Source: a virus
Length of the DNA stretch: 64,000 nt
Reading direction: 5' to 3' (one strand)
Virus record (IMG/VR): IMGVR_UViG_3300031576_000021
Span: 24,218-88,217 of that record
Part shown: positions 1 through 64,000 of the stretch, piece by piece
How the letters are laid out: every line of letters starts with the position of its first letter
Position numbering within the stretch: position 1 is the stretch's first letter
Made by a program: the position numbers and the translations under genes
The notes under the pieces: generated by a model
Database searches by the model: none
Told to the model about the DNA's origin: nothing
What the model saw: only the letters and a program-made list of their open reading frames with translations

Positions 1-1
1 C

Positions 2-235
2 GGGGTGCTGACGCCCCTTCATCATGGTCGACATGACGCGAGACTTCTGGAGCGCCGCAGCCATCTACGGAGACATCGCCACGGCCGATCGCGTGGGCGC
101 GGTAGCGCGTGGTTGCCGCAAGGGTTTGGCGTCGAGTCGGTTGCCGCGATTGCGGACGCAGGCCGTCGGGAGGTTTACGACCTGACAGTAGACGCAGACC
201 ACAACTTCATTGCCGAAGGGCTAGTAGTCTCGAAT
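2..235 (+). other. Intein C-terminal part in the endolysin
   Basis: Blocks F/G VYDLTVDADHNFIAEGLVVSN followed by Cys+1 at 236. Confidence 0.85.
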
Positions 236-409
236 TGTTGGGGCATCGCAATCGATCTCGACCCGGCGAACAATCCGATGGGCACACGTTGGCGCAACGA
301 TGGTAGCATGCTCGATGAGCGAATCATCTCGACGTTCCTGGCGCACGGCTGGTACTGGGGCGACACGTTTCGCGATCCCCAGCACTGGCAGTTCTGTGTC
401 GACTATTAG
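2..409 (+). CDS. Peptidase M15-family endolysin, 3' part, intein-interrupted (5' end outside window)
   Basis: After the intein end the extein reads CWGIAIDLDP...GWYWGDTFRDPQHWQF, matching the M15 SxH(S/C)WGxAxD and WGG/DxxH motifs; frame is open from the window edge. Confidence 0.8.
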   Translation, partial: GVLTPLHHGRHDARLLERRSHLRRHRHGRSRGRGSAWLPQGFGVESVAAIADAGRREVYDLTVDADHNFIAEGLVVSNCWGIAIDLDPANNPMGTRWRNDGSMLDERIISTFLAHGWYWGDTFRDPQHWQFCVDY

Positions 410-457
410 GTCGGGTTGACAGCCCCACGTTGCGGTCTGCTATAGGAGGGTTCCGTC

Positions 458-823
458 ATGACGAAGGTCGAGGAAGCGTTGGCCGAGGTGAGGAATGCGC
501 TGGCCGAGTTCGAGCCGCGTCTCGCCGGGCTGCGGGATTTCGAGCGATTGCTCACCGTGGCCGACGATGGGCAGGAAGCAAAGACAGTCATCGGAAGCGC
601 GATCGAGACGTACACCATTCGGATCGCGCGGTTGGCCGATGCCCGGAACACGCTCCAAGCGCTCCTCGCTGACGCGCATCCCAACCCGATTGTCGTGCTG
701 GTCCCCCCGACCGTCCATGCTGTCCTCGCGGGCAACGTGGGGACCGTCGAGGCGGCCTTCAGTCAGTTCCGTCCGCAGACCGAGGCCACCGCCGGATCGG
801 TCGAGTTCGTAGAGCCCGCGTAA
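458..823 (+). CDS. Hypothetical protein (helical/coiled-coil)
   Basis: AGGAGG RBS, ATG, 121 aa ORF. Confidence 0.7.
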   Translation: MTKVEEALAEVRNALAEFEPRLAGLRDFERLLTVADDGQEAKTVIGSAIETYTIRIARLADARNTLQALLADAHPNPIVVLVPPTVHAVLAGNVGTVEAAFSQFRPQTEATAGSVEFVEPA

Positions 824-842
824 GGGCAAGAAGGAGTAGCGT

Positions 843-1160
843 ATGGCGACACAGATCCCGGTTGGTGGAGTCAAACATTTCCGGTCGGTGTGGCGGGACG
901 CCGCCGGCAACGTGGCCACCGTCGACACCCGGACGAGTCCCGGGCTCGTGACGGTCAGCGACCCCGCGTTGGGGGCGATCGAGAACCTGTCGGCCGATGG
1001 GCTGGAAGGCGACCTGCGTGTGCTCGCGCTGGGGACCGGCCAAGTCTCGATCACGGTCGACGCCGATCTCGGCGATGGTGTCCGCGCGTTGATCGCGCTC
1101 GGCGACTTCGAGGGCGTTCCCGGCGAGGCCGTAGTCGGTACCGTCGAGTTCAGCGGCTAG
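843..1160 (+). CDS. Small beta-rich (Ig-like) protein, possibly virion-associated
   Basis: AAGGAG RBS; alternating hydrophobic strands, ALGTGQVSITVDAD. Confidence 0.6.
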   Translation: MATQIPVGGVKHFRSVWRDAAGNVATVDTRTSPGLVTVSDPALGAIENLSADGLEGDLRVLALGTGQVSITVDADLGDGVRALIALGDFEGVPGEAVVGTVEFSG

Positions 1161-1230
1161 GTCTGCTCCTTCCCCAGCCACGGGGCCCCGGATGGACTGA
1201 GCCACCATCCGGGGCCTTCCCATCCGCCAC

Positions 1231-1260
1231 TTGACACAAGCCCGAGCATGGGGCTATACG
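1231..1260 (+). promoter_or_regulatory. Sigma70-type promoter TTGACA(CAA)-18-TATACG, leaderless
   Basis: ATG at 1268 lies 7 nt after the -10 hexamer; no RBS. Confidence 0.7.
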
Positions 1261-1267
1261 GCGCGAC

Positions 1268-1717
1268 ATGCTGACTCCCGAGGGGCTGACCGAGGACATG
1301 CAGGCCGCCATCGAGCGCCCCGGAGCGCCCTGCGTCGTCTGCAAAGCGCCGAACGACGAGGTGGGGCTGTGTCGCGACCCCTACTGCCTGGCGTACGTGC
1401 CGGCCCCATGGCCGGTTGCGCCGCGCGGCTCTCTTTTCCAGCGGTGGCGGATGCGACGACGGGCGCGTCGGGTGGTAGCCGACCTCACGAGCCGCGAAGG
1501 GACCGCCCGGCGGCTGCTCGCAAACACGCTGTCGCGGGTGGCGCTGCTCGTCCTGCTCGGTACGGGAGCATGCAGCACCGACCCATGCGCCGGCAGGTCG
1601 ACGACGCCTGAACGACTCGCCGATGGAAGCTGGAGCATCGAGTGTATCCCGCCCGTCCTTTCTGTGGCATGTGCGATCATCTGGCTCGGCGCTGCTGCTG
1701 GGCTGTGGAAACCATGA
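1268..1717 (+). CDS. Hypothetical membrane protein with N-terminal Cys motifs
   Basis: CxxC...CxxxxC, two hydrophobic segments; stop overlaps next ATG. Confidence 0.5.
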   Translation: MLTPEGLTEDMQAAIERPGAPCVVCKAPNDEVGLCRDPYCLAYVPAPWPVAPRGSLFQRWRMRRRARRVVADLTSREGTARRLLANTLSRVALLVLLGTGACSTDPCAGRSTTPERLADGSWSIECIPPVLSVACAIIWLGAAAGLWKP

Positions 1718-2574
1718 CCGACCTAAAGCAAGACGTGCGTGCCCTAGCCGATGCGTTGGCGATCGCGCGGCCGTTCGCGCTCCTCGATCTCGAAACGACT
1801 GGCACCGATCCGAAAGAGGATCGTATCGTCGAGGTGGCCGTCATCCGGTGCGTCCCCGTCGAGGCCGATGTGCCGGCCGTCGAAACCTACGTGCGGCGCG
1901 TGAACCCCGGTGTGCCGATCCCGGCCGAGGCGAGCGCCATCCACGGCATCACCGATGCCGACGTACGCGACGCGCCGACGTTCGTACAGATCGCGCCGGC
2001 TGTCCGCGGCATGCTCACCGGAGCCGATTTCGCGGGGTTCAATCTACTCAGATTCGACCTGCCACTCCTCGCGGCCGAGTTCGAGCGGGTCGGTATGCAG
2101 TTCGACCCACACCTCTCCGGCCGGCGCGTGATCGATGTGCAGCGGCTCTACCACCTAATGCATCCTCGCGATTTGTGCGCCGCGCGGCGCACCTATCTCG
2201 ACGAAGATGCGGCCGACGCGCATGGCGCGCTCGCCGATGCGTCGGCGACGGGCCGGGTGCTCCTCGCCCAGCTGATCTATCATCGCGAGGAATTCGCCGA
2301 GGGGGGTGCTTTCCTGCCGCGCGATCTCGATGCGCTCAATACGCTCAGCCGTGGCGCGCAGGCGAATTGGCTGGACCCCGAGGGCGCGCTCGTTTGGAGC
2401 ACGGCCGGCGAGGTGGTGTTCACGTTCGGCAAGCACAAGGGGAAGACGCTGCGCGAGGTGGCGCAGACGACGGACTATCTGTCGTGGATCGTGCGGGAGC
2501 GGGTGAAGAACCGCGTGGTGCAGCAGGTCGCGAGTTCGGCGCTCGGTGGGGTGTTCCCCTGTCGGCCGACGTAG
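1714..2574 (+). CDS. DEDDh 3'-5' exonuclease (DnaQ/Pol III epsilon-like)
   Basis: LDLETTG, HGIT, FNxxxFD, AHGALAD motifs; C-terminal FGKHKGKT. Confidence 0.9.
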   Translation: MTDLKQDVRALADALAIARPFALLDLETTGTDPKEDRIVEVAVIRCVPVEADVPAVETYVRRVNPGVPIPAEASAIHGITDADVRDAPTFVQIAPAVRGMLTGADFAGFNLLRFDLPLLAAEFERVGMQFDPHLSGRRVIDVQRLYHLMHPRDLCAARRTYLDEDAADAHGALADASATGRVLLAQLIYHREEFAEGGAFLPRDLDALNTLSRGAQANWLDPEGALVWSTAGEVVFTFGKHKGKTLREVAQTTDYLSWIVRERVKNRVVQQVASSALGGVFPCRPT

Positions 2575-2576
2575 CC

Positions 2577-3296
2577 ATGCGCCTGTGCATCATCACCTGC
2601 ATGCGGGACGCGCTGCCGTTCCTGCCGCTCTACCGGGAGCAGCTACGGCGGTGGACGCTCCAGCCGGCGGTGATCGTGGTCGGAGAGAACGGCTCGGACG
2701 ATGGGACGCGCGCCTGGCTCGACCGCTGGGCGATCGACGACGACGCCCGCGTGGATGCGTTCTCGTTTGACCCGCCACCTGGACCGAAGCTGGAGCGCGT
2801 GGCCACGGCCGAGCGCGCGGCGCACATGGCGCGCGTCTGGAACACCTGCCTGGAACGCGCCCTGGAGCACGACTGGACGCATGCCGTCGTGATGTCCATC
2901 CAGAAGTATGCCCCGGCGTCGGTGATTGCGCGGCTGGCGGCCCTAGATCGAGACATCGTAGCGCCCCTGATCATGTTCCCCATGGGCGCGACGCGGATCT
3001 TCTACGATACGTGGTGCTTCCAGGCGCTCGACGGCACGCGTTTCTCCGCGCATGAACCGAGCGGCGATTCCGTGGAGGAAGTCGCGGGCGTCGGTGGCTG
3101 CTATCTGGTGCGCCGCGCCGTCTATGAAGCGGGCTGTCGGTTGGCGCCGACCGATGGCACGTTCTGCGAGTCGGTGGCGTTCTGCGAGCAGGCACGGGCG
3201 CGAGGATTCCAGGTCTGGGTGGATCGGCGGGAGCCGACCGCCTGGGCGTACTGGACGCCGGGGCCCTATCGCGCCAGGCTGGCTACGGATGGATGA
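2577..3296 (+). CDS. Glycosyltransferase family 2-like protein
   Basis: IVVGENGSDDGT, RVWNTCLE, GVGGCYLVRR, ESVAFCEQARARGF. Confidence 0.75.
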   Translation: MRLCIITCMRDALPFLPLYREQLRRWTLQPAVIVVGENGSDDGTRAWLDRWAIDDDARVDAFSFDPPPGPKLERVATAERAAHMARVWNTCLERALEHDWTHAVVMSIQKYAPASVIARLAALDRDIVAPLIMFPMGATRIFYDTWCFQALDGTRFSAHEPSGDSVEEVAGVGGCYLVRRAVYEAGCRLAPTDGTFCESVAFCEQARARGFQVWVDRREPTAWAYWTPGPYRARLATDG

Positions 3297-3507
3297 CAAG
3301 TACGAAGTCCCTGGCCTGGCCCGTGCGCTCCGCGAGACAAAAGGCGGCGCGCTGATCGTCGAAGTCACGGCCGACGACGGCGGCACCGAGGAGCTGTGCA
3401 TCCCGCAGAGCCAGGTCCACGAAAACTCCGAAGTCTGGAAGCCCGGCGACGAGGGCACGCTCGTCGTGACGGGGTGGCTAGCGAGGCAACGCGAATGGAT
3501 GGAATGA
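3289..3507 (+). CDS. Small phage hypothetical protein
   Basis: ETKGGALIVEV...CIPQSQV...VTGWLA; overlaps upstream stop. Confidence 0.65.
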   Translation: MDDKYEVPGLARALRETKGGALIVEVTADDGGTEELCIPQSQVHENSEVWKPGDEGTLVVTGWLARQREWME

Positions 3508-3783
3508 GGGGCTAAGATACGGCAAGAACGGGTCGAAGCGATCATTGAGGCCGAGACCGTCGGATTGCGCGACCGCGTGATCGTCCGACTCGCCGAGGAG
3601 TTTCCGGACGTACGGTGGAGCTCGGCGGTTGGGCATCCGCCGATGGTGCGGGTCCAGCACAGCGGGCCGCCATTGCTCATGCCGGAGCGTGGCGACGAGC
3701 ACCCGCGGGTGGACAGATCAAAGCTGTCGATCACGTGGTCGTTGGAGCAGGTGACGGGCACGTGGAACGAAGACGATACATGA
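3504..3783 (+). pseudogene. Small gene apparently frameshifted by one extra G (or sequencing error)
   Basis: ATGA overlap at 3504; removing one G from the GGGG run gives MRAKIRQERVEAIIE... continuous with the 3565..3783 ORF. Confidence 0.45.
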
Positions 3784-3824
3784 GACGTCGTGCCCGACCT
3801 GCCCGCCCCCTCAAAAGGCATCAC

Positions 3825-3853
3825 TTGACACAATCTCGCTAACAGGCTAAAAG
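3825..3853 (+). promoter_or_regulatory. Promoter TTGACA(CAA)-17-TAAAAG, leaderless
   Basis: ATG at 3861 lies 7 nt after the -10 hexamer. Confidence 0.7.
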
Positions 3854-3860
3854 GTGGGGC

Positions 3861-4040
3861 ATGGCAAACCGCAATCTCGATCCGATGACCGCCGACTCCG
3901 ACCGCGACTATCTGGACGCGATCGGTCATCCGGCAGACGCGCATCGCCCGGGGACACGCGAGCCGCGCGGCTGTCGTGCCCCCCTCCCCTGCGAGTGCTG
4001 GACGTGCGATCCGCGGGAGGATGACGATGTCACCTTCTGA
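3861..4040 (+). CDS. 59-aa hypothetical protein (not in ORF track)
   Basis: MANRNLDPMTAD...CECWTCDPREDDDVTF directly behind the leaderless promoter. Confidence 0.55.
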   Translation: MANRNLDPMTADSDRDYLDAIGHPADAHRPGTREPRGCRAPLPCECWTCDPREDDDVTF

Positions 4041-4479
4041 GGCGTTGCCCGCGCACCCTCGCCAGCCCGATCCGACGCGAGCGCATTGTCGGAACGGCGA
4101 AGAGCAGTGCCACGGCTGCGCCTGCTGCGTGAAGGCGGCGAGCGTCGGGCTCATGCGCCTCCTCTGGCGGTGCTGCTGTTGTGGCGTGTCGGCGACGACG
4201 GTCCGCCAGCGCGAAGGCCACACGTACTGTAGCGGCGACTGTTTCCAGACGGCGACGGTCGTGGCCGGCGGCACGGTGTACTACCGCGACTGCGTCATCA
4301 CGTACGAGCCGAAGCCGATCCCGACGACGTCGTGCGACTTCGGCTGGGCACACGACGACTACGACGGCGCGCCGATCGACTCGGAAGATGGCTACGCGGC
4401 CGATAGCCGGTCCGGGTACGCCGGGTCGGTCGCCGCGTGCAAGGCCGAGATCGACGCGATGCACGAGGCGTCGTCATGA
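4021..4479 (+). CDS. Cys-rich hypothetical protein
   Basis: GGGAGG RBS; several CxxC; C-terminal HDDYDGA...SVAACKAEID. Confidence 0.6.
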   Translation: MTMSPSEALPAHPRQPDPTRAHCRNGEEQCHGCACCVKAASVGLMRLLWRCCCCGVSATTVRQREGHTYCSGDCFQTATVVAGGTVYYRDCVITYEPKPIPTTSCDFGWAHDDYDGAPIDSEDGYAADSRSGYAGSVAACKAEIDAMHEASS

Positions 4480-4609
4480 GGGCCACTCGCAGGGGGCTCG
4501 TGATCGCCGCATTGTTCGGGCTGGGCTGCGGCCACGTCCTGAGTCGCGTGCTCGATCAGGTGGCACGCTATCTCGGGACGCCATGAGCCGCGCGGCGCAA
4601 GGGGGTGTG

Positions 4610-4876
4610 ATGGACGACCAGGAAGACAAGCGGGACGCGGCACTCCGGGCCGTACTCCTGTTCTACGAAGCACCCTACTGGTCGGACAGCATCCAGAACC
4701 CGACGACAGCAATTCATCACCGCATCGCGGCCCAGCTCGTCGTCGAGAACGCCGATCAGGTGGCGACCTATCTCGTCGAGCACATGACTCCCGGCACGAT
4801 CCGTGTGGCCTGCGTCGATGGCACGCTCGCGGTCCTGGCGCCAGACGGGACGGGGCTGCGGCTGGTGCAGGCATGA
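4610..4876 (+). CDS. Hypothetical protein
   Basis: ATG after AGGGGG; stop overlaps helicase ATG. Confidence 0.5.
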   Translation: MDDQEDKRDAALRAVLLFYEAPYWSDSIQNPTTAIHHRIAAQLVVENADQVATYLVEHMTPGTIRVACVDGTLAVLAPDGTGLRLVQA

Positions 4877-6891
4877 TCCTGCACCGCGAAGAGGCGACCT
4901 GGGTGGCCGACTCCTCGTTCGAGGAGAAGGACGTGGTCAAGGCGGCGCGGTTCCGCTGGGACCCAGCGAAACGTCGCTGGTGGACGGATCAGCTGGACCG
5001 CGCGGCGCTCCTCGCGGCGTACGCCGACGACGACTGCCGGTCTGAGCTGACCGCGCGGCGCGAAGCGATGGAAGCGGCGAAGGCGGCGAGTCGGGCGACT
5101 GATGCGGCGATCGACCTGCCCTGTCCCGATGGGCTCGCCTACCTGCCCTTCCAGCGGGCGGGCATCGCGTACCTGCTGGAACGGCCGGCGGCGCTCCTCG
5201 CGGACGAAATGGGGCTCGGGAAGACGGTCGAAATTCTCGGCGTCATCAACGCGGACAGCGCCGCGCGGCGCAACCTCGTAGTCTGCCCCGCGCATCTGCG
5301 GCTCAACTGGCAGCGCGAGGCCGAGCGGTGGCTGGTCCGCCCGACGCGCATCCTCGTCGCGACCGCGGCCTCATGGCCGGCGGATGTCGAGCCCGACGAT
5401 CGGGATGTCCTCGTGATCGGGCACTACGAGACGTGCGTGAAGCACGCCGCCACGATGCAAGCGATCGACTGGCATGTCGTGGCGATTGATGAAACCCACT
5501 ACATCAAGAATCCAAAGGCGAAGCGCTCGATGGCCGTGTACGGCATCCCGGCGCGGCGCCGCATTCTGGCGACCGGCACACCGATCGTGAACCGGCCGAA
5601 AGAATTGTGGCCGCTGCTCAACCAGCTCGACCCGACGGGGTGGCCCAAGTTTTTCTCGTTTGCGATGCGCTACTGCGCGGCGACGCAGAACCGTTGGGGC
5701 TGGGATTTCTCCGGCGCATCAAACCTCGACGAGCTACAGGACCGGCTGCGCGAGACGATTATGGTCCGTCGGCTGAAGCGTGACGTGCTGACTGAGTTGC
5801 CGGCGAAGACGCGGCAGATCATCGAGCTACCCGTCAACGGCTGCGCCAAGGCGGTTGCCAAGGAACGGGCGGCGCTCGCCAAGCTGCTCAAGTCGGACGA
5901 TCCATACGCGGCGGCCGTCAACGCGCTCGACGATGGGCCCGGCGCGCTGTTCACCGAGATGGCGGCGATTCGGCACGCGACGGCCATCGCCAAGGTGCCG
6001 GCCGTGATCGAGCATGTGATCGACGCGCTCGATTCACACGCCAAGGTGGTTTTGTTTTGCCATCACCATGATGTCGCTGATGCGTTGGTCGCGGGACTCG
6101 CGGCGTTCAAGGCCATCCGGGCGACCGGCCAGGACAGCGTCGAGGAGCGCCAGGCGGCGGTCAACGTCTTCCAGTCGGATGTGAATGTGCGCGTCATCGT
6201 GTGCAGCCTGTACGGCGCGGGCACGGGATTCACCCTCACGGCCGCCAACCTCGTCGTCTTCGCGGAGTTGGACTGGGTGCCCGGCACGATCACGCAAGCC
6301 GAGGATCGGCTCCACCGGATCGGCCAGACGGGCAACGTGCTCGTGCATCATCTCGTGATCGACGGCACGCTCGACTGCCGGCTGGCGCGGGTGCTGGTGA
6401 GCAAGCAAAAGATCGCCGACGCGGCGCTCGACAACCCGCACGACGACCGGGTGGCGTTGGCCGAAGAGGCGGCGCGCGCGGCCATCGTGGCGGCCGAGAA
6501 GCGCGACGGTGCCCGCCTAACCACCGAGCAGCGCGAGGCCACCCTAGGCCCCCTGCCCGACTGCCCGGAGGGCCGCTACGCGCTCCCAAGCGCCACCGGC
6601 GCCAACGATCTCGACTTCTACCGGGTGGATCGGCCGACGGAGGGGCAGTGGGCCGGGCGGGTGTTCGTGACCCGCGTCCTCGGCGGGCACTCGACGCTCG
6701 ACCCCGCGCTCCGTGTCCCCCGCTGGGCAGTGCGCAGCGTGCTGGAGCGGATCGTGGCAGCTGGCCCGCGCGAGGCGGCGATGCGCTACGGGCAGGAGCT
6801 GGGACACTGCGGGCGCTGTGGACGCTCGCTCACGGACGATCAGAGTCGCACGATCGGCCTAGGGGCGACGTGCGCAGCAGCGTGGAGGTGA
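4873..6891 (+). CDS. SNF2-family (SMARCAL1-like) helicase with C-terminal Zn finger (DUF6011-like)
   Basis: LLADEMGLGKT, DETH, ATGTP, QAEDRLHRIGQ; CGRCGRSLTD...GLGATC. Confidence 0.9.
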   Translation: MILHREEATWVADSSFEEKDVVKAARFRWDPAKRRWWTDQLDRAALLAAYADDDCRSELTARREAMEAAKAASRATDAAIDLPCPDGLAYLPFQRAGIAYLLERPAALLADEMGLGKTVEILGVINADSAARRNLVVCPAHLRLNWQREAERWLVRPTRILVATAASWPADVEPDDRDVLVIGHYETCVKHAATMQAIDWHVVAIDETHYIKNPKAKRSMAVYGIPARRRILATGTPIVNRPKELWPLLNQLDPTGWPKFFSFAMRYCAATQNRWGWDFSGASNLDELQDRLRETIMVRRLKRDVLTELPAKTRQIIELPVNGCAKAVAKERAALAKLLKSDDPYAAAVNALDDGPGALFTEMAAIRHATAIAKVPAVIEHVIDALDSHAKVVLFCHHHDVADALVAGLAAFKAIRATGQDSVEERQAAVNVFQSDVNVRVIVCSLYGAGTGFTLTAANLVVFAELDWVPGTITQAEDRLHRIGQTGNVLVHHLVIDGTLDCRLARVLVSKQKIADAALDNPHDDRVALAEEAARAAIVAAEKRDGARLTTEQREATLGPLPDCPEGRYALPSATGANDLDFYRVDRPTEGQWAGRVFVTRVLGGHSTLDPALRVPRWAVRSVLERIVAAGPREAAMRYGQELGHCGRCGRSLTDDQSRTIGLGATCAAAWR

Positions 6892-6894
6892 ATC

Positions 6895-7188
6895 ATGATC
6901 GACTACAGCCGGGTGCGTGTGGACATTCGCGAAGCCGTCTTGCGCTACATCAACGACGGGTGGCAGCCCGGTGGCTTCCTCACGGCGGTGCTGAGTAACA
7001 ATCTGCGCGACGCCTTCGGGCGCGCGGACGCAGAAAACTTCGCCACGCTCGGCGACCTCGTCGGCTGGCTCTACAACCACGCGCCGAGTCCCTGCTGGGG
7101 CTCGCCGGAAAAAGTGGCGGCGTGGCTGGCTCAAGAGCCGTCGTATGTCGCGGGGGGGATGCCGGTGATCACCTGGGACGGCGTGTGA
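6895..7188 (+). CDS. Phage hypothetical protein
   Basis: GGAGG RBS; PGGFLTAVLSNNL...AFGRAD...PSPCWGS. Confidence 0.7.
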   Translation: MIDYSRVRVDIREAVLRYINDGWQPGGFLTAVLSNNLRDAFGRADAENFATLGDLVGWLYNHAPSPCWGSPEKVAAWLAQEPSYVAGGMPVITWDGV

Positions 7189-7370
7189 TGACCGGCTATC
7201 TCCACAGCGAGGAGCGGGACTTAGGAGCGTATCCGATCGGACAGCGCACATACTGGCGCATCGTGCAGCGATGGACGCGGCGCGCGTACTGGCACGGGGT
7301 CATCGTCGGGTCGCTCGCAACGACGATGGCGGTGCTCGTGCTCCTCGTGCTCGCGGTCTGGGTGGATTGA
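7188..7370 (+). CDS. Small membrane protein
   Basis: C-terminal hydrophobic helix; overlapping stop/start junctions. Confidence 0.5.
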   Translation: MTGYLHSEERDLGAYPIGQRTYWRIVQRWTRRAYWHGVIVGSLATTMAVLVLLVLAVWVD

Positions 7371-7633
7371 TGGACTACGATCGAGAGGATCGGTGGGCGA
7401 GTCGCGGCGTCGCGGTGGCGACGCTCCACGGGACGCGGTTCTTCCTGACGGCCACCGGCTGCGGTACGGACGTGCCCGACAACGCCAAGGTCTTCCGCTC
7501 GCTGGCGGACGCGCAGCAGGCGTGCGACGCGGCGAACATCGACCCGGCCTGGGGCGAGCTGCGCGGGAAGTGGGAGGCCCTCATCCCGTACCTGGCGTTC
7601 CCACTTGACGACGCCCCCCGTTCGGGCGCATGA
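7370..7633 (+). CDS. Hypothetical protein
   Basis: MDYDREDRW..., translationally coupled to upstream gene. Confidence 0.55.
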   Translation: MDYDREDRWASRGVAVATLHGTRFFLTATGCGTDVPDNAKVFRSLADAQQACDAANIDPAWGELRGKWEALIPYLAFPLDDAPRSGA

Positions 7634-7779
7634 CGGCCACCTACAAAAGAAAGGGGCCGCCCCCGGGGGAGGGAGCGACCCCAACGCCTACAAAACGAAA
7701 GGCCGTAGGTGTTGGGGTAGCACCAGATGCGCTGCGCGTCAACCCTCCCGCACCGTGGGCGGTGGAAGGGTGTGGGTGC

Positions 7780-8691
7780 ATGCGGAACGACAAACGGCTG
7801 CGAGTCGAGAGGTTGCTCCGACTCTACCGTCGACATGCGGGTGGCTGGCGCGGGTACTCGACCGCCAGCCAGGCGACGTTGGCCCGGAGGCTCGGGGTAT
7901 CCCGCCGGACGATCCGACGGCTCACCACCACACTTTCAGAGGCGTCTGCCGTGACCGTAACGCGGCGCGGCAAGATGCTCTCAAACCAGGTGGAAGTGAT
8001 GGGACAATTCCAGGCCAAAGTGATGGGACAATTGTCCCCGGAGCGAACTCTTACGCTGAGCGGTGGCCATGCCAAGCAGTGCAACGGGGTAGTAGTATCG
8101 AACAACAGAAGTGCGCCATGCGGCGCACGTTGGGGGGGACGGATGCCACCACGACCGATCGGAAACGCGATCCGGGCCGCAGAGTCGGCAGCAAAGGGCC
8201 GTGTCGAGGCCACCCGTGCCGCTGGAGGCACGAGCCGGGCGATAGCGGCCACCTGGGAGCGGGCCTGCCGGGCGGCCTTCCCTGACGCGCCCTTGCGGGT
8301 TCTGGTGACCGGGAAGGACCTGAAGCAGGCGAAGGGGCTGCTGGCTGAGTACGGCACGACGGCGCTTGGGCTGGTCGAGTGGGGGGTGACGCAGTGGGCC
8401 GTGTTGCGGGGCCTGGGGGCCTGGTGGGCACGGGGGCTATCCCCGACGCCGACGTGGGCTGAATTTTACCGGTACCGGGAGGCGATCGCTGCCCACATGG
8501 GAGCCGCGCGGCTCCCCGTCGATCCGGTGCAGGCGGGGTACGAGGCCGAGTACGAGCGGAGCAACGAGCGGCGTATCTGTGCCCTGCTGTTGCGCGACCC
8601 TACCCTGACGCCGGAGCATCGGGCCGAAGTAGAGCGCAGGGCGGCGGGATGTGGGATGACGCCGGCCGTCTCGAAAGCGATCGGTTGGTGA
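7780..8691 (+). CDS. Phage replication initiator with N-terminal HTH
   Basis: ASQATLARRLGVSRRTIRR HTH; internal iteron-like repeats; upstream of DnaC-like gene. Confidence 0.7.
   Translation: MRNDKRLRVERLLRLYRRHAGGWRGYSTASQATLARRLGVSRRTIRRLTTTLSEASAVTVTRRGKMLSNQVEVMGQFQAKVMGQLSPERTLTLSGGHAKQCNGVVVSNNRSAPCGARWGGRMPPRPIGNAIRAAESAAKGRVEATRAAGGTSRAIAATWERACRAAFPDAPLRVLVTGKDLKQAKGLLAEYGTTALGLVEWGVTQWAVLRGLGAWWARGLSPTPTWAEFYRYREAIAAHMGAARLPVDPVQAGYEAEYERSNERRICALLLRDPTLTPEHRAEVERRAAGCGMTPAVSKAIGW
7994..8038. repeat. Iteron-like repeats, candidate replication origin
   Basis: AAGTGATGGGACAATT at 7994 and 8018; second copy extends into palindrome GGGACAATTGTCCC. Confidence 0.6.
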
Positions 8692-8931
8692 TGATAATCA
8701 CCGAGCGCGGCTACTGCGTCCGCGACGACTGCCACCATCAGCCCTGGTGGCATGAACCGTCGGGCATGGATCGCGCGACCGGGATACCGACGTCGTGTGG
8801 CAAGTGTGAGCTGTGTCCGTGCGTCGAGTACGTGGAGGAGACCCAACCACGATCGGATGGTTTGTGCTGATCGGCTTCCAGGCGTCCGATGGTAGTTTGA
8901 CTATGCGAGCTAACCAACATCCGGGGGACCG

Positions 8932-9579
8932 ATGGGGTGCGAAGACGGGGACTGCGTGCGGGGGTGTCATCGGGGGTTCGTCTTTGAGCGTCGCGAGGAT
9001 GGGTCGCGCTACACGACGCGCTGCCCGGAATGGAGGCCCCGCGTTGCTGTCGATACGACGGGGCTCGGCGCGCTGCGTGCCAGGACCTTCGAGACCTACC
9101 ACCCGCAGACGCCTAGCCAGCGGAACGCGCTCGCGACGGTACGCTCGGCGACGACGGCCGGCACGGGACTCGTGCTCTCTGGACCGCCGGGCGTCGGTAA
9201 GACGCACCTCGTCGCGGCGGCAACCGCATGTGCGCCGCGCGGCGCACTCTTCCGGCGGGTGGCCGACGTGATCGATACGTTGCGGGCAGCCGAGATGGCA
9301 GACGATGGGGACCGGCGCGCGGCCCTGCGTGAGGTGATGGCCGCGCCATTCCTCGCGCTCGACGATCTCGGCGCGGAGCGACCGACACCGTTCGGGCTCG
9401 AACGGCTCTGCCTGCTCCTCGACAATCGCGTGAACGAAGCGCGGCAGACGTTCGTGACGACAAACTATGCAGCGAAGGATCTGGCGGCGACACTCAGTGG
9501 GGTGGCGGGCGCGCGGCTCGTGTCGCGGCTGCGGGCCGTCGGGGCGTGGGTGATGATCGATGGCCCAGACGGGCGGTGA
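8932..9579 (+). CDS. DnaC/IstB-like AAA+ ATPase (helicase loader)
   Basis: GPPGVGKTHL, LALDDLGAE, VTTN, RLVSRL, GPDGR. Confidence 0.9.
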   Translation: MGCEDGDCVRGCHRGFVFERREDGSRYTTRCPEWRPRVAVDTTGLGALRARTFETYHPQTPSQRNALATVRSATTAGTGLVLSGPPGVGKTHLVAAATACAPRGALFRRVADVIDTLRAAEMADDGDRRAALREVMAAPFLALDDLGAERPTPFGLERLCLLLDNRVNEARQTFVTTNYAAKDLAATLSGVAGARLVSRLRAVGAWVMIDGPDGR

Positions 9580-9825
9580 CACCTGCCTCGAAGCGAAAGC
9601 GAACAGTCAGGCGACACTGGGCCGCGCGGCGCAACGTGGGTAGCTGAGCATCTGGCCGGCGGCGACTTCAGGGTCTGGGTTGATGGGTTGCACATCATCG
9701 TCCGCTGTCTGGAGTGCAAAGCCGAAGTGCTGGTGCCGCCCGACGTACTGGCGGCGTGGCCGGAGGATGTGACGGTAGATGTCCATGGGCACTGGAACGA
9801 TTGACCGCGCACGGGAGGTGGCAGC

Positions 9826-10032
9826 GTGAAAATCCACGGCATTGAGTATTCGCAGGAGGATCTAGATCGCATGGCCGGCGACTGCGTGACGCGGGTCGGC
9901 AACACGATCGAGGATGTGCTCGGGAAGATTGGGCACCTCGGGCCGGCATTCACGATCCGGGTGGCGCGAGGAATCCTGCGTGTGGCGCTCGTGCGTACTG
10001 TGCCACTGTGCCGCGGAGCGAAGGCAAGCTGA
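9826..10032 (+). CDS. Hypothetical protein
   Basis: GGAGG RBS, GTG start. Confidence 0.5.
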   Translation: MKIHGIEYSQEDLDRMAGDCVTRVGNTIEDVLGKIGHLGPAFTIRVARGILRVALVRTVPLCRGAKAS

Positions 10033-10094
10033 GTCTATGGATGTTCGCGGCGCTGTGCCTACGCTCACTGCCCGCGGAGAGGGAACATTAAACC

Positions 10095-10448
10095 ATGGCG
10101 ATTGACCGGCTCGTCGCCGATCTCTCGCGGCTGCGCATCCGCTACCAGACGGAGCGCGAGCTACAGGAAGCGCTCGCTGAGGCGTTGCTCGAAGAAGGCT
10201 GGCCGGTCGAAGAGGAGCACGTCATCGCCGCCGGCCGCGTCGACCTCTGGTGCGACGGCATCGCCATCGAGATCAAATGCAAGGGGAGCCACGGCGAGGT
10301 GCTCCGCCAGGTGCATCGGTACGCCAGCGATCCGGCCGTGACCGGCGTGATCCTCGTGACCGACAAGCTCCAGCATGCGCGCGGCTACCCGGCGACGATG
10401 GCCGAGAAGCCGGTGCGGGTCGTGTGCCTCCTGGGCGGGATGCGATGA
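10095..10448 (+). CDS. Small PD-(D/E)XK nuclease-like protein
   Basis: ERELQ...GRVDL...IAIEIK...QVHRY; coupled to helicase. Confidence 0.7.
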   Translation: MAIDRLVADLSRLRIRYQTERELQEALAEALLEEGWPVEEEHVIAAGRVDLWCDGIAIEIKCKGSHGEVLRQVHRYASDPAVTGVILVTDKLQHARGYPATMAEKPVRVVCLLGGMR

Positions 10449-13400
10449 GTGGGACAACTATAGGACAGATGGCGGATAACTGTCGGCCCGACGGTGCGCT
10501 TACCTACGTCGCCGGGAGCTGGGAAGTTACGGCACCGCCGCACATCCTGCAACGCCTGAAACGGGTGTTCGCCGGCATTCACGAGCGGAACATCCACATT
10601 GCCCGGCTCTCCGACACGCCGGCCGTCGCGTACGATCTGCAATGGTTCTTGCAGCGCCATCCGCTGACCATCTCGCGGGAGAACAGCGCCCGGTTGACGC
10701 AGCGGGCGGCGGCCTACGCGCAGCGGCAAGAGGACGTGCAGGCCATCCTCACGCACGGGCCACGCGAGACGTTCCCGCTAGCGTTGCCGCCACGGGACTA
10801 CCAGCGCGTCGCGGCCGAGCTGGTGCTGCGCACGGGTGGGTTACTCCTCAGTGACGACGTTGGCATTGGCAAAACGGCGGTGGGCATCTGTCTGCTTGTG
10901 CAGAAGGTTGCGCGGCCTGCTCTTGTGGTGACGCTCACGCACCTAACGCTCCAGTGGGCCGCTGAGATTCGGAAGTTCGCGCCACAGCTGCGCACGCACA
11001 TCGTGCGACGCGGGACGCCATATCGCATGGCCGATGCGCGTGGCGAGCCGGACGTCGTGATCATGAACTACCACAAACTCGCCGGATGGGCGGGAGCGCT
11101 GGCGCCCGTCATGCGCGCGATCGTGTTCGATGAAGTGCAAGAACTGCGGACGGGGGAGAACGCGAATGGCAACCCAGTCCAGAAGTACGTTGCGGCCAAA
11201 CAGATCGCGCTGCGGTGTGCGTATCGGCTCGGACTGAGTGTTGGTCCGCGCAGCGTCGTGGAATTGCGTGGTGGACCGTTCGGGGACGGGTGGGTGGGCT
11301 CCATCGAGGATGCCTGGGGTCTGGCTCGCGACGCGGCACCGCACTTCAAATGGCGTACTGGAGGCTACGAGCTACTGACGGAGGTCGCGGCAGAATCGCG
11401 TGGATGGGACGATGCGCGCGGCGTCTTTTGCTGGAAACCCGTACGGACATTCATTCGGCATTTATGCGATCGTGGTGTGCGCGAAGTGCAGTGTGGTGGG
11501 CAGCGCTTAACGTTGACGGACGACCACGCAATCTATCGCGCAACGCAAGCCGGCTTCGAGTCTGTGAGGGCGGACGCACTCGCCCCTGGGGATATTGTGC
11601 CGGTCGACACGGGGGGCGGGTGGACGTCGGGCATGCATGAGCAGCCATTTGACGTGACGGCGCTGCACGTCGACCGCGCGCAGATCAATGTCAACCTGTC
11701 GCGTGTCTCGCGACGCGTCGTGGGCATGCGTCCTTGGGAATGGCGGAATTGCCACACGGAGGCGACGTACGGCCCGCGGCTGCCGCTGCGGGTCTACCGG
11801 CAGCATCGTGAGCGATTCCCGGTAGTCGGGCCGGTCTATGTCGGTCGTGGTCGTGCAGCGGCGTTGCCTGCTGCCCTCCGACTGAGCGACATGGCATATG
11901 TCTTGGGATTTTATCTCGGGGACGGCTGGGTGAGCGGGCCGCGCGTATGCTTTGCGGTCGAGCAGGCTCGCGTCGCGGACTTCACGGAGCGGCTGGAGGC
12001 GTTGCCATTCGGATTGCGTCCCAAGGTGCGCACGATGCGTGGCGCGTCGGTGGAAATTCGCTGCACGCACGTACTCCTTGCTGAAGTGCTTCGGCAGGTC
12101 GTGCCCGGCCGCTGCTATGACAAGGCCATTCCGGCGGAATGGATCATGACGTGGCCGGAAGCGGCGCGACGCGAGTTGGCGCGTGGGTTGGTTGATTCGG
12201 ATGGCCATGTGTCGCGACCCGGACGGCGGTGGGGCGCAGCCTACTCCACGACGTCATCCATCCTAGCCATGGGGTTCATGACGCTGCTGCGCAGCCTCGG
12301 CGTTCGGCCCGGCCTGCATGTGCGCATTCCCATGGATGGAGGAGTGATCGATGGTCGACAGATTCGCGGGCGCCGCGTGAGCTACCAGGTGTATTGGAGT
12401 TGGGCCGCGTTTGTCGGTGCGCATGGCCGATACGTCGGGCATCGTTACCGGCACGGCTCGCGGCTGACGTTTAACGAAGCGCGCGTCTCGGGATCGCACA
12501 GTGTGCCGCCACCGCGGTACGTCTATGACCTGGAAATGGATGGGCACCCGTCGTTCGTTGCGAACGGGTTGCTTGTGCACAATTCGGCCACCCCATTCTA
12601 CAACTACGGCGGCGAGCTGTGGAACGTCTTGAACGTCCTACAGCCGGGCTGCCTCGGCTCACGCCTGGAGTTCGACATCGCCTACACGACGCGCGTCGGC
12701 AACGGCAAGACGGCGATCCGCGAGCCGCGCGCCTTCGGCACGTTCCTCCGCAGCGAGGGGATCATGCTCCGGCGCACGCGCGAAGACGTCGGCCGCGAGC
12801 TGCCGCCCGTGATTCGCATCCCGCACGTCATCGAGGCCGATGCGTCGGTCCTCGACAAGATCAAGACCAGTGCGGCCGAGCTGGCGCGAATCATTCTGGG
12901 AGCGAGCGAGCAATTCCGTGGGCAGAAGATGCAAGCAGCGGAGGAACTGTCGAGCCAGCTACGACAGCATACGGGGCTGGCAAAGGCCCCCTTTGTGGCT
13001 GCCTTCGTCCGCATGCTGGTCGAGCAGGGCGAGCAAGTCGTGCTCTTTGGATGGCACCATGCCTGCTACAGTCTCTGGCGAGAATTACTCACGCCGTGCG
13101 GCGTGGTCTTCTACACGGGAGCGCAGTCCGTCCCGCAGAGGGAAGAGGCCCGCAAGACGTTTCTCGACGGCACGGCCAAAGTGCTGGTCATGTCGCTGCG
13201 GGCTGGCGCTGGTCTCGACGGATTGCAAGGTGCCTGCCGCACGGTCGTCTTCGGCGAGCTGGACTGGAGCCCGGGGGCCATGGAGCAGTGCCTCTCGGGA
13301 GATACCGAGATCCTGACGCCAGACGGATTCCGTGGACCGGACGACATCTCCGTCGGCGATCTGGTCTGTGGCTTCGAGCCAAGCACCGGCTCGATGCGAT

Positions 13401-14728
13401 GGGTGCCGGCGCAGGCTAAGACCGACCGGCAGCGCGGACCAACGGAGCGCATGTACGCAACCGCCACCGAAAAGATCGACGTCCGCGTAACCGAAGACCA
13501 CCAGATGTTGGTACGACGACAGCAGCGCACAACGCACGGGGTGCGCCGGTCCACATGGGCATTCTCGACCGCCCGTGACGTTGCCAACAGGCACCGTCGA
13601 TATATCCCGACCTGTGGACAGCAAAACGCGGCCGGCGTGCCGTTAACAGCACATGAACTCCGGCTGATTGGGTGGTTCCTGTCTGACGGCAACCTGAATC
13701 TCCATTCACGCACGCTCACAATTTATCAGGCCGCCCACCAGCCGTGGAACGCTAACATCATCGACACGCTGGACGGATGTGGCCTTAAGTGGTCGCGATT
13801 CCAACGAACCAGCCCGAAAGGGACGTTGATGAACTGGTACATGGTGCCGCGCGGGACGTTGAGGCCCTGGTCACGACGAGACACGATCACGATGCGCGAC
13901 ATGCTGGCCGATGGGGCAACCTATACCACGATCGCTGCGGCGCTCGGGCGTTCGGCTGCGGCGATTGGAAAGAAGGCAAGGCGCGTGGATTCCTGGCATC
14001 GTGGCGCAGAGCGCGTGGGCCGTGGCTGGGATCATCTGGGCGAATATCTCGACAAAGATTTGAGCCCCAGACTTGAGTTGGCGACCTCTGAGCAGTTGGA
14101 GCACCTCATCGAAGGGATACATCTCGGAGATGGGAGCAAGAACGACAAGCACGTGCGGCGGATCTACAGCATCAACAAGCGATTCCTTGACCGCCTCCAG
14201 TCGCTCTGCGTGCGACGCGGGCTCTCGGCGCATATCTCTCCTCCGCGCGGTGGCGGCAAACCAATCTATACGATCTTCATTTCACGCAGCGCAGATGCCG
14301 TGCTCCCGCGCGGCGTAAAGCCAAATGCATTCGGGATCGTATCCAGCAGTCCCAGTGAGCGAGTCTGGTGCGTGACGAACGCTCTTGGCACGCTGGTTAC
14401 ACGGCGCCACGGAAAGGTCGCGATCGTCGGCAACTGTGTGGGGCGTGTGCATCGTGATGGGCAGGCCGAACCCGTACGGGCGTTCTTCCTCTACGCCGAA
14501 ACCGGGTCCGATCCGATCATGATCGACGTGCTCGGCGTCAAGCGGCAGCAGATCGAGAACGTGCGGGACCCCGACGCCGATTTCATCGAGAAGCTAGAGG
14601 TGTCGGGCGACCACGTCCGGCGGCTGGCCGAGGCGTATCTGGCGGGACTTGACACAAGGGCCGCAATAGGCCATAACGGACCCAAAGCGGCGCCACGGAG
14701 CGCCATGGTGGCTGCACGGAAGGTATGA
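10445..14728 (+). CDS. SNF2-related helicase with two LAGLIDADG inteins
   Basis: [14 protein letters not shown]; LGL|SATP and EQ|CVGRVHR are restored after removing the inteins. Confidence 0.9.
11237..12583 (+). other. Intein 1 of helicase (449 aa, Ser1, LAGLIDADG endonuclease)
   Basis: SVGPRSVV start, TDDH block B, LGFYLGDG and GLVDSDG, VYDLEMD...LLVHN|S. Confidence 0.9.
13289..14434 (+). other. Intein 2 of helicase (382 aa, LAGLIDADG, ends GN)
   Basis: [22 protein letters not shown] and GIHLGDG, VWCVT...IVGN|C. Confidence 0.9.
14649..14677 (+). promoter_or_regulatory. Promoter TTGACA(CAA)-17-CATAAC inside the helicase 3' end
   Basis: Same CTTGACACAA...GGC motif as other copies; upstream of 14725. 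Confidence 0.55.
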
Positions 14729-15183
14729 GTGTTCTCAATCGGTGGGCAAACGCGGTGCTGCGCGAGAGTGTGGCCCGCGTCATAGCGCGCCAGGAGGGCC
14801 GCATGATACGGGAAGCACAGGACGAAGATTCTCGGCGCGCACAGCTAGTGGCGCTGGTCGATCAGGCCGGCGACTTGCTGCGGGCCAAGGGCGAGGCCGA
14901 GCGGCACTACAACGATGCGCGGAGCGAGATCGCATCGCTTCTGGGGCTGCTCGATCTGACCGAGATCGAAGGCGAGCGGTTCGCCGCCAGCATGAAAGAG
15001 AAGATCGAGCACTACATCGACCCGGTGGCGTTCATCGCCGAGACGACGCAGAAGGTGCAGCGCCAGTGCTTGGCAGTCGTGATGGTCAAGGCGAGGGAGG
15101 CGCTTGGTCCCGAGCGGTACTCCGCATTGGAGCGGAGCCGCGAGGGGCGGCCGTCGTTGCGGGTGACGGAGCGGAAGCTATGA
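14725..15183 (+). CDS. Hypothetical protein
   Basis: Coupled ATGA junctions; N-terminus resembles that of the next gene. Confidence 0.65.
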
Positions 15184-15851
15184 AAATTCTCAATCGGTGG
15201 ACCCAGGCCGTGCTACGCGAGAGTGCGGCTGATACGCTCCGTGACGCAGTGCTGGAGGCGGTGGCGTGCGGCGCGGACCTCGGCGACGCGGACCTCCGCG
15301 ACGCGGACCTCGGCGGCGCGGACCTCCGCGGCGCGGACCTCGGCGGCGCGGACCTCGGCGGCGCGGACCTCGGCGGCGCGAACCTCGGCGGCGCGGACCT
15401 CGGCGGCGCGGACCTCCGCGGCGCGAACCTCCGCGGCGCGAACCTCCGCGGCGCGGACCTCCGCGGCGCGGACCTCGGCGACGCGAACCTCCGCGGCGCG
15501 GACCTCGGCGACGCGAACCACTCCGCGCCGCTCCGCATGGCGCGGAACGATTTATGGGCCGTACTCGACGCGGCCCCGAACGAAGTGGCGGGGCTCCTCG
15601 CCGCGGTGGAGGAGGGGCGGGTCAATGGATCTACCTACGAAGGGGACTGCGCGTGCTTACTCGGGACGATCGGCAACGTTCGTGGCTGCCGCTACGATGT
15701 ACTCGGCATTCTGCCGGACAGCAGCCGGCCCGCCGAACGCTGGTTCCTGTCGCTCACGCCCGGTCACACGCCAGAAATCTCGGTGTACGCTGCCCTTACG
15801 GCCGCATGGATCAAGGAATGGCGGCTGCGACACACGGAGAGTGCTGGATGA
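15180..15851 (+). CDS. Pentapeptide-repeat protein
   Basis: About 16 A(D/N)L(G/R)(G/D) repeats followed by a [18 protein letters not shown] domain. Confidence 0.9.
15272..15518 (+). repeat. 15-bp coding tandem repeat GCG(G/A)ACCTC(G/C)GCG(G/A)C
   Basis: Directly visible; encodes the pentapeptide repeats. Confidence 0.9.
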
Positions 15852-16038
15852 TCATGACGACGTTGTCACAGACGGCGGTGGCTGCCGTCGGCGACCTCGA
15901 CCTGACGACCCGCGATGTCGTCGAGGAGTTGATCGCCGACGCAGACGACGGAGGAGCGCTCCTCGCGGAGCTAGAGGATCTACGCGGGCAGCTGGCGAAG
16001 TCGGTGGAAGCCCTCGACGTGCTGCTGCGGGAGTTCGC

Positions 16039-17016
16039 ATGACGCTCGCGACGTCCGTCGCGGCCCAACCGCGTCAAGAGCTGGCCGAGGCCGAACGGGG
16101 TGTGGCGATCATCGAGCTGCGCTCGATCGATGTCCAGGCGGAAGCGGCCTTCCTCAAAGAGTTGCAGGCATTCGTGCAGGTCGTCATGCGCGAGGGGACC
16201 GACTACGGCGTTATCCCGGGCACGAAGAAGAAGTCGCTGTGGAGTGCCGGGGCCGACAAGCTGATTCAGGTCTATCACATGGCGCCGAAGTACGAGGAGA
16301 TGGCGTCAGCCGAGCGTTGGCCTGCCGGGACCGACAACGGCTTCATCATGTACCGCTTCCGCTGCGACCTCTACGATCTCCAGAGCGGCCTCTATCTCGG
16401 CACGGGGTTCGGCGCGTGCAATTCGATGGAGGAGAAATACCGCTGGCGACGCGGCTACCCGAAGTGTCCGAAGTGCAGCAAACCAGCGATCGTTTGGTCG
16501 CAGCGTGACAGCAATTACTGGTGCCACTACGAGCAAGGCGGATGCCGGCGGTCGTTCGACAAGGACGATGGCGTGATCCTCGCGCAGCTACCCGTCTGGG
16601 ATGAGAACGACGACGTTGCCGGGTTGCAGAACACGATCTACAAGATGTCGGCCAAGCGGGCGAAGGTGGCGGCGGTGCAGTCGCGGACCCGATCCAGCGG
16701 CCTCTTCGACGAGCGCGGCGACCACGGCGACGAGCCGCGTGGGCGTGGCGATCTCCGCGACGGCGACCCAGGTGTGGACGCTGGCGGCGACGAGGGGAAG
16801 CCGCCTCCCGAGGGGAGTGTTCCGTCCGATGGGGAGATGCTGAACGATGCCGAGCGCCAGGAAATCAACCGTGGCCTTGGAGCCGCGCGGCTCACATTGC
16901 GCCATCTGATCGACTTCCTCGGGCCTCATGGCGTCGAGAGCATCGGGAATGGTATCCCTCGGCGGCTCAAGCCGGCGATCGAGCAATGGATGCACGACCA
17001 TACCGAGAAACGATGA
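16039..17016 (+). CDS. Conserved phage protein, putative ssDNA-annealing/recombination protein with Zn-finger insert
   Basis: DYGVIPGT...GADKL, GFGACNSMEEKY, NTIYKMSAKRA; located in recombination block. Confidence 0.55.
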   Translation: MTLATSVAAQPRQELAEAERGVAIIELRSIDVQAEAAFLKELQAFVQVVMREGTDYGVIPGTKKKSLWSAGADKLIQVYHMAPKYEEMASAERWPAGTDNGFIMYRFRCDLYDLQSGLYLGTGFGACNSMEEKYRWRRGYPKCPKCSKPAIVWSQRDSNYWCHYEQGGCRRSFDKDDGVILAQLPVWDENDDVAGLQNTIYKMSAKRAKVAAVQSRTRSSGLFDERGDHGDEPRGRGDLRDGDPGVDAGGDEGKPPPEGSVPSDGEMLNDAERQEINRGLGAARLTLRHLIDFLGPHGVESIGNGIPRRLKPAIEQWMHDHTEKR

Positions 17017-17117
17017 CGTGCCGGCGTCGGCACGGCCGGGGGCTTCCGCTTACACCCGCCCCACCGCGAACCGGAGGCGGGCTGGCGACGGATCGCTAGC
17101 CCGCCCCTGGGGATGAC

Positions 17118-17633
17118 ATGACAGACGAGCGACGACGACAGTATCAAGCCGCCTACTATCAGCGGACGAAGACGAAGCGCCGGGCGGCATGGCTCCATCG
17201 CTACCAGACGGACCCCACGTTTCGGAAGCGGCACCAGAAGTCCGCGCGGCTGCATAGCCGGCTCGTGACGTCGTTGCGGAAGCTGGAGCCCAAGCCGGAA
17301 CGCCCGACCGGCCGAACGCGGGCCTTGCCGCGTGTGGTCACGATCGACGGACGGCAAGTGCGGGTCTACACGGTGGGCGACATCGCCGTACTCGTGAACC
17401 GCGGCGTGAAGGCGGTCCGGTTCTGGGTGACGCAGGGTTCGTTACCCGCGCCAGCTTACCGGGACAAGGGCCGCGGCTGGTTTCTGTTTAGCGAGGCGCA
17501 GCGGGGCGTGATCGAGCGGGCGGCAACCGAGAGTGGAATCGGCGCGCTGCGCGGGGCCAACCCGTTCGCGCCGGAGACCCGTTCGGCGCTCGCGCAGTTC
17601 TTCGCGCTCGCACGCAAGCGGTGGCCAGCATGA
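17118..17633 (+). CDS. MerR/excisionase-like winged-HTH DNA-binding protein
   Basis: YTVGDIAVLVNRGVKAVRFWVTQGSLPAP...GWFLFSEAQ. Confidence 0.65.
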   Translation: MTDERRRQYQAAYYQRTKTKRRAAWLHRYQTDPTFRKRHQKSARLHSRLVTSLRKLEPKPERPTGRTRALPRVVTIDGRQVRVYTVGDIAVLVNRGVKAVRFWVTQGSLPAPAYRDKGRGWFLFSEAQRGVIERAATESGIGALRGANPFAPETRSALAQFFALARKRWPA

Positions 17634-17827
17634 GCGCGCGTCGCCGCCGTATCGGTAGCCGGCCGTATCACATGGCCGACAAGATCAGCGAGGACGGCCG
17701 CGTGTCGGCAGTCTGCTTCACGTCGCGCCGGGCAATCAACCTGAAGCTCGCCTATTGGACGAATCGGTGGGAAGCGGTGACGTGCAAGAAATGCCTGGCG
17801 CTGCGCCCTAGGGAGGGAACCATATGA
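17630..17827 (+). CDS. Small Zn-binding hypothetical protein
   Basis: H...C...VTCKKC. Confidence 0.55.
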   Translation: MSARRRRIGSRPYHMADKISEDGRVSAVCFTSRRAINLKLAYWTNRWEAVTCKKCLALRPREGTI

Positions 17828-17945
17828 CGCTACTCGTGGCCTGTATTATTTCCGCTGGATTCACCATCCCGATCGGCTGGCGCTTCGTGCGGGTGGATGT
17901 CAGCCCCGCAGATCGTGGGAGGCTCGAAGCGGCAAGGGGGAGTGA

Positions 17946-18329
17946 ATGGCCGAACCAGAGATCGTGACTATCCGTGGGTTGGTGATGCCGGAGATCCTCG
18001 ATCTCGGGGAGCAGCTGATTACCGTCCGAGCGTTGCCGACCAACGTGGCCCGCGCGACGGTGGGGATCGACTACACGTTGACCGTGAAGACGGGCGCCAG
18101 CGAAGACGTGGCCGGTGGGGTGCAGTTCATGAAGGTGAGCCACTCGCTACACGTCCAGTGCTTGCCCGAGGAGGAGCCGCTCGTACGGAAGGCCGCCTCG
18201 GAGTACCTCGCGCGGGTGTGTGCGGCCGAGCGCGACGCGATCGTGGCCGAGTACGGGCTCCCGGCACCGGGACGACCAATAGCGGAACGGTCGCCGGAGA
18301 CCGATGGCGCGCAAGCCAAAGTCGGCTAA
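17946..18329 (+). CDS. Hypothetical protein
   Basis: GGGAG RBS, 127 aa. Confidence 0.6.
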   Translation: MAEPEIVTIRGLVMPEILDLGEQLITVRALPTNVARATVGIDYTLTVKTGASEDVAGGVQFMKVSHSLHVQCLPEEEPLVRKAASEYLARVCAAERDAIVAEYGLPAPGRPIAERSPETDGAQAKVG

Positions 18330-19503
18330 GGCGAAAGCCGAGAAAGCGCCCAAGGCGCCCAAAGCGAAGAAGCCGAAGAAGGTTGCTGCCGTCGCGGGCG
18401 AGACGATCGCCGACGTGGTCGTTGATCTGGAAGAGAAGCACGGGCCGAATCTCTTGATCCCGGCGTCGAAGATCGGGTCGCTGCGTCGGCATCCGACGGG
18501 CATCTTCGCACTCGACCTGGCGCTCGCGGGTGGATTCGCACAGGGGCGGTACTCGCTGATCTGGGGTCGGAAGGGCGGCGGCAAGACGACGTTGCTGCTC
18601 AAGCTGGTTGCCGAGTATCAGCGACGCTGCGGACTCTGTCTCCGAATAGACGAACGATGCGCTTGCAAGGGCGGCCCGCGCAAGCCGCGGATCTGGTGGG
18701 GCGACATCGAACGGGCCTGGGATAGTGACTGGGCGGTGGCGTGCGGCGTTCAGCTGATCCATCCCGACGGCGACGACTGGGTGCACATCACCCGACCCGA
18801 CTACGCCGAGCAGGCAATCGATATCGCCCATGCGGTCATGCGCGTGCCCGAGGTGGGGATCGGCGTCATCGATTCGCTGGCGCAGATGAATCCGACGGCC
18901 GAGGTCGAAGAGTCGGCCATGCAGCAGTTCCAGGCGTTGAAGGCACGCACGATCAGCCGGCTCTTGACGAAGGTGTCGTCGGCGCTGAACCAACGCGGGC
19001 GGACGTGCGAGATTGCGCCATCGTTCTTCTGTATCAATCAGATGCGTGAGAAGCTGAGTGCGGGCCGGACCATCGAGATCCGGCCGGGGGGCCACTACCA
19101 AACCTTCGCCGCAAGCACGGTGCTACGCATCCGGCCACGGGTCGGCGAGCAGACGGCGGCCTACGAATGGGAGACCGAGAAGCCGAAGGAGCTGACGGCG
19201 CCGTCGCGGGTCGTGACGGCGTTCCTGGTCGAGGAGTCGAAGGTGTCACCGCCACGGATTCACGGCGAGTACGCCATGTTTCTGCGTGGGGAGCGGCAGG
19301 GACAGACCGACGATCTTGGGACCGTGATCGAGCAAGCCTACCGCTATGGGCTGATCCCGCGGGACGGCACGAAAATCCCGCTCCATGACCAAACGTTCGG
19401 CACGCGGGAGGAATTGTCCGCGCACTGGTTGCAGAATCCGGCAGACTTCGCTACAGCCCGCGAGCAGGTGATCGCCCTCGCCAATGGGCCGGCACGAGTA
19501 TGA
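18304..19503 (+). CDS. recA: RecA/UvsX-like recombinase
   Basis: PTGIFALDLALAGGFAQGR, GRKGGGKTT, VIDSLA, INQMREK, PGGH. Confidence 0.9.
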   Translation: MARKPKSAKAKAEKAPKAPKAKKPKKVAAVAGETIADVVVDLEEKHGPNLLIPASKIGSLRRHPTGIFALDLALAGGFAQGRYSLIWGRKGGGKTTLLLKLVAEYQRRCGLCLRIDERCACKGGPRKPRIWWGDIERAWDSDWAVACGVQLIHPDGDDWVHITRPDYAEQAIDIAHAVMRVPEVGIGVIDSLAQMNPTAEVEESAMQQFQALKARTISRLLTKVSSALNQRGRTCEIAPSFFCINQMREKLSAGRTIEIRPGGHYQTFAASTVLRIRPRVGEQTAAYEWETEKPKELTAPSRVVTAFLVEESKVSPPRIHGEYAMFLRGERQGQTDDLGTVIEQAYRYGLIPRDGTKIPLHDQTFGTREELSAHWLQNPADFATAREQVIALANGPARV

Positions 19504-19523
19504 GGGCGAAGTGAGGGACGGGC

Positions 19524-19871
19524 GTGCGATGGAAGGTGGGCGAACGGGCGAGCATCCCGCGACGCATGACGCGGGAAGGGCGGCAGTGGCGCGACTGCCT
19601 ACTCACGCTGGTCCGGGCGTATCAGGAATGGGACGGTACGCCGACGACGGAGCCGTCGGTCGAGATCGATCCGGGCAGTACCAGCGCCGAGATCGTCCGC
19701 AAGCGGCTGCAACGCTTCGTCGACTACCATCCCGACGTGCTGCGCGGCTGGAAGATTCGCACGGCGAATCGGGCTCGTGGAAACGGGCAGTACCTGTTCG
19801 TCTGGCTGCGGAGGGCTCGTGGTAGCGGCGTCAAAGATCAGCCGGAGGCACGAGGAGCGGGTCGCTCGTGA
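19524..19871 (+). CDS. Hypothetical protein
   Basis: GTG ORF between recA and the resolvase-like gene. Confidence 0.45.
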   Translation: MRWKVGERASIPRRMTREGRQWRDCLLTLVRAYQEWDGTPTTEPSVEIDPGSTSAEIVRKRLQRFVDYHPDVLRGWKIRTANRARGNGQYLFVWLRRARGSGVKDQPEARGAGRS

Positions 19872-20274
19872 GGTTGGGGGTCGCCGGCAGCCGGGGAGTG
19901 GCAACCGCTCCGGGTTCGAGGGCGACATCCGGACCGAGCGGTGGCTGATCGAGCACAAGTACACGACAACGGCGAGCTTTCGAGTGACTCCCGCCCTGCT
20001 CGCGAAGATCGAAGGCGAGGCGAGCCTGCGGTACCCGCCGCTCCAGCCGGCCGTCATCGTCGCCTATGTGCGCCGCGCGGCGCCCATCTATCCGATCGCC
20101 CGGTGGTGGCTCTGTCGAGCGTGTGACGTTGCGGACCCTCCATCGAGGGTGGTGGAAGTCATTGAAGGATGGGTAGTCACGCTCAGCGGCCTGTTGGAGT
20201 TACGGCGGGCGGGGCGCATGGTGGTTCTTCCCGACCAGCGGTGGGTGGCCATGCCCTTCGAGATGACATGCTAG
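19819..20274 (+). CDS. Hjc-like PD-(D/E)XK endonuclease / junction resolvase
   Basis: HEERVA...GGRRQPGSG...GDI...LIEHKYT. Confidence 0.7.
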   Translation: MVAASKISRRHEERVAREVGGRRQPGSGNRSGFEGDIRTERWLIEHKYTTTASFRVTPALLAKIEGEASLRYPPLQPAVIVAYVRRAAPIYPIARWWLCRACDVADPPSRVVEVIEGWVVTLSGLLELRRAGRMVVLPDQRWVAMPFEMTC

Positions 20275-21092
20275 CCAGCGCGCTCAGTCGTCGCGGCCAG
20301 ATGCCCGGCCGCGCCAGCCAAGAGCGGCTCCGCGCGGCGCCGCGTATCCGCAGCGTCGGCAGCGGCGCGCTGTCCGAGGCGTTGACCAAGGCCCTCATCC
20401 TAGAGGAGCCGGACCGGATCGCCTCGAAGCGGATGCACGCGAGCATGCTCGCGGACCTGTGCACGCGCGAGCGAGTGCTGGTGAAGCAGCACGACGTGCA
20501 TCCGACCAAGGTCTACCCGGCGTCACTGCGGGTGCGCTTCGATCTTGGGACGTTCGCCCATGACGTGGTCCGCAACAGCTATCTCGCGGACCAGCTGTGG
20601 GGCGACTGGCGCTGTCTCGCCTGTGGCTGGATGGCCGAAGGCTATCGACCCAGCGCGGAGCATGGCGATCACCGCTGTACGAGCGACGTCTGGCGGTACA
20701 TCGAACGCGAGGTCGAGCGCGATGGCGTGGTCGGGCATCTCGACGCCATGGAGCACGATCGCCTGCTCGGACCCGGCGTGACCGAGATCAAGACCATGGA
20801 GAGCGCCCGATTCCAGCACGGCGCGTTGCCGCTGAAGGAGCACACGATCGTGCTGCAAGTGTATCTCTGGCTGACCGGCTTCCGTTGGGGGCGGCTCCTC
20901 TACGTGAGCACGGGAATCGAGAAGGTCTCGCCGTTTAAGGACTACGTGTTCCGGTACGATTTGCGCACCGCGCGGCGCATCGCGCAGATCGCGGCCGAGG
21001 AGTCTGCTGGCGGGAAGCGGGCGTGTCGGACCGCAACCGACGCGCGGGCGCTTGCCTGTCCCGTACGGCGGCCATGCTGGGAGGGGTCATGA
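20268..21092 (+). CDS. Cas4/RecB-like PD-(D/E)XK exonuclease, probable Fe-S Cys set
   Basis: ASxLxxLC, GTxxH, GHLD, EIKT, QVY, C-terminal C...CPxxxxC. Confidence 0.75.
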   Translation: MLASALSRRGQMPGRASQERLRAAPRIRSVGSGALSEALTKALILEEPDRIASKRMHASMLADLCTRERVLVKQHDVHPTKVYPASLRVRFDLGTFAHDVVRNSYLADQLWGDWRCLACGWMAEGYRPSAEHGDHRCTSDVWRYIEREVERDGVVGHLDAMEHDRLLGPGVTEIKTMESARFQHGALPLKEHTIVLQVYLWLTGFRWGRLLYVSTGIEKVSPFKDYVFRYDLRTARRIAQIAAEESAGGKRACRTATDARALACPVRRPCWEGS

Positions 21093-21652
21093 GGCGAGTA
21101 GCTACCCGGGTGGCACGACCGGAACCTGGGATGGGCGTCGGGATCGACCTCTCGTTTGCGCGTAGCGCGATAGCATGGCGCCGCGATGGAAAGGTCGAAT
21201 GCCCAGTCTTCCTGACGCAGGTCAGCGACTGTGCATCGGAGCGCGAGAAAGCGGAGCGACTCTACGAGATCACGTCGTGGGTGACGCGCACGGTGCGTGA
21301 GATCAATCCGGCGTGGATCGCGCTGGAAAACTACGCCTACGCGGGCCCGAAGCTGGTGCCGCTCGCGGAGTTGGGTGGTGCGGTGAAGCACGAGTTGCTC
21401 CGTATCCTCGGCATGGCGGTGATTCCTGTGCCGGTCACGACGGCGCGTCTGCTCGTCTTCGGCAAAGGGAACCTGAAGAAACCGGACGTCGTAAGGCTGG
21501 CACGCGATGCCGAGCCACGACTGCGCCAGGGTGGCGACGACGAGTGCGACGCCTGGGTGGTGCTCCGCGCCGTTGAGCGTGCCTACGAAATCACCACGGC
21601 ACAGGAGCCCGAGAAGCGGCTGTACGCAAGCGCCGTACGGCTCCTTGGATGA
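21089..21652 (+). CDS. ruvC: RuvC-like Holliday junction resolvase
   Basis: GIDLS, ALENY, ELGG, GKGNxKK, DDECDA. Confidence 0.8.
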   Translation: MRRVATRVARPEPGMGVGIDLSFARSAIAWRRDGKVECPVFLTQVSDCASEREKAERLYEITSWVTRTVREINPAWIALENYAYAGPKLVPLAELGGAVKHELLRILGMAVIPVPVTTARLLVFGKGNLKKPDVVRLARDAEPRLRQGGDDECDAWVVLRAVERAYEITTAQEPEKRLYASAVRLLG

Positions 21653-21930
21653 GGGGACGGATCAACGTGCTCGTGCTAAGCGGTACGGTTGGCGACGGAC
21701 CTTTTCAAAGCGAGATCCCCGACGAGACCGTGTTCCGCATGGATCAGGCCACCGACGCGCCCGCCGACCCGATCTTGAGCCTCTCAATCGTTGGGCGTGG
21801 TCCCCAAGCCGCGTACGCGCAGGAGCGGCTCAAGCGTGGCTCGCAGGTCGTGGTGCAGGGGCAGTTGATTCCATGGTATGGCGGGACGGTCGCGGTCGTA
21901 GCAGAGCGCATCAAGCTCGTAACCGGCTGA
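21649..21930 (+). CDS. Short SSB-like OB-fold protein
   Basis: INVLVLSGTV...LKRGSQVVVQGQL...VVAERI. Confidence 0.65.
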   Translation: MRGRINVLVLSGTVGDGPFQSEIPDETVFRMDQATDAPADPILSLSIVGRGPQAAYAQERLKRGSQVVVQGQLIPWYGGTVAVVAERIKLVTG

Positions 21931-21950
21931 CAAGCCGATAGGGGGGTGGC

Positions 21951-22700
21951 ATGGGCTCAGACATCGGGACGCGGTTCGGCAAGCAGATTCAGCTGGCGCT
22001 GGAGTTCTGCTCGGGGGAGAAGACGCCGAAGACGGCACGCGCCGAGATCGTCAGGCTGGTGCAAGGGCTGCGGGATGCCGGAGAGTGCTCGCGCTACTTG
22101 CAAGGCGGGATCTTCGGGCGGGTCCGCGACGGCAAGTTGTGGCTCGGCCGGGACAACGAAGATCAGACATTCGGCGAGTGGGTCGAGGAGCAGTTCGGCA
22201 TCCAGCGCAAGACGGCGGCACATTACATCGTGATGTACGAGCGTGCTACGCTGCTCGGGCTGGGACCCGACAAGATCGACACGCTGGGATGGACGAAGGC
22301 CCGCGCCGTCCTGCGCATCGCCACTCGCGAGAGCCTGGATGCGTGGCTGGACCGTGCCGAGAAGAAGACACAGAAAGAGCTGGAGCACGAGGTGTCCGAC
22401 GCGCGAAAGTCTCGGCGCGCGACCCCATCAGATGACGCGCCCGCACGGCTCGATGTGCTGAAGTTCATGGTCACGGCCGATGAGCGTCAGAATATCGAAG
22501 GATGCGTCGAGACGGCGTGCGACACGCTGCGGGCCGGACAATCTGGTATCGTCTTCGCTCGTGGCACAGCGCTGAACGCGATTTGCAGCGAATGGACATT
22601 GAGTCGCATGGACGCGGAGCGAAGTCTCCAGTGGTTCGTCGAGCAAGTCGAGCGACGGTTCGGGGTCGAGATCACGGTGCGTGAGCGGAAGACGGGGTGA
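21951..22700 (+). CDS. Phage hypothetical protein with probable HTH
   Basis: TFGEWVEEQFGIQRKTAAHYI, LGWTKA. Confidence 0.65.
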   Translation: MGSDIGTRFGKQIQLALEFCSGEKTPKTARAEIVRLVQGLRDAGECSRYLQGGIFGRVRDGKLWLGRDNEDQTFGEWVEEQFGIQRKTAAHYIVMYERATLLGLGPDKIDTLGWTKARAVLRIATRESLDAWLDRAEKKTQKELEHEVSDARKSRRATPSDDAPARLDVLKFMVTADERQNIEGCVETACDTLRAGQSGIVFARGTALNAICSEWTLSRMDAERSLQWFVEQVERRFGVEITVRERKTG

Positions 22701-22703
22701 TGC

Positions 22704-23189
22704 ATGCCGGTAGGCGACTGGAAGATTGATGTGGAGCTAGTGCTCGACCGACTGACGATCGAGCGCATCCGGACGCATCGGCAGACGGCCGTGATCGTCG
22801 ACGAGAGTGTCGAGATCGCGGCCGAGACGTACGTGCGATTCATCGAATCACGCGACATGGATGCGGCCACTATCGAGTGCGCCGTGGCCTATGTGCAGCC
22901 GATCCCTGGCGTCGGCAAGATGGCGTGCGTCGCGACGAAGCATCACAAGATCCTCATGCCGTGGGAGTGCCAGTTCCTGTACGTGATCTGGGGGGCCCCG
23001 GGCCAGGCGGACCCGAGCCAGATCAACGGCTCGCACGAGCCGACCGTCGGGCAGCTTGCCGCACTCGCGTTTGGCCTTGAAGCCAAAGCGCGGTTTGAGC
23101 GGACGCACGATCTCGCCAAGGCCCTGCAACAGGGCCAGCACGTCGTCGGCGCGACACGTGTCCCGCCTGGGAACGGCCGGAGGCAGTGA
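22704..23189 (+). CDS. Hypothetical protein
   Basis: 161 aa ORF in operon. Confidence 0.6.
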   Translation: MPVGDWKIDVELVLDRLTIERIRTHRQTAVIVDESVEIAAETYVRFIESRDMDAATIECAVAYVQPIPGVGKMACVATKHHKILMPWECQFLYVIWGAPGQADPSQINGSHEPTVGQLAALAFGLEAKARFERTHDLAKALQQGQHVVGATRVPPGNGRRQ

Positions 23190-23349
23190 CGATGATCACG
23201 CCGCCGCCCGTGCGTCGGATTCGCCCCAGGCCGATGGCACGTCTGGTGGCCAGAGAGGAGCCAATAAGCAGGCTTCAGCCCGATCGGTCTTCGACATGCC
23301 GTGCGATATCAACGCGGCAGCTACGCAAGGTGATGGAGATTCCGCGGCA

Positions 23350-24588
23350 ATGACGACGACATGGCAGAGTCGAATTGTCGAGCACGGCGAGGTCGATCCG
23401 CGTCTGCTCATTCCGCATCCGAAGAACTGGAAGATTCACCCAGCGTTCCAGCGGGCGGTCATGGGCGATGCGCTTAGTGAAGTAGGGTGGTTGCAAACGG
23501 TTGTGGTGAATCGCCCGACGGGAAACATCATCGATGGGCACATGCGCGTGCAGCTCGCGATCGAAGGTGGAGAGCCAACAATCCCTGTCACCTACGTGGA
23601 CCTGTCCGCACATGACGAAGCCAAGGCCCTGGCGCTCTTCGATCCAGTCGGCGCGCTCGCTCGCGAACACAACCCGATCATGGAGGAACTGATCAGGCAG
23701 GTGGATACGGATAGCATCAACATTCGGCGGATGCTCGATGCGTATGGACAACCAGCCCTGAAGGCGGGACAGACAGACCCCGATGATGTCCCAACGGCCA
23801 CCCGGCGCATCGTGCAGCCCGGGGACGTGTGGCAACTTGGCGAGCACCTCCTCTTGTGTGGGTCGTGTGAACAGTTGGGCTCCGTCGTCCCACCCGAGAC
23901 TGCCACGCTTCTCGTGACCGATCCTCCCTATGGCGTGTCATATGGCGACAAGAATGCGTTCTTGAATGCGATTGCCCCGGGCAATCGCATTCAAGAGCCC
24001 ATCGAAGGAGACCATCAGACACCTGATGAGATGAGTGTGCTCTGGCGTGCCACGTTCGGCGCCATTCGCTGTCTGCTGGCACCTGGGGCGGCCTATTATG
24101 TCACGGGTCCGCAGGGCGGCGATCTCCTCCTCCTCCTCCTCCTCCTCCTCCTCCTCGCACTTCGCGACTCCGGCTTTCCGCTGCGGCATATGCTGGTGTG
24201 GGTCAAGAACGGGCATGTCTTGGGTCGTAGCGACTACCACTACCAGCATGAGCCGATTCTCTACGGATGGGTCGACGGAGGGGCGCATCACGCAGTCGCG
24301 GATCGTTCAGAGACGTCCACATGGTTCATTCCCAAACCGCAGGTCTCCGAGCTTCACCCGACGATGAAGCCCGTGGCCTTGTGGGCACGGGCCATCCAGA
24401 ATAGCAGCGATGAGGGTGGGACGATCGTTGATCCGTTTCTCGGGAGCGGCACGGCCTTCATTGCGGCTGAGCAAACTCACCGACGATGTGTCGGTGCCGA
24501 GATCAGTCCGGTGTACTGCGATGTGAGCATTCAGCGCTGGCAGTCATTCACCGGCCAGGTGGCGACGAGGGTAGCCCATGGCGGATGA
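23350..24588 (+). CDS. ParB-N domain plus N6A/N4C DNA methyltransferase (beta class)
   Basis: IIDGHMR ParB motif; TDPPY, HPTMKP, DPFLGSGT. Confidence 0.9.
   Translation: MTTTWQSRIVEHGEVDPRLLIPHPKNWKIHPAFQRAVMGDALSEVGWLQTVVVNRPTGNIIDGHMRVQLAIEGGEPTIPVTYVDLSAHDEAKALALFDPVGALAREHNPIMEELIRQVDTDSINIRRMLDAYGQPALKAGQTDPDDVPTATRRIVQPGDVWQLGEHLLLCGSCEQLGSVVPPETATLLVTDPPYGVSYGDKNAFLNAIAPGNRIQEPIEGDHQTPDEMSVLWRATFGAIRCLLAPGAAYYVTGPQGGDLLLLLLLLLLLALRDSGFPLRHMLVWVKNGHVLGRSDYHYQHEPILYGWVDGGAHHAVADRSETSTWFIPKPQVSELHPTMKPVALWARAIQNSSDEGGTIVDPFLGSGTAFIAAEQTHRRCVGAEISPVYCDVSIQRWQSFTGQVATRVAHGG
24124..24156 (+). repeat. Perfect (CTC)11 microsatellite encoding poly-Leu
   Basis: Counted directly in the sequence. 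Confidence 0.95.
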
Positions 24589-25159
24589 TGCAGTCCGTGC
24601 AATCCCCCGCATCCTGCCGCTCGACTGGGACCCGCAGCGTCGACCAGAGGGTGGCGGACGGCCCCCGCGTCTGACAGAGGGGGTAGCGCAGGCCCTCTAC
24701 AAAGGGCTTGTCTTCGGCTTGCCGCATCCCATTGCCGCAAGTCAGGCGCACATCCATCCCGACACATTCCAGACCTGGCTGCGACGTGGGCGAATCGAGC
24801 AGGCTGATCCCACAAGCGCCTATGGCTGTTTCTATCTCGCAATGCAGCAAGCGAAGCGCGAGTGCGAAGCGGAACTCATCGGACGTATTCGCGTGGCCGG
24901 CATCCGGCATTGGACGGCGAACGCCTGGCTATTGGAGCGGAAATGGCCGGAGCGCTGGGGCCGGCACTTCCGTGTCGAGGCGGATCGTGGGGGCATCACC
25001 GTGGGGCAGGTCGCTCCGCTGGGCGAGCAAGTGCGAGCGTTGCGCAAGGAGCGCGGGCAGTTCCTTTCGGTCGTCGAGCGGGCGATGGCGTTGCTGACGG
25101 ACCAGCGGGCGGACGTGACGGCAGAAGGGGAGTTGACACAAGAGACGGTAACGGGGTAA
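24578..25159 (+). CDS. Terminase small subunit-like HTH protein
   Basis: RPPRLT...IHPDTFQTWL...WTANAWLLERKWPERWGR; follows ParB-MTase as is common for TerS. Confidence 0.6.
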   Translation: MADDAVRAIPRILPLDWDPQRRPEGGGRPPRLTEGVAQALYKGLVFGLPHPIAASQAHIHPDTFQTWLRRGRIEQADPTSAYGCFYLAMQQAKRECEAELIGRIRVAGIRHWTANAWLLERKWPERWGRHFRVEADRGGITVGQVAPLGEQVRALRKERGQFLSVVERAMALLTDQRADVTAEGELTQETVTG

Positions 25160-25162
25160 AGT
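25133..25162 (+). promoter_or_regulatory. Promoter TTGACA(CAA)-18-TAAAGT
   Basis: Motif copy upstream of 25180. Confidence 0.6.
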
Positions 25163-25179
25163 ATGGCCCTGGGGGCGTG

Positions 25180-25494
25180 ATGGCGAGTCGATGTCAGTAT
25201 TGCCGCGGCGAGATCATCTTCGCGCGGACGAAAGCAGGGAAGGCGCTACCGATCGACCTCCATCCGTTGCCACGCGAAGCCGTCCCGCCCGCATACCGTT
25301 GGCAGATCGAGGTCCGCGGGCATGTGCGACGCGATCCCACCGGCACGCGGCCGACGGTCCTCGTGTCGCACTTCACGGTGTGTCCCGTGCGCCTGAAGCC
25401 GGAGACGCTGGCGCGTCTGTTGAGTGGCCGATGCTTGCCGAGCGGGCGAAGCGCCACGGAGGGACGGCATGGCACTGAGAACGCCCGAGCGTGA
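25180..25494 (+). CDS. Small Zn-finger protein (CxxC...HFxxCP)
   Basis: CQYCRGEIIF...SHFTVCP; paralogous to 28332..28721. Confidence 0.7.
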   Translation: MASRCQYCRGEIIFARTKAGKALPIDLHPLPREAVPPAYRWQIEVRGHVRRDPTGTRPTVLVSHFTVCPVRLKPETLARLLSGRCLPSGRSATEGRHGTENARA

Positions 25495-25701
25495 ATCGTC
25501 TGGAAGCGCGGCACTTACGAAGCGACGACGGGGCTCGATGGACTGGTGCGTCGTCGAAGGCTCCACGATGCACTGCTGCCGCTGTGGCGCACGCAAGGAC
25601 CTGAGCGACTACAACGGGAAAGAGATGCACGTCTTCCTGCTGTTCCTGAAGGCGCACGAGGAGGAGCATCGGCGCTGCCGGCCCAGAGAGGCGGGTGCGG
25701 C

Positions 25702-26628
25702 ATGACACGTGGGCAGCAAATCGTTGCGGGCTTCCGCGACTACTCGGACCCCGAGTTGCAGATACAACTCGCGCAGAAGATCGACGAGGCGCTCGCCGTC
25801 ACGGCCGTGTCGGTGAGTCACTACTGCTACCTGCCCCACTGCGGCTACATCTGCCCCAAGCATCGCGTGGTGCGCCAGTACGAGACCGTGCCGACCCCGC
25901 TCTCTGCGCTGCACCTCCCGACATGCAACGTCAACGGCTGCGGCGAGGTCCTGCTGTCGCTGTGTGCGTGTGACGACAAGGAGAATCGCGCCGAGATTGA
26001 TCGCCTTGGGGCTGCCAGCCGCGAGGCCACTATACGCGCCGACCGTCTGGCCGAGCTGCTCTATCTCGAATCCAATGAGCGCGTGCTGGTGATGAAACGC
26101 CTACAGAATGCGGAAGCGGCGGCCCGGTGCTATCCGGGAGGCCCGGACGAGGTAGCGGATACGATCGACTCCCGCCGCGCCAAGCTCCCCGCGGGCCATT
26201 TGCCGTGCGGAGGGTGCGGCGGTCCGCACCGTTTTGATACGACGGTGCCGAGCGCAGCATGGAACGCCGTCATTCGGGCGGCCGGGCTCTCGGACTTCCT
26301 CTGCACAACCTGCATCGTCGAGCATTTCGTCACCGCCGGCATCAGCTTCACCGCCCAGCTATGGAGTACCGAGCCGGACTTCTACGGCGTGCCGATCGAA
26401 GTGCGTGTGCGCGGGGAAGTGGCGCAGACGGCAGCGTTGGTGTCAGAAGAGAATACTGCACTGCGGTACGAGCGGAGCCAGCTTGTCGAGGAGCGCGACC
26501 GTCTGCGCTTCGCGGTGATTCAGACGCTAGGCGACGCACATCAGCTTGGGGAAGTATCGGATCGCTCCATCAAGTACTGCTCGGACGCCATCGCGAAGAA
26601 GCCGGCCGAGCCGACGGGAGGCGCATGA
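25702..26628 (+). CDS. Cys-rich / coiled-coil hypothetical protein
   Basis: Coupled ATGA junctions; CxxC pairs, FLCTTC. Confidence 0.55.
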   Translation: MTRGQQIVAGFRDYSDPELQIQLAQKIDEALAVTAVSVSHYCYLPHCGYICPKHRVVRQYETVPTPLSALHLPTCNVNGCGEVLLSLCACDDKENRAEIDRLGAASREATIRADRLAELLYLESNERVLVMKRLQNAEAAARCYPGGPDEVADTIDSRRAKLPAGHLPCGGCGGPHRFDTTVPSAAWNAVIRAAGLSDFLCTTCIVEHFVTAGISFTAQLWSTEPDFYGVPIEVRVRGEVAQTAALVSEENTALRYERSQLVEERDRLRFAVIQTLGDAHQLGEVSDRSIKYCSDAIAKKPAEPTGGA

Positions 26629-28304
26629 TCCACCTCGGCGCCGGGTTCCCGATCAATCTCGATCGCCTCATCAGCACGCGGCTCCTCGTCCAAGCGTCGA
26701 GTGGCGGCGGTAAGTCGTGGTGCCTCCGGCGCATCCTTGAGCAGACCCATGGGCATGTGCAGCAACTCGTGATCGATCCCGAGGGTGAGTTCGCGTCGCT
26801 CCGTGAGCGCTTCGACTATGTGCTGGCGTCCCCGAAGGGCGGCGACACGGCAGCGGACCCACGGACGGCCGCGTTGTTGGCCGAGCGGCTCCTTGAGCTG
26901 CGCGTCTCGGCGATCCTCGATCTCTACGACATGATGCCACGGGATCGCCCGGTCTTCGTACAGCGGTTCCTCGTGGCCATCATCGAAGCCGACCGGAAGC
27001 TCTGGCACCCGGCACTCATCCTCCTCGACGAAGCACATGTGTTCGCGCCCGAGAAGGGTGACGCGGTGAGCGCCGACGCCGTCGCCGCGCTCATGTCCCG
27101 TGGGCGCAAGCGCGGATTCTGCGGCGGGCTCGCCACCCAACGGCTCTCGTCGCTCTCGAAGGACGCCGCCGCGCAGTGCCAGAACGTGCTGATCGGCCGT
27201 ACGACACTGGACACGGACATGAAGCGCGCGGCCTATTCCCTCGGCTTCACGGGCAAGCACAATGCGCAGCAGCTTCGTGACCTGGACGACGGGGAGTTCT
27301 TCGCCTACGGGCCCGCGCTCTCGCGCGCTGTGACGAAGGTGCGGGTAGGGCCCGTGCTGACGACGCACCCGAAGGCAGGCGGGAAGCAGGCGTTCAAGCC
27401 GCCGCCGCCGACCGCGCAAGTCAAGGCGCTCCTCCCCCAGCTCGCCGACCTCCCCGCCGAGGCCGAGGCCCGCGAGAAATCGGTAGCCGATCTGAAGGCC
27501 GAGCTAGCGCAGGCACGGCGGGAGATAGCCGCGGCCAAGCGGGCGCAGCCGACGCAACCCGTAGCGAAGGCCGAGCGGGTCGAGGTGCCCGTGGTGCTGC
27601 CTGCCGCCGTGAAGGCGCTCACGGCGGCCTGCGCCCAGCTCGAACGTGCCGCTGCGAAGCTCGCGCAGCACGGCGAAACCATACGTGAGGATGGGCAGCG
27701 GGCGATGAGCGAAGGGAGCGCGATTCGCGTGGCTTTGATGAAAGCCACCCCGGCGCCGTCCCGCGCAGGTACGCCGCCGCCAGCTGTGCGAGTGGTGCCC
27801 CCTGCGCGACAACATGCCGTATCGCCCGGCAACGGAGACGCGCGCCTCGGTGGCGGCGAGCGTATCGTCCTCGTGGCTGTTGCGCAGTACACGCCCTCCA
27901 ATGGAGGCGCCACCCGTGAGCAGGTGAGCGTCCTCACCGGCTACAAGCGATCGACGCGGGACGCCTATCTGAAACGGCTCGGTACTCGTGGCTTCGTCGA
28001 GGTCGGCATCGATCGGGTGCTCGCCACCGACTCCGGGTTTGCCGTGCTCGGCAACGACTACACGCCACTCCCGATCGGCAATGCCCTGCGCGCCTACTGG
28101 CTGGCCCGGCTGCCCGAAGGCGAGCGGCGGTGCCTCGAAGCGCTGCCAGACCACCCGGTGGCCATTGAGCGCGAGGCCGTCGGCGACGTGACCGGGTACA
28201 AGCGCAGTACGCGCGATGCGTACCTCGGCCGGCTCGCGGCACGGCGACTCGTGGAGCCGGTTGGGCGCGGGCAGGTACGCGCCTGCGCGGAGCTGTTCGG
28301 ATGA
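26625..28304 (+). CDS. HerA/FtsK-superfamily ATPase (DUF87-like) with two C-terminal winged-helix repeats
   Basis: ASSGGGKS, IDPEGEF, LLDEAH, RGRKRG...ATQR; TGYKRSTRDAYL twice. Confidence 0.85.
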   Translation: MIHLGAGFPINLDRLISTRLLVQASSGGGKSWCLRRILEQTHGHVQQLVIDPEGEFASLRERFDYVLASPKGGDTAADPRTAALLAERLLELRVSAILDLYDMMPRDRPVFVQRFLVAIIEADRKLWHPALILLDEAHVFAPEKGDAVSADAVAALMSRGRKRGFCGGLATQRLSSLSKDAAAQCQNVLIGRTTLDTDMKRAAYSLGFTGKHNAQQLRDLDDGEFFAYGPALSRAVTKVRVGPVLTTHPKAGGKQAFKPPPPTAQVKALLPQLADLPAEAEAREKSVADLKAELAQARREIAAAKRAQPTQPVAKAERVEVPVVLPAAVKALTAACAQLERAAAKLAQHGETIREDGQRAMSEGSAIRVALMKATPAPSRAGTPPPAVRVVPPARQHAVSPGNGDARLGGGERIVLVAVAQYTPSNGGATREQVSVLTGYKRSTRDAYLKRLGTRGFVEVGIDRVLATDSGFAVLGNDYTPLPIGNALRAYWLARLPEGERRCLEALPDHPVAIEREAVGDVTGYKRSTRDAYLGRLAARRLVEPVGRGQVRACAELFG

Positions 28305-28331
28305 GCGTGGGGTGGAGCATCCGCGGCGTCC

Positions 28332-28721
28332 GTGGTAGAGCGACCAGTGGAGGGGATGCGGATGGCGGATGGACGGGAGGGCGCAAGCAATGACCGGGTA
28401 CGGGGTCCATGTCGCTACTGCCCGGCACAAATCATCTGGGGGTTCCACAAGCCGACGCGGCGGATGCTACTGTTCGACCAGGAACTGTTCTGGCGCCGCG
28501 AGGTGCAGCCACGACGGCGGTGGTACCTCCTGCCCGATGCGCGTGGCTTCCGGGCGTACCTGGAGCACGAGGTGCCGGCCGGGAGCGACGTCAACCTCGA
28601 TCGGGTCTATGTCGTCCACTTCGCGACCTGTCCCGGCCGCCGGCAGCAAAGCACTGAGCACCTGGAAGATGCCGTGCTGGCCCGCTACGAGGAGTATCGT
28701 CGGATGATGGTGACTCCATGA
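28332..28721 (+). CDS. Small Zn-finger protein (CxxC...HFATCP)
   Basis: CRYCPAQIIW...VHFATCP; start uncertain. Confidence 0.7.
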   Translation: MVERPVEGMRMADGREGASNDRVRGPCRYCPAQIIWGFHKPTRRMLLFDQELFWRREVQPRRRWYLLPDARGFRAYLEHEVPAGSDVNLDRVYVVHFATCPGRRQQSTEHLEDAVLARYEEYRRMMVTP

Positions 28722-29192
28722 GCGTGATCCTGTGCGTGGCGGTAGTGACGGCTGCGGCCGTGTGGTGGGCAGCGCGATGATCCTGGCTAAGCGCGAGACC
28801 ACGATGGGCATGGGCGTCACATGCGGACTCAAGTCGGTTGGCGAGGGGCGCGTCTATGACGTCGCGCCATTGGTATCTGGTATTCAGCACGCCGCGCGGC
28901 ATCCTGCGGTACGCTGGGTCGATCACGCAGGCGAACCGAGCCGTGCTCGAGCGTAAGCGCAGCCTCACGCTCCACGTCTGGTGCTGTCCTAATTCGGCGT
29001 GAAGTGTCCTAGTATGCGCGCCCATCGGCATGGACCCGATGGGCGACATCTCGGCGGAGCTGCTGACGGCCGACCAGATTGAGCCGGCGGGACTATCGGC
29101 AGACTTTCACGGGGTCTTTAGACGCCTCTCCTTATCACGCCATTCCGGGAAGCCAGGGGTGCTGTCCTACTTAGGACACTCCCGCATCGAAA

Positions 29193-30158
29193 TTAGGACA
29201 GTCCCCCCTTGATGACCCGCAAGTGGTTCGGGCGCGGTCCTCGCGGCCCGCGGAAGCTCCCCCGCCGCTCGCCCTTCGCCTGCGCGGCGGTGGACCCTGC
29301 CGGGATCGGCGCGGGCGCAGTCGGCTCCGGTGCCTCGAACGCGGCGTGCAGTAGCTCGGCGATCGACCACACGTGATCCGTCAGGCCCGCCTCCATGGCG
29401 GGAGTACACCGCAGCGTCTCGTGGACGCGGCAGAAGTTGAAGTGGGCGACGAACAGCCCCACGGCTGCTTCCAGGTTCCGCAGCCGCTTCGAATGCGAGA
29501 TGGTCAACCGGGCGAAGCGCTTGAGCGACACGCGCACCGACAGATTCAGCCGCTCGCTGTAGGACGTGCTGATTTCCCCCCAGGCCGGATCGCCCAACAC
29601 GGCAGTCTTGGTCACGCGACTGATCTTGCCGGGCGAGTAGCGCAACGCGGCCTGCTGCGCCTGGGGCACCGTGTAGTCCTTGTCCACGGTGCCGAAATCC
29701 ACGTCGGCGCCGAAGTGCCGCGAGATGGCCTCGGGGTAGCCGTTCCATGCGTCGGTGCTGATCTGCGGACGGCCCAGCACCCGCAACCGGAGGTCCTGCG
29801 CGAACGCGTCGGCGTTGTCGCCCGTGCGCTTCCCGACCCGGTACGAGAGAATGAGCTTGGACACCGCGTCCATGGCGAGAAAGACGTACTGGTCGCCGTA
29901 CTCCCTCGGGTCGTCCTGCCGAAGCCGGCGCTGCTTCTTCTGCACGAACGTCCATAGCTCGTCGGCCTGGATGAGCGTCGCGCGCACGTCCCGCACGCGG
30001 GCATCGTGCAGCCGGGCGCACGCTTCGCCCACCGTGACGCCCAGCCGCATGATCGTGTCCCGGTGGACATCGAGCAGCCGCTCGGCCGCCCGAATGCTCA
30101 CGCCGTCCACGAGGGCTGCGGCGACTTGGGCTTTCTTCTCAAATGGCAGCGTGTGCAT
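29193..30158 (-). CDS. IS1-family DDE transposase with N-terminal HTH
   Basis: GVSIRAAERLLDVHRDTIMR; QADELWTFV, ISTDAW, STSYSERLNL, FNFCRVH, TPAM. Confidence 0.9.
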   Translation of the reverse strand: MHTLPFEKKAQVAAALVDGVSIRAAERLLDVHRDTIMRLGVTVGEACARLHDARVRDVRATLIQADELWTFVQKKQRRLRQDDPREYGDQYVFLAMDAVSKLILSYRVGKRTGDNADAFAQDLRLRVLGRPQISTDAWNGYPEAISRHFGADVDFGTVDKDYTVPQAQQAALRYSPGKISRVTKTAVLGDPAWGEISTSYSERLNLSVRVSLKRFARLTISHSKRLRNLEAAVGLFVAHFNFCRVHETLRCTPAMEAGLTDHVWSIAELLHAAFEAPEPTAPAPIPAGSTAAQAKGERRGSFRGPRGPRPNHLRVIKGGLS

Positions 30159-30163
30159 GGGGA

Positions 30164-30229
30164 CATTTGTAGCTACAAACGCGCCACAAGTCAAGGGGTG
30201 GACTTCACGCCCATTTGTCGCTACAAACG
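30164..30229. promoter_or_regulatory. Divergent leaderless promoters with two palindromic operators TTTGT(A/C)GCTACAAA
   Basis: Palindromes at 30166-30179 and 30214-30227 each overlap a TACAAA -10; minus TTGACT-17-TACAAA-7-ATG (transposase), plus TGGACT-17-TACAAA-6-ATG (RHH). Confidence 0.75.
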
Positions 30230-30233
30230 GTTC

Positions 30234-30407
30234 ATGCCACGTCGCAAGGTCAAGGCCGAACGTAAGGAAGCGGTTGTCCGGTTGCGGGTGACGGAGGAAC
30301 AGCGCCGCATGTTGTTCGCGGCAGCCCAGCACGCCGGGTTGGAGTTGAGCGCCTGGTTGCGTTCACTTGGGTTGCGGGAGGCCCGCCGAATCGAATCGTC
30401 CGCGTAG
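30234..30407 (+). CDS. Ribbon-helix-helix protein (MobC/DUF1778-like)
   Basis: VVRLRVTEEQRRML..AA...GLELSAWLRS. Confidence 0.8.
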   Translation: MPRRKVKAERKEAVVRLRVTEEQRRMLFAAAQHAGLELSAWLRSLGLREARRIESSA

Positions 30408-30561
30408 GGGGGGGGCTTGCGGTCAAGGCTCGTGCGGATTAGGTGGCAGGGTCGCCGCCTGAAACCCTAAGCGCTTGGCTGACTTGGGTGCGTCTTGGGT
30501 ATGGCCTTGATCGCGGGAACGCGATAGGTAGGCCAAAGAGGGAAGAGAAGAGCCCCTTGGC

Positions 30562-30653
30562 GGCGAGGTGTGTGAGCCAGGTTGAAACAGTCGGACTCAA
30601 AATCCGGTGAGCGCTTACCCGCTCCGTCCGTTCGAATCGGACCCTCGCCGCCA
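30562..30653 (+). tRNA. Class II tRNA, anticodon CAA (Leu), with serine-type body
   Basis: Acceptor GGCGAGG/CCTCGCC, G73, encoded CCA; D stem TGT/ACA; anticodon arm TCGGA-CTCAAAA-TCCGG; variable stem GAGCG/CGCTC; T arm GTCCG-TTCGAAT-CGGAC. Confidence 0.9.
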
Positions 30654-30737
30654 AGGCGCTTTTCTCTCGGTACGTGCCCCTTCTGCCCCTGCGCCAGCAT
30701 GTGCTGCGTGCAAGCTGGCAGCGCGTGCTAGCTATCG

Positions 30738-30770
30738 CATCTATTGGCCTGTTGCCGTCCTTGTGTCAAG
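30738..30770 (-). promoter_or_regulatory. Candidate promoter pointing antisense across the tRNA
   Basis: CTTGACACAA on the minus strand (30770-30761) followed by ...GGC like the other copies; -10 is weak. Confidence 0.45.
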
Positions 30771-31014
30771 CTGCGCTTGACTAGCCCGCGACCAACGGTC
30801 GCGCATGCTTGTTCGTGTTCCAACGCATTTCCCTAGGCTTAGCGGCGACCGTTCAACTTAGGACACTGGTTCATTCGACTTAGGACAGATAGCCCCTAAT
30901 TCGGACAGCGTCAAGCCAGGCACCCGTTTGGGGCATTGGGGGGGGCTTGATCAATTGCGGTGCTTGATTAATTGTTAAGGGCCCCATATGTAGGGGGGGC
31001 AGGCCGCAGGGGCA

Positions 31015-31221
31015 CTAGGGGGTCCAGGGAGGGGCCGTGGGGAAGTTGTAGGATTCGTAGCTCTGAGAGGCCGGATATTCCCCGACGATGCGTACTTTCG
31101 CGGCATGGCGCGATGCGGCCTCAAGCGATCGCGCCACACTCGCGTCGCGCCTCGTGCCATCCAGCTCGATGAAGAACATGTACGTTTCCGGCTGCCCGTG
31201 AACCGGCCTGGAGATGATCAC
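31015..31221 (-). pseudogene. pheA: 3' fragment of prephenate dehydratase (ACT domain)
   Basis: IISRPVHGQPETYMFFIELDG...D..V..SL...KVRIVGEYP matches PheA ACT consensus IESRP...YxFFIDxxG...LGSYP; no N-terminal part. Confidence 0.75.
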
Positions 31222-31596
31222 GGAGGAGCTGCGTCTCGACGTCAAGCTCGCCCTGGTGGGCCATGATCGCGGCAGGATCAACGGGCCGCGCGGGGAATCG
31301 GTGCGTCGGATGAACACGACATCGACAGCTCGACGACGACAACCTCAACGGAGGACATATCTGGACGATTGCCGAGCTGGCGGACGCGGCCCTGACTGCG
31401 TCCGACGCCGACGCCGCTCCCCACGCCAGATCAGCAGACGTTCCCCGGCATGAGCGCGGCACAGGCGAAGAACGATCCGAAGGGCGTCACGTTGCGGCGG
31501 CTCCGCCTCACGATAATAAGGGGCGGGCGGAAATGAAGACACGACGCGCGAGTGTCCTACTTAGGACAGCACCCCACGTCTATGGGGACGTGCGGT

Positions 31597-31851
31597 ATGG
31601 GTGACGACCAGCTCCTCTATCGCGGACTCGGCGAGCGTCACGACGAGACGCACGAGTTCATCCGCAAGCGGATCGAGCTGGGGCTGTCCGTGGAAGGAGC
31701 CGCGCGGCGCATGGGACTATCGCCCGATGTTGTCGAGGCACTCGAAGCGGGCAATCTCGTGTGCCGGGACGCGGACGGCTGGAAGCGGGTCCTGGCCCTG
31801 CTCGACGATCCCGAGGCCGAAGACTTGACACAAGACGAGAGAACCGGCTAG
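31597..31851 (+). CDS. XRE-family HTH protein
   Basis: IRKRIELGLSVEGAARRMGLSPDVVEALEAG. Confidence 0.75.
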   Translation: MGDDQLLYRGLGERHDETHEFIRKRIELGLSVEGAARRMGLSPDVVEALEAGNLVCRDADGWKRVLALLDDPEAEDLTQDERTG

Positions 31852-31854
31852 AGG
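31825..31854 (+). promoter_or_regulatory. Promoter TTGACA(CAA)-18-TAGAGG, leaderless
   Basis: ATG at 31862 lies 7 nt after the -10 hexamer. Confidence 0.7.
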
Positions 31855-31861
31855 GCAGCCC

Positions 31862-32548
31862 ATGGGGTTCCTCTACATCGCGTCGCACGGCGAGGGTGAC
31901 GAGCGGGAGTTCATCGGCGCGGTCGATCCCGTGACGCAAGAGTGGATGCCCTTTCTGGCCGAGACCGAGGATGACCTGGTGACACTGCGCGAGTATGCGC
32001 GGGCGTTTGCCGACCAGACCGGCGTGCGGGTGCTGCTCCGACGGTTCGAGACCGCCGCCGAGGAAATGATCGAGCCGTCGGGAGGGCATGATGGCGGAAG
32101 AGACGAGTCCGAAGCGCGGCCGGAAGCTGGTGAAGAATCGGCTACTGGCGCAGATCGACAAGGTGATGCGGGTCCTGGGCGAGATGACGCCGGAGGAGCT
32201 GGCGTTGGCGAAGCCGCACCTGGAGAAGGAGTACCCAGCACTGTTCCGGTAGTATGCCGCATGGCCCCACTGGATCATCTTTGCGGGTGCGGCCACACCG
32301 CCGATCATCACATGTGGGCAACGGGATTCGGCCCATGTCTCACCGATCGTTACGAGCATCTGGGGGTTGAGCGGTCGTGCGTTTTCTTCGACGGTTGCAA
32401 ACTGACCATCGCGTGTGTGATCGCCGTCGTGCATGAGCCCGGTGATTTGCCGGCCTTCATGACCGGCACCGCCGACGTGCTTCGGCATCCGTGCGGCCAT
32501 GTTGCCCGAGGAGAGCGATGCCCTGGCGAGGTCGAGGTGCCAGTATGA
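31862..32548 (+). CDS. Hypothetical protein, possibly a read-through fusion of two small genes
   Basis: Plausible N- and C-terminal parts; the middle overlaps another ORF. Confidence 0.5.
   Translation: MGFLYIASHGEGDEREFIGAVDPVTQEWMPFLAETEDDLVTLREYARAFADQTGVRVLLRRFETAAEEMIEPSGGHDGGRDESEARPEAGEESATGADRQGDAGPGRDDAGGAGVGEAAPGEGVPSTVPVVCRMAPLDHLCGCGHTADHHMWATGFGPCLTDRYEHLGVERSCVFFDGCKLTIACVIAVVHEPGDLPAFMTGTADVLRHPCGHVARGERCPGEVEVPV
32088..32252 (+). CDS. 54-aa helical protein nested out of frame in 31862..32548
   Basis: GGAGGG RBS; MMAEETSPKRGRKLVKNRLLAQIDKVMRVL... Confidence 0.5.
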   Translation: MMAEETSPKRGRKLVKNRLLAQIDKVMRVLGEMTPEELALAKPHLEKEYPALFR

Positions 32549-32904
32549 CCGGCGCAGCGGCAGCGGCCCTGCTCGGGCTGGAAGCGGCGTACGTCGAGGC
32601 GATGGTGTCCCGCGACGCCGTGGCGTTGTGCGCGGCGGTGCCGGCCGCGTTCCGGGCGAAGGCTAAAGCAGCGCATCCGGATGCTGGCGGTACGGCGGGC
32701 GAGATGCGGCGCTTGATCGAGGCGCGCGACGTCCTGCTCGAATGGCGCCCGCGCCGGCCGATCCTTCGGCCGATCAAAGTCAACGTGACCGAGGGCATGG
32801 CGATGCCGGTGGAGATGCGCGAGGCGCTTCACCGGGGATTCGTCGATGCGTGGGGCGAATACAAACGGACAGGACAACGGTCGAGAGTGACCGTGCGATG
32901 GTAA
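32545..32904 (+). CDS. J-domain (DnaJ-like) protein
   Basis: AFRAKAKAAHPDAGG...MRRLIEARDVL with HPD motif. Confidence 0.75.
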   Translation: MTGAAAAALLGLEAAYVEAMVSRDAVALCAAVPAAFRAKAKAAHPDAGGTAGEMRRLIEARDVLLEWRPRRPILRPIKVNVTEGMAMPVEMREALHRGFVDAWGEYKRTGQRSRVTVRW

Positions 32905-32914
32905 GGAGGGTCGG

Positions 32915-33193
32915 ATGAAGCCGAGACTGTATCTTCACGTGGTGTTCGATGCAGCGCAGAAGCTGTGGCAAGTGAAGCGGGCGAATCGGTCGCGGATGGC
33001 GCGTGCCGAGCGGGGCGCGATGCCCATCCGGCAGGAGCCGACGAAGTCCCTAGTGCTCGCGTGGGCGCGGATCTACGGCCGTGAGTGTTGGGACGTGCAT
33101 CAGCAGCCCGTGCAGCTGGTCATTCACAATCGTAACGGTCGTTTCCAGCCGGATGCGACCTATGGGGCCGACCCCAGGAAGAGCAAGGGCTGA
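32915..33193 (+). CDS. DUF2188-like protein
   Basis: WQVKR...QLVIHNRNGRFQ..TYGADP...KG. Confidence 0.75.
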   Translation: MKPRLYLHVVFDAAQKLWQVKRANRSRMARAERGAMPIRQEPTKSLVLAWARIYGRECWDVHQQPVQLVIHNRNGRFQPDATYGADPRKSKG

Positions 33194-33765
33194 TGCTCGC
33201 CATCCTCGACAAGATCGCGGAGCTACGGCGCCGGCTCGTGTCGGAGGTATGGATCGAACGGGCAGCGGTAGCCCTCGCCGAATCGTACTTGGCCGAAATG
33301 GCCGAGATCGCCGAGGTCGACGAGCAGCACCACAAGCTGGCGTGGGCCGAGCTACGGAACGTCGAGCGGGTGCTCGAAGGCAGTCAGACGGACCGGCAGG
33401 CCGAAGTCACAGGGAGTGCACCGGCCTACGGCCCCGGCTATACGCGCCCGTACCCGCCCGTCGTGGCGGAGAGGCTACTGACCGAGCTGGCGAAGCATCG
33501 GCGACTGTACGAAATGGAGCGCGGCGCGCGAGTCGACATGGAAAAGAAGGTGGCCGCAGTCGAAGCCACGATCCAGGCGCGCGTAGCGGAGGCGACGAAG
33601 ACGATTCACGCGGCGATCGGCGCGTGCGAACTGCGCCTCGATGCGACGCAGGCGGCGCTCGCGAAGTCGCTGGCGGCTCACGAATACGCGGTGCATCTCA
33701 AGACTTGTCGCCTAGCCCGAACCAAGCGGGGTCCGTGCAGCTGCGGACTGGCGGAACTGCTGTGA
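33193..33765 (+). CDS. Coiled-coil hypothetical protein
   Basis: Coupled ORF; C-terminal H...C...CSCG. Confidence 0.55.
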   Translation: MLAILDKIAELRRRLVSEVWIERAAVALAESYLAEMAEIAEVDEQHHKLAWAELRNVERVLEGSQTDRQAEVTGSAPAYGPGYTRPYPPVVAERLLTELAKHRRLYEMERGARVDMEKKVAAVEATIQARVAEATKTIHAAIGACELRLDATQAALAKSLAAHEYAVHLKTCRLARTKRGPCSCGLAELL

Positions 33766-34151
33766 GCCAAGCCGACCTCTTCGACACGCCGAGCAAGAGC
33801 CCGCTCACTCGGTACATGCAGGGGGCACCGCCGGTTCGCTCTGTCGAGGCCACTCAGAAGGCGCTGGGCGCAATGGATCGGCACGTGTCGGAAGAATGGC
33901 GGCAGGCGGCGTTGACGGCCCTGCGCCTCGTCGCTTGGCGGCTCGACGAGTTCACGACCGACGACGTCCAGGGGCAGATGCGCCGCGCGGCTCCTCCCGG
34001 GGACCCCCGGGCCTGGGGGATCGTCATGCAGGAGGCAGCCCGCCGTGGCTGGATCACGCGCACCGAACGGGTCCGCGCCAGCCAGCAGACGGCGAACCAC
34101 GGGCGGCACAAGCAGGTCTGGCTGAGCCGGATCGTGCAGCACGATGCGTGA
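33762..34151 (+). CDS. Phage hypothetical protein, winged-helix-like
   Basis: EFTTDDV...DPRAWGIVMQEAARRGWI...VWLS. Confidence 0.65.
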   Translation: MSQADLFDTPSKSPLTRYMQGAPPVRSVEATQKALGAMDRHVSEEWRQAALTALRLVAWRLDEFTTDDVQGQMRRAAPPGDPRAWGIVMQEAARRGWITRTERVRASQQTANHGRHKQVWLSRIVQHDA

Positions 34152-34190
34152 AGTGGGTGCACTCACGATAAGGCACCAACGGCGACGCTC

Positions 34191-34427
34191 GTGAGCTGGT
34201 TGCCGGTGGTGCATATGGTGGCGGAACTGAAAGAGTGGATCTTCCCGCCGCAGCTGGCGGATGATCCGCAGCACCGCGCGGCGTTTCTTACCGAAGAAGC
34301 CGATCGGATACGAGCCGAGGCTGGCGATCGTACCAAGTCTCCTGACGAACGCGACCGGCTGACGCAGTTGTGCGTGAAGTTCTACGAGCGGGCGCGGTCG
34401 TTGCGGTTGAGCACTGAAGAGAGATGA
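34191..34427 (+). CDS. Hypothetical protein
   Basis: 78 aa, coupled to next gene. Confidence 0.45.
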   Translation: MSWLPVVHMVAELKEWIFPPQLADDPQHRAAFLTEEADRIRAEAGDRTKSPDERDRLTQLCVKFYERARSLRLSTEER

Positions 34428-34861
34428 CCGCCTCGCGACAGACCGAGTGGGAGCACACGCTGGCGTGGATCGCCCAGCATACGGGGCCCGCCCATACTGT
34501 GCGGTGGGGGTTTGAAGGGACGGGACGGCTGCGGTGCCGGTGCGGACGCACCACAATGACGCCGCTTACCGGACTCACACGACGCGGCTGGTGGGAGCGT
34601 GGCGCCGGTGCCGTGATTCTTGTCTTCCTGAGCTGGGCCACGGGCGCCGTCTTCATGTGGCTGGCGACCTCTCTCCCCGGATGGTCCCCGCGGGCGATGC
34701 CCGCCACGGTGGCGATGCCGGCTTGTCCGGAGGAGGGCAACATGATGTGGCCTGCGAACAACCTTCAGCGCATTGAGACGCCGGCAACAGAGACGCTCCT
34801 CTCGTCCCCGCCATCTACTGCCCCATTGATCCCCGATCCGTGTGAGGGCGATCTTGGCTGA
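34424..34861 (+). CDS. Membrane-anchored hypothetical protein
   Basis: One hydrophobic helix AVILVFLSWATGAVFMWLA. Confidence 0.5.
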   Translation: MTASRQTEWEHTLAWIAQHTGPAHTVRWGFEGTGRLRCRCGRTTMTPLTGLTRRGWWERGAGAVILVFLSWATGAVFMWLATSLPGWSPRAMPATVAMPACPEEGNMMWPANNLQRIETPATETLLSSPPSTAPLIPDPCEGDLG

Positions 34862-35027
34862 TGGACGTGGTGGGGCTACTACTGTTGATCGCGGTCGGCT
34901 TCGCGCTTGGTGCGCTGCTATCGACCTTTGGGTTTCAAGCTATCCATAAGCACGGGCACTACGGCCACACGCGCTGCGCGGAGTGTAGCCGGAGAGGTGG
35001 ACCCAGAAGAGCGAAAGGGGAACGGTC

Positions 35028-36956
35028 ATGACGAACAAGCGGTGGACAGTGGAGCGGTGGACAGTAGTCGAAGTGCTCGTGGTGGTGCTGACCGTGGCCG
35101 CAGTCTGTCTCTTGCTCGGACGCTCGGCGTTTGCGGCCACACGCCTTGTCGACGGCGCCTGCGCTACCTCGGGGTCAGGGGCGGGCCGTGTCTGCGGAAC
35201 GGCAGGACCCTTCCGCACGATCGCCGAGGGCGTGCTTGCCATGCAGCCAGGCGACACCCTGGCGATGCGCGGGGCGCACGACGGCTTCGACGGCGTGTAC
35301 TACGAACCCGTCACGCTGCGCGGCGGCGGCCTCCCTGGGAAGGCGCTGGTCTGTACCGCTGCCCAGCGCTGCCTCATCACGAGCTGCGCGCCGCCGGACT
35401 GCCCGACGGCCGAGCACGCCACGGTGCGCGTCATGGAGTCGCTCACGGAATGGGCGCCCTATCCGGGCTTCCCAGGCGCCTACGGCCAAGCGACTACGGT
35501 TGCCACGGATCTCGACGCGAACGACGTGCGCGACTCCCGCGCGGGTGATCCCCGGATGGTCATGCAGCGGAGCGGCGACACCTTCGTCCCGCTCGCCTAC
35601 GCGGGGGACGGAATGATCCCTGGCGACGGCCGCTGGTCGTTCACGGCCGATGGGACGCATGTCGTCACGGTCAACCCGATCGGTGACGCCCCGATCGCCG
35701 ATGTGTTCGTGCCACGCTACAGCTACGGCGTGCTGCTCGGGGCACCGTCCGCGCATGTCACGCTGCGGAACTTTACCGTCCAGGGGCCGCGACATGTCGG
35801 CATCCAGTCCTATGCAAGCCCCCCTGGCATGACCGGGCTCGTGATCGAGGACGTGACGGTGCAGTTCTTTCCCCGCCACGGCATCCGCACGACGAACGGG
35901 GCCATCGCGCCCGTGATCCGACGCGTCCGCGTCGAGCAGGGCTGCCGCGGCCTGTCCTGGGCGCTCTCGACGGGCGATGGCTGCTTCGGCTACCGGCTGT
36001 TCTCGATCCACGGTGGGCAGGTGACGGAGAACTACGCTGGCCATCTTGGGAGCGCCGGCCGTATCCGGCTCTCGAACCCGACGAACCCGACCGGCTCGCC
36101 CTGGCCCTGTCCCTGGTGCGATCTGCCGTGGAACACGACCGGCGCGACGGAAGTCTCGACGACGGGCGTCGCCTTCAACGTGAAGCAAACGGGTTTGGTC
36201 GGTGCCGACGGCGTCTCGGCGCTCTCGGAGACGCTCGTCGAGGGCAACCGCGTCGAGGATATTTCCTTCGCCGCGTTCTCGATCGACACGGCGTTCGGTG
36301 TGCGCGTGCGCGGCAACGTGATCTTTCGCGCCCGCATGGGGATGACGCAGGACGTGTTCACGCCGAGCGGGCAGTGGCAGCAGGCGTACGACAATACCTA
36401 CGAGTGGAGCCAGATCGAAGATGCCGAGATCGGGTTCAGCGTACAGGACACGCCGGTTCCTGCCGGCCATCGGCTTGCGCAATTCGGTCCTGACAATCTG
36501 TTCATCCGCACGGGGACGCCCTGGCGGCCGTTGCCGAGCGGCGTCCTCGTCGTCGGCGAAAACCGGGTGCAGGACGGTCCGGCCACCACGTCGAGTACAT
36601 CGTCCAGCACGAGCACGAGCAGTACGAGCCTCCCACCAACGACCACGAGCAGTAGCTCCTCGTCGTCCAGTAGCACGTCAACCAGCAGCTCGTCTTCTTC
36701 GACGAGTAGCAGTAGCTCGTCGTCCTCGTCGAGCACCAGTAGCAGCACCAGCTCGACGGCTCCCCCGACCACGTTGCCGCCGACAACCACCACGCTTCAG
36801 CCCACGCCCACGACGACGCTGCCCTGTCGCACACTGAATCAGCGGTGCACCAAGGACGGCCCGGATCGCCTCTGCTGCGCTACGACCCTCAAGGGTGTGC
36901 CGCTGGAGTGCCGCGGACGGGCGCTGACCGCGACGTGCCACAAGGTGCAATCATAA
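35028..36956 (+). CDS. Exported right-handed beta-helix (pectin-lyase-like) protein with Ser/Thr linker and 6-Cys C-terminal module
   Basis: Signal peptide ending AFA; PFRTIxxG...PGDTL; VTLRNFTV, VIEDVTV, VEGNRV, VRGNVI; long S/T tract. Confidence 0.75.
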   Translation: MTNKRWTVERWTVVEVLVVVLTVAAVCLLLGRSAFAATRLVDGACATSGSGAGRVCGTAGPFRTIAEGVLAMQPGDTLAMRGAHDGFDGVYYEPVTLRGGGLPGKALVCTAAQRCLITSCAPPDCPTAEHATVRVMESLTEWAPYPGFPGAYGQATTVATDLDANDVRDSRAGDPRMVMQRSGDTFVPLAYAGDGMIPGDGRWSFTADGTHVVTVNPIGDAPIADVFVPRYSYGVLLGAPSAHVTLRNFTVQGPRHVGIQSYASPPGMTGLVIEDVTVQFFPRHGIRTTNGAIAPVIRRVRVEQGCRGLSWALSTGDGCFGYRLFSIHGGQVTENYAGHLGSAGRIRLSNPTNPTGSPWPCPWCDLPWNTTGATEVSTTGVAFNVKQTGLVGADGVSALSETLVEGNRVEDISFAAFSIDTAFGVRVRGNVIFRARMGMTQDVFTPSGQWQQAYDNTYEWSQIEDAEIGFSVQDTPVPAGHRLAQFGPDNLFIRTGTPWRPLPSGVLVVGENRVQDGPATTSSTSSSTSTSSTSLPPTTTSSSSSSSSSTSTSSSSSSTSSSSSSSSSSTSSSTSSTAPPTTLPPTTTTLQPTPTTTLPCRTLNQRCTKDGPDRLCCATTLKGVPLECRGRALTATCHKVQS

Positions 36957-37137
36957 TCGGCTTCGACAGAGGCAGGCGGCCCAGCATGCCCACTAAACCC
37001 AAACGCGAGTGTCCGAGCCCTCGTGCCGATGCCGAGCGTGGGATTCACTGTGAACACTGGTACGACGGCGATTCGTGCTGCCGTTGTCACGCGCCGGCGA
37101 TGACTGACCAGGAAAAGCGCGCGCAGGGCATGGTGGA

Positions 37138-37845
37138 ATGACCCCCAACGAACAAGAACGCCTCCTCGCCATCCTCGAAGGGCGGGAGGTGGGAAGAATC
37201 TGTCCAATATGTGAAGGCGGAAGATCGACTTCACGTCCATGCTCCAATTGTAAGGGTGTCGGTCGCGTCCGTACGCAGCCCGAGGGGCGGATTGAGGAAG
37301 CGGCGGCAACACTGCATCGCGCTCGGGATTCCTGGCAGCACGACGCGAAAATCTACGCGGAGAACGCGGCCAAGAATGCAGCCGAACGCGACACGGCCCT
37401 GGCTCGTGCAGAGTGGGCAGAAGCGCGCGTGAGCGAATTGGTGACGACGCTGGACACGTACGTCGGCACGCCATGTGAGCAGATACGCCACCGTGAGCAG
37501 GTCGAAGCCTACGAGCAGCAAGGAGCGAAGCTGGCGGAGATGTCCATAGCAGGCTACCAAATGTCAGCAGAGCTGGAACACTACCGGCAAGAGGAATGCC
37601 CACGATTGACACGCGAACGCAACGCGGCTCTGGCCCGTGCGGAGCGGGCGGAAGCGGACAAGACAGCCTGCCTCGAAGCCGTGCGGGCGATGCATCGCGC
37701 GGGAGAGGCCCTCGCCGAAGAACTCCAAGAAGATGACCCATTCATGGCGGAGCAGATTGCTTGGTTCAACACCGCGCTTGACTGCGCCGAAAAAACGATC
37801 AAGGACTTCGATTCCCTATTCCGGAAGCGACCCGGTGGCTGGTAA
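37138..37845 (+). CDS. Zn-ribbon plus coiled-coil hypothetical protein
   Basis: CPICEG...CSNCKGVG; heptad repeats. Confidence 0.55.
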   Translation: MTPNEQERLLAILEGREVGRICPICEGGRSTSRPCSNCKGVGRVRTQPEGRIEEAAATLHRARDSWQHDAKIYAENAAKNAAERDTALARAEWAEARVSELVTTLDTYVGTPCEQIRHREQVEAYEQQGAKLAEMSIAGYQMSAELEHYRQEECPRLTRERNAALARAERAEADKTACLEAVRAMHRAGEALAEELQEDDPFMAEQIAWFNTALDCAEKTIKDFDSLFRKRPGGW

Positions 37846-38138
37846 TGGCGGTTGAACGCATAGAGGAGGCCATTACCGGAAAGGCGGGAGGAGCGGTGAC
37901 GGTGCCGGGGCACTCGCTCGCGCCACAATCTCGACAGGTCGAGCGTTTTCTTGTAGAGCGTCTCCATGTCGGGTGGGGGCCCGGCCGGGAAGGATGGGTG
38001 GAAGTTGTTGAGACCGCGGGTGGCCCTCGTCATGCTGAGCGCAATCGGCGTGTGTCAGCGGCCGTTCTATCCCGATAGCGTGCCGCTCTCCATGTTTCAG
38101 AGTGGTATGGCCTTTCAGGACGGCCACACGAGGTAATA

Positions 38139-38687
38139 ATGACGCTGTTCAACGGCACTTTGCGCGCCTTCTCTCTCGCCATTCTCTCCGCGGTGATGCT
38201 CGCCCTCGGTATTGCGCTCCTCCAATGGGCACTTGACGTGGGGCCGTGGCGCGAATTGATGCCGCACTACGTGTGCTGGCAAGAGCGCACCGGGCTGATT
38301 TGGACGACCGCTGTGGCGGATTGCGCGATCTGGGTCGCGTACTGGAGCTTTCCGCTACAGATCGCTTGGCTCACGCGGTTCGGCCACCTGCCCTTTCCGG
38401 GGCTCATGTGGATGATCGGCACCTTCGTGATGGCGTGCGGGGCCACTCATGCGATGGATCTGTGGACGATCTGGACGCCGACCTATTATGCCGCGGCCGT
38501 CGTCAAGATGCTCACCGCGATCGTCTCGCTGACGTGCGTCGGTGTCACGGCGGTCGGCATCGGCTCTCTCGGGCGGCAGCGGCCGGAGACCGCGGCGCGG
38601 CTGCGCCGACTCGCAGAACGTGTTCGAGAGGTGGATCCCGATGCGGCGGCGATCCTAGACCAGTTGGCGCGGAGCTTCCATGCCTGA
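38139..38687 (+). CDS. Stand-alone ETR1-type ethylene/copper-binding membrane domain
   Basis: ADxxIxxAYxSxPxxI, FxxxCGATH, KxxTAxVS as in ethylene receptors; no GAF or kinase domain. Confidence 0.75.
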   Translation: MTLFNGTLRAFSLAILSAVMLALGIALLQWALDVGPWRELMPHYVCWQERTGLIWTTAVADCAIWVAYWSFPLQIAWLTRFGHLPFPGLMWMIGTFVMACGATHAMDLWTIWTPTYYAAAVVKMLTAIVSLTCVGVTAVGIGSLGRQRPETAARLRRLAERVREVDPDAAAILDQLARSFHA

Positions 38688-38967
38688 CGTGACGGCACAG
38701 GATGGCGTCGTGAACGCGCTGCACACGCTCGCGCAGCAGGTCGCCATTATGAACGAACGGCAGATAGCGTCGCAACGGACGCTCGACATGATCGTGCAGG
38801 TTGTGCAGGGGGCGCCCAACATTCCAGGGAGTGGGTTGACGGAACGGCTTGCTCGCGTCGAATCAAGCCAGGGCTACCATTGGTCGTTCGCTGGTGCGTT
38901 CATGACAGCGGTATTCACGCTTGCAGGTGTTCTGGGCGCTTCCCTGCTTGCGGGGCTGGCGCGCTGA
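38680..38967 (+). CDS. Holin-like protein (coiled coil plus C-terminal TM helix)
   Basis: GLTERLARVE followed by a hydrophobic tail. Confidence 0.5.
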   Translation: MPDVTAQDGVVNALHTLAQQVAIMNERQIASQRTLDMIVQVVQGAPNIPGSGLTERLARVESSQGYHWSFAGAFMTAVFTLAGVLGASLLAGLAR

Positions 38968-39244
38968 TATGTCGCGCGGCCATTCTTCCTCTTGCGAGCG
39001 CATCATTCAGTTGCTCAGCCGAGCATGAGAGGATGGGATGATGAGAGGAAACCTGGATAAAGGCCGCGACCAGAAGGCGCGGGAGATCGCCAAGCAAACA
39101 GCTAAACAGTATCGAGAGGATGGCATTGGCCGAGACATGCGCGCGTGACCCCGGGTTCTACGGCGGCACGTTCTGTATCCAGTGTCGCCAGCACTTGCCT
39201 GTTGCTGAGTTCACCTGGCTGGATAGCGACGAGGTCGTGGGCTC

Positions 39245-40072
39245 ATGATGGACGACGAACAGAGGGGGCAGAGGCGCATCGTCCTGGCCGCGATGCTGTT
39301 CTGCTTCGCGGTGTCCGGGCCGCCGCGAGCCTTCGGGCAAACGTTCGACTGCTCCGAACTGTTGGGGTTCAGCCAGACGGGACAATGGGCGCGCACACCC
39401 GAATTCCTCTCGCGGATCGACGACGCGCGGTGGCAGACGCGGATTGCTCCGTCGAAGCACCTGATAGCCATCGCCGACCCGAACGATTCGATCTGGACGA
39501 TGCAACCGCAATCCCCGTGTGCGAACGGCAGCCTCTCGCCGGATCGGATGATCCTCACCGCGACACTCAACTACTTCGCCACCTCCGACGTAGACGTGGT
39601 AGCGCGGCTCCGCGCGGCCATCGTCACCATCCGACAGCAGCGGCCGAACGCGCGCGCGATCGCCTTGCAGCCCGTCGTCGGCGGGCCGGATGATGCGCTC
39701 TGCGGCTCAGGGACGAGTCGGGTGCGGGCGGCGTGGAATCATCCGTTCCTCGACCGAGCAATCGCGACGGTGCTCGGGGATGCCTTCGACCTCATCGCCG
39801 GGCCGTCCCCGCATGTGCGCACGTGTGCGGACTACTCGGACACGACCGGGCATCTCGACCCGCTGCCGTCGTTCGCGCGTGGGTACGTGGGCGGGTACGT
39901 TGGCGCGTGGTTTGCTGAGCCCCCGGGCACGACGACGTCGACGCTGATGCCAACGCCAACGACGGCGCCGGGCGCGTGCAAGACGTTCGGGCAGGACTGT
40001 TCCGTTATCCCGTGTTGTGCCGGATCGGGATTTTGCACGCCCGTGTCGCCAAGGGACGTTCGGTGTCGGTAA
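39245..40072 (+). CDS. Exported protein with Thr linker and 6-Cys C-terminal module, possibly SGNH-like
   Basis: Signal-like N-terminus; LLGFSQT, DTTGH; C..C..CC..C..C tail. Confidence 0.6.
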   Translation: MMDDEQRGQRRIVLAAMLFCFAVSGPPRAFGQTFDCSELLGFSQTGQWARTPEFLSRIDDARWQTRIAPSKHLIAIADPNDSIWTMQPQSPCANGSLSPDRMILTATLNYFATSDVDVVARLRAAIVTIRQQRPNARAIALQPVVGGPDDALCGSGTSRVRAAWNHPFLDRAIATVLGDAFDLIAGPSPHVRTCADYSDTTGHLDPLPSFARGYVGGYVGAWFAEPPGTTTSTLMPTPTTAPGACKTFGQDCSVIPCCAGSGFCTPVSPRDVRCR

Positions 40073-40080
40073 ACGTAGGA

Positions 40081-40401
40081 GTGGCTCGATGGCTCGTCCT
40101 GGCCTGGCTAGCGGGATGCACGATCGTCGTCGTCCGCCCGGACGAGACGCCGATGATTCGCAGCCTCATGCTGGGGAACGGGCACGTCTCGATCTGTAAG
40201 CCGGGCGGCGTGATCATCCGGACTCGCTCGGGGCTCGCCCGGCCGCCCGACGCCGAGACTCCAGTCGGCGCGGACGTGCTCGACGTCTCCGTGGCCGGCG
40301 AGTGCATCGAGATGACCGGCGCCTCGACCTCCGGCAATCTCGTCATCGCGATCGGGTTGATCGTAGCGGCGGCAGCGAGCGTAGTGGCCATCCTAGCGTG
40401 A
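40081..40401 (+). CDS. Lipoprotein with C-terminal TM helix (unimolecular-spanin-like architecture)
   Basis: AGGA then GTG; lipobox LAGC; hydrophobic C-terminus. Confidence 0.45.
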   Translation: MARWLVLAWLAGCTIVVVRPDETPMIRSLMLGNGHVSICKPGGVIIRTRSGLARPPDAETPVGADVLDVSVAGECIEMTGASTSGNLVIAIGLIVAAAASVVAILA

Positions 40402-40419
40402 AATGCGCTAAGACGACAC

Positions 40420-41193
40420 ATGGGGCGCCCCTCGGCCAAACCGAACAGCAGAGAATCTGGCGAGGTGAAGTGCCTGCGGCCGGAGTGCGAGCGCGGGCAG
40501 TATCAACGCGGGCTCTGCAAGAATGACCACGACACCGCGTCCCGCATGGTGCGCCATGGCGATCTCACGTGGGCGGCGCTAGAGGCCGCGGGCAAGGCCC
40601 TCCCGTTCAAGCGGAGCGGGCCCAAGCCGTCGCCCACCCAGAAGTGGTTGCTCGATGGCGTCGACTTCGACGGCTGCGGCCAGAACATGAGGGACGCGGT
40701 CGACGTGGCGGTGGGCGCTGGGATGCCACCCGTCGAGGTGTGGGCCACCGTGCTGCGCGGCTTCTCGAAAGCCGGCGCGTCGAAGTCGATCAGTTGGTCG
40801 CTGGCGCGGCTGCGAGACCGAGGAGTACAGCCCCTCTGTAAGTGCGGGCGCCAGTACGCCGAACACCCGTGCGTCCGGGAGTGCGAGAAGCCGGCTGATC
40901 AGAGGAAACGCGCCCCGGGTTCCGAGGTGAGCCCGCAACCTGCCCAAGTTCGCAAACTGACGCCCGTGCTTGACTCCACGGGCTCCACCACGGCCATCAC
41001 AAACGCGGTGCGGCTCGGCATGCCGCTGGAGGAGGTCATGCGGACGCTCAGGGCGGATCGGCGCGCGATCCTGCGTGCCGTGGAAGCCGTGACACAGGAA
41101 CAGGGCGGCGGCATGCTGAAATGTCGCTGCTCGCTGGAGTACGGTCACGTGCGGGCGTGCCTGCCTCCCAAACAAGCGGCGGCGAAGTGCTGA
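40420..41193 (+). CDS. Multi Zn-finger hypothetical protein
   Basis: CxxxxC..RGLC; two CxCx6-7HxxC-type modules. Confidence 0.55.
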   Translation: MGRPSAKPNSRESGEVKCLRPECERGQYQRGLCKNDHDTASRMVRHGDLTWAALEAAGKALPFKRSGPKPSPTQKWLLDGVDFDGCGQNMRDAVDVAVGAGMPPVEVWATVLRGFSKAGASKSISWSLARLRDRGVQPLCKCGRQYAEHPCVRECEKPADQRKRAPGSEVSPQPAQVRKLTPVLDSTGSTTAITNAVRLGMPLEEVMRTLRADRRAILRAVEAVTQEQGGGMLKCRCSLEYGHVRACLPPKQAAAKC

Positions 41194-41446
41194 CCGACGC
41201 CCAGATGGCGCGCGTCATTGCGCTGACCCGCACGTTGGAAGTCGCGTGCCCAGACGACGTCGATCTACGTAAGGCGCTGCTCGGCGCGGCGATCCTCGGA
41301 CTCAACCATCTCGTGGACTGCGCCCCGTCATTAGCCGTACGGGCTGCGGCGCTGCTCGATGCCCTCCTCGCCGAGAACGTGGGACTGCGGATTGAACCGC
41401 CGTCCCGATAGCAGTAACCAGTGACTGGAAGAGGAGGAGCGGGCAC

Positions 41447-41857
41447 ATGGCGAAGCAATGGATGAAAGTGGTGGCACTGGTCGCGACGCTCAGCGGATGC
41501 GCGCTGCTCCAGCCGGGCAGAGATCCCGCCGATGCGCAGGCGGCCGGGCTGGACGCCGGCACGCTCGTCTGCGCCGTGCTGATAGGGGAGGCACCCGAGC
41601 TGCGTTCCCAGGTGGAAGCGGCCATCACACGGGCGAGTAAGGTGCTCGCGGCCCCGGACATCACCGGCGCGGCCGTGGTGGAGGCGCTGAGCGAGATTCG
41701 CGATTGGCGGTGGCGGATCTACGCGCAGTCCGCGGTGCGCATACTCTTGCGCCGGATGACTGGGGCCGGGCTCGACGTGACGCTTCCACCGAACTCTCCC
41801 GCAGTAGTCGGGGCCAAGGCATTCTTCACGGCGTGTTCACGGATAGTGGCGGCGTGA
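41447..41857 (+). CDS. Lipoprotein
   Basis: GAGGAG RBS; lipobox LSGC. Confidence 0.7.
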   Translation: MAKQWMKVVALVATLSGCALLQPGRDPADAQAAGLDAGTLVCAVLIGEAPELRSQVEAAITRASKVLAAPDITGAAVVEALSEIRDWRWRIYAQSAVRILLRRMTGAGLDVTLPPNSPAVVGAKAFFTACSRIVAA

Positions 41858-41934
41858 GGGCTGGGCGCGTCGGCTAGCCGATCAGGCGATCCGAGCCCTG
41901 ACCGACTAAGCCCCGGTTTCTCTAGGCCAACACG

Positions 41935-41955
41935 AAAAGGAGCCGCGCGGCTCCC
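41935..41955 (-). terminator. Intrinsic terminator for the minus-strand gene
   Basis: GGAGCCG-hairpin-CGGCTCC followed by TTTT on the minus strand, directly after the stop. Confidence 0.6.
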
Positions 41956-42266
41956 TACGTCTGCTCGCGAACGGAGAGGCGGACATCCTCTTCGAGCCGG
42001 CGGGCACTCGATGTGATCACGCGGAAGCGGAGCATGTAGTCGACCTCGTCGCTGCCGGCCTGCACCCAGCAGGTGGCAACGGTCCCCGAGACAGAGGGAG
42101 CCGGGCTGGCCTTGACGATGGTGCTGGTGATGACACTATCGTCCCGGCGATCGGTCGCGACGACCTCGATAGGGGCCACCAGGATCTCCCCGGTGGCGAG
42201 GCGGTCCACGAAATCGACATCGATCGGAAACTCTTCCCACGTCTGTTTCGTGATCGGGCCGAGCAT
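41955..42266 (-). CDS. Phage tail-fibre adaptor-like protein (gp77-like)
   Basis: KQxxExxxIDVDF..L..GE...WVQAG.D...Y.L...V.TS..R.LE. Confidence 0.6.
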   Translation of the reverse strand: MLGPITKQTWEEFPIDVDFVDRLATGEILVAPIEVVATDRRDDSVITSTIVKASPAPSVSGTVATCWVQAGSDEVDYMLRFRVITSSARRLEEDVRLSVREQT

Positions 42267-42391
42267 GGGGGTTCCCTGGCATGGGTGTGGCAAGGTTGCA
42301 AGCGTCCTGCGCCGTTGGTATGCGGAGTCAGCCGGAGGAGGTGGAGCGCGTGAGGCATGGTGGATCGTTGGCGTCGGTCCGGTAGCGCGCC

Positions 42392-42853
42392 ATGTTCGCG
42401 CTCGACTACGCCGGGCTCACGACCGCGCGCTACCTCGGCGCGGCGCTTCCCGATGCCGCCGAGACTGCCTTGGCGTGGCGGATCGTCCGGCTCACGTTCG
42501 CAGGCGACGTACTCAGCGCGACCGAGTGGGCCGATGGGGACGACAACCTCGACAACCGCTGGGATCTCCGCGCGACGCTCACCTACGTGGCCAACAGCAA
42601 GCTCAGCTTCGTGATGTTCGGCATTCTCGATATCGTACCCGCGGGGACGCGCCCGGGAACGGCGTTCACCTGCGGCGCGGACGTCGGCGCGTTGAAGCAC
42701 GAGGTGTCGCTCTTCGGCATCGCGCAGCGCCGGCTCTCCAGCGGCTCGCCCGGAGCCAACGAGTACCTGCTGGCGGCGGGCGCGACGGGCCCGCTCACCA
42801 TGGGCAACACCATTGCGGCGGCGCATCAGCCGATCGTGCGGGTGTTCCTCTGA
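42392..42853 (+). CDS. Putative virion structural protein
   Basis: YLGAALP...AWRIVRL...WADG...DNRWDLRATLTY phage motif. Confidence 0.55.
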   Translation: MFALDYAGLTTARYLGAALPDAAETALAWRIVRLTFAGDVLSATEWADGDDNLDNRWDLRATLTYVANSKLSFVMFGILDIVPAGTRPGTAFTCGADVGALKHEVSLFGIAQRRLSSGSPGANEYLLAAGATGPLTMGNTIAAAHQPIVRVFL

Positions 42854-43326
42854 AGCGGCTTGCTGCGGCGCTGGTGCTCGCGTTGCTGCCGGCGGTCGTG
42901 CGGGCCGATCTCATCCCCTGTGACCAGCTCGCCGAATGCTACCAGGCATCGATCCCGCTGCGTTCGTCCATGCCCTTCGATGGCACGTTGACGGTGTACC
43001 TAGTGCCGGGATCTGGGTTGCATGCGACTGAGTCGCAGATCCGGATGCCCTTCCTGAACGGGGCGACGCTGGCCAGCCTGGCCTGCCGCATGAGCGACAC
43101 CACCGGGGCACAGACCGTGACGCTGCGGGCGCGGACGGGGGTCTGTACGGCGGCCTTGATCGACAGTGCCTTCGTCTGCCAGGTGGGCGCCGGACAGCAG
43201 CAATGTGATACAGGGGCGCTGGTGCTATCGATCGCTGCCGGGGAATGTCTGGCGTTCCGTTTGCAGAGCACGGGGGCCTTGCCAGGGGACCGATGGATCG
43301 ACTGCTCCTTGGAGCGGATATCATGA
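42850..43326 (+). CDS. Exported Cys-rich beta protein, probable CTG start
   Basis: CTGA overlap with upstream stop; signal peptide KRLAAALVLALLPAVVRA. Confidence 0.55.
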   Translation: MKRLAAALVLALLPAVVRADLIPCDQLAECYQASIPLRSSMPFDGTLTVYLVPGSGLHATESQIRMPFLNGATLASLACRMSDTTGAQTVTLRARTGVCTAALIDSAFVCQVGAGQQQCDTGALVLSIAAGECLAFRLQSTGALPGDRWIDCSLERIS

Positions 43327-43718
43327 GGGCGCTCCTCTTGCTGCTGTGCCTGAGCACCCTCGTACAGGCGCGGTCACTCACGGCCCGCGAGCGCAGCATG
43401 CTCCGCATGCGGGGGGACCCGATCCGCTGCGGCAAGGTGCTCGTGCATGAACTGCTGGCAGCGGGGCCACAGCAGCGCGTCACGTTGCAGCCGGAGCTGC
43501 TCGGCTGCTCGGACATGGTGCTCCCGCGTGGGTATCGGGTGGAGGAGCGAGACGGGCGGAAGACGATTTGGCATGGGACGCAGGTCCTGGCGGTGCTGGT
43601 CGACGGTCCCCGGGACACACGCCCCCCGGACCCCGAGCCGGTGACTGAGCCGGCACGGGACGCCCTACGGGATGCGTTTAGTCGGGCAGGGCTTTCGATG
43701 ATAGTAGTCTCGCAATGA
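43323..43718 (+). CDS. Exported hypothetical protein
   Basis: Signal peptide MRALLLLLCLSTLVQA. Confidence 0.55.
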   Translation: MRALLLLLCLSTLVQARSLTARERSMLRMRGDPIRCGKVLVHELLAAGPQQRVTLQPELLGCSDMVLPRGYRVEERDGRKTIWHGTQVLAVLVDGPRDTRPPDPEPVTEPARDALRDAFSRAGLSMIVVSQ

Positions 43719-43756
43719 TGGTGGCACCGCGCGTGGCGCGGATGAAGGGGTTGGGC

Positions 43757-44644
43757 ATGAAGAATCTACGGTGGATGGTCGTGGTGGCGGTGGCCCTGTG
43801 CGTTGGCGGCAGGGCGCTAGCGGATTCCGGCGACGGCAACCACATCACGGTGCGGAACGGCACGTATGCGTTCACGGGCCTGGTGCTGTCGTCCGAAGGT
43901 GGCACGGGGGCGAACAACACGGCGACAGCTGATCGCTACTTAAAGGGGAACGGGACGAATTTTCTCACGTCGGCCGGCGCGGCCGCGGGGACGGGCACGT
44001 GTACGAACCAGTTTGCTCGGGCGCTGAACTCGGACGCCGCCCCGACCTGTGCGACCGTGTCGTTGACGGCCGATGTGACCGGCCTGCTTCCCTTGGCGAA
44101 CGGCGGCACCGCCAAACTCTTGGTGGCGGCTAACGGGCAGGTGGCGTACTCGGATGCGGATTCACTCGAACTGACGACGAGTGGTACGACGGGGCAATGC
44201 CTGAAGTTCAATAGCGCGGCGGCGCCGACCTGGGGCACGTGTAGCACGGCGCCATCTCCCATCCAGGCGCTCGGCGGCCGAATGGACATCACGACGACGC
44301 AGACGGTCTTTCTGTCGGCGGGTGGCGGGATGGACACGACCGAGGCGATCGTCACCACGCCGTACCCGGCGGCGACGCTTGCGAATCTCCGCTGCAACAA
44401 CACGGCGATTCAGGGGACGGCCAACAATATCGTCATCACGGGGCGCGTGGGCGCGTGCGGCACGCCGGCGGATGGGACACTGACGTGTACGATCACGGGG
44501 ACGACGGGCGCGAACCAATCGTGCAGCGACCTCGTGAACAGTCTGGCGCCCACGGCGGGGCAGTGCGTCTCGCTCAAGGTGGTGACGCCTGCGGCCATGA
44601 CGGCGAATGCCCGCGTGGCGTGTACCTGGCAGATCACGGCCTAA
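43757..44644 (+). CDS. Tail-fibre-like protein with signal peptide and paired Cys
   Basis: Signal ending ALA; DVTGLLPLANGGT and GTTGQxL...PTW fibre repeats. Confidence 0.65.
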   Translation: MKNLRWMVVVAVALCVGGRALADSGDGNHITVRNGTYAFTGLVLSSEGGTGANNTATADRYLKGNGTNFLTSAGAAAGTGTCTNQFARALNSDAAPTCATVSLTADVTGLLPLANGGTAKLLVAANGQVAYSDADSLELTTSGTTGQCLKFNSAAAPTWGTCSTAPSPIQALGGRMDITTTQTVFLSAGGGMDTTEAIVTTPYPAATLANLRCNNTAIQGTANNIVITGRVGACGTPADGTLTCTITGTTGANQSCSDLVNSLAPTAGQCVSLKVVTPAAMTANARVACTWQITA

Positions 44645-44653
44645 GTGATCGGC

Positions 44654-46297
44654 ATGCGGCGAGCGCTTCTCGTTCTGCTGATGAGTCTCCTGGTCGGCGT
44701 GGCCGCCGCCGATCAGGGGACCGCGCCGTTGCAGTTGCGGAACGGGGTGACATCCCAGATCCCCGGCACCGCGAATCAGCAAGGGTGGCTGTGGAACAGC
44801 GCCCTCTCGCAGTACGAGCTGGTGCAGTGGTCGCTGAGTGACTTCCTCGCCGACTTCGGCACGGACCTCGTCATACTACCCCCGGACGTCAACCGCGGTG
44901 GGGGCGAAATCGGTAACGTATCGACCGAGCTAGCCGGGAGCACGGGGGCACCGGCCGGGAGCTGTTCCCCGGGACAAATCCACATCAACCGGAACACGGG
45001 CCTGACGGGCGAGGAGCGACGGCAGCGGGTGTGGATCTGCTGTCATACCGATACGTGGTGCCAGCTCGGCGGGCTGCTCGCGAGTGGCCTGGCGGGAGGG
45101 CAAACGCTCAACGGCGGGACGGCGGCAGCGGATGGGCTGACCCTGGAGCCGTCTACCAGCACGGCCCCGACCACGACGGGCCTCATTACGCTGTGTGCTG
45201 CCAATCGGACGTTGGACGCCAACACGGAAGGCTGTGCGCGGCTGATGCCAGGTACGATCACGCTGACGGGCGCGGTCAATATGGATGGGCTGGTCATTGG
45301 CGGCGCGTCGGCGGTCGTGACGAGCGATGCGAATACCTTGGCGGACATCGCCCCCCTGCGGATGGAGTACACGCATCGAACGACCGGGACGGGATTCAAC
45401 TTCGGGCACTTCGATCGGCCGTATGGGCTCTCGTTGCTGCTCGACAACCAGAACAGCAATGCGACGGGGCCAGCGTACGGGGGGGTGCAGCCGTACCGGG
45501 CGGTGGTCTCGTGCCAGAAATCGGGAGCGGGCACGAACTTCACCGCGACCCCCATCGAGCGCGCGAAAGTCGGCACGATCGGTGTCGGCTGCACCCATGC
45601 GGATTGGTATGTCGGGGGCAACGCCGACATGACGGGGACGAACAACGGGACGATCACGCGCCTCTGGGGGTGGCACGCGAACGCGCCGACGATCGGCACC
45701 GACCGCTACCAGTTCGGCGCGACGGAGCACACGCTAACGGCTGGGGCCGTGCCAGCAGGCGAAGTGATCTGGGGCGGGGAGACAGGCAACCCGGGGCGTT
45801 TTGCCACGATCAACGAGAACGAAGGCCGGTTCTATCCTGGCCCGGAGCAGAGCTGGACGGGCTCGACCAACGGGACGCTCGCGGCGGATACGACGACGCG
45901 ATTTTTCCCGATCAACGGTCGGGCTGTGGTCGACACGGCAGGGGGTGCGGGCAACGGGGCTTCTGCGACTGAGGCAGACCACGACATCGCGGCCCCGTGC
46001 GCGGCGAAGATTCACCGGATGGCGTGCGCCGTCAACGCGGCGCCGACGAGCACGCATTCGCGGACGTTCACGGTCCGTGAAGCGGCGGCCGATACCGCCG
46101 CGCCCGTGGCCTGCACCATCACCGGGACCGCAACGACCTGTTCGTGGTGTGAGACGAGCACGGCCGGCTGCTCCACGACGGGCGCGAAAGAGACCATAGC
46201 GGCCGGAGCAATGCTTACCCTCAAGTCGACGGCGACGGGCACACCGGCGGCGTCGGACGCGAGCTGCGTCATCCACTACACCTGCGACGTGTGGTGA
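44654..46297 (+). CDS. Fibre/spike-like protein with signal peptide and paired Cys
   Basis: Signal ending AAA; GGQTLNGGTAA..LTL motif; G/T/A-rich; Cys-rich C-terminal domain. Confidence 0.65.
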   Translation: MRRALLVLLMSLLVGVAAADQGTAPLQLRNGVTSQIPGTANQQGWLWNSALSQYELVQWSLSDFLADFGTDLVILPPDVNRGGGEIGNVSTELAGSTGAPAGSCSPGQIHINRNTGLTGEERRQRVWICCHTDTWCQLGGLLASGLAGGQTLNGGTAAADGLTLEPSTSTAPTTTGLITLCAANRTLDANTEGCARLMPGTITLTGAVNMDGLVIGGASAVVTSDANTLADIAPLRMEYTHRTTGTGFNFGHFDRPYGLSLLLDNQNSNATGPAYGGVQPYRAVVSCQKSGAGTNFTATPIERAKVGTIGVGCTHADWYVGGNADMTGTNNGTITRLWGWHANAPTIGTDRYQFGATEHTLTAGAVPAGEVIWGGETGNPGRFATINENEGRFYPGPEQSWTGSTNGTLAADTTTRFFPINGRAVVDTAGGAGNGASATEADHDIAAPCAAKIHRMACAVNAAPTSTHSRTFTVREAAADTAAPVACTITGTATTCSWCETSTAGCSTTGAKETIAAGAMLTLKSTATGTPAASDASCVIHYTCDVW

Positions 46298-46302
46298 TCG
46301 GC

Positions 46303-49300
46303 ATGCGGTGGTTGCTCGCCTGCCTCGTACTCTGGTCGCGGCTGGTCGGCGCACAGACCGTGTCGATGATTTCCGACATCGAGACGGCGCGGAATGCGCC
46401 GACGACATCGTTCGAGTTCCGCGAAGCCGGAACGGTGGCCTCGGTGGCGTTGATCCAAGGGGGCCGCTGCTACGATGCGAGCAATGGCGGGGCGGCCACG
46501 TCGTTCAACTGCCTCTCGTTTACGCCGGCTGCCTCGCAAACAACCCATGCCGTTCCTCAAGCGCGCGAAGATGTCGACATTGATCTCAACCTCAACACCG
46601 ACTTCGCGGTCCTGACCTTTGCCTTCCATCCGCAGACTCCGCCCGCGACGGGATCCGTCACGCTGGCCGAATGGGACATGGGGACCACGAACGCTGGCGG
46701 GCAGGCCGGGGGCGTGCTGCTCTGGAATAGCGACCGAACGGTCACGTTGACACTCGGCGGCACGACGATCGGCACCACGGTGCCGCTGCGCGAACGGCAA
46801 TGTACGGGCCTCCCCTTCCAGACGTGTGACGGCACGGCCGGGCAGTGTCCATCGACGTGCGAGACCTGCAACGGGACGACGGGCGCGGGCTGCGCGTGGG
46901 TGTTCTTCGAATTGATCCAGCGGAACACGTTTGGGTTGGGCTCGGAGACCGTCACACTCGACCTGTGGCTGAACGGCGAGCACCTGATCGACGCCGTCTC
47001 GACCGCGTTCTCCATGACCGCCGGGACGAAAATTCGGCGGCCGGTGCTCGGGACCAAGACCACGGTGACTTCGGCGAGTGCAACGTGGCTGGTCGACGCC
47101 GTCCGGATCGGCACGGGCGACGGCACGCTCACGGCGGCCGATGCGCGGCTCGGGTGGGGACCGATCTACACGCTGCATCCGACCGGCCAAGAAGCCGAGA
47201 CGAACATGGCGGCCAACGCGTGTGCGTCGACCGCCGCCTGGACCTGCCTGGACGACTGGACCGGCGGTGCGGCCTACGGCACGGCGGGGAGCGGCACGGG
47301 CGACACCGCGCGGCTCCGCGAAGAGAACGACGTGGGCCTCTTCACCTTCAGCACGGCGACCATCACGAATCCAACGGCCGTCGGCACGGTCGTGGTGGGG
47401 CGCACGAGCACGGACAACTTCACGTTCACGTTCGACCAGGCGGATGCGGAGTGCCCTGGCTGCTCCATCGGCCCGCCGACGGCCAGCGCAACGCTGGATG
47501 ACTCCACGACGCATCTCGCGTGGTTCGTGGAGGCGCGGCGCACCGGCCCCACGGGGCCGTGGACGCAGACGCGGATCGACAACTACGCCAGCCGCTTGCG
47601 CCACCTGACGGAAACCGTCGACAACGCCTTCTTGCGGGTGGGGGCGCTGCTGGCCTACGTCGCGCACTCCAACCCCGATGTGGTGCAACCGTCGAACATC
47701 CCCGACCGGAACGGCGACGGCACGAAGATGGTGTGCGGCATTGCGAACTCGCTTGGGGCGGGCACCTTCTCGTTCGTCTGCAAGACCGATAGCGCCGTCG
47801 CGTGCACCCAAGACGACTACGCGGAATGGGACAGCACGAAGGACAAGCCGCTCGGCGGGTGCGACGGAGACGATACCGTGACGCGCACGTGTACGTTGCG
47901 GCGGGCCGAAGCGAATGGTGGCGCGGGCTACGTCTGCACGGGCACGGCCCCGTTTGCCTGTGGCGACGGGAGTTGTACCGACAACGTCTGCGACAACAAT
48001 CAGGGCGTGTTCTGCGACGACAATTTCGACTGCGATGGCTTGGGGTCGTGTCCGGCGGCCGCGGATGCCGAGTGCGTGCCAACCTGTCCCGAAGCGGACG
48101 GGACGACTAACTACGATCGAACCTGCACGACCGACGCGAATTGCCTCGCCAATGAACGCTGCGCGTCGGTGCATGGGAGCCTGAAGTGCATCGGCGACTG
48201 TCCCGAAACCGGCCTGGCATCGTGGACGCTTCAGCTCTGCGGACAACTCCCGCCGGATACCGTGTGCGCCAGCTTCGCGCAGGGCAGTGAGCGGTTCCCC
48301 GAGTACGTGCTGAACCGCCATGCGCGGGTGCGGCTCGGGAAGCTCCAGGGCGCGGACACGCTCGTGCGCGGGACCGGCCAGTGTACGTGTACGGTCAACG
48401 GCGACTGCCCGGGCGGTGGGACGTGCACGAGTGGCGTGTGCGTCGGGGGGACCGCCTGCACCGACGGAGACAACTGCCCGACAGGCACCTGCGATGCGCC
48501 CGACTGCGACGTCATGGTGTTCGAGGACGGCACGAACGATTCCTCCGATGCCGACCACGATCCGCAGTGTCGGGTAAAGCGGGATTACGCAGGGGCTCCG
48601 TACGTCCTCCCGGCCTGCCAGGCATGGTGCGCGACGGAGACGACTTGCGACGATCACGGCGACTGCACGGCGGTCAACGGGCCGGATGCGCTGTGTCGCG
48701 GAGATATCGTCGGCGGCATCAGTACGAACAACGGCGTGCATGGCACGACGGGGAACGCCTGCCACGTTGTGACCGAGTGCGTCTCGAATATCTGCTGGGA
48801 CGCCGATGCGGACAGCTTGGGAGGGCGCTATCATCTGGGCCTGTGTGGCTGCACCGTGGATACCGAATGCCCCACGGGCCATGTCTGTCGCGACGCCGAT
48901 CTCGGCACCGGGGGCACGCAAGGGATCTGCCGGAAGTCCTGCACGAGTAACCCCGACTGTGGGTCCGGCTCCTGTGTGACTAACGTCTGCCTCGGCACCT
49001 GTTCGTGTCCCTGCTCGGCCAAGATGTGCAGTGAGGGCACGCCGTGCCCGACGATCACCGCGGTGACGGATGCCTTCGGCTGGGTGACGGCACAGACGGG
49101 TGAGTGCATCGCCGGCCGCTGTGCCAACTGCGGCGAGTCGCTCTGCGAACTCGGCCCGACCCAGGCGGTGAAAAACGCGGGGCGGAAGCGCACGCTGGCA
49201 CTCCACCGGGCGGCGATCAAGCTCGTCGAGCAAGAACCGGACGCGACCGATCCCATGCTCGTGTTCGCGACGACGCCGCTGTTGAGTCTGACGCGGCCGA

Positions 49301-49803
49301 ACTGCACCGACACCTTCATTGCCGATGGAGGCGCGCCCGTCGATCAAGGACCGCTGGTATCGCTGATGCTCGGCGGGGGGTTGCCATGGGACGACCGACA
49401 GTTTCTGATCCACAACGCCGCCGTCATGCGCGCCGACACGCGCCTCAAGCATGTCGTCGATCTTCAGGCGATGTACGACCGGGACCGCTCGCGGACGAGT
49501 GCGTGGCATAGTGACAGCACGCATCTCATCCTGCCCGGGGCGGGGTGGTGGGGCGGCAAGCTCGCCGGCTACGTGGGCACGCTCGCGAGCTGCGCCAAGC
49601 GGGCCGGGAACATCGAGACGGTGGTGCAGAAGTATTGCCGGGAGCCAGATGGGGACTGGCAATCCCCGGCCGTGGGATGCACGATCGCGAGCAACTGCAC
49701 GACCGGGAACAAGTGCGAGAATCGCGCCTGTACGACGAACGACGATAACGGGACGACGGGGTGCCCGCTCACGAGCCCGGTGGATTTCTGCAATGTGCCG
49801 TAA
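46303..49803 (+). CDS. Large exported Cys-rich protein with an interrupted SGNH/GDSL hydrolase domain
   Basis: Signal peptide; GIANSLGAG, EDGTND, DSTH; many CxxxxxCxxxxxC repeats. Confidence 0.65.
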   Translation: MRWLLACLVLWSRLVGAQTVSMISDIETARNAPTTSFEFREAGTVASVALIQGGRCYDASNGGAATSFNCLSFTPAASQTTHAVPQAREDVDIDLNLNTDFAVLTFAFHPQTPPATGSVTLAEWDMGTTNAGGQAGGVLLWNSDRTVTLTLGGTTIGTTVPLRERQCTGLPFQTCDGTAGQCPSTCETCNGTTGAGCAWVFFELIQRNTFGLGSETVTLDLWLNGEHLIDAVSTAFSMTAGTKIRRPVLGTKTTVTSASATWLVDAVRIGTGDGTLTAADARLGWGPIYTLHPTGQEAETNMAANACASTAAWTCLDDWTGGAAYGTAGSGTGDTARLREENDVGLFTFSTATITNPTAVGTVVVGRTSTDNFTFTFDQADAECPGCSIGPPTASATLDDSTTHLAWFVEARRTGPTGPWTQTRIDNYASRLRHLTETVDNAFLRVGALLAYVAHSNPDVVQPSNIPDRNGDGTKMVCGIANSLGAGTFSFVCKTDSAVACTQDDYAEWDSTKDKPLGGCDGDDTVTRTCTLRRAEANGGAGYVCTGTAPFACGDGSCTDNVCDNNQGVFCDDNFDCDGLGSCPAAADAECVPTCPEADGTTNYDRTCTTDANCLANERCASVHGSLKCIGDCPETGLASWTLQLCGQLPPDTVCASFAQGSERFPEYVLNRHARVRLGKLQGADTLVRGTGQCTCTVNGDCPGGGTCTSGVCVGGTACTDGDNCPTGTCDAPDCDVMVFEDGTNDSSDADHDPQCRVKRDYAGAPYVLPACQAWCATETTCDDHGDCTAVNGPDALCRGDIVGGISTNNGVHGTTGNACHVVTECVSNICWDADADSLGGRYHLGLCGCTVDTECPTGHVCRDADLGTGGTQGICRKSCTSNPDCGSGSCVTNVCLGTCSCPCSAKMCSEGTPCPTITAVTDAFGWVTAQTGECIAGRCANCGESLCELGPTQAVKNAGRKRTLALHRAAIKLVEQEPDATDPMLVFATTPLLSLTRPNCTDTFIADGGAPVDQGPLVSLMLGGGLPWDDRQFLIHNAAVMRADTRLKHVVDLQAMYDRDRSRTSAWHSDSTHLILPGAGWWGGKLAGYVGTLASCAKRAGNIETVVQKYCREPDGDWQSPAVGCTIASNCTTGNKCENRACTTNDDNGTTGCPLTSPVDFCNVP

Positions 49804-50238
49804 GGGCGACACGACCACGGACAAGCGCTGCGAGCTGAGCGGGGCGGATGCCTGCCCGGCGAGTGGGGATGCATGCCGGGTAGAATGAGGGATGAGGGAA
49901 GGACGTGCTAGCCCTCCTCCTGCGGCGTCTCTCCGCGGTGGTCGCGGCCATCTTGCGCCGGAAGCTCTATGCCCGGCCGCGGAACACCCTGCTCCGCGCC
50001 CGAACGAAGTCGACCCGACTTGTGGCCTATCGGCGCGCAGAGGATATAGATGCAGCGTGAGCATGGCTGAAGGTGGCTCGCAGGCGCTCGTCGGGGAACG
50101 CTGGTACCCCTGCGAGATTCTCCGGCCCCCCGGTCCGCACGGGCAGCACTATCTCGTACGGGTCCATGGGCTTGCGCCGCGCGGCTCCATCCACGAGCGG
50201 CCGATCACGCTCAAGCGGCGGGCCTCGCAGGTCAAGCC

Positions 50239-50547
50239 GTGATTTTCCAGGCACTGACCGAGCGGCCCCGGCCAGGGCCCCACTGGCGGTACGCGCTCGG
50301 CGAGGCAATCATCGAGGACGTACGGCGGTTGATTACCCGCCAACGCGGGACGGGGGCGCATCAGGACGCGCTCGCCTGGGTGCAGGCTACCGGCTCAGAT
50401 AGCTGGTTCTCGTTCGAGGGGGTCTGTGCGATGCTCAGGGTCGAACCCGACTACATCCGGCGGGGACTGCTCACGCTGGAAGCGAAATACGAGACGCAGG
50501 GCAAGCTGGAGCGGCCGGTCACATGGCGGGTCCGGGGCGCAGCGTAA
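50239..50547 (+). CDS. Phage hypothetical protein
   Basis: DALAWV...FSFEGVCAMLRVEPDYIRRGL. Confidence 0.6.
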   Translation: MIFQALTERPRPGPHWRYALGEAIIEDVRRLITRQRGTGAHQDALAWVQATGSDSWFSFEGVCAMLRVEPDYIRRGLLTLEAKYETQGKLERPVTWRVRGAA

Positions 50548-53507
50548 CCGCCGAGCAGCTCGTCGAGCTGGCGCAGGAAGTCCCGCTCCGCTTCCGCGAC
50601 GAGTTCTTCGAGACCATGCGTGCCGTCGCGACGGGCGACGTGGTCGAGGTGAAACGCCGGCTGCGGTGGCGCGAAGACCCGGTGCCGATGGAGCAATTCA
50701 TCGTCGACCCGTACTTCCTCGGCATGAAGGGCCAAGCGTACGACGAGATTGTCGCCCTATGCAGCGAGATCGACGTGAGCGAGTGCGAGGAGGTCATCCT
50801 CACGGGCGGATTGGGGTGGGGCAAAAGTTTCGCCTCGGTCATCCTGATGGCGCGGCAGGCGTATCTCTTCAACTGCCTCCGTGATCCCTGGGGCGAGTAC
50901 GAGATGACGCCCGGCTTTCCGATCGTCATCATTCAGCAGAGCGTGACGCGGGCGAAGGCGAAAGACGTCTTGTTTACTGGGCTCGCCGCGCGGCTTCGCA
51001 ACTCGCCATACTTCCAAGAGTGCTGCCTGCCCGATCCGAAGATCGAGAGCGAGCTGAAGTTCCCGAACGGGCTCGTCATCAAGCCAGTGGCATCGGGAGA
51101 CGCCGCCGCGATCGGCGAGAATTGCATCGCGGGCACGGTGGACGAAGTCAACTTCATGCGGCTGGTCGAGCGGTCGGCGCGGTCGCGTGACGGGCAGTCC
51201 TACGATCAGGCCACCGAGAGTTATCGCACGCTCGCCACCCGGCGCCGCAGCCGGTTCGTTAGCTACGGCAAACTGCCCGGCTGGATCGTGCTGGTCTCGT
51301 CCAGCCGGTATCCGAGCGACTTTACCGAGCAGAAGATGACCGAGGCCAAGGACGATCCGCGCATCTTCGTGCGGCGCTATTCCAACTGGGCAACGAAGCG
51401 GCACAAGTTCCAGGCCGAGGAGTTCACGTTCGCGCTGCCGACGGCCACCCAGCGTGGACGCATTCTCGACCCTGGCGAGACGACTGAGCAGCCGACCATT
51501 CAGGTCCCCGAGGATTTTCGCGAGGACTTCCAGAAGTACCCGGAGCAGTCAACGCGCGAGATCGCCGGGTTCCCGACGGAAGCCATCACCCCGTTCATCG
51601 CCCGGCGGGAGCTGCTCGCCGACATGGTGCGTCCCGAGTACCACCACCCGTTCGATGTCGAGTCGGGCACGATGCAAGACGGGATCAAGCTCCTCGTCGC
51701 GCACCTCCACAAGACGGCGCAGCCCCGCGCGTTGCACTTGGACCTGTCGAAGAATCGGGACGCAACCGGGCTGGTGTTCGGCTATGTGCGCAAGGTCGGC
51801 GTGTTTCATCGGACCAGTCTGGAAAGCGCTGCGGCCGAGAAAGCCGGCCGGCAGATCGTGACGGAAGAGACGCCGGATGGCCGGCGGTACGTCGAGCACG
51901 CACCGATCATCGTGATCGAGGGCATGCTGCGGATCACGGCGCCGCCGGGGGACGAGGTGCTGATCGAGGAGGTGTTGCAGCTCGTGTTCGAGATCAAGCG
52001 CCACGTCCCGCTGAAGTGGGTGACAAGCGATCAGTTCCAGAGTCTGCAAGCCCGGCAGATGTGCCGCGCTCGGGGGCTCATCACGGGTGAGGTCTCCGTC
52101 GATACCAGCGTCGAGCCGTACATGAACACGCGCATGGCGATCTACGACCGGCGGTTGGAGACGTACCACTACCCGGTGCTGCTGCGTGAGTTGGCGGCAC
52201 TCGAACGCGTCGACTCGGGCGGCAAGATCATGATCGATCATCCGCGTTGGGCGCTCGATGCTGACGGCAACCGGGTCGCTGGTTGCTTCGCAGGAGACAC
52301 ACGCGTGCGGCTGCTGGACGGTTGCGGCCCCACGTTCCACGATCTGGTCAAGGAATACGGCGACGGGCGTCCGTTCCACGTCTACACCATTCGTGACGGG
52401 AGCGTGTCGGTAGGGGTGGCGCATCACCCGCGGTGGACGAAGTATGCGCCCGTTGTGGAGGTGGAGCTGGACAACGGTCAGTGTATCCGATGCACGCCGG
52501 ATCACCCCTTCATGCTGCGGAATGGCACCTGGAGTGCGGCCGGGGATCTTGAGCCGGGCACGTCGTTGATGCCGCTCTACACCCGCGTGAGCGAGGGCCG
52601 CAGCCGTATGAATGGGTACGAGCTGTACTGCGACCCACGCGATGAGCGTTGGCACTTTACTCACCGCATGGTCGGTCGGTGGAAGTACCCAGATCATGGA
52701 TACACCGGCAACCAGAACGGGGCTGGCGTGATCCATCACAGCAAAGGCAAGCTGAACAACGATCCAGATGCCCTGATCTGGTTTGCGACGCAGGCAGAGC
52801 ACCGCGCTCTGCATGGACGGGAAATGCTTCGCTATCGAGCGAATCCCGAGTTCGAGGCACGGCGGCTCGTCGGTCTCCGGGCTTACAACGACGACCCGGT
52901 CAATCGGCAGGCGCAGGGGGATCGCCTGCGCTTGACTATGGGCCGCCCGGAGGTGCGGGCGAAGCGGGATGCAGCATCGGCGATCACCGGGCGCCGCACT
53001 GGGCCGGAGAACATGCGTCGGTACAACCAGAGTGCGAAGCACCGTCTCATTGCTGCGGAGATCGGGAAGCGAACCATCTGGCACGCCATCGAGGCGCGTC
53101 GGCGCCGGGATGTTACGGCAGATGAGGTGCCGGAGTGCCGGTTGCGGGGAATGACGAACCCGCAAATTGCGGCGGCGCTGCGGTGTTCCATCTCCCTGGT
53201 TGAACGGCGTATCGGACGCCTGCGTGCGGCTGGAGTGGTTATCCCGGCCAGCCCGTACCTGGTACGCAATCACAAGGTTGTGGCTGTGCGTCTCGCTGGA
53301 CTGGCCGATGTGTTCGATCTGACGGTGGATGGCACGGAGAATTTCGCGCTGGCGTCTGGCGTGTTCGTCCACAATTCCAAGGACGTTGCGGACGGCCTGG
53401 CGGGCGTGATCCATACGTTGAGCATGCGCCGCGACAGCTGGCGCCCCAGCGACGCGCCCGGCCGGCGCGACGACATCCACCGCAAGGCCGACATCGCCCG
53501 CCGCTAA
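50523..53507 (+). CDS. terL: Terminase large subunit with an HNH intein
   Basis: GGLGWGKS, VDEVNF, LHLDLS, SDQFQS; DHP...G|SKDVADG. Confidence 0.9.
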   Translation: MAGPGRSVTAEQLVELAQEVPLRFRDEFFETMRAVATGDVVEVKRRLRWREDPVPMEQFIVDPYFLGMKGQAYDEIVALCSEIDVSECEEVILTGGLGWGKSFASVILMARQAYLFNCLRDPWGEYEMTPGFPIVIIQQSVTRAKAKDVLFTGLAARLRNSPYFQECCLPDPKIESELKFPNGLVIKPVASGDAAAIGENCIAGTVDEVNFMRLVERSARSRDGQSYDQATESYRTLATRRRSRFVSYGKLPGWIVLVSSSRYPSDFTEQKMTEAKDDPRIFVRRYSNWATKRHKFQAEEFTFALPTATQRGRILDPGETTEQPTIQVPEDFREDFQKYPEQSTREIAGFPTEAITPFIARRELLADMVRPEYHHPFDVESGTMQDGIKLLVAHLHKTAQPRALHLDLSKNRDATGLVFGYVRKVGVFHRTSLESAAAEKAGRQIVTEETPDGRRYVEHAPIIVIEGMLRITAPPGDEVLIEEVLQLVFEIKRHVPLKWVTSDQFQSLQARQMCRARGLITGEVSVDTSVEPYMNTRMAIYDRRLETYHYPVLLRELAALERVDSGGKIMIDHPRWALDADGNRVAGCFAGDTRVRLLDGCGPTFHDLVKEYGDGRPFHVYTIRDGSVSVGVAHHPRWTKYAPVVEVELDNGQCIRCTPDHPFMLRNGTWSAAGDLEPGTSLMPLYTRVSEGRSRMNGYELYCDPRDERWHFTHRMVGRWKYPDHGYTGNQNGAGVIHHSKGKLNNDPDALIWFATQAEHRALHGREMLRYRANPEFEARRLVGLRAYNDDPVNRQAQGDRLRLTMGRPEVRAKRDAASAITGRRTGPENMRRYNQSAKHRLIAAEIGKRTIWHAIEARRRRDVTADEVPECRLRGMTNPQIAAALRCSISLVERRIGRLRAAGVVIPASPYLVRNHKVVAVRLAGLADVFDLTVDGTENFALASGVFVHNSKDVADGLAGVIHTLSMRRDSWRPSDAPGRRDDIHRKADIARR
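52284..53375 (+). other. Intein in TerL (364 aa, HNH-type endonuclease)
   Basis: CFAGDTRV, CTPDH, THRMV...IHH...NNxPxxL...H...H, VFDLTV...VFVHN|S. Confidence 0.9.
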
Positions 53508-53535
53508 GGCCCATTTCCCGCCCTTTGGGGGCCTC

Positions 53536-53564
53536 TTGACACAATCCCCTCCATAGGCGAAAAG
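53536..53564 (+). promoter_or_regulatory. Promoter TTGACA(CAA)-17-GAAAAG
   Basis: Near copy of the 3825 promoter (TTGACACAATC...AGGC.AAAAGGT). Confidence 0.6.
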
Positions 53565-53636
53565 GTATTCATCAGACCACCGTACGGGCTAAAGGAACGA
53601 CACATGGGCCGCACAACCAACAAGGGGGGATGCCGA

Positions 53637-54188
53637 ATGAATCAGTGGTTCAACGTAGACAAGGAAGGGCTGGCGAAAGTACTGGAGCGCCGCGGACGCG
53701 GCTTCGCGCTCCTCGAACTTCTGCAAAACGGCTGGGATACGAACGCGACCCGCGTCGAGATGACGCTGACACCGCAGCCTGGCAAGGCGGAAGTACGCGT
53801 CGAGATCCGCGACGACTGCCCGACCGGGTTTAAGAACCTGGAGCACGCCTACACGCTGTTTGCGGAATCGTGCCGCAAGGGCGATTCGACGAAGCGCGGC
53901 CGATTCAACCTCGGCGAGAAGCTGGTCCTGGCGTTGTGCCGGGAAGCCACCATCTCCTCGACGACGGGGTCGGTGGTGTTCTCGCACGATGGGACGCGAC
54001 GACGGCGGAAGGCCGGAGCCACGGCGACCGGCTCGTCGTTCGTTGGCTACATGGCGATGACCCGCGAGCAGCTGGCCGAAGCGCTGACGATCGTCCGGTC
54101 GGTGATCCCGCCGCCGGGGGTCGTGACGGTGCTGGACGTATCGGCTCGGGCGACCGAGTTGCAGACTGCGCCGCGCGGCGCTACGTGA
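53637..54188 (+). CDS. GHKL/HATPase_c domain protein, ATPase domain only (probably truncated)
   Basis: ELLQNGWD (N box), RDDCPTG, GRFNLGEK. Confidence 0.7.
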   Translation: MNQWFNVDKEGLAKVLERRGRGFALLELLQNGWDTNATRVEMTLTPQPGKAEVRVEIRDDCPTGFKNLEHAYTLFAESCRKGDSTKRGRFNLGEKLVLALCREATISSTTGSVVFSHDGTRRRRKAGATATGSSFVGYMAMTREQLAEALTIVRSVIPPPGVVTVLDVSARATELQTAPRGAT

Positions 54189-55430
54189 GCGGTGTGCCAG
54201 TCACGGGCGACGCGAGCGAACACGCGCACGTCCGTGCGGAAGAAGCGGCGATGGCGTACGGGCATGCGCTCGGGATCTGGCGCGAGACGGGCGAGGGGAC
54301 TGACAACGCCTGCGTGCTGTCGCGGTGCGGCGCTCGGGTCCGCGTACTGGCGGGCTACGCCAGAGGCGAGGCGTTGTCCAGACCGTGCCGGCACCCGCGC
54401 GACTACGAAACGACCGGCCCCCCGATCACCGACCACGTCGCCGAGACCCACGCCAAGGAGGCGCGCGAACGCGAGCAGGCCCGGGCTACCCTGGCGGCCC
54501 TCCCCGACGTGCCCCCGCCCGAACGCCGCCGGGTGCCCGCTACGGCCCGCCAGCTCCCAGCCCCTACCGATCCCACGACCCAGCCCCACCCGACGCTTCC
54601 TAGCGCCCCGCTGCGCGATTCGGCCCCTCAAACGAGGGCCCAAAAGACGCAGACCTCCGGGGCTGGGATCGCGGCAGCCCTACTCACCGGCCGTACCGTC
54701 ATGAACGTTGCCCACAGTCTCGGGGTCGGCGAGGATCGGGTACGGGTCATCTCGCGCGAGCTAGAGGCCGCCGGGAAGCTGACTGCCTGCGCGTGCGGGA
54801 AGCCGGTCCGTCATGCTGGCCGGTGCCGCACAAGCGAACGGCCCGAGGCGCCTACTCCCCGAGCCGTTGCCCAGAGTGCGCCGCGCGGCGCAACCGACGC
54901 CGAGATCGACGCGGCGCTGCTGTCGGGAAAATACCGCTCGGCCAAGGAAGTCCAGACCGCGCTGCATGTGCGGTCGTTTCGGTCCCAGGCACGCGCCCGT
55001 GCGCTTGCGGCCGAGGGGCGGTTGCAGCCGTGTGCCTGCGGGCTCCGCTTCGGACACAGCGGGCCGTGTAGTGCCCGGCTCCGCGCGGAGGCCGAGCACG
55101 CGGAGATCCCGCCGGCAGTCTCGGCACTCCCCGGGGCCGCGTCTCGGGGCCGTCCGCCGACCCATACCGTCGAACGCATGGCGTGTGAGCGCTGCGGCGT
55201 CGAGTTCGAGTTCAAAGGCGCATCGGCGTGAGCGGGAAGTACCGAATCGACGGCAGCGGTTCTGTAGTGCCTCGTGCCGAGTGCAGGGGCGGGCGATCCC
55301 TCCCGAGCTGATCCGCCCCGTGACCTGCGGGTGTGGACGGCCCTCCACACACGGCGGCCGGTGCGCCGCGCGGCACAAGCTGGGGTTCGCGCGCCGTATC
55401 GCATGGTTGCGCGACTTGCAGCGACCGTGA
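54185..55430 (+). pseudogene. Multi Zn-finger/HTH protein with an apparent one-base frameshift near 55214
   Basis: CxCGxxxxHxGxC three times; CERCGVEFEF joins ...FCSASC if one A is removed from TTCAAAGGCG. Confidence 0.5.
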
Positions 55431-55460
55431 TCTTGCACGGCCGGCATTCCGTGGTATGGC

Positions 55461-57251
55461 GTGGCTCGAGTGGGGCGGTCGAAGGACAGGAACGATGCCC
55501 GGGTCCGGGTCGTGCGGGTACCCGTGGCCGGCTACGCGACGAACAACGCGTTGCTCGGGTCCGGTGACGAGTCTCCGGGCTTCGTACCCGTTCCCGTGAG
55601 CGGGCGCCCGAAACGGTTGCAGCACGTCGAGAAGCGCGAGAGCAAGAAGATCCGCCAGTCGCGTGTCTCCCCCGGTCTGTTCGACAGCAAAATCATTCCG
55701 CCGCCGGTCGACCCAGGGCGCCTCCTAGAGATCGGTCTCGACAACTCGGTCCTACGCCAGTGCGTCGATGCCACCGTAGTCAACATCGATCTGTTCGGCT
55801 GGACGTTGGAGTACGCCGGCCCCGAGGGCCAGGAGGACACGCCAGACTCCAAGCAGGAGAAGGCCCGCTCGGAGACGTTCTTCCTCACCTGCAACCCGAA
55901 GCAGTCGTTCACATCGATCCGCGAGGCCGTGCGGTTCGATCGCGGATTCATGGGGACCGGATACTTCGAGTTCATCCGGGACGACTCCGGCGAGAATCTC
56001 GTCGGCATCGAGCACTTGCCGTCCCGGACGATGCGGATCTGCGAGGAAGATCCCGAGCCCGTGGACATCCAATGGACGATGGTTGGCGCGAACGGCGAGC
56101 TGGTAACCCGCCCGATCGCCATGCGCTTCCGACGCTACGTACAGATCGCCGGCAGCACGCGCGTCTGGTTCAAGGAGCTGGGCGATCCGCGCATCATCAG
56201 TGCGCGTGACGGCCGGGTGTACGAGGCCCTGCCGCCGGAAGAAGAAGCGACCGAAGTGCTCCACATGCGGACCTACTCGGCGACGGAGCCCTACGGCCTG
56301 GTGCGCTGGTTCGGCAATCTGCCCGCGGTGCTCGGCAGTCACCATGCCGACATGACGAACCTGAATTTCTGGAAGCGGTCGGGTATCCCGCAGCTGGCGA
56401 TCGTCGTCTCCGGTGGCGGTGTGACCACGAAGACGCTCGATCGCATCGAGTCGTTCTTCAAGCACGGGCCGGACCCCTCGAAGGCGTTCCACGACGTGTT
56501 GATTATCGAGGCGACGCCTGATCTCGACGATCAGAAGATGGACGAGAAGCCGGCCACCGTGCACGTGCAGCTGAAGCCGCTGCATAACGAGCGCATGACC
56601 GATGCCGTCTTTCCGAAGTACGACGAGGCGAATCGGACCAAGGTACGCTCGTCGGAACGCCTCCCGCCGGTTTTGATCGGGCTCGCCGATGATCACACGT
56701 TCAACAGCACGCTCGGCGCCCGCACCACAGCTGAGGAGCAGGTGTTTCAGCCGGAACGCAGTGGGTTCGACGAAACGATCAACCTGCGCGTGATGCCGTT
56801 GCTGAAGGTGTTCCGGTGGAAGTTCGTCACGAACGGCCCGATGGTGGGCGACGTCGAGGCGTTCACGCAGGCCATGATTCGCTTCAACGAGGTCGGCGCG
56901 ATGACGCCCAACGTGGCGCGGACGATCAGCAACGAGATGCTCGGCACGACGTTTAAGACGATTGAGGAGCCGTGGGGAGACGTGCCGTTTGCGCTGACGG
57001 TTGCGCAGCAGCAGCCGCGTCCGGAGGAGCCAGGCGAGCCGCTCGACAAGGGAAAGCCGGATGAGGTCGCGGTCGAGAAAGGCGATGACGTCGTATCGCT
57101 CGTCGGCCGTGCATTCGGCGGCGACGACGCCGCAGTGGCGGATCTCGGCAAGCAGTTGCAGAAGGCCCTGCGGACGAAGGCCGCTGTTGTGGTCAGTATC
57201 GATCGCGGCAAGACGGTGTTGAAGGGCGGCAAGCGCGCCGTACGGCGATGA
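55461..57251 (+). CDS. Portal protein (PBSX-like)
   Basis: GTGYFEFIR, FKELGD, EVLH...YGLVRW, RLPPVLIG, TPNVAR; position after TerL. Confidence 0.9.
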   Translation: MARVGRSKDRNDARVRVVRVPVAGYATNNALLGSGDESPGFVPVPVSGRPKRLQHVEKRESKKIRQSRVSPGLFDSKIIPPPVDPGRLLEIGLDNSVLRQCVDATVVNIDLFGWTLEYAGPEGQEDTPDSKQEKARSETFFLTCNPKQSFTSIREAVRFDRGFMGTGYFEFIRDDSGENLVGIEHLPSRTMRICEEDPEPVDIQWTMVGANGELVTRPIAMRFRRYVQIAGSTRVWFKELGDPRIISARDGRVYEALPPEEEATEVLHMRTYSATEPYGLVRWFGNLPAVLGSHHADMTNLNFWKRSGIPQLAIVVSGGGVTTKTLDRIESFFKHGPDPSKAFHDVLIIEATPDLDDQKMDEKPATVHVQLKPLHNERMTDAVFPKYDEANRTKVRSSERLPPVLIGLADDHTFNSTLGARTTAEEQVFQPERSGFDETINLRVMPLLKVFRWKFVTNGPMVGDVEAFTQAMIRFNEVGAMTPNVARTISNEMLGTTFKTIEEPWGDVPFALTVAQQQPRPEEPGEPLDKGKPDEVAVEKGDDVVSLVGRAFGGDDAAVADLGKQLQKALRTKAAVVVSIDRGKTVLKGGKRAVRR

Positions 57252-57595
57252 CGCTGCGCGAGCTGGAGGCGGAGTTCTATCGATACGTCGACGAGCAAGA
57301 CGGCCGCATTCTCTGGAGGCTAGTCGAGACACTCGCGCAGGCGCATGGGGTCATGTTCCTGTGCCCGAAGTGTTACCAGGAGAACGGCGGCGCAGTGGGC
57401 ACGCATCGCGTGATATGTTGGTCGCGCTCGCGTGGCGTCCCGGATGAGGCGCAGCCGAAGCCCGGTCGGTGGCCGCTACTCGGCACCGGGCTCGACGATC
57501 TAACGCTGGACGGTGATCCCCCAGGTACTGCGTCGGTGCTACTCACGAACGGGTGCGGCGCGCATTTCTTCGTCAAGAACGGCGAGGTATGCTGA
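57248..57595 (+). CDS. Small Cys/His protein (DUF6527-like)
   Basis: FLCPKC...H...W...LTL...SV...GC..HFFVKNG. Confidence 0.6.
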   Translation: MTLRELEAEFYRYVDEQDGRILWRLVETLAQAHGVMFLCPKCYQENGGAVGTHRVICWSRSRGVPDEAQPKPGRWPLLGTGLDDLTLDGDPPGTASVLLTNGCGAHFFVKNGEVC

Positions 57596-60519
57596 CGCTC
57601 GACGACCTGATCACCGGCTTGATGGCCGATGTGATGAAAGCGCCGCACGGCAACTTCTGTCATCCAGGTCGCCGTGGACTCCGCGGAGGAGCCGGGCCCC
57701 ACACGCCGCACAGTCGGCTCCGCTTCCGCGTCGCGCAGCACCGGGTCGGCATCGGCGGCAGCTTCGCCCCGACCTACCCGGCTACGGTACGGGCGCCCGA
57801 CATCCCCCTCGTGCCGGTCGAGAAAGATCACGCCGAAACCGCCGCAGCCCGGGTCGCACGGCGTTGGGCACGTATCCTCCCGCGCTTGGAGACTCGGATC
57901 GGCGATGGGTTGCGCTCCCTCGAAGCGGCCGTGCTCGCCGCCTGGCGCTCGGTCTACCTGGAGGAGCGGCCGAAGCTCCAGCGGGCGTTGCGTGGCGAGG
58001 CAGCGGGCGCCGACGCGCTCCGCGAGCTGGCCGACGAGCTACTCGCCGCCTACGTCGAGAACCTCGCCGAGCGCCGGATCGTGCCCGTGCTCCGCGAAGC
58101 GGCGAGCCGCACATCGCTCGCCGAGGCGGCGCCGCTCGTGCTGGCCCGGGTGCCGGCCATGTTCGATGCGGCCTTCCAGCCCCTCTGGCAGCGCATCGTC
58201 TCCTTCAGTAGCCTCCGCGAAGCAGAGAAGGCGGCCGAGCCCAGGCCGCGGGTGTCGCCTGGCGCGGAGCTGATTCCTGAGGGTGTAAGTCGCCGGCAAC
58301 GCTACAGGATTCAGACGGCGGGGGATGATCGGGTGTGTTTCCTAGCTGGGACGCCCATCACCATTGAGGGCCGGGCCATCGCATGGGCTGCGAGTAGGAC
58401 GGACGCGGTGAGCCTGCTGTTCCTTGCGGATCGTGTACTGGCCGGGACGCCCGACCACCCGATCTGGAAATGCGGGCACGGCTGGATGCGATTGTCCGAA
58501 TTGCAGCCCGGTGATTGCGTGCAGAGTATCGAACAGCAACCGATCGAGGTGATCGGGCGGGTAGACTTGGTCCTCGTCGATATGCAACACGGACCATCCG
58601 ACCTCGCGCAGTCGCTTGTCCCGTCGGAGATCCTTCGCCGGGTCATGCCAATAGCGGCCGTCTACTTCGAGGGCCAGCTTGAGATCGCAGAAGGCAAAGT
58701 CCAGGGCGAAGCGACCGACCCGATACTCCTGCTCGTAGCGCATGGACAAACGATCGAGCGCCTCGCGGACTTGCCGCTCCGGCCAGGTTTCCAGGTTGGA
58801 GAATCGGTAGCAGGCGACGCTGCAAAATTGGCGGCGCGCGTTCTTGGGTTGCTTGCGGAAGTGTCGCCCACAGCTCCGGCAGGGAACGATCTCGGGTGGC
58901 CGGCGGCATGTCTCGGAGCAGTGGCGATACGGTCCGTTCGTGGCGACCCGGAACATGGACCCGCAGCGCTCGCAGGCACGGCGGACGATGCTGCGTCGCT
59001 TGCAGTCGCTGCATTGTTTGTACCTGGAGAGACTCGACTGACTTATTCGGAATGTCCGCAGACACTTTGGGCACGTGAACGGTCGAGTCTGCCGCATCCC
59101 CTTGAGCGTGCCAGCACAGCCGCGGCTGCACGTCGGGACGGCGGCATGCTTGCGGCGGGCGTTGGGGAACCAGCAGATCTTGCCGCACACTGGGCAGGGG
59201 ACGCCGCGTTGCTCCCGCTTCACCTGCTTGAGCTGGAGCGCGCATGGCCAGCTACACGTCGGAACGGTAGTCGGACGCTGCGGGCGGCCAGGCTGCAACC
59301 AGAACATGTTGCTGCATATCGGGCATGGGACATCGCGTCCCCGTGCATCGCTGCGACGCCTGGGTGGCGTCCAGCCCTGGTCGAGTGGTTTAGCGATGGC
59401 CCTGGCTTTGTCGTCCATAGTGTCGAGGTCGCCCCACATCCTGAGTACCACGCGCTGGGCATTCGCGTACATAATTGCCCGGTCTGCGAGTACATTTCCG
59501 AGTTACGGGGTAGCTTCAAACTCGCCGACGCACTCGCCGCGTTCGATTCGTTCTTGGATGCCGTAGAGGAGGATGTCCTCTCTGACGTGGTGGAGTCGGT
59601 CCCCTTCCCACGCATCGACGATATCGATGGCCTCACGGCTCGCGAGCTGTCCTCTCTCGGCGTTCTCTTGCCCCCGTTCCATCCAAACTGCTTACCTGGC
59701 GACGCGCTCGTAGCGGCCGGCAGCGTTACGGCGACGAGTGAACGGCGGTACAAAGGTGAGTTGCTCGTCGTCCGCACGGCCGGCGGCGAGATGCTCCCCT
59801 GTACCCCAAACCACCCGGTACTCACGCAGCGTGGTTGGGTGGGCGCATGTTTCCTGGTGGAAGGCGACGATCTGCTCCGCTGCGGCATCCCCGAGCGGGT
59901 AGTGGGTGCTGATGACGACGATGAACACGTGCCATCCCGCATCGAAGAGATGGCGCATGCGCCGTTCGTGCCGGGCCGCATGGTGTCCCGTGAAGTGCCA
60001 GTCTCCGCCCCAGACTTCCACGGCGACGGGGGAGGCTCCGAGGTCGCAGTTGTACTGACCGATCGCTTGCTGCGGAATGGTCACCAGGCCATGTGCCGAG
60101 AGCATCGCATGCAGTCTTCTCTCGTGATGGCTCATCCGACCCAATCGCTGGATGGTCTGGGCTTTCCGTCTGAGTTCCTCTTGGCTGGCAACCCGGCCAC
60201 GCACGGCCTCATGGGCCGCCTGCGTAAGGGCCGCACGCTGTTCGGGCGTCGCGTTCGCCATTCGGAGGAACATGCCGTCGGAGCGCCCACGTGGCGCAAT
60301 CCCAGCCTCGATCAAATGCCGGCGGATGACGCCCCTGGAGACGCCATGCTGCTGCGCGAGCGCCTTCTCAGACAGCCTGGGATAGTTGCGGATCAGCTGC
60401 GTGGTATCGAGGTCCAGTCGTTTCATGGGAAGGTCTACAACTGCGAGACCAAGGCCGGCTGGTATGTAGCAAACGGCCTGGTGACGCACAACTGCCGCTG
60501 CGGCATCGTGTTCATCTAG
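57589..60519 (+). CDS. MuF/SPP1 gp7-like head morphogenesis protein with two inteins
   Basis: Spliced product restores DDRV|CPVC and PPFHPN|CRC; lies between portal and protease. Confidence 0.9.
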   Translation: MLTLDDLITGLMADVMKAPHGNFCHPGRRGLRGGAGPHTPHSRLRFRVAQHRVGIGGSFAPTYPATVRAPDIPLVPVEKDHAETAAARVARRWARILPRLETRIGDGLRSLEAAVLAAWRSVYLEERPKLQRALRGEAAGADALRELADELLAAYVENLAERRIVPVLREAASRTSLAEAAPLVLARVPAMFDAAFQPLWQRIVSFSSLREAEKAAEPRPRVSPGAELIPEGVSRRQRYRIQTAGDDRVCFLAGTPITIEGRAIAWAASRTDAVSLLFLADRVLAGTPDHPIWKCGHGWMRLSELQPGDCVQSIEQQPIEVIGRVDLVLVDMQHGPSDLAQSLVPSEILRRVMPIAAVYFEGQLEIAEGKVQGEATDPILLLVAHGQTIERLADLPLRPGFQVGESVAGDAAKLAARVLGLLAEVSPTAPAGNDLGWPAACLGAVAIRSVRGDPEHGPAALAGTADDAASLAVAALFVPGETRLTYSECPQTLWARERSSLPHPLERASTAAAARRDGGMLAAGVGEPADLAAHWAGDAALLPLHLLELERAWPATRRNGSRTLRAARLQPEHVAAYRAWDIASPCIAATPGWRPALVEWFSDGPGFVVHSVEVAPHPEYHALGIRVHNCPVCEYISELRGSFKLADALAAFDSFLDAVEEDVLSDVVESVPFPRIDDIDGLTARELSSLGVLLPPFHPNCLPGDALVAAGSVTATSERRYKGELLVVRTAGGEMLPCTPNHPVLTQRGWVGACFLVEGDDLLRCGIPERVVGADDDDEHVPSRIEEMAHAPFVPGRMVSREVPVSAPDFHGDGGGSEVAVVLTDRLLRNGHQAMCREHRMQSSLVMAHPTQSLDGLGFPSEFLLAGNPATHGLMGRLRKGRTLFGRRVRHSEEHAVGAPTWRNPSLDQMPADDAPGDAMLLRERLLRQPGIVADQLRGIEVQSFHGKVYNCETKAGWYVANGLVTHNCRCGIVFI
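58336..59475 (+). other. MuF intein A (380 aa)
   Basis: CFLAGTPI, GTPDHPI, VHSVEV...IRVHN|C. Confidence 0.85.
58342..59472 (-). CDS. Antisense DUF559/Vsr-like endonuclease with about five Zn modules inside intein A (start 59472 or 59418)
   Basis: Repeated CxxC...CSxxC; TWPE...EQEYRVGRFALDFA...LALEVDGRYWH...D.RRD..L...GW.VLHI. Confidence 0.85.
   Translation of the reverse strand: MYANAQRVVLRMWGDLDTMDDKARAIAKPLDQGWTPPRRRSDARGRDVPCPICSNMFWLQPGRPQRPTTVPTCSWPCALQLKQVKREQRGVPCPVCGKICWFPNARRKHAAVPTCSRGCAGTLKGMRQTRPFTCPKCLRTFRISQSSLSRYKQCSDCKRRSIVRRACERCGSMFRVATNGPYRHCSETCRRPPEIVPCRSCGRHFRKQPKNARRQFCSVACYRFSNLETWPERQVREALDRLSMRYEQEYRVGRFALDFAFCDLKLALEVDGRYWHDPAKDLRRDKRLREVGWSVLHIDEDQVYPPDHLDRLLFDTLHAITGLQFGQSHPAVPAFPDRVVGRPGQYTIRKEQQAHRVRPTRSPCDGPALNGDGRPS
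59689..60492 (+). other. MuF intein B (268 aa)
   Basis: CLPGDALV, CTPNHPVL, VYNCET...LVTHN|C. Confidence 0.9.
59692..60489 (-). CDS. Antisense HTH plus DUF559/Vsr-like endonuclease inside intein B (start 60489 or 60426)
   Basis: SEKALAQQHGVSRGVIRRHL HTH; S..E...QQAIGQYNCDLG...VAVEVWGGDWH...R...L...GW.V. Confidence 0.8.
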   Translation of the reverse strand: MRHQAVCYIPAGLGLAVVDLPMKRLDLDTTQLIRNYPRLSEKALAQQHGVSRGVIRRHLIEAGIAPRGRSDGMFLRMANATPEQRAALTQAAHEAVRGRVASQEELRRKAQTIQRLGRMSHHERRLHAMLSAHGLVTIPQQAIGQYNCDLGASPVAVEVWGGDWHFTGHHAARHERRMRHLFDAGWHVFIVVISTHYPLGDAAAEQIVAFHQETCAHPTTLREYRVVWGTGEHLAAGRADDEQLTFVPPFTRRRNAAGRYERVAR

Positions 60520-60590
60520 CCGACCTGGCTAACCGACCTGCGTAACCGATACGGTTCGTCCTACGTCGTCGGCGCGTCATACCTCCAGCC

Positions 60591-61307
60591 GTGGGGCAGC
60601 TGCGCTCCCTATCCACCAGAAAGGCCGAGGCCGCTGCGGCGGGGATCGAGGCCGAGCTACGGTTGCGCATCACGCCCGGTGGGGTGATCGCGCCCGCGCC
60701 GTCGACTGTCTTTTCGCGGCACGACGTGGTCTCGAAGCGCGAAGCGCCCGAGCTACGTATCGGCTGGTGGGAGGTCTACGGGCCACAAGATCTCGACACG
60801 CACGGCGAGTTCATGCGGGCTGAAGAGGTTCGCAAGATGGGGCACTCGTTCATCGGGCGCCTCGTGTTGAAGGGCCATTTCGGGATCGACGTCGACCATG
60901 ATCGCAAGCCCGGCCGGGCCGTCCCCGTCGAGAGCTTCATCGCTCGTCCCGGCGATCCGGACTTCACGCCGTTCTGGTGGGTGCTCGGTATTCATTTCCT
61001 CGACGTCCGGCTGTGGGACTCGGTGCGGAAGGGCGAGCACGCATCGTTGTCGTTCCAGGGCCGTGTCATGCTGAATGAGGTCGACATGCTGGTCGACGCA
61101 GCAACGACGAAGGTCGGCAGCACGACGATGGTGGCCGACCACACCCACTCGTTCGAGGTCCAACTCGACGACACAGGTAGCGTCATCGGTGGCCGCACGT
61201 CGACCGAGCAGGGCCACTCACATCCCATCACGGAGAACGTCCGGACGGGGATGGTCAACGGCCACCGGCACGGGTTCGCCCTGCCGCGCTTCGTGGAGGC
61301 AGCATGA
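60591..61307 (+). CDS. XkdF-like prohead serine protease with His-rich C-terminus
   Basis: VYxPxxxDTHGEFM, IDVDHD, VESFIA, LWxxVRKGE..SLS; HTH/GHSH/GHRH. Confidence 0.8.
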   Translation: MGQLRSLSTRKAEAAAAGIEAELRLRITPGGVIAPAPSTVFSRHDVVSKREAPELRIGWWEVYGPQDLDTHGEFMRAEEVRKMGHSFIGRLVLKGHFGIDVDHDRKPGRAVPVESFIARPGDPDFTPFWWVLGIHFLDVRLWDSVRKGEHASLSFQGRVMLNEVDMLVDAATTKVGSTTMVADHTHSFEVQLDDTGSVIGGRTSTEQGHSHPITENVRTGMVNGHRHGFALPRFVEAA

Positions 61308-62611
61308 AGCAGCTCCGGCGCGTAATCGAGCTGAGCGGGGCGCAGGTGGATTTCGTCAGCGTAGTGAAGCGCGGGGCCAATCGGCGTCCGACGATCACGA
61401 TGAAGGACGACGAGCCGGACACCCAGTCGTCGATGGTGAAGCGGCTCAAGTCCGGCATCGCGATGTTCAAGCAGATGCTCGGCGCCATCGCGCCCGACGA
61501 GGTCGAAGGCGAGGCAGCCGGCCGGATCGTGCAGCAACTGATCGTCTCGAAGGCAGCCTACGAGCGCACCGCTGCCGAGCAGTGGGCGAAGGAGCACGGG
61601 TTCCGCGCCGACGTGACCAGCGAAACCGATGTCGCCTACCGCCTGGAGCAATTCGATGCCGGCGATGCCATCGGCGACTTGGTATCGGCGTCCGATGAGG
61701 AGCGCGAGGCGGCCGAGTTCCCCGATGGGATCGGGGCCGTCGTGTGCGATGGGCACCGCAAGGCGGGCCGCACCGTAGCCACGCGCGAGGCGACCAAGGG
61801 ATTCGGACCCGGCTCGCCGTTCGATTTTACGTCGTTCGACGCAGCGCTTGCCGACGTCACGTTGATGACCGGCGGCACGGCGTCCATGTCTCAGTCGTGC
61901 TCGATGCTCGAAATGGTCGTGATGAACGTGCTGAATAGCCCAGACGTCACGGACAAGAAGGCGGCGGTCAGCGACGTGCTGGATCAGTTCGCGGCGCATA
62001 TTCGTCGGCTGATCGGCGGCATCCCGGCCGACGCCCTGAAGACGGAACACACGCGGGCGCAGCTGGGGCTCGCAGTGGCCATGCTCGAAGACGATCGGAT
62101 CGACGATGCCCGGGACGCGCTGACGCGCCTCGCCGGCAAGCAGGAGGATGGAATGACCAAGGACCAGGAGCAGAAGATCGACACGCTTGCCGAGGCGGTG
62201 AACGGACTCGTGACGGTCCTGAAGGCCGAGCGCGAGGAGAAGATCGCCGTCGAGGCTGCGCGCGTCAAGGCCGAAGCGGACCGGATCGAGGCGGAGCGCA
62301 AGAAGACCGAAACGCCTCCGGCACTCGCGCCCGAAGTCGAGGCGCGGCTGGCGGCGGTCGAGACGGCGGTCAAGCCGCTCGAAGGGATCGAAGAGCGGAT
62401 CGCGACGAAGGTCGCGGAGTCGATCACGCCGAAGGTGCAGCAGCTGGAGACCCGGGTGAAGTCGCAGGAGGCGCGCCCGCGGCAGCGACTCGGTATCGCC
62501 GAGACGACGAAGTCGCCCGAGGATCACGCCAGCGCAGCGAACGGCCAGGGTGGGATCTTCGACAGTGCCTTCCCGCCGGAGTTCGCTGCGGGTACGGCAA
62601 CCGCCGAGTAA
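61304..62611 (+). CDS. Capsid scaffolding/assembly protein
   Basis: VDFVSVVKRGANR; long coiled coil; directly before MCP. Confidence 0.7.
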   Translation: MKQLRRVIELSGAQVDFVSVVKRGANRRPTITMKDDEPDTQSSMVKRLKSGIAMFKQMLGAIAPDEVEGEAAGRIVQQLIVSKAAYERTAAEQWAKEHGFRADVTSETDVAYRLEQFDAGDAIGDLVSASDEEREAAEFPDGIGAVVCDGHRKAGRTVATREATKGFGPGSPFDFTSFDAALADVTLMTGGTASMSQSCSMLEMVVMNVLNSPDVTDKKAAVSDVLDQFAAHIRRLIGGIPADALKTEHTRAQLGLAVAMLEDDRIDDARDALTRLAGKQEDGMTKDQEQKIDTLAEAVNGLVTVLKAEREEKIAVEAARVKAEADRIEAERKKTETPPALAPEVEARLAAVETAVKPLEGIEERIATKVAESITPKVQQLETRVKSQEARPRQRLGIAETTKSPEDHASAANGQGGIFDSAFPPEFAAGTATAE

Positions 62612-62654
62612 TCGAGCAAGCCACAGCGGACAGGATGAGGAGGAGGAGACGATC

Positions 62655-63566
62655 ATGAATCGAAGACTGGTGACCCGCGAAAAGGCGGATCTGACGCTCG
62701 CCGATCTGGCGAGTGGTGGCTTGCTCACGCCCGAGCAGTCCAGCGAGTTTTTTCGGCAGCTGATCATCCAGCCCACGCTGCTTCAGTTGGCCCGGGTCGT
62801 GCCGATGTCGAAGCCGAAGCGCGAGGTGAACAAGATCGGCTTCGGGGCTCGCGTGCTGCACGCCGCTCCGGCACAGGTCGTGGGCACCTACCTCGCGGTG
62901 GGGAGCCGCACGGCGCCGACAATGGGCAAGGTGACGCTCGACGCCAAGGAGAAGATCGCCGAGCTGCATCTGCCGTACGACGTCCTCGAAGACAACATCG
63001 AGGGCAAGTCGATGGCGGACACCTGTGTGGCCATGCTGGCGGAGGCAGTGTCGCGGGACATCGAAGAGAGCGGGCTGCTGGGCGACACCGCCAGCGGCGA
63101 CGCCGATCTCGCCGTGCACGACGGCGTGCTCAAGCTGACCACCTCGAACGTCGTCAACGCGGGCGGCGCGCCGATCAGCTCGGACATCTTCAAGCGCTGC
63201 ATCAAGGCGATGCCGGATCAGTTCCTCCGGAACCGGAACGCCATGCGGTTCCTGGTGTCGGTCGACAACGAGACCGAGTACCGGGACACGCAGGCGCAGC
63301 GGGCGACCGCGCTCGGCGATCAGATGTTGACCGGGACGAGCCCGGCCTTCGCCTACGGTGTGCCGGTCGATGGGGCATCCATGATGCCCGCCGCGAACGC
63401 GATCTTCACGAATCCGAAGAACGTGCTGTTCGGCTTCCATCGGGAAGTGTCGATGGAGTTCGACAAGGACATCCGGGCGCGCGTGTGGATCGTCGTGCTC
63501 ACGCTGCGGATGGACGTGAAGATCGAGGAAGAGATCGCAGTCGTCAAGGTCACGAACCTCGGGTAA
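62655..63566 (+). CDS. Major capsid protein (XkdG-like, HK97 fold)
   Basis: AGGAGG RBS; GGLLTPEQSSEF, LEDNIEG, TNPKN, LRMDVKIEEE. Confidence 0.9.
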   Translation: MNRRLVTREKADLTLADLASGGLLTPEQSSEFFRQLIIQPTLLQLARVVPMSKPKREVNKIGFGARVLHAAPAQVVGTYLAVGSRTAPTMGKVTLDAKEKIAELHLPYDVLEDNIEGKSMADTCVAMLAEAVSRDIEESGLLGDTASGDADLAVHDGVLKLTTSNVVNAGGAPISSDIFKRCIKAMPDQFLRNRNAMRFLVSVDNETEYRDTQAQRATALGDQMLTGTSPAFAYGVPVDGASMMPAANAIFTNPKNVLFGFHREVSMEFDKDIRARVWIVVLTLRMDVKIEEEIAVVKVTNLG

Positions 63567-63665
63567 TCCGAGTGGAGACCGGGTGATGGGATAGGCCGGG
63601 TGGGGAACGTGGCGCACGTTCCCTGACCCCGGCGCATGGCGAGTAGAACGCGAAAGGGACACGGG

Positions 63666-63983
63666 ATGACACACACGGCAACACTGGTAAACGGCGAACG
63701 GTATCAGGTGCGGGCCCCGAGTGGCTGGCTCACCTTCCTCAAAGGGGTGGCCCAGACAGTCGCGAGCGACGACGTCGAGATGCTCAAGAGCATCCGGACG
63801 CTCGACAAGAAGGGCAACGACGTGCCGGCGTTCAAGATCACCAGGCATGTCGATTCCGCAGGTGACGAAGTGCAGCCTGCGCCGACGGCCACCGCTCTCG
63901 TGACCGAAGACGATCAAGACGATCTGCCGGAGGATTTGGCTCCGGCGGTGCCCAGGCCACAGGCGCCGGAAGCAACGGAGTAG
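63666..63983 (+). CDS. Small head-associated hypothetical protein
   Basis: Follows MCP; TFLKGVAQTV; acidic tail. Confidence 0.55.
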   Translation: MTHTATLVNGERYQVRAPSGWLTFLKGVAQTVASDDVEMLKSIRTLDKKGNDVPAFKITRHVDSAGDEVQPAPTATALVTEDDQDDLPEDLAPAVPRPQAPEATE

Positions 63984-64000
63984 GAGGAGGGGACGATGAG

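What the first reader, a model, noticed from the sequence alone, without database searches (positions are those of the whole stretch)
30545..30770. tRNA ends locked in a long leader/trailer stem and faced by an antisense promoter: possible RNA-only toxin-antitoxin
Seen: leader GAGAAGAGC-C-CCTTGGC pairs with GCCAAGG-C-GCTTTTCTC, extending the acceptor stem to about 24 bp and burying G73 and CCA; a minus-strand TTGACACAA lies about 110 nt downstream. Known: RNase P pairs with free RCCA, and hok/sok uses fold-back of a stable RNA plus an unstable antisense RNA. Inference (speculative): a latent mistranslating tRNA toxin released by slow processing, serving addiction or abortive infection.
Basis: inference. 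Interest (0 to 1): 0.7.

Follow-up and report, generated by a model that had tools for sequence, protein, structure and literature searches.

The report
Locked passenger tRNA on a transposon
A jumping gene that landed in a phage genome carries a serine-type tRNA with a leucine anticodon whose two ends are clamped in a long helix, next to a small repressor gene written almost only in the one leucine codon this tRNA reads, so it looks like a private translational control circuit of the jumping gene, not an RNA-only poison-antidote pair.

Summary
The flanks of the only tRNA gene of this 88-kb phage record (30562-30653) pair over 18 positions (16 Watson-Crick, 1 G-U, 1 C-C), giving a 25-position helix that buries G73-CCA. 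A minus-strand TTGACACAA (30769-30761) belongs to a promoter-like family with six plus-strand copies.

The tRNA is cargo of a 1,755-bp IS1-family insertion sequence, nested in a related non-autonomous element. Its body is serine-type: G73, 25.8 bits on a tRNA-Ser profile, no tRNA-Leu hit. Its anticodon is CAA.

New here: the RHH repressor gene just upstream uses UUG for 6 of 7 leucines (phage background 14%). In related IS1 elements, 12 of 12 that carry a tRNA(UAC) have 3-5 GUA codons within 11 codons of the transposase gene. This scan has noted such tRNA-codon coupling before, on other DNA.

My reading (about 0.4): the helix is a maturation lock, processing stalk and terminator for a codon-coupled regulatory tRNA, and the minus-strand promoter is the element's inward promoter. 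RNA-only toxin-antitoxin: about 0.06. There are no expression data and no close homologue for covariation.

The parts
28980..31573 (.). Outer, non-autonomous IS-like element: terminal inverted repeats GGTGCTGTCCTAA.. and 8-bp target duplication CCACGTCT at 28972-28979 and 31574-31581
   Evidence: Read; ends compared
29158..30912 (.). Inner autonomous IS1-family insertion sequence (1,755 bp) carrying transposase, RHH, tRNA and the minus-strand promoter. Flanked by the 8-bp direct repeat AAGCCAGG (29150-29157 and 30913-30920)
   Evidence: both repeat copies printed; ends GGTGCTGTCCTAC.. and reverse-complement GACGCTGTCCGAA..
29193..30158 (-). IS1-family transposase, 321 aa
   Evidence: Pfam PF03400 24.8 bits (cut-off 24.1). 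NCBIfam transpos_IS1 55.8 bits, below its cut-off of 100. 4,130 relatives at E<=1e-3; best non-self 74% identity
30166..30227 (.). Divergent promoter/operator region: two palindromes TTTGT(A/C)GCTACAAA (30166-30179, 30214-30227), each presenting a GCTACAAA -10-like box towards one gene. The two start codons lie 6-7 nt beyond
   Evidence: the only exact copies in the window; 6 matches against 1.22 expected. The promoter reading is by eye
30234..30407 (+). Ribbon-helix-helix (NikA-like) DNA-binding protein, 57 aa; 6 of its 7 Leu codons are TTG
   Evidence: Pfam PF21983 32.4 bits (cut-off 27). Codon counts; background
30544..30561 (+). 5' leader arm of the extended helix (AGAGAAGAGCCCCTTGGC)
30562..30653 (+). 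Type-II tRNA with anticodon CAA, G73 and encoded CCA; canonical 7/5 acceptor/T arms, 18-nt variable arm, serine-type D loop
   Evidence: ARAGORN. Rfam tRNA 47 bits (gathering 29). tRNA-Sec model 38.7 bits, below 47. tRNA-Ser profile 25.8 bits, no tRNA-Leu hit
30650..30667 (+). 3' trailer arm (GCCAAGGCGCTTTTCTCT), which includes G73-CCA and ends in a U-rich run
30741..30769 (-). Promoter-like site: TTGACA (30769-30764) + CAA, 15-nt spacer, GG, then -10-like CAATAG (30746-30741). It points inward from the IS end across antisense tRNA and RHH towards the transposase gene
30787..30803 (+). Small G+C hairpin followed by CATGCTTGTT; weak terminator-like site downstream of the tRNA
   Evidence: 2 such sites found in the region, 2.1 expected by chance
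30845..30912 (.). Right end of the inner IS, with repeated ..CTTAGGACA.. / ..TAATTCGGACAG.. motifs like those at the other ends
   Evidence: (family D1)

Best explanation
The stretch is the precursor region of a passenger tRNA gene of an IS1-family insertion sequence that has jumped into a phage genome.

Shown:
- The tRNA has a complete cloverleaf, a serine-type body with G73 and encoded CCA, and the leucine anticodon CAA.
- Its flanks extend the acceptor stem by 17 pairs and bury the RNase P cleavage site and G73-CCA.
- The RHH gene directly upstream on the same strand spells 6 of 7 leucines with UUG, the codon this tRNA reads.
- Two palindromes lie over the divergent RHH and transposase start regions.
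- A promoter-like site of the phage's own class points back through the tRNA.

Inferred:
1. RHH and tRNA are made as one transcript that ends at the helix. The inner G+C-rich part of the helix followed by UUUUCUCU acts as a terminator and 3' stabiliser.
2. The closed helix must be cut by a double-strand nuclease of the RNase III type, or be melted, before RNase P and 3' trimming can act. Mature tRNA therefore appears slowly and in small amounts.
3. The tRNA is charged with serine (my odds about 0.55 to 0.6). It then puts Ser at UUG, and the UUG-rich RHH repressor is its most sensitive target.
4. RHH normally shuts off both its own operon and the transposase gene. Enough mature tRNA would disable new RHH and flip the element into an ON state with more tRNA and more transposase. 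The lock keeps that switch off by default.
5. The minus-strand promoter is the element's inward promoter. It would give convergent, antisense transcription over the tRNA and RHH and may read on into the transposase gene. It is not a dedicated antitoxin gene.
For: Helix.

RNase P is slowed by leader-RCCA pairing: abstract and passages of PMC9433436.

IS context: target duplications and inverted repeats; transposase.

tRNA identity:
- It is the only tRNA of the 88-kb record and scores 47 bits on Rfam tRNA.
- With the anticodon masked it scores 25.8 bits (E 2e-9) on a profile of 18 alphaproteobacterial tRNA-Ser and gives no hit on a profile of 16 tRNA-Leu. True tRNA-Leu score at most 14.6 bits on the Ser profile.
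- 18 of 18 of those tRNA-Ser have G73 and 16 of 16 tRNA-Leu have A73.

Codon link:
- RHH TTG 6 of 7; transposase 5 of 30.
- Phage background 97 of 672 Leu codons; binomial 5.5e-5; 0 of 7,623 windows of 57 codons hold 5 or more TTG.
- RHH homologues in three related elements without this tRNA have 1 of 7, 3 of 9 and 1 of 9.
- The six TTG sites are Leu in the L005 homologue at 5 of 6 aligned positions.

Family pattern:
- Of 111 IS1-family transposase loci, 12 carry a tRNA(UAC). All 12 have 3-5 GTA codons in 11 codons after the RYSP motif.
- 48 of 53 Val codons there are GTA, against 20 of 243 elsewhere in the same genes.
- Among the other 99 loci, 82 have none, 15 have one, one has two and one has three.

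Second case: a serine-bodied tRNA(CAA) inside an IS1595-family element of a Gemmatimonadales MAG also has a leader-trailer extension, of unrelated sequence.

Promoter class.

Precedent: Ser-identity allo-tRNAs with Leu anticodons insert Ser in E. coli, and such tRNAs lie near transposable elements and toxin-antitoxin genes (PMC5389517 section 16; PMC7609411 passages).
Against: - There are no expression, processing or charging data of any kind.
- Only one copy of this element exists in what I could reach, so no covariation test on true homologues was possible. The closest transposase relatives (56-74% identity) could not be fetched.
- The TTG result rests on 7 codons and was looked for after seeing the anticodon.
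- The six RHH TTG sites and 2 of 5 transposase TTG sites are conserved leucines. A working product therefore needs Leu, which fits a Leu-supplying tRNA as well as a Ser-inserting one.
- Most short tRNA(UAC) genes of relatives have A73 and could be ordinary valine acceptors. That favours a cognate-supply logic in the family.
- The helix is not general. Of 7 serine-bodied IS-associated tRNAs, only this one is an outlier in duplex energy. L103 and L015 (-17.4, -17.6 kcal/mol) lie within the range of controls (-15 to -18), and L017, L058, L007 and L014 have none.
- A terminator with a 74-nt branched loop is atypical, and the terminator scan did not call it.
- D-stem pair 11-24 is G-C, not the C-G that I recall as a SerRS element in E. 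coli.
- The family statistic is not corrected for shared ancestry.
Confidence: 0.4

Rival explanations
1. Cognate-supply timer (bldA-like). The tRNA is accepted by the host LeuRS despite G73 and supplies UUG decoding. RHH cannot be made efficiently until this slowly maturing tRNA appears. An element that enters a naive cell therefore expresses transposase for a short window before RHH shuts it off.
For: All six RHH TTG codons, and 2 of 5 in the transposase gene, sit at conserved Leu positions. Relatives pair a GUA cluster with tRNA(UAC) genes that mostly carry A73, the valine discriminator as I recall it. The locked precursor would set the delay. bldA is the only tRNA for the rare UUA codon in S. 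coelicolor (abstract of PMC2000904).
Against: G73 and a serine-type D loop and variable arm. 25.8 bits on the Ser profile and no hit on the Leu profile; 16 of 16 real tRNA-Leu have A73. UUG is not rare in the phage (14% of Leu codons). The host's tRNA pool is unknown.
Confidence: 0.2
2. The helix is only a compact bidirectional terminator and insulator built onto the acceptor stem, with no regulatory meaning for the tRNA. The minus-strand promoter is a captured or chance copy of a host/phage promoter.
For: The G+C-rich inner stem is followed by UUUUCUCU on the plus strand and by a U/C-rich run on the minus strand. The leader is the matching A/G tract, as in bidirectional terminators (folds). 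It lies between convergent promoter-like sites.
Against: The terminator scan does not call it. The loop is a 74-nt cloverleaf. The helices of L103 and L015 have no U tract. Pairing of all four RCCA bases would still hinder RNase P whatever else the helix does.
Confidence: 0.2
3. One reading: an RNA-only toxin-antitoxin. The mature mistranslating tRNA is the toxin, held latent by the fold-back helix. An unstable antisense RNA from the minus-strand promoter is the antitoxin, serving addiction or abortive infection.
For: Serine body with a leucine anticodon. Helix burying the ends. Promoter-like site facing the tRNA. RNA toxins repressed by RNA guides exist (CreTA; abstract of PMC8501985). Two of six allo-tRNA(UAU) variants killed E. 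coli (PMC5389517 section 16).
Against: No transcript evidence. The promoter faces RHH and the transposase gene as well, and lies at the usual place of an IS inward promoter. A protein regulator (RHH) that is codon-coupled to the tRNA sits in the same operon. The operator palindromes are absent near the antisense promoter. No minus-strand terminator was called. An insertion sequence is not lost from cells the way a plasmid is, so addiction has no clear object.
Confidence: 0.06
4. The tRNA is not used in translation. It is either decaying cargo or a tRNA-shaped regulatory RNA, for example a decoy for a synthetase, a nuclease or a defence system.
For: Six tested allo-tRNA(UAU) variants were inactive in E. 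coli translation, and the authors suggest non-translational roles. Rfam's tRNA-Sec model was the best clan hit in one search and lay below its threshold. The D-stem pair is unusual.
Against: All stems are intact and the usual invariant bases are present (U8, A14, G18G19, U33, G53-C61, T-loop TTCGAAT). It scores 47 bits on Rfam tRNA. The codon coupling in this element and in relatives argues for decoding.
Confidence: 0.12

Closest known systems
allo-tRNAs and other irregular Ser-identity tRNAs near transposable elements and toxin-antitoxin genes (Mukai et al. 2017, PMC5389517, section 16 read; review PMC7609411, passages read)
   Same: Serine-type body with a non-serine anticodon (Leu anticodons occur there too). 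Location beside transposon genes and small antitoxin-like genes. Environmental bacteria. Relatives fetched here carry the UAU and GCG anticodons that dominate that group.
   Different: This tRNA has the canonical 7/5 acceptor/T arrangement, not 8/4 or 9/3. In the text I read, neither the leader-trailer lock, nor the codon link to the neighbouring gene, nor the IS1 architecture is described there. Figures and supplements were not visible to me.
Leader-trailer processing stalks of bacterial 16S/23S rRNA cut by RNase III (recalled; PMC10250234 seen in a search listing only)
   Same: A stable RNA enclosed by a helix of 20 bp or more formed by its 5' and 3' flanks.
   Different: Here the enclosed RNA is a single tRNA and the helix is continuous with the acceptor stem, so it also hides the RNase P site and CCA. 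Cleavage is untested. The phage has no RNase III gene of its own.
Leader-RCCA pairing as an anti-determinant for bacterial RNase P (Zhu et al. 2022, PMC9433436, abstract and passages read)
   Same: Pairing of N(-1)N(-2) with the RCCA end extends the acceptor stem and slows cleavage.
   Different: There it is 2 pairs, unwound by the enzyme. Here it is 4 RCCA pairs plus 13 more.
hok/sok type I toxin-antitoxin (recalled)
   Same: 5'-3' fold-back of a stable RNA, plus a facing promoter that could give an antisense RNA.
   Different: No toxin peptide ORF. The RNA is a tRNA. The antisense would also cover a protein gene. No evidence of 3' processing-dependent activation.
bldA tRNA-Leu(UAA) and TTA-containing regulators in Streptomyces (abstract of PMC2000904; the rest recalled)
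   Same: One tRNA is coupled to a regulator gene through one leucine codon.
   Different: bldA is a cognate, chromosomal tRNA for a truly rare codon. Here the tRNA is serine-bodied and transposon-borne, and the codon is 14% of Leu codons in the phage.
CreTA RNA toxin / RNA antitoxin pairs (abstract of PMC8501985)
   Same: A precedent for toxin-antitoxin pairs made of RNA that act through tRNA and codon supply.
   Different: CreT is a mini-mRNA that sequesters a tRNA, and CreA works through Cascade. Nothing of that kind is seen here.

Membership tests
tRNA (Rfam RF00005) | Cloverleaf scoring over the family's gathering score | tested here: met
   47 bits against 29. ARAGORN call. In one search the clan's best hit was tRNA-Sec, at 38.7 bits, below its 47.
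tRNA-Ser (identity set) | G73 and a long variable arm; overall likeness to tRNA-Ser rather than tRNA-Leu | tested here: met
   G73 and an 18-nt variable arm. Ser profile 25.8 bits, no Leu hit. 18 of 18 reference tRNA-Ser have G73 and 16 of 16 tRNA-Leu have A73.
tRNA-Ser (identity set) | Serine anticodon, and actual charging by SerRS | tested here: not met
   The anticodon is CAA (Leu). Charging is not testable with these tools.
allo-tRNA (Mukai 2017) | 12-bp acceptor branch arranged 8/4 or 9/3 | tested here: not met
   Acceptor GGCGAGG/CCTCGCC is 7 bp and T stem GTCCG/CGGAC is 5 bp. The relative L015 does look 8/4.
allo-tRNA (Mukai 2017) | Ser identity elements with a non-Ser anticodon; neighbourhood of transposon or toxin-antitoxin genes | tested here: met
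hok/sok-type (type I) toxin-antitoxin | Small toxic peptide ORF on the stable RNA | tested here: not met
   On the + strand, no ORF lies in the tRNA transcript other than RHH. The 77-aa minus-strand frame 30467-30700 simply overlaps the tRNA in antisense.
hok/sok-type (type I) toxin-antitoxin | Antisense RNA gene with its own promoter and terminator | tested here: inconclusive
   A promoter-like site is present. No minus-strand terminator was called. No RNA data exist.
hok/sok-type (type I) toxin-antitoxin | Activation by slow 3' processing; killing after loss of the locus | not testable with these tools
   Needs experiments.
IS1 family insertion sequence | IS1-type DDE transposase, short terminal inverted repeats, 8-9 bp target duplication (the last is recalled) | tested here: met
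   PF03400 at 24.8 against 24.1 bits. Relatives are named IS1 family transposase by JGI. Inverted repeats and 8-bp duplications for both nested elements. NCBIfam transpos_IS1 is below its cut-off (55.8 against 100).
Intrinsic (rho-independent) terminator | Short G+C-rich hairpin with a small loop, directly followed by a U run | tested here: inconclusive
   A G+C-rich stem and UUUUCUCU are present, but the loop is a 74-nt cloverleaf and the scan did not call it.
RNase III processing stalk | About two turns of double helix formed by the flanks of a stable RNA; cleavage by RNase III | tested here: inconclusive
   A 25-position helix with one mismatch. Cleavage is not testable. The length requirement is recalled.
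Codon-coupled tRNA/regulator pair (bldA-like) | The regulator gene is enriched in the codon read by the tRNA | tested here: met
   6 of 7 against a background of 14%; 0 of 7,623 windows reach 5. tRNA-less relatives have 1/7, 3/9 and 1/9.

The most novel reading that the evidence does not exclude
A transposon-borne genetic-code switch. A serine-charged tRNA(CAA), kept as a closed pro-tRNA, and a repressor written in UUG form a bistable circuit. Release of the tRNA destroys new repressor by Leu-to-Ser mistranslation and unleashes both the transposase and proteome-wide mistranslation. The inward promoter of the phage's class times this to phage gene expression. More broadly, IS1-family elements use private tRNAs and matched codon clusters to gate their own transposition.
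Probability: 0.2. Interest if true: 0.85.

Novelty: new variant of a known kind. Interest (0 to 1): 0.62.

Why it matters
Odd tRNAs with serine identity and foreign anticodons have been known since 2017, but their function is open.

This element offers a compact, clonable case of 1.75 kb. The tRNA sits in one operon with a repressor that is spelled in the tRNA's own codon, and the tRNA's maturation looks gated by a helix that blocks RNase P.

If the coupling is real, it gives such tRNAs a testable job: control of a mobile element's own genes through a private codon. It would also be a natural example of regulated mistranslation or regulated codon supply.

The family-wide match between IS-borne tRNA(UAC) genes and a GUA cluster in the transposase gene (12 of 12 loci) points the same way. 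I found it in no paper, although this scan has noted the same kind of coupling on other DNA.

Tried and rejected
1. Close homologues for covariation.
- blastn of the whole element against phage and plasmid collections: no match.
- Transposase search and tRNA-pattern scan of viral contigs: nothing.
- The class-level genome search returned 53% or less.
- BLAST of the odd tRNAs against all loci found only near-duplicates: L004/L010, L113/L115, L033/L116, L007/L017.

2. Expression. No RNA holder is listed. The only run that holds the stretch may be the source sample, a cave metagenome. Laying its contigs showed one record covering the whole stretch, the likely source, and short unlike fragments of other transposases. 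I draw nothing from that about copy number, an empty site or toxicity.

3. The generic sigma-70 scan gave 0 promoters. I therefore rely on the phage's own motif family, whose -10 resembles the Caulobacter-type GCTANAWC box (recalled, not tested).

4. My in-silico excision gave only the same 54-aa frame that already exists, so this was not reproduced.

5. The helix as the ends of a miniature transposon: no target duplication flanks it (read by eye). Rejected.

6. A phage-encoded RNase III: none found.

7. The leader-trailer count in MFE folds with 30-nt flanks was too noisy to use. Duplex energies are given instead.

8. Of the 20 genome-wide pattern hits, 15 are not tRNAs.

9. The translation of L015:1-1417 was started in the wrong frame and led nowhere.

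10. A possible plus-strand promoter for the tRNA alone (TTGATC 30507-30512, 16 nt, TAGGCC 30529-30534) is an eye reading only.

11. Supplementary files and figures of PMC5389517 (its Figure 4A and Figures S5, S6) could show loci or precursor helices like these. I could not see them.

12. The tally of 35 of 401 genomes includes the unpublished genome G242. No sequence or locus of G242 was used.
Full report
**What the DNA is.** The window is bases 24218-88217 of an 88,217-bp virus record with direct terminal repeats, rated complete. G+C is 66%. ARAGORN finds one tRNA gene in the window, 30562-30653 on the plus strand, 92 nt, anticodon CAA. Rfam's tRNA model finds the same gene and no other in the whole record, at 47 bits against a gathering score of 29. 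In an earlier cmscan the best clan member was tRNA-Sec at 38.7 bits, below its threshold of 47.

**The observation.** From, the 18 bases before the tRNA (30544-30561) and the 18 bases from G73 onward (30650-30667) pair at 17 positions. These are 16 Watson-Crick pairs, one G-U, and one C-C mismatch.
- Bases -1 to -4 pair with G73, C74, C75 and A76.
- The repeat finder reports the same thing, together with the acceptor stem, as a 25-nt inverted repeat, 92% complementary.
- The fold of 30540-30672 has an MFE of -66.3 kcal/mol and z -4.7, and 0 of 200 shuffles fold as well.
- The leader-trailer duplex alone is -28.3 kcal/mol, z -5.0.
- Only two inverted repeats of 24 nt or more with 90% complementarity and arms within 150 nt exist in the 64 kb.

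The minus-strand TTGACACAA is at 30769-30761.
- The exact 9-mer occurs 7 times, 6 on the plus strand and 1 on the minus strand. In 300 first-order Markov simulations the mean was 0.13 and the maximum 3.
- All seven copies share TTGACACAA, a spacer A, GG, and an A at the -11 position of a -10-like box about 15 nt further on.
- At least the copy at 31825 lies 37 nt before the start of a 228-aa frame, 31862-32548.
- The generic sigma-70 scan calls nothing in 28900-31700, and a loose 13-mer search is at chance level.

I take both parts of the observation as confirmed. The word 'promoter' remains an inference.

**Context: a nested insertion sequence.**
- The bases 28980-31573 are bounded by inverted ends GGTGCTGTCCTAA.. 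and by the 8-bp duplication CCACGTCT.
- Inside, 29158-30912 has ends of the same kind and is flanked by the 8-bp repeat AAGCCAGG.
- The inner 1,755-bp element is therefore an autonomous insertion sequence sitting in a related non-autonomous one.
- Its transposase (29193-30158, minus strand, 321 aa) matches Pfam DDE_Tnp_IS1 just over threshold. It has 4,130 relatives at E<=1e-3, many named IS1 family transposase; the best non-self is 74% identical.
- Divergent from it lies a 57-aa ribbon-helix-helix protein (30234-30407; NikA-like, 32.4 bits against 27; weak TacA and RelB antitoxin resemblance below cut-offs).
- Between the two start codons lie two palindromes TTTGT(A/C)GCTACAAA. They are the only exact copies in the window, and each offers a GCTACAAA box 6-7 nt before a start codon (by eye).
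- The tRNA follows RHH on the same strand after 154 nt, with no terminator called in between.
- The minus-strand promoter-like site is 143 nt inside the element's right end and points inward, over the tRNA and RHH in antisense and on towards the transposase gene. This is where insertion sequences usually keep an inward promoter (recalled).

**What kind of tRNA.** The cloverleaf is canonical 7/5, with U8, A14, G18G19, U33, G53-C61, T loop TTCGAAT, an 18-nt variable arm, G73 and an encoded CCA.
- I collected 18 tRNA-Ser and 16 tRNA-Leu from five alphaproteobacterial genomes. All 18 Ser have G73 and all 16 Leu have A73.
- With anticodons masked, the window's tRNA scores 25.8 bits (E 2e-9) on the Ser profile and gives no hit on the Leu profile. 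Real tRNA-Leu reach at most 14.6 bits on the Ser profile.
- It is therefore serine-bodied with a leucine anticodon.
- Charging is untested, and the 11-24 pair is G-C rather than the C-G that I recall as a SerRS element.

**The codon link (new).** UUG is the codon this anticodon reads.
- The RHH gene uses TTG for 6 of 7 leucines. The transposase gene uses it for 5 of 30.
- In 20 long coding-like frames of the phage, TTG is 97 of 672 Leu codons. The binomial chance of 6 or more of 7 is 5.5e-5. None of 7,623 windows of 57 codons has 5 or more TTG.
- RHH homologues found in three related elements that lack such a tRNA (L005, L023, L076) use TTG for 1 of 7, 3 of 9 and 1 of 9 leucines.
- The TTG sites of RHH are core hydrophobic positions that are Leu in the L005 homologue. 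Two of the five in the transposase are invariant Leu.
- A working product therefore needs leucine there.

**Relatives.** I read 111 IS1-family transposase loci: the window, 80 metagenome loci and 30 loci from a sample of 401 alphaproteobacterial genomes, 35 of which had a match (the tally includes the unpublished G242, from which nothing else was used). Many carry odd tRNA genes.
- Twelve carry a tRNA(UAC). Ten of these have a short type just upstream of the transposase gene on the same strand. Two (L017, L014) have a serine-bodied type on the other strand.
- All 12 have 3-5 GTA codons within 11 codons after the conserved RYSP motif.
- 48 of 53 Val codons there are GTA, against 20 of 243 elsewhere in the same genes.
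- Of the other 99 loci, 82 have none, 15 have one, L007 has two, and L049 (cut at its 5' side) has three (Mann-Whitney 1e-13, not corrected for shared descent).
- L058, with a serine-bodied tRNA(UAU), has three ATA codons in the same stretch.
- The family pattern is therefore that the element's own genes hold the codon that its own tRNA reads. Notes of this scan report the same kind of coupling (AUA, AGU) on other genomes. I found it in no paper.
- Mukai et al. 2017 describe allo-tRNAs, mostly UAU and GCG, near transposon and toxin-antitoxin genes. Some insert Ser at Leu codons in E. coli. Six UAU variants were inactive, and two of them were lethal.

**Is the helix a recurring feature?** Only partly.
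- A scan of one genome per species for a serine-type D loop plus a CAA loop plus a T loop gave 20 hits. Five are tRNA-like: L090, L093, L100, L102 and L103.
- L103, from a Gemmatimonadales MAG, lies inside an IS1595-family element: 13-nt inverted ends at 940-952 and 2079-2091, and a transposase scoring 129 bits on PF12762.
- Its flanks extend the acceptor stem by about a dozen pairs with one bulge, in a sequence unrelated to ours (z -3.7).
- Its transposase uses TTG for 3 of 17 leucines, against 2 of 100 in a neighbouring host gene.
- L015, an 8/4 allo-like tRNA divergent from an IS1 transposase, has an outer 6-bp helix that leaves GCCA in an internal loop.
- L017, L058, L007 and L014 have no such helix.
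- By duplex energy only the window's case stands clear of the controls.
- Other notes of this scan describe leader-trailer stalks around tRNAs of giant viruses and Patescibacteria and read them as RNase III platforms. I did not test those.

**How it most likely works.**
- Established: bacterial RNase P is slowed once two leader bases pair with RCCA, 13-fold for GG, and it must unwind such pairs (PMC9433436). Here four RCCA pairs and 13 more would have to open. A closed, slowly maturing precursor is therefore a sound inference.
- The helix is long enough for RNase III (length rule recalled). The phage has no such gene, so a host enzyme would act.
- The inner G+C-rich stem followed by UUUUCUCU, with an A/G-rich leader, also looks like a terminator that could work in both directions. 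A cloverleaf-sized loop is unusual, however, and the scan did not call it.
- I therefore read the helix as end-of-operon terminator and stabiliser, processing stalk and maturation brake in one.

The codon link then gives the tRNA a target, the RHH repressor.
- If the tRNA is charged with serine, as its body suggests, mature tRNA would ruin new RHH at six core leucines and derepress both promoters. That is a positive-feedback switch, which the lock holds off.
- If the tRNA is charged with leucine, it would instead enable RHH synthesis after a delay.
- I put the first at about 0.4 including the lock, and the second at 0.2.
- The minus-strand promoter would add convergent transcription over the tRNA and RHH. 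Because it is of the phage's promoter class, it may tie the element to phage gene expression.

The structural part (a latent tRNA) stands as an inference. The toxin-antitoxin part has no support. There is no toxin ORF, no evidence of an antisense RNA, and no object for addiction. A protein regulator in the same operon is codon-coupled to the tRNA. I give it about 0.06.

**Limits.**
- No RNA data: no RNA holder is listed.
- There is one copy only, and no close homologue could be fetched.
- The TTG count is small.
- The family statistics are not phylogeny-corrected.
- Identity rules are partly recalled.
- Figures and supplements of the key paper were not visible.

Noticed in passing
Loci L004, L010, L033, L038, L032, L037, L113, L115, L116, L117, L017, L014 (transposase alignment columns 199-209): IS1-family elements that carry a tRNA(UAC) all have 3-5 GTA codons in 11 codons after the RYSP motif of the transposase (48 of 53 Val codons there, against 20 of 243 elsewhere). 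97 of 99 elements without that tRNA have 0 or 1.
   Followed up: yes
window 28980-31573, 29158-30912: Two nested IS-like elements, each with its own 8-bp target duplication. The outer one has no transposase of its own and holds unstudied frames such as 31121-31462 (minus strand), which match no Pfam or NCBIfam family.
   Followed up: partly
window 1231, 3825, 14649, 25133, 31825, 53536 (plus strand): A phage promoter-like family: TTGACACAA, about 15 nt, then GGCTAAAA-like. It resembles the Caulobacter-type consensus as I recall it, so the host may be an alphaproteobacterium. Not tested further.
   Followed up: partly
window 23954-24002: A 24-nt inverted repeat, 92% complementary, with a 1-nt loop. 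It is the only other long near-perfect hairpin in the window.
   Followed up: no
window 30408-30419 and 30938-30949: An exact 12-nt direct repeat GGGGGGGGCTTG. One copy lies right after the RHH stop and one just outside the inner element's right end. GTAGGGGGGG is also repeated, at 30404 and 30990.
   Followed up: no
L015:1472-1564 (minus strand): An allo-tRNA-like gene with an 8/4 acceptor/T arrangement, an enlarged anticodon loop (CTTTACAT) and its own TTGACA-17-TATAAG promoter, divergent from an IS1 transposase gene.
   Followed up: partly
L007:3784-5183: One IS1-family transposase gene is surrounded by three tRNA-like genes: Gly-UCC of 77 nt, Arg-GCG of 73 nt, and a serine-bodied GCG of 96 nt next to an IS-end motif.
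   Followed up: no
L090:142-340 (minus strand): A normal tRNA-Ser(UGA) is followed 20 nt later by a near-copy whose anticodon loop reads CAA and whose anticodon stem is broken. This looks like a tandem duplicate in decay.
   Followed up: no
L100:5335-5422 and 7351-7989: A degenerate serine-bodied tRNA(CAA) in a Parvibaculum MAG lies 1.9 kb from an IS1595-type transposase gene that is 40% identical to that of L103.
   Followed up: no

Follow-up and report, generated by a model that had tools for sequence, protein, structure and literature searches.

A putative serine-type tRNA with a leucine anticodon as passenger of an IS1-family element in a phage genome

Introduction

Herein, we describe a tRNA gene on a phage contig that appears to join a serine-type body to a leucine anticodon and that is carried as a passenger by an IS1-family element. 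The reading that we hold with moderate confidence is that of an intact tRNA with serine identity and a UUG-reading CAA anticodon; serylation and UUG decoding are both inferred, no expression or charging data being available. The DNA analysed, called the window below, is a stretch of 64,000 nucleotides (positions 24,218 to 88,217 of the IMG/VR record IMGVR_UViG_3300031576_000021).

Natural tRNAs whose body and anticodon do not match are rare, and they are raw material of genetic-code change and regulated mistranslation. The mismatched tRNA described here folds in a fully canonical way, and its carrier is a small IS1 element that has exact ends and moved recently. By this packaging it can move between genomes, in this case into a phage, and, if the tRNA is active, horizontal spread of a Leu-to-Ser decoding error by a transposon would be possible. 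Beside the tRNA, the TTG-loaded regulator gene provides a concrete and testable link between the tRNA and the control of the element itself. In addition, the unexplained irregular tRNAs of soil metagenomes are tied to a defined carrier family.

Results

Nested IS1-family elements in a phage genome

The record is a single contig of 88,217 bp with 66% G+C and was treated as a virus record. Genes near the tRNA match phage families, namely a DNA methyltransferase with a ParB domain and a HerA/terminase-like ATPase. The tRNA itself lies within two nested elements, the features of which are collected in Table 1.

Table 1. Features of the nested elements around the tRNA (positions of the window)
Feature	Coordinates	Strand	Evidence
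Outer element, 2,594 bp	28980..31573		Inverted ends, 16/18 matched, and 8-bp direct repeat (script check)
Inner IS1-family element, 1,755 bp	29158..30912	-	Inverted ends and 8-bp direct repeat (script check)
IS1-family transposase gene, 321 aa, intact	29193..30158	-	Pfam DDE_Tnp_IS1
Two copies of an 18-nt near-palindrome (30164-30181, 30212-30229)	30164..30229		Repeat search
Ribbon-helix-helix (RHH) gene, 57 aa	30234..30407	+	Pfam NikA-like, 32.4 bits, cut-off 27
25-nt inverted repeat (30544-30568 / 30643-30667)	30544..30667	+	Repeat search, 92% complementary
Type II tRNA, anticodon CAA (30598-30600), G73, encoded CCA	30562..30653	+	ARAGORN, Rfam, Ser/Leu models

The ends of the inner element, GGTGCTGTCCTACTTAGG (29158-29175) and CCTAATTCGGACAGCGTC (30895-30912), matched as inverted repeats at 14 of 18 positions, and a perfect 8-bp direct repeat, AAGCCAGG, was present on either side of the element (29150-29157 and 30913-30920). 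Inverted ends of the GG...TG type and an 8-bp target duplication are what we take to be in keeping with the IS1 family. The element is composed, in order, of one end, the transposase gene (-), a gap of 75 nt, the RHH gene (+), a spacer of 154 nt, the tRNA (+), about 200 nt of further sequence, two TTAGGACA repeats, and the other end, the transposase gene making up 966 bp of its length. Among 8000 scored sequences, 4130 were homologs of the transposase at E <= 0.001, and many of them were named IS1 family transposase by their source. Membership of the IS1 family was judged by a DDE_Tnp_IS1 transposase, terminal inverted repeats and a short target duplication, all of which were present in the inner element; the ends and the duplication were also present in the outer one.

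The outer element likewise had a perfect 8-bp direct repeat on both sides, CCACGTCT (28972-28979 and 31574-31581). Besides the inner IS, it contained only decayed remnants of a transposase, found by tblastn as weak, collinear matches to the C-terminus at about 31356-31530 (+) (best E 0.03), and we therefore read it as a decayed older relative that was the target of the intact IS. The repeat unit seen near the end of the inner element occurred six times in the 64-kb window, against an expectation of 0.25, with all copies within 28985-31568. When the outer element was excised by a script, an open frame of 129 codons ran across the joint, compared with 50 codons before, which is compatible with an interrupted gene. 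We conclude that the inner IS1 element was recently inserted, that it is nested in an older relative in a phage genome, and that the tRNA is its passenger. The first-pass annotation had called the tRNA IS cargo; this is borne out by its place inside an element that has IS1-type ends and is bordered by a perfect 8-bp target duplication.

A megablast search of the region against plasmids and phages gave no match, and no relatives of the transposase were found in viral contigs. A 681-aa phage protein, used as tblastn query on phage records, had three distant matches, none of them with a named bacterial host.

Detection, fold and sequence check of the tRNA

ARAGORN identified the 92-nt tRNA as the only one in the window and in the whole contig. 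When a 401-nt region was searched with Rfam RF00005, positions 30562-30650 were matched with 47 bits (gathering score 29, E 4.2e-9); a cloverleaf above the gathering score was the mark of an elongator tRNA used here. A gathering-mode Rfam scan of the whole window did not list the tRNA, which we read as a filter miss.

The acceptor stem GGCGAGG/CCTCGCC gives the pairs G1:C72, G2:C71, C3:G70, and G4:C69, and the G at 30650 is the discriminator G73, followed by the encoded CCA. The D arm reads U10-G11-U12(G13)/(A22)A23-C24-A25, a 3-bp stem plus G13/A22, and its loop reads A14 G15 CCA G18 G19 UUG A21, placing a G at 20b. The anticodon arm consists of a perfect 5-bp stem, G30:C40 included, and the 7-nt loop CUCAAAA. 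In the variable region, U44 is followed by a 5-bp stem (GAGCG/CGCUC) with C48 directly 3' of it, and the T arm is GUCCG-UUCGAAU-CGGAC. No stem is broken, and the universal core bases can all be read (U8, A14, G18G19, A21, U33, A37, G53, UUC at 54-56, A58, and C61). The features that the first-pass annotation had listed for this tRNA (CAA, G73, G1:C72, G2:C71, G15:C48, G20b and the variable-stem junction) were all present, and the normal 7/5 fold that it had assumed was supported by the ARAGORN cloverleaf and the Rfam match. Its remark that C3:G70 is less typical of tRNA-Ser also agreed with the reference tRNA-Ser used below, as 0 of 11 carried this pair.

Folds of the 8/4, 9/3 and Sec-like types were ruled out, as the additional pairing falls beyond positions 1 and 73 and would give 9/5 or more.

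A second assembly of the sole run holding the DNA was available as a Logan contig (79,281 nt, depth about 16.7). It was identical to the record over 28800-31800 (3,001 nt), position 30599 being A in it as well, and the CAA anticodon is therefore not an error of the record's assembler. This run is a cave-metagenome DNA run kept as contigs and probably the source of the record, so the second assembly is not independent evidence. Neither an empty-site contig nor a variant contig was seen in the sole run holding the DNA.

Serine or leucine identity

Considering that the host is unknown, the recognition rules of SerRS and LeuRS were assumed from the general bacterial ones. The reference set comprised 11 tRNA-Ser and 14 tRNA-Leu, the long-arm tRNAs of three genomes holding relatives of the adjoining transposase (two 'delta proteobacterium' MAGs and one Acidobacteriota MAG). 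All 11 tRNA-Ser had G73, G15, and C48 and lacked an unpaired base 3' of the variable stem. All 14 tRNA-Leu had A73, A15, and U48, with one unpaired purine 3' of the variable stem.

A Ser and a Leu covariance model were built, each from its own alignment of these references. The window tRNA scored 77.4 bits with the Ser model and only 34.9 bits with the Leu model, compared with 85-94 bits for true tRNA-Leu on the latter. The first-pass annotation had predicted that Ser would come out over Leu in an isotype-model check, and this was the result obtained with our self-built models. Held-out tRNAs were each sorted correctly by the two models: the true tRNA-Ser of L067 scored 84.3 (Ser) and 26.3 (Leu) bits, and the true tRNA-Leu of L138 and L045 scored 51.9 and 35.6 bits with the Ser model and 87.7 and 85.5 bits with the Leu model, respectively. 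However, tRNA-Tyr reached 65-73 bits with the Ser model, which by itself can tell Ser from Leu but cannot tell Ser from Tyr. Tyr identity was excluded because of G73, C34 and A35.

The higher Ser score of the window tRNA was obtained although its CAA anticodon favours the Leu model.

The bacterial serine determinants given in the part of Giege and Eriani (2023, PMC9976931) drawn on here are G73, C72, G2-C71, R4-Y69, C11-G24, a large variable region and G30-C40; according to the same part, serine identity does not depend on the anticodon. Six of these seven determinants are met by the window tRNA. G73 is shared with the reference tRNA-Ser, the acceptor-stem determinants are fulfilled by G1:C72, G2:C71, and G4:C69, G30-C40 is present, and the large variable region has the serine-type junction, its 5-bp stem abutting C48. 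The exception is C11-G24, in place of which the window tRNA has G11:C24.

G11:C24 was also found in the tRNA-Ser(CGA) of genomes G001 and G002, indicating that the C11-G24 rule is not universal in these taxa. The D stem of the window tRNA as a whole is odd (U10:A25, G11:C24, and U12:A23).

The leucine determinant A73 applies in all three domains, and the G73 of tRNA-Ser is an antideterminant against LeuRS and TyrRS, as far as the covered part of PMC9976931 goes. With G73 and G15:C48, the window tRNA does not show the A73 and A15:U48 expected of a bacterial tRNA-Leu, which are the states at 73, 15, and 48 in every reference tRNA-Leu; it also has G2:C71 instead of C2:G71. Together with the variable-arm junction and the low Leu score, these features make it very improbable that the gene is a working tRNA-Leu(CAA), carried by the element or the phage to boost UUG decoding, notably for the TTG-rich RHH gene, even though its anticodon is that of such a tRNA. 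The tRNAs of phages and mobile elements are often divergent, which counts on the side of a tRNA-Leu(CAA). On sequence grounds, we conclude that the window tRNA has a serine-type body and a leucine anticodon, serylation itself being inferred.

The window tRNA was 55-70% identical to all 17 Ser or serine-like tRNAs and 39-54% identical to the 14 tRNA-Leu. Its closest reference was a tRNA-Ser(CGA), with 62 of 88 positions identical, and CGA and CAA are one base apart. These two points also suit a different history, in which a copy of tRNA-Ser(CGA) was taken up by the IS, underwent the change G35A, and is now silent or decaying. We consider such a relic unlikely, as the tRNA has no broken stem and the element around it is intact, with perfect duplications and signs of recent movement.

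The RHH gene and its TTG codons

The RHH gene has the same orientation as the tRNA downstream of it and is divergent from the transposase gene. The two near-palindromes are located in the gap between the start codons of these divergent genes, and each shares bases with a TACAAA hexamer that precedes a start codon by a few bases. The arrangement looks like a pair of operator-controlled divergent promoters with nearly leaderless messages, which is an inference, as there is no consensus promoter in the gap. A consensus scan of both strands over 30100-31000 found no sigma-70-like promoter. Since no other promoter was seen, the tRNA was inferred to be co-transcribed with the RHH gene.

TTG was used at 6 of the 7 Leu codons of the RHH gene, compared with 5 of 30 in the transposase gene of the same element (Fisher p 0.0012), 7 of 26 in four RHH orthologs (p 0.008), and 16% of Leu codons in the 68 long high-GC3 ORFs of the phage (nominal binomial p 1e-4). 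The six TTG codons are at positions that the orthologs keep as Leu, with Val or Met at three of them in L003, and the positions fit the hydrophobic core of the protein. In the transposase gene, two of the five TTG codons fall on invariant Leu columns.

A private reassignment of TTG to Ser in the genes of the element was ruled out, as TTG sits at invariant Leu of the transposase and at conserved Leu of the RHH protein. Because the element has not reassigned TTG, serine at its TTG codons would be an error.

We take the TTG bias as a hint that the tRNA decodes and that the regulator is tuned to it, decoding itself being untested. A silent or decaying copy of tRNA-Ser(CGA) would not be expected from this bias, which suggests co-adaptation. 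On the other hand, the same bias, at positions kept as Leu in the orthologs, speaks for a tRNA-Leu(CAA) serving the RHH gene. A leucine-inserting tRNA would indeed be the simpler explanation of the TTG richness, but it contradicts every identity feature. The preferred reading remains that of a tRNA with serine identity.

Comparable shares were calculated for relatives. In L003, the TTR share was 3 of 6 in the RHH gene and 4 of 25 in the transposase gene (p 0.11), and in L091 and L094 together the GTA share was 6 of 12 in HTH genes and 15 of 51 in transposase genes (p 0.19). Neither difference was significant, and both were in the same direction as in the window.

A leader/trailer hairpin around the tRNA

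The 25-nt inverted repeat lengthens the acceptor stem by about 18 pairs, so that G73-CCA is paired with the 5' leader, and a T-rich run comes after it. Folding of the 124 nt gave -65.6 kcal/mol (z -6.59), and none of 200 shuffles was as good. The extension was absent from the four serine-like relatives in L007, L084, L091 and L094. It may terminate transcription, offer a site for double-strand processing, or lock the tRNA in an immature state. The pairing of the CCA end and the discriminator with the leader may block RNase P or hold the RNA as an inactive precursor, and could hinder maturation.

A copy locked in such a repeat, with a T-rich run behind it, would suit a tRNA-shaped RNA that serves the IS without a role in translation: it might signal processing or termination at the end of the RHH transcript, have a regulatory function, or be toxic and restrained by the leader/trailer stem. 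We regard this as a possible but doubtful reading. The perfect anticodon stem, the 7-nt loop with U33 and A37, the core tertiary bases and the encoded CCA would be needless in a structural signal, and the TTG bias of the RHH gene speaks for decoding.

An antisense partner was sought with RNAduplex by pairing the tRNA with 40-nt windows of the remaining non-coding parts of the element on both strands; the best duplex, at -39.3 kcal/mol, was within the shuffled background (1% level -40.0).

tRNA-like genes in related IS1 elements

Scans that used an alignment of the transposase and its nearest homologs matched more than 900 loci, 160 of which were fetched; these came from MAGs and metagenomes of soil, peat, groundwater and similar sources. 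The end module on the tRNA side of the inner IS (30855-30909) was 73-77% identical to ends in L002, L090, L091 and L094, and the terminal GGTGCTGTCC as well as GTGTCCTAA repeats could be read in L002, L091 and L094. In both L091 and L094, a serine-like type II tRNA lies between an IS end of the same kind and the transposase gene, in the order and orientation found in the window. That of L091 scored 71.6 bits (Ser) and 33.8 bits (Leu) and has a 6-nt loop holding UAC, and that of L094 scored 75.8 and 46.5 bits, respectively, with the anticodon UAC. Two further serine-like tRNAs were found in L007 (anticodon UAC, located directly upstream of the transposase gene) and L084 (anticodon GCG, adjoining an IS end). 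All four have G73.

RHH orthologs divergent from the transposase gene were present in L010, L001, L003 and L082, so the RHH gene belongs regularly to this IS clade, with the tRNA as an optional passenger.

Across the 160 loci, ARAGORN placed 18 tRNA-like genes in the 500 nt preceding the transposase gene. Of these, 17 were on the same strand, and 10 ended 134-141 nt before the transposase start. In 131 kb just downstream of transposase genes, only two tRNA-like genes were detected. Sixteen of the upstream genes fold as a cloverleaf. In their alignment, 6 of 7 acceptor pairs and all 5 T-stem pairs were kept in 16 of 16, with compensatory changes at all but one of the kept pairs, whereas the anticodon stem was broken in up to 5 of the 16. 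The frequency of such genes in IS1 relatives and the loss of anticodon stems while acceptor and T stems are kept both favour an RNA that serves the IS outside translation. To this may be added that most allo-tRNA(UAU) were suggested to be unused for translation, according to the portion of Mukai et al. (2017, PMC5389517) covered here.

Some of the IS1-linked tRNA-like genes resemble irregular tRNAs in the covered portion of Mukai et al. 2017, namely those with G-1 and a GGU anticodon and those of class I with GCU.

The relatives also bear on whether the window tRNA is a silent or decaying copy of tRNA-Ser(CGA). No conserved CAA relative was found in the scans made, and decayed serine-like copies do occur in the sampled genomes, such as one in L184 with a broken acceptor stem. 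However, the relatives keep non-Ser anticodons on serine-like bodies, which would not be expected of mere relics. For the window tRNA itself, exact-pattern scans of viral contigs with three stretches of the tRNA found no relatives, blastn against phage records found only 34-nt T-arm matches to Ralstonia phage tRNAs, and BLAST against 301 genomes of the phylum of G001 gave 77% identity over about 60 nt at best. As no relative of this tRNA was found, no family alignment or covariation test could be made for it.

Discussion

Under the reading that we prefer, a tRNA with serine identity that reads UUG, the tRNA would be transcribed with the RHH gene from the putative divergent promoter region between the RHH and transposase genes and would be matured out of the long leader/trailer hairpin. 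It would then be charged by the host SerRS, which ignores the anticodon, and the charged tRNA would compete with tRNA-Leu(CAA) at UUG, leading to Leu-to-Ser substitutions. All these steps are inferred. The RHH protein would be the most exposed to such an activity because of its six UUG codons at conserved leucine positions, and this suggests that the tRNA acts on the regulation of the element itself as well as on the host proteome.

Several points count against this reading: C3:G70, the missing C11-G24, and the lack of covariation or conservation evidence for the window tRNA itself. Moreover, a good fold is no guarantee of use, because six allo-tRNA(UAU) variants made into amber suppressors were inactive in E. 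coli translation, as stated in the covered part of PMC5389517.

A more far-reaching possibility is a self-sabotaging switch, in which the serine-charged tRNA(CAA) cripples the co-transcribed RHH repressor and acts as a bistable trigger of transposition. Release of the tRNA from the locked hairpin would place serine in the hydrophobic core of the repressor, and the crippled repressor would leave both the transposase gene and the RHH-tRNA operon derepressed. More generally, IS1-type elements might carry odd tRNAs to act on codons in their own genes. This is speculation, and we give the switch little credence at present.

The first-pass annotation had likened the tRNA to allo-tRNAs, a comparison that proved apt: irregular serine-type tRNAs of soil bacteria have already been linked to a transposon-related ORF and to toxin-antitoxin loci, as reported in the available part of Mukai et al. 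(2017, PMC5389517). As far as the covered parts of PMC5389517 and PMC7609411 go, allo-tRNAs share with the window tRNA the serine-type long-arm body, a non-serine anticodon and an origin in uncultured bacteria of the soil type. They differ in that their 12-bp acceptor branch is split 8/4 or 9/3, whereas the window tRNA is 7/5 and has its extra pairing beyond the mature ends. The covered text of Mukai et al. 2017 names no IS1 carrier with ends and target duplications, but its supplementary figures were not covered and may show more.

By definition, the window tRNA is not an allo-tRNA, having a 7-bp acceptor stem and a 5-bp T stem.

The tRNA-Ser(CAG) of the CUG-Ser yeast clades is also a serine tRNA with a leucine anticodon, charged by a SerRS that is blind to the anticodon, and it arose from a tRNA-Ser gene by an anticodon change, according to the sections of PMC11415595 drawn on here. 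In the same sections it is described as eukaryotic and chromosomal, with a fixed reassignment of CUG; in the window, by contrast, the tRNA has an anticodon for UUG and is carried by a bacterial mobile element in a phage, and the genes of the element still need Leu at TTG. tRNAProX of Streptomyces and Kitasatospora is a further natural bacterial mismatch of body and anticodon that encodes mistranslation. Its proline body is combined with anticodons for Ala, Asn or Thr, it belongs to class I, and no transposon carrier is mentioned for it in the covered sections of PMC11415595. The nematode-specific V-arm tRNAs (nev-tRNAs) are likewise class II, with an anticodon of neither Leu nor Ser, but they are eukaryotic nuclear genes, unlike the window tRNA (PMC3333845, as far as covered).

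Thus, judging from the parts of these sources covered, a serine body with a foreign anticodon was already known from allo-tRNAs and yeast tRNA-Ser(CAG), and a mismatched proline body from tRNAProX. We found no paper on tRNA cargo of IS1 elements, with the reservation that supplements were not covered and that Figures S5-S7 of Mukai et al. may bear on the IS link. Relative to the literature covered, the new points are the canonical fold combined with a Leu anticodon, the IS1 carrier with exact ends and duplications, the location in a phage, the same passenger position in related elements, and the TTG-loaded regulator. Compared with the single-ORF type of the IS1 family, with which it shares the DDE_Tnp_IS1 transposase, the element in the window additionally has two passengers, a divergent RHH gene and a tRNA.

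tRNA-like genes near IS1-family transposase genes

Class I tRNA-like genes were found upstream of the IS1-family transposase gene, sharing its strand, in the loci L009, L011, L015, L018, L022, L031, L057, L058, L065, L072, L081, L084, L087, L108, L110, L125, and L049, the position being judged relative to the transposase match in each of these 17 loci. For 10 of these genes, the distance from the end of the tRNA-like gene to the transposase start was 134–141 nt. Unusual anticodons (ACA, ACU, UAC, and GCU on a class I body) and 6-nt anticodon loops were both present. The acceptor and T stems were preserved by compensatory changes, and the anticodon stems were frequently disrupted. Among the Methylocella/Beijerinckiaceae copies, L015 carried a different tRNA-like sequence between flanks that were conserved on either side.

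Long-arm tRNAs also lay near IS1 transposase genes in L024 and L135, and their variable arms were alike. One had a leucine-like body and the ochre-reading anticodon UUA; the other had the anticodon UAU and an 8-bp acceptor stem, and was similar to the published allo-tRNA(UAU) group.

In four relatives with serine-like cargo tRNAs (L094, L091, L007, and L084), the tRNA was adjoined by an ORF of 158–208 aa for which no Pfam family was found. These ORFs may encode a common partner protein; no such ORF was present in the window's element.

Coordinates of features in the window and in other loci
Feature	Location
ORF adjoining serine-like cargo tRNA	L094:2842-3468
ORF adjoining serine-like cargo tRNA	L091:2976-3506
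ORF adjoining serine-like cargo tRNA	L007:3188-3664
ORF adjoining serine-like cargo tRNA	L084:5349-5843
Long-arm tRNA near IS1 transposase gene	L024:3344-3429
Long-arm tRNA near IS1 transposase gene	L135:1982-2070
Chromosomal long-arm tRNA (L172)	G001:C3:191335-191419
Serine-like long-arm tRNA (L184)	G002:C2:798641-798724
Region between divergent start codons	window 30159-30233
Ribbon-helix-helix (RHH) gene	window 30234-30407

The divergent start region and the RHH protein

In the window, the transposase and RHH genes diverged from start codons separated by 75 nt. Ahead of each start codon was an 18-nt near-palindrome overlapping a TACAAA hexamer; a second hexamer, TTGACT or TGGACT, lay another 17 nt upstream. 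The region looks like two operator-controlled promoters with nearly leaderless messages.

The toxin partnered with TacA acetylates charged tRNAs. Against the TacA antitoxin family, the RHH protein scored 18.9 bits, below the cut-off of 21, which probably reflects mere general RHH likeness.

Detection of long-arm tRNAs and mismatched anticodons

When the window was scanned in full (1-64000) with Rfam in gathering mode, no tRNA was listed, and the Rfam tRNA model applied to the window tRNA region alone gave 47 bits; speed filters can cause long-arm tRNAs to be lost.

Two long-arm tRNAs of the reference genomes also had mismatched anticodons. L172 combined the proline anticodon UGG with discriminator A73 and a body of leucine type, scoring 77.9 bits with the Leu model and 51.1 bits with the Ser model. 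L184, whose body was serine-like (71.5 bits with the Ser model and 30.3 bits with the Leu model), had the phenylalanine anticodon GAA. The top of its acceptor stem contained mismatches, and this tRNA is possibly a decaying copy.

Follow-up and report, generated by a model that had tools for sequence, protein, structure and literature searches.

Two class-1 inteins in one probable MuF-like head-assembly gene of a phage, each with a nuclease ORF on its antisense strand

In the stretch of 64,000 nucleotides that was analyzed (hereafter the window), the plus strand carries an ORF of 988 aa (57553-60519), called as the precursor of a MuF-like head-assembly protein. The sense frame is unbroken over its whole length, and the host gene is not broken into two ORFs. 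The exteins account for at most 341 aa of the precursor, the true start being uncertain. The ORF is placed directly downstream of a 596-aa ORF (55461-57251) which, judging from its position alone, may be the portal gene. The window's own extein is not recognized as Phage_Mu_F by Pfam or by hhalign (hhalign probability 0.6). Its junction motifs are the same as those of the relatives, whose N-exteins match Pfam Phage_Mu_F in 8 of 10 cases, two of them above the cut-off, and the related host genes are annotated in GenBank as MuF-like, head morphogenesis or minor capsid. The analysis confirms that this single plus-strand ORF contains two class-1 inteins, each with an antisense nuclease ORF.

Intein A (58336-59475, plus strand, 380 aa) is inserted at DDRV/CPVC, ahead of the CxxC motif of the host protein, and reads DDRV/C...VHN/CPVC, the slashes marking the junctions. 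Intein B (59689-60492, plus strand, 268 aa) is inserted at HPN/CRC and reads HPN/C...THN/CRC. These boundaries agree exactly with the original prediction, as do the plus-strand ORF and the two minus-strand ORFs described below, and its statement that the splicing blocks are intact also stands: C1, TxxH, the C-terminal HN and Cys +1 are present in both inteins, residue 1 and the first C-extein residue being the Cys nucleophiles of class 1. Of the 7 columns that are invariant in an alignment of 41 family sequences, intein A retains all (C1, T38, H41, P105, V378, H379, and N380), among them block B (T38/H41) and the C-terminal H379-N380 pair. Intein B has TPNH at residues 39-42 and a C-terminal THN. 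The sole Pfam match of the precursor is to Intein_splicing (residues 723-980, E 1.7e-5), with 25.1 bits, below the cut-off of 35.8. Taken alone, the intein A copy gives no match to Pfam or to PDB sequences, and its identity to its own family is only 15-26%. Intein_splicing is matched by 39 of the 41 members of that family, and the matches of the family profile to solved inteins (best 2lwy, E 5.4e-18) are limited to the two ends. For intein B, an alignment to the PI-MtuI RecA intein covers sense residues 24-91 (E 2.5e-5). As predicted, the sense strand shows no recognizable domain in the middle of either intein, with no match to Pfam or to solved structures. From the intact motifs and the presumed need of the host gene, we infer that both inteins splice out of the 988-aa precursor.

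Each intein is almost wholly covered by a codon-aligned ORF on the minus strand, which reaches over the splicing blocks too. The maximal antisense ORF in intein A (ORF-A, 58342-59472, minus strand, 376 aa) combines N-terminal zinc modules, arranged as a CxxC...CSxxC array, with an EDxHD/Vsr-like nuclease domain. It matches DUF559 above the Pfam cut-off (E 4.2e-8, 33.5 bits against 20.6), with MTES_1575 and Vsr matches that both lie below theirs. The search for homologues returned 2845 proteins at E ≤ 1e-3 and 49 at E ≤ 1e-30, aligning over approximately residues 70-325. The family profile finds the catalytic domain of I-Bth0305I (3r3p) with E 3.2e-16, and a Foldseek search with the model of ORF-A finds the same structure with E 9e-6 and a TM-score of 0.77-0.80, normalized to the target. 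All 24 invariant columns of the family alignment (A1) are kept, including E249, D258, E269, D271, and H276. In the AF2 model, the confidently folded core comprises residues 45-325 (58498-59340, minus strand). Averaged over blocks of 10 residues, the model confidence is 58-97 (above 80 in most blocks) over residues 41-320, and low at the two ends (46-58 for residues 1-40 and 37-54 for residues 331-376), both of which lie opposite the splicing blocks. On the basis of these matches and the model, ORF-A is predicted to encode an endonuclease with a zinc-module array and an I-Bth0305I-type (EDxHD/Vsr-like) nuclease domain. I-Bth0305I itself is said to have been described by Taylor et al. in 2011 as an EDxHD homing endonuclease whose gene lies within a group I intron of the recA gene in Bacillus phage 0305phi8-36 (PDB 3R3P). 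It is intron-encoded and not associated with an intein, unlike the nucleases of the window.

The maximal antisense ORF in intein B (ORF-B, 59692-60489, minus strand, 265 aa) begins with GTG, its likely start being Met22 (60426-60424). Pfam gives only a sub-threshold match to MTES_1575 (E 1.2e-4) and weak helix-turn-helix (HTH) matches, and the Vsr-like fold is instead drawn from the structure model, which, as for ORF-A, has high confidence over the nuclease domain. Foldseek on its own is marginal (E 1.4e-3), and the family profile gives no significant match to either I-Bth0305I 3r3p (E 0.43) or 3hrl (E 0.12). D128 and E137 are invariant and H144 nearly invariant in the family alignment, every invariant column of which is kept by ORF-B. 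ORF-B is predicted to encode an HTH region followed by a Vsr-like nuclease. The expectation that profile searches would find the nucleases on the minus strand only was thus borne out for the sense middles and for ORF-A, whereas ORF-B stays below threshold. The proposal of two nuclease families that differ in the DNA-binding part at the N-terminus, which has zinc modules in A and an HTH in B, is supported by these results.

Both minus-strand ORFs have the same codon boundaries as the sense frame, and the offset is likewise 0 in 14 of 14 related B-type loci. In this register, sense stops are the complements of TTA, CTA, and TCA only. The overlap is therefore cheap, because the nuclease gene need only avoid two of the six Leu codons and one of the six Ser codons. 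In the window, two open strands are weak evidence: at 64% GC, the expected number of frame-closing codons is close to one for each intein (1.2 for A and 0.8 for B from the phage's own codon usage, with P(0) of 0.31 and 0.44), and the double openness, which chance alone would give in roughly a third of cases, exceeds chance only weakly. The minus-strand ORFs could then be high-GC artefacts that encode nothing, as codon-aligned antisense frames are often open in GC-rich coding DNA; the neighboring genes have a GC3 of about 0.85, and many other long antisense ORFs are found nearby. The GC1/2/3 values of the ORF-A core are 0.60/0.53/0.78 in the antisense and 0.78/0.53/0.60 in the sense frame, those of the four other measured genes of the phage being 0.63-0.69/0.43-0.46/0.84-0.87. 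The case rests on homologues, folds, and substitution patterns in relatives. With a DUF559 match above the cut-off in ORF-A, thousands of homologues for one ORF and 44 for the other, and nuclease folds that are confident in the models, we regard an artefact as extremely improbable. Two further observations against it, the presence of nested antisense genes even in phages with 29-42% intein GC and a switch of wobble-position variation to the antisense frame, come from the relatives.

B-type matches are found in 119 phage records, 85 of which cover at least 80% of ORF-B, and relatives are encoded by 383 viral contigs. The phages include those of Salmonella, Pseudomonas, Klebsiella, Haemophilus, and others. 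The host CDS lies on the strand opposite the B-type ORF in all 8 annotated records examined. In 11 of 11 B-type inteins, with GC down to 42%, antisense stops are confined to the first ≤12 and the last ≤25 codons, and for the A-type the antisense frame is open over the entire match in 67 of the best 80 viral contigs (contig GC 0.31-0.70). TTA, CTA, and TCA codons are absent from every nuclease core, against 213 expected over 45 A-type inteins, and the probability of such absence falls to 1e-16 in low-GC A-type members. The C-terminal junction could be called in 44 of 48 distinct A-type hosts, 43 of which read ...DERV/CF...TxxHP...VHN/CxxC. Eight of the 10 B-family loci read show ...N/C...N/C(R/K)(C/S), the two others (L004 and L005) being different. 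Both ORFs belong to large families that lie antisense inside inteins, mostly at the same two sites of the host gene.

The substitution pattern in these families identifies the strand that is under selection. In the codon-aligned register, sense codon position 1 is the antisense wobble position. Among six Jersey-like phages, the variable sites at sense positions 1/2/3 number 88/54/188 in the N-extein and 26/16/90 in the C-extein, compared to 74/14/26 in the intein middle. In the middle of 45 A-type inteins, position 1 differs in 0.63-0.69 and position 3 in 0.39-0.62, with identities of 0.21-0.53 in the antisense and 0.18-0.28 in the sense translation. The antisense identity is the higher one in every block except the last (both 0.21), and the pattern turns round at both intein ends. 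The outcome is the same for 10 B-type inteins. Because substitutions pile up at sense position 1, selection reads the minus strand in the intein middles. The possibility that the homologues are translations of one conserved sense protein is excluded by the same excess. The original claim that the nucleases are separate antisense genes outside the intein polypeptide is consequently upheld by the codon-aligned ORFs, the family homologues, and the minus-frame selection in relatives. No close relatives of the window's own two copies were found, so that the evidence of selection concerns the families rather than this particular pair of genes.

The window copies might be relics, in inteins that still splice and are vertically inherited but whose antisense nucleases are no longer expressed or active. 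No Shine-Dalgarno-like sequence lies ahead of the likely start of ORF-A or ORF-B, compared to GAGG or GGAG 8-14 nt upstream in 8 of 11 B-type inteins, as read from the printed sequences, and to 12 of 44 A-type inteins that are positive in a crude test. A sigma-70 scan gave 0 promoter-like sites, and the short MPF..C..C N-terminus that the homologues of ORF-A possess is missing from ORF-A itself. According to the available text of a recent preprint (bioRxiv 10.1101/2025.01.02.630785), the inheritance of some VSR-type inteins seems to be vertical. We nevertheless consider decay unlikely, since both ORFs are uninterrupted and keep all invariant family columns, and the models of both nuclease domains are confident. 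An unexpressed antisense gene should also gather stops, though slowly at the GC content of the window.

Indirect evidence of mobility is provided by relatives in which identical inteins appear in diverged exteins: one pair (L021/L022) differs in 0 of 394 intein codons and in 33 of 391 N-extein codons, another (L034/L038) in 0 of 388 and 15 of 238 extein codons. The two types occur independently: a B-type gene is also present at only 3 of 80 A-type loci, and an A-type intein at none of 14 B-type loci, which gave no more than one weak match to the nuclease domain. What the nuclease targets can be read in a second way. Free-standing homing endonucleases may invade inteins, so that the target is a nuclease-less (mini) intein rather than the intein-free gene; entry of this kind is proposed in the parts of two sources available to us (bioRxiv 10.1101/2025.01.02.630785 and PMC2677866). 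Among 11 non-nested A-type loci examined, intein motifs are absent around the gene in 9, and in the other two (L084 and L091) intein halves flank the nuclease gene with the sense frame closed across it, as in the "fractured genes" discussed below; in addition, L004 is a B-type intein in a host with different junctions. However, the nuclease type follows the host-gene site, with the zinc type at the CxxC junction in nearly all called junctions and the B-family junctions shared by most loci read. Intein and nuclease are moreover identical together across diverged exteins, and in those members that were inspected, the nuclease both starts and stops within the intein. Such invasion is therefore improbable as the explanation of the present arrangement.

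In all probability, the locus is a MuF-like gene with two class-1 inteins at conserved Cys motifs, each with a full-length gene for a homing endonuclease on its minus strand. Under this reading, the plus strand would be translated into the entire 988-aa precursor, from which the two independent inteins would self-splice, and the nuclease would be made as a separate polypeptide from the minus strand. Its expression might be uncoupled from late-gene timing, as the original prediction proposes; a search of RNA runs gave none that contains this DNA. The nuclease would presumably cut intein-free alleles in co-infecting phages, whose repair would copy the intein in. The middle of the intein would be mostly an unconstrained linker on the sense strand, with both strands constrained near the splicing blocks.

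The original description of the sense middle as antisense-derived filler holds only in part, since approximately 62 codons of intein B serve both strands. Their sense reading aligns to the solved RecA intein and includes block B, and their antisense reading supplies the C-terminal half of the modeled Vsr-like fold. In the relatives looked at, codons of the splicing blocks also provide the translation signals of the nuclease: the His codon of block F is read in complement as the ATG start, and the adjoining Asn-Leu codons as the GAGG ribosome-binding site. The nuclease stop of some members, both window inteins among them, is formed in the same way by a rare Leu codon that occupies residue 2 or 3 of the intein (CTA, at residue 3, for ORF-A). 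It is conceivable, and somewhat short of an even chance in our estimation, that intein and antisense nuclease form a single co-adapted unit with obligate double coding, as opposed to a gene placed over filler. If so, the codon-aligned register would have been selected because its cost is three codons only, and the locus would be an example from nature of one set of codons that encodes a folded domain on each strand.

Canonical bifunctional inteins such as PI-MtuI and PI-SceI carry the endonuclease domain in frame, as part of the intein polypeptide. The window inteins resemble them in that an insert interrupts the HINT splicing domain and in a presumed life cycle of homing, but their nuclease is a separate gene on the other strand. 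The original prediction regarded this as a distinct architecture, a claim that does not hold: the layout was described in 2025, for antisense VSR-like endonucleases in full actinophage inteins with hosts including minor capsid proteins (Gosselin, Arsenault, and Gogarten; bioRxiv 10.1101/2025.01.02.630785, available text). As there, both window inteins are unsplit and have a complete antisense endonuclease ORF between the splicing blocks. According to the same text, that survey covers PhagesDB actinophages only, whereas the window is from a cave-metagenome virus, and its main text makes no mention of zinc, helix-turn-helix, or two such inteins in one gene. The window adds two members and is unusual only in that two such inteins share one gene.

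Endonucleases read in a frame other than that of the intein are also known for LAGLIDADG cases, antisense or out of frame (Gorbalenya 1998 and Gogarten 2002, as cited in the available part of the 2025 preprint). In the cyanobacterial dnaX intein, selection was shown to be frame-specific, omega over the overlap being low for the nuclease reading and high for that of the intein (bioRxiv 10.64898/2026.09.14.751524, available text). As far as these texts go, such cases differ in the nuclease family and in having cellular host genes, and for dnaX a +2 frame is described. In the "fractured genes" (Dassa et al. 2009, PMC2677866, available text), a free-standing Vsr-like or GIY-YIG endonuclease gene lies between the halves of a split intein. 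The Vsr-like endonuclease family and the association with inteins of phage-type genes are the same, and the nuclease-entry model also applies, but there the host gene forms two ORFs joined by trans splicing, as opposed to the continuous sense frame of the window.

The window's own value is modest, as a double-intein example, from an uncultured phage, of a kind already described. For annotation, the families indicate that antisense intein nuclease genes are almost never called despite their many relatives: the antisense ORF is annotated in one of the 8 GenBank records opened (phage PK1, as a hypothetical protein), and a match listing suggests that it is annotated in phage vB_StyS-sam too. For biology, they offer natural long antisense double coding under selection, and cultured Salmonella and Gordonia phages would be a tractable system for studying antisense expression inside a late structural gene, homing, and the limits of codon sharing.

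The intein-bearing head-assembly gene is a plus-strand ORF of 988 aa (57553-60519), preceded by a 596-aa ORF (55461-57251) that is the putative portal gene by position alone. Intein A (58336-59475, plus strand, 380 aa; DDRV|CFLAG...RVHN|CPVC) and intein B (59689-60492, plus strand, 268 aa; FHPN|CLPGD...VTHN|CRC), both delimited from their junction motifs, lie exactly where the original prediction had placed them, and the minus-strand ORFs that it described are present. Removal of the two inteins leaves an extein, i.e., the host protein around them, of at most 341 aa. The true start of the gene is uncertain, because an ORF of 115 aa containing paired Cys motifs (57248-57595), situated between the putative portal ORF and the intein-bearing gene, overlaps the listed start. 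The head-gene block begins where the GC content drops, near 55,300 (within 54000-55600), from 0.70-0.745 to about 0.63-0.66. The virus record comprises 88,217 bases in total, with direct terminal repeats at its ends, and its DNA may originate from a cave-metagenome DNA run.

No MuF match was obtained for the extein by Pfam, using the whole protein, the extein pieces, or a six-frame search of the genome, nor did hhalign match it to the related N-exteins. The name MuF is therefore a putative one, given from the gene position and from junction motifs common to recognised MuF genes. The PHROG "head protein" family phrog_15127 has its best match at residues 712-848 of the 988-aa protein (59686-60096), which is intein B and not the extein, so that this profile seems to contain intein sequence.

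On the sense strand, Pfam places an intein splicing domain across intein B, below the cut-off, and finds no domain in the middle of either intein. The PI-MtuI RecA intein aligns with intein B residues 24-91 (E 2.5e-5). Intein A gives no match when searched singly as a sequence; in the family alignment of 41 sequences, it retains each of the seven invariant columns (C1, T38, H41, P105, V378, H379, and N380), and 39 of the 41 members match Pfam Intein_splicing. The profile of this family matches solved inteins solely at positions 2-100 and 356-394, the best being 2lwy (E 5.4e-18). These sequence searches, together with a statement in the available text of a preprint (bioRxiv 10.1101/2025.01.02.630785), suggest that the sense-strand middle may be a filler without a fold.

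The minus-strand ORFs, ORF-A (58342-59472, 376 aa) and ORF-B (59692-60489, 265 aa), cover nearly all of inteins A and B, respectively, and their codon boundaries coincide with the sense frame. In Pfam, ORF-A exceeds the curated threshold for DUF559 (33.5 vs 20.6 bits). An exhaustive HMMER search returned 2845 homologous proteins at E<=1e-3, 49 of them at E<=1e-30, most being 250-300 aa long with about 40% identity across ORF-A residues 70-325. The word-index protein search and the single-protein pattern scans of viral contigs had yielded no relative of ORF-A, which reflects the limits of those methods, given the 2845 relatives found by HMMER. Aligned with 29 homologues, ORF-A retains 24 of 24 invariant columns, including those of four to five zinc modules (CxxC...CSxxC) and, in the nuclease, E249, D258, E269, D271, W275, and H276. 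The alignment profile matches the catalytic domain of the homing endonuclease I-Bth0305I (3r3p, E 3.2e-16), 3hrl (E 3.6e-8), and Vsr (1cw0, E 0.0038). Confidence in the AF2 model is high from about residue 45 to 325 and low towards both ends, where the ORF runs antisense to the splicing blocks of intein A; Foldseek again ranks 3r3p first for this model (E 9e-6, target-normalised TM 0.77-0.80). The best PHROG matches of ORF-A (phrog_559 and phrog_1271) are labelled HNH endonuclease, while the domain itself is Vsr/DUF559-like.

ORF-B has 44 database homologues, with identities of up to 52%; HTH Pfam domains are present in several of them, and two bear the name very-short-patch-repair endonuclease in their source. 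The model built from Met22 with 35 homologues has a pLDDT of 92.0 and a pTM of 0.73. Its Foldseek match to 3r3p is marginal (E 1.4e-3), its Vsr alignment covers residues 97-217 (numbered from Met22), and the ORF-B sequence profile has no significant match to 3r3p-type nuclease structures. The HMM search of both strands thus bore out the expectation of DUF559 on the minus strand for ORF-A, with blank sense middles, and fell short of it for ORF-B, whose Pfam matches are all sub-threshold. On these homologies and models, the minus-strand ORFs of both inteins are predicted to encode real nucleases. They would be separate antisense genes of two families, zinc-module (ORF-A) and HTH (ORF-B homologues), as had been proposed.

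How far chance could account for two open strands was estimated from the window's own extein, using the TTA and CTA share of the Leu codons and the TCA share of the Ser codons. For a nuclease gene of the relevant size, about 1.2 (A) or 0.8 (B) closures of the sense frame are expected, and the probability of no closure is 0.31 and 0.44, respectively. The openness of both strands is consequently weak evidence in this window. The codon-position composition helps the case for antisense coding in ORF-A: the phage's genes have GC1/2/3 of about 0.64/0.44/0.85, and the ORF-A core has 0.60/0.53/0.78 when read antisense, vs 0.78/0.53/0.60 when read in the sense frame. The values for ORF-B are ambiguous (0.71/0.49/0.75 vs 0.75/0.49/0.71). 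We have also considered the possibility that the minus ORFs are a GC artefact, which is ruled out by the nuclease homologues, the predicted folds, the low-GC relatives, and the antisense wobble pattern.

Relatives of intein A and its zinc-module nuclease (A-type) were collected by an alignment-based scan of IMG/VR, from which the best 80 of 383 were kept. The antisense codon-aligned frame is open across the whole match in 67 of these best 80, within ORFs of 255-1708 aa on contigs with a GC content of 0.31-0.70. Of 48 distinct hosts in this set, 44 allowed the C-terminal junction to be called. The sequence in 43 of these is ...DERV|CF...TxxHP...VHN|CxxC, which is the insertion site of intein A; the remaining one (L085) was a false hit of the junction pattern. 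Pfam Phage_Mu_F is matched by the N-exteins of eight out of ten A-type hosts, two of them above the cut-off, and the match breaks off at position 75-77 of the profile (length 112), which shows the domain to be split by the intein. On two IMG/VR contigs the sense frame is interrupted across the nuclease region, by 14 stops in L084 and seven in L091. Both have intein halves around a codon-aligned A-type nuclease gene, recognised in the former (about 2260-3284) by block B TKDHP and ...VLVHN|C and in the latter (about 2297 onward) by ...ILVHN|C only. Judged by sequence, each locus looks either like a split intein (a "fractured gene") or like a host gene that has died.

The HTH-containing (B-type) family was searched for in 50,697 phage records by tblastn with ORF-B. 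A match was obtained in 119, 85 of them covering >=80% of the query, from phages of Salmonella (65), Pseudomonas (14), Gordonia (8), Klebsiella (8), Escherichia (6), and others. Scans with a single protein as query, either ORF-B or the Salmonella homologue, recovered only three loci each. The gene over the match is generally annotated as head morphogenesis, MuF-like, or minor capsid, and it lies on the opposite strand in all eight GenBank records examined. One of the eight annotates the antisense ORF (2501-3310 of Salmonella phage PK1, PV360690.1, hypothetical protein XRA40086.1), and the other seven annotate the head gene alone. The nuclease and host frames are codon-aligned in 14 of 14 B-type loci, six of them IMG/VR contigs, and in 11 of 11 inteins (GC 0.42-0.66) the antisense stops are confined to the first <=12 and last <=25 codons. 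At the level of sequence, the relatives of both types settle the reality of the putative nested antisense genes. The IMG/VR contig L004 (974-3622) has a B-type intein with an antisense HTH-Vsr gene at different host junctions (...RPANSD|C...SHN|CRIDIV), possibly a switch of host gene; Pfam recognises the intein and no other domain in this host ORF, which may be a prohead protease.

When phages were searched at the DNA level with the entire gene, the only match was one of 93 bases in Gordonia phage Angelicage. As no close relatives of this phage were found, selection was read from the relatives and not as dN/dS on the window's copies. In six Jersey-like sequences, the numbers of sites that vary at the first/second/third sense codon position are 88/54/188 in the N-extein (243 codons), 26/16/90 in the C-extein (104 codons), 30/12/32 in the first 100 intein codons, 7/1/13 in the last 40, and 74/14/26 in the intein middle (132 codons). 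The first position of a sense codon pairs with the third of the antisense codon, so the wobble pattern of the middle belongs to the minus frame. Across columns 90-360 of 45 distinct A-type inteins, aligned under guidance of the sense protein, pairs differ on average by 0.63-0.69 at position 1 and by 0.39-0.62 at position 3, and the antisense identity is 0.21-0.53 vs 0.18-0.28 for the sense, the two being equal (0.21) in the last block only. The pattern is reversed at both intein ends. Ten B-type inteins behave similarly under either alignment guide.

In the codon-aligned register, sense stops arise only opposite TTA, CTA, and TCA, and these codons are absent from every nuclease core. From host-gene codon usage, 213 would be expected over the 45 A-type inteins, with individual P(0) values down to 1e-16 in members with an intein GC near 0.3, both figures applying to loci chosen for being open. 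Low-GC A-type members have antisense stops over the splicing blocks and none in the nuclease core; that the ORFs and inteins of the window end at almost the same points is thus partly due to GC. In both window inteins, the complement of a rare Leu codon (CTA at intein A residue 3, TTA at intein B residue 2) is the nuclease stop codon, and B-type nucleases start at the Met codon that lies opposite the His codon of block F (HVYNLE against LEVINM). Reading of the sequences shows GAGG or GGAG 8-14 nt upstream in 8 of 11 B-type members and neither before ORF-B; in a crude test, 12 of 44 A-type members score positive for an SD-like tetramer, and ORF-A is not among them. The sigma-70 promoter scan gave no sites (mean of 0.4 in shuffles), and the terminator-like sites, two vs 1.8 in shuffles, are uninformative. 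Intein B sense residue s pairs with ORF-B residue 247-s, counted from Met22, and the residues aligned with PI-MtuI (24-91) therefore correspond to ORF-B residues 156-223, which overlap the Vsr alignment by about 62 codons. The sense strand, proposed to be filler, is thus blank for domains in its middles but would not be filler throughout, as these intein B codons are shared by the two alignments.

In two independent IMG/VR contig pairs the inteins are identical: those of L021 and L022 have no differences in 394 codons, vs 33 in 391 N-extein codons, and those of L034 and L038 none in 388, vs 15 in 238. Identical inteins in diverged exteins suggest recent transfer between phages. In L018 and L030 the exteins are near-identical and the intein middle differs at 46/13/21 sites. 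An ORF-B relative occurs in a second intein at HPx|C in three of the 80 A-type loci (L036, L046, and L048; best 80 of 383 relatives), so the double-intein gene of the window is uncommon and not unique. L058 has a second intein at ...LHPM|CFVDK..., in the C-extein of its A-type intein, with no ORF-B relative, and a third kind of putative insert thus uses the HPx|C site. None of the 14 B-type loci has an A-type intein, L004 giving a weak nuclease-domain match only. The A-type and B-type inteins occur independently of each other.

The architecture had been proposed as distinct, and in this respect it was anticipated. The available text of bioRxiv 10.1101/2025.01.02.630785 describes inteins whose antisense strand encodes LAGLIDADG or VSR-like endonucleases, with the antisense LAGLIDADG cases credited to Gorbalenya 1998 and Gogarten 2002. 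It reports non-canonical inteins in four host types, minor capsid included, with every minor-capsid intein of the survey being non-canonical, and proposes free-standing endonucleases invading inteins as their origin. In the portions available of two other sources, frame-specific omega is given for an out-of-frame LAGLIDADG gene of a dnaX intein (bioRxiv 10.64898/2026.09.14.751524), and a Vsr-like family is placed between split-intein halves (Dassa 2009, PMC2677866). Splicing of inteins A and B, and transcription, translation, and cleavage activity of their nuclease genes, are putative, as is the proposed uncoupling of these genes from late-gene timing; in their layout, the two inteins are two further examples of the recently described antisense-nuclease inteins.
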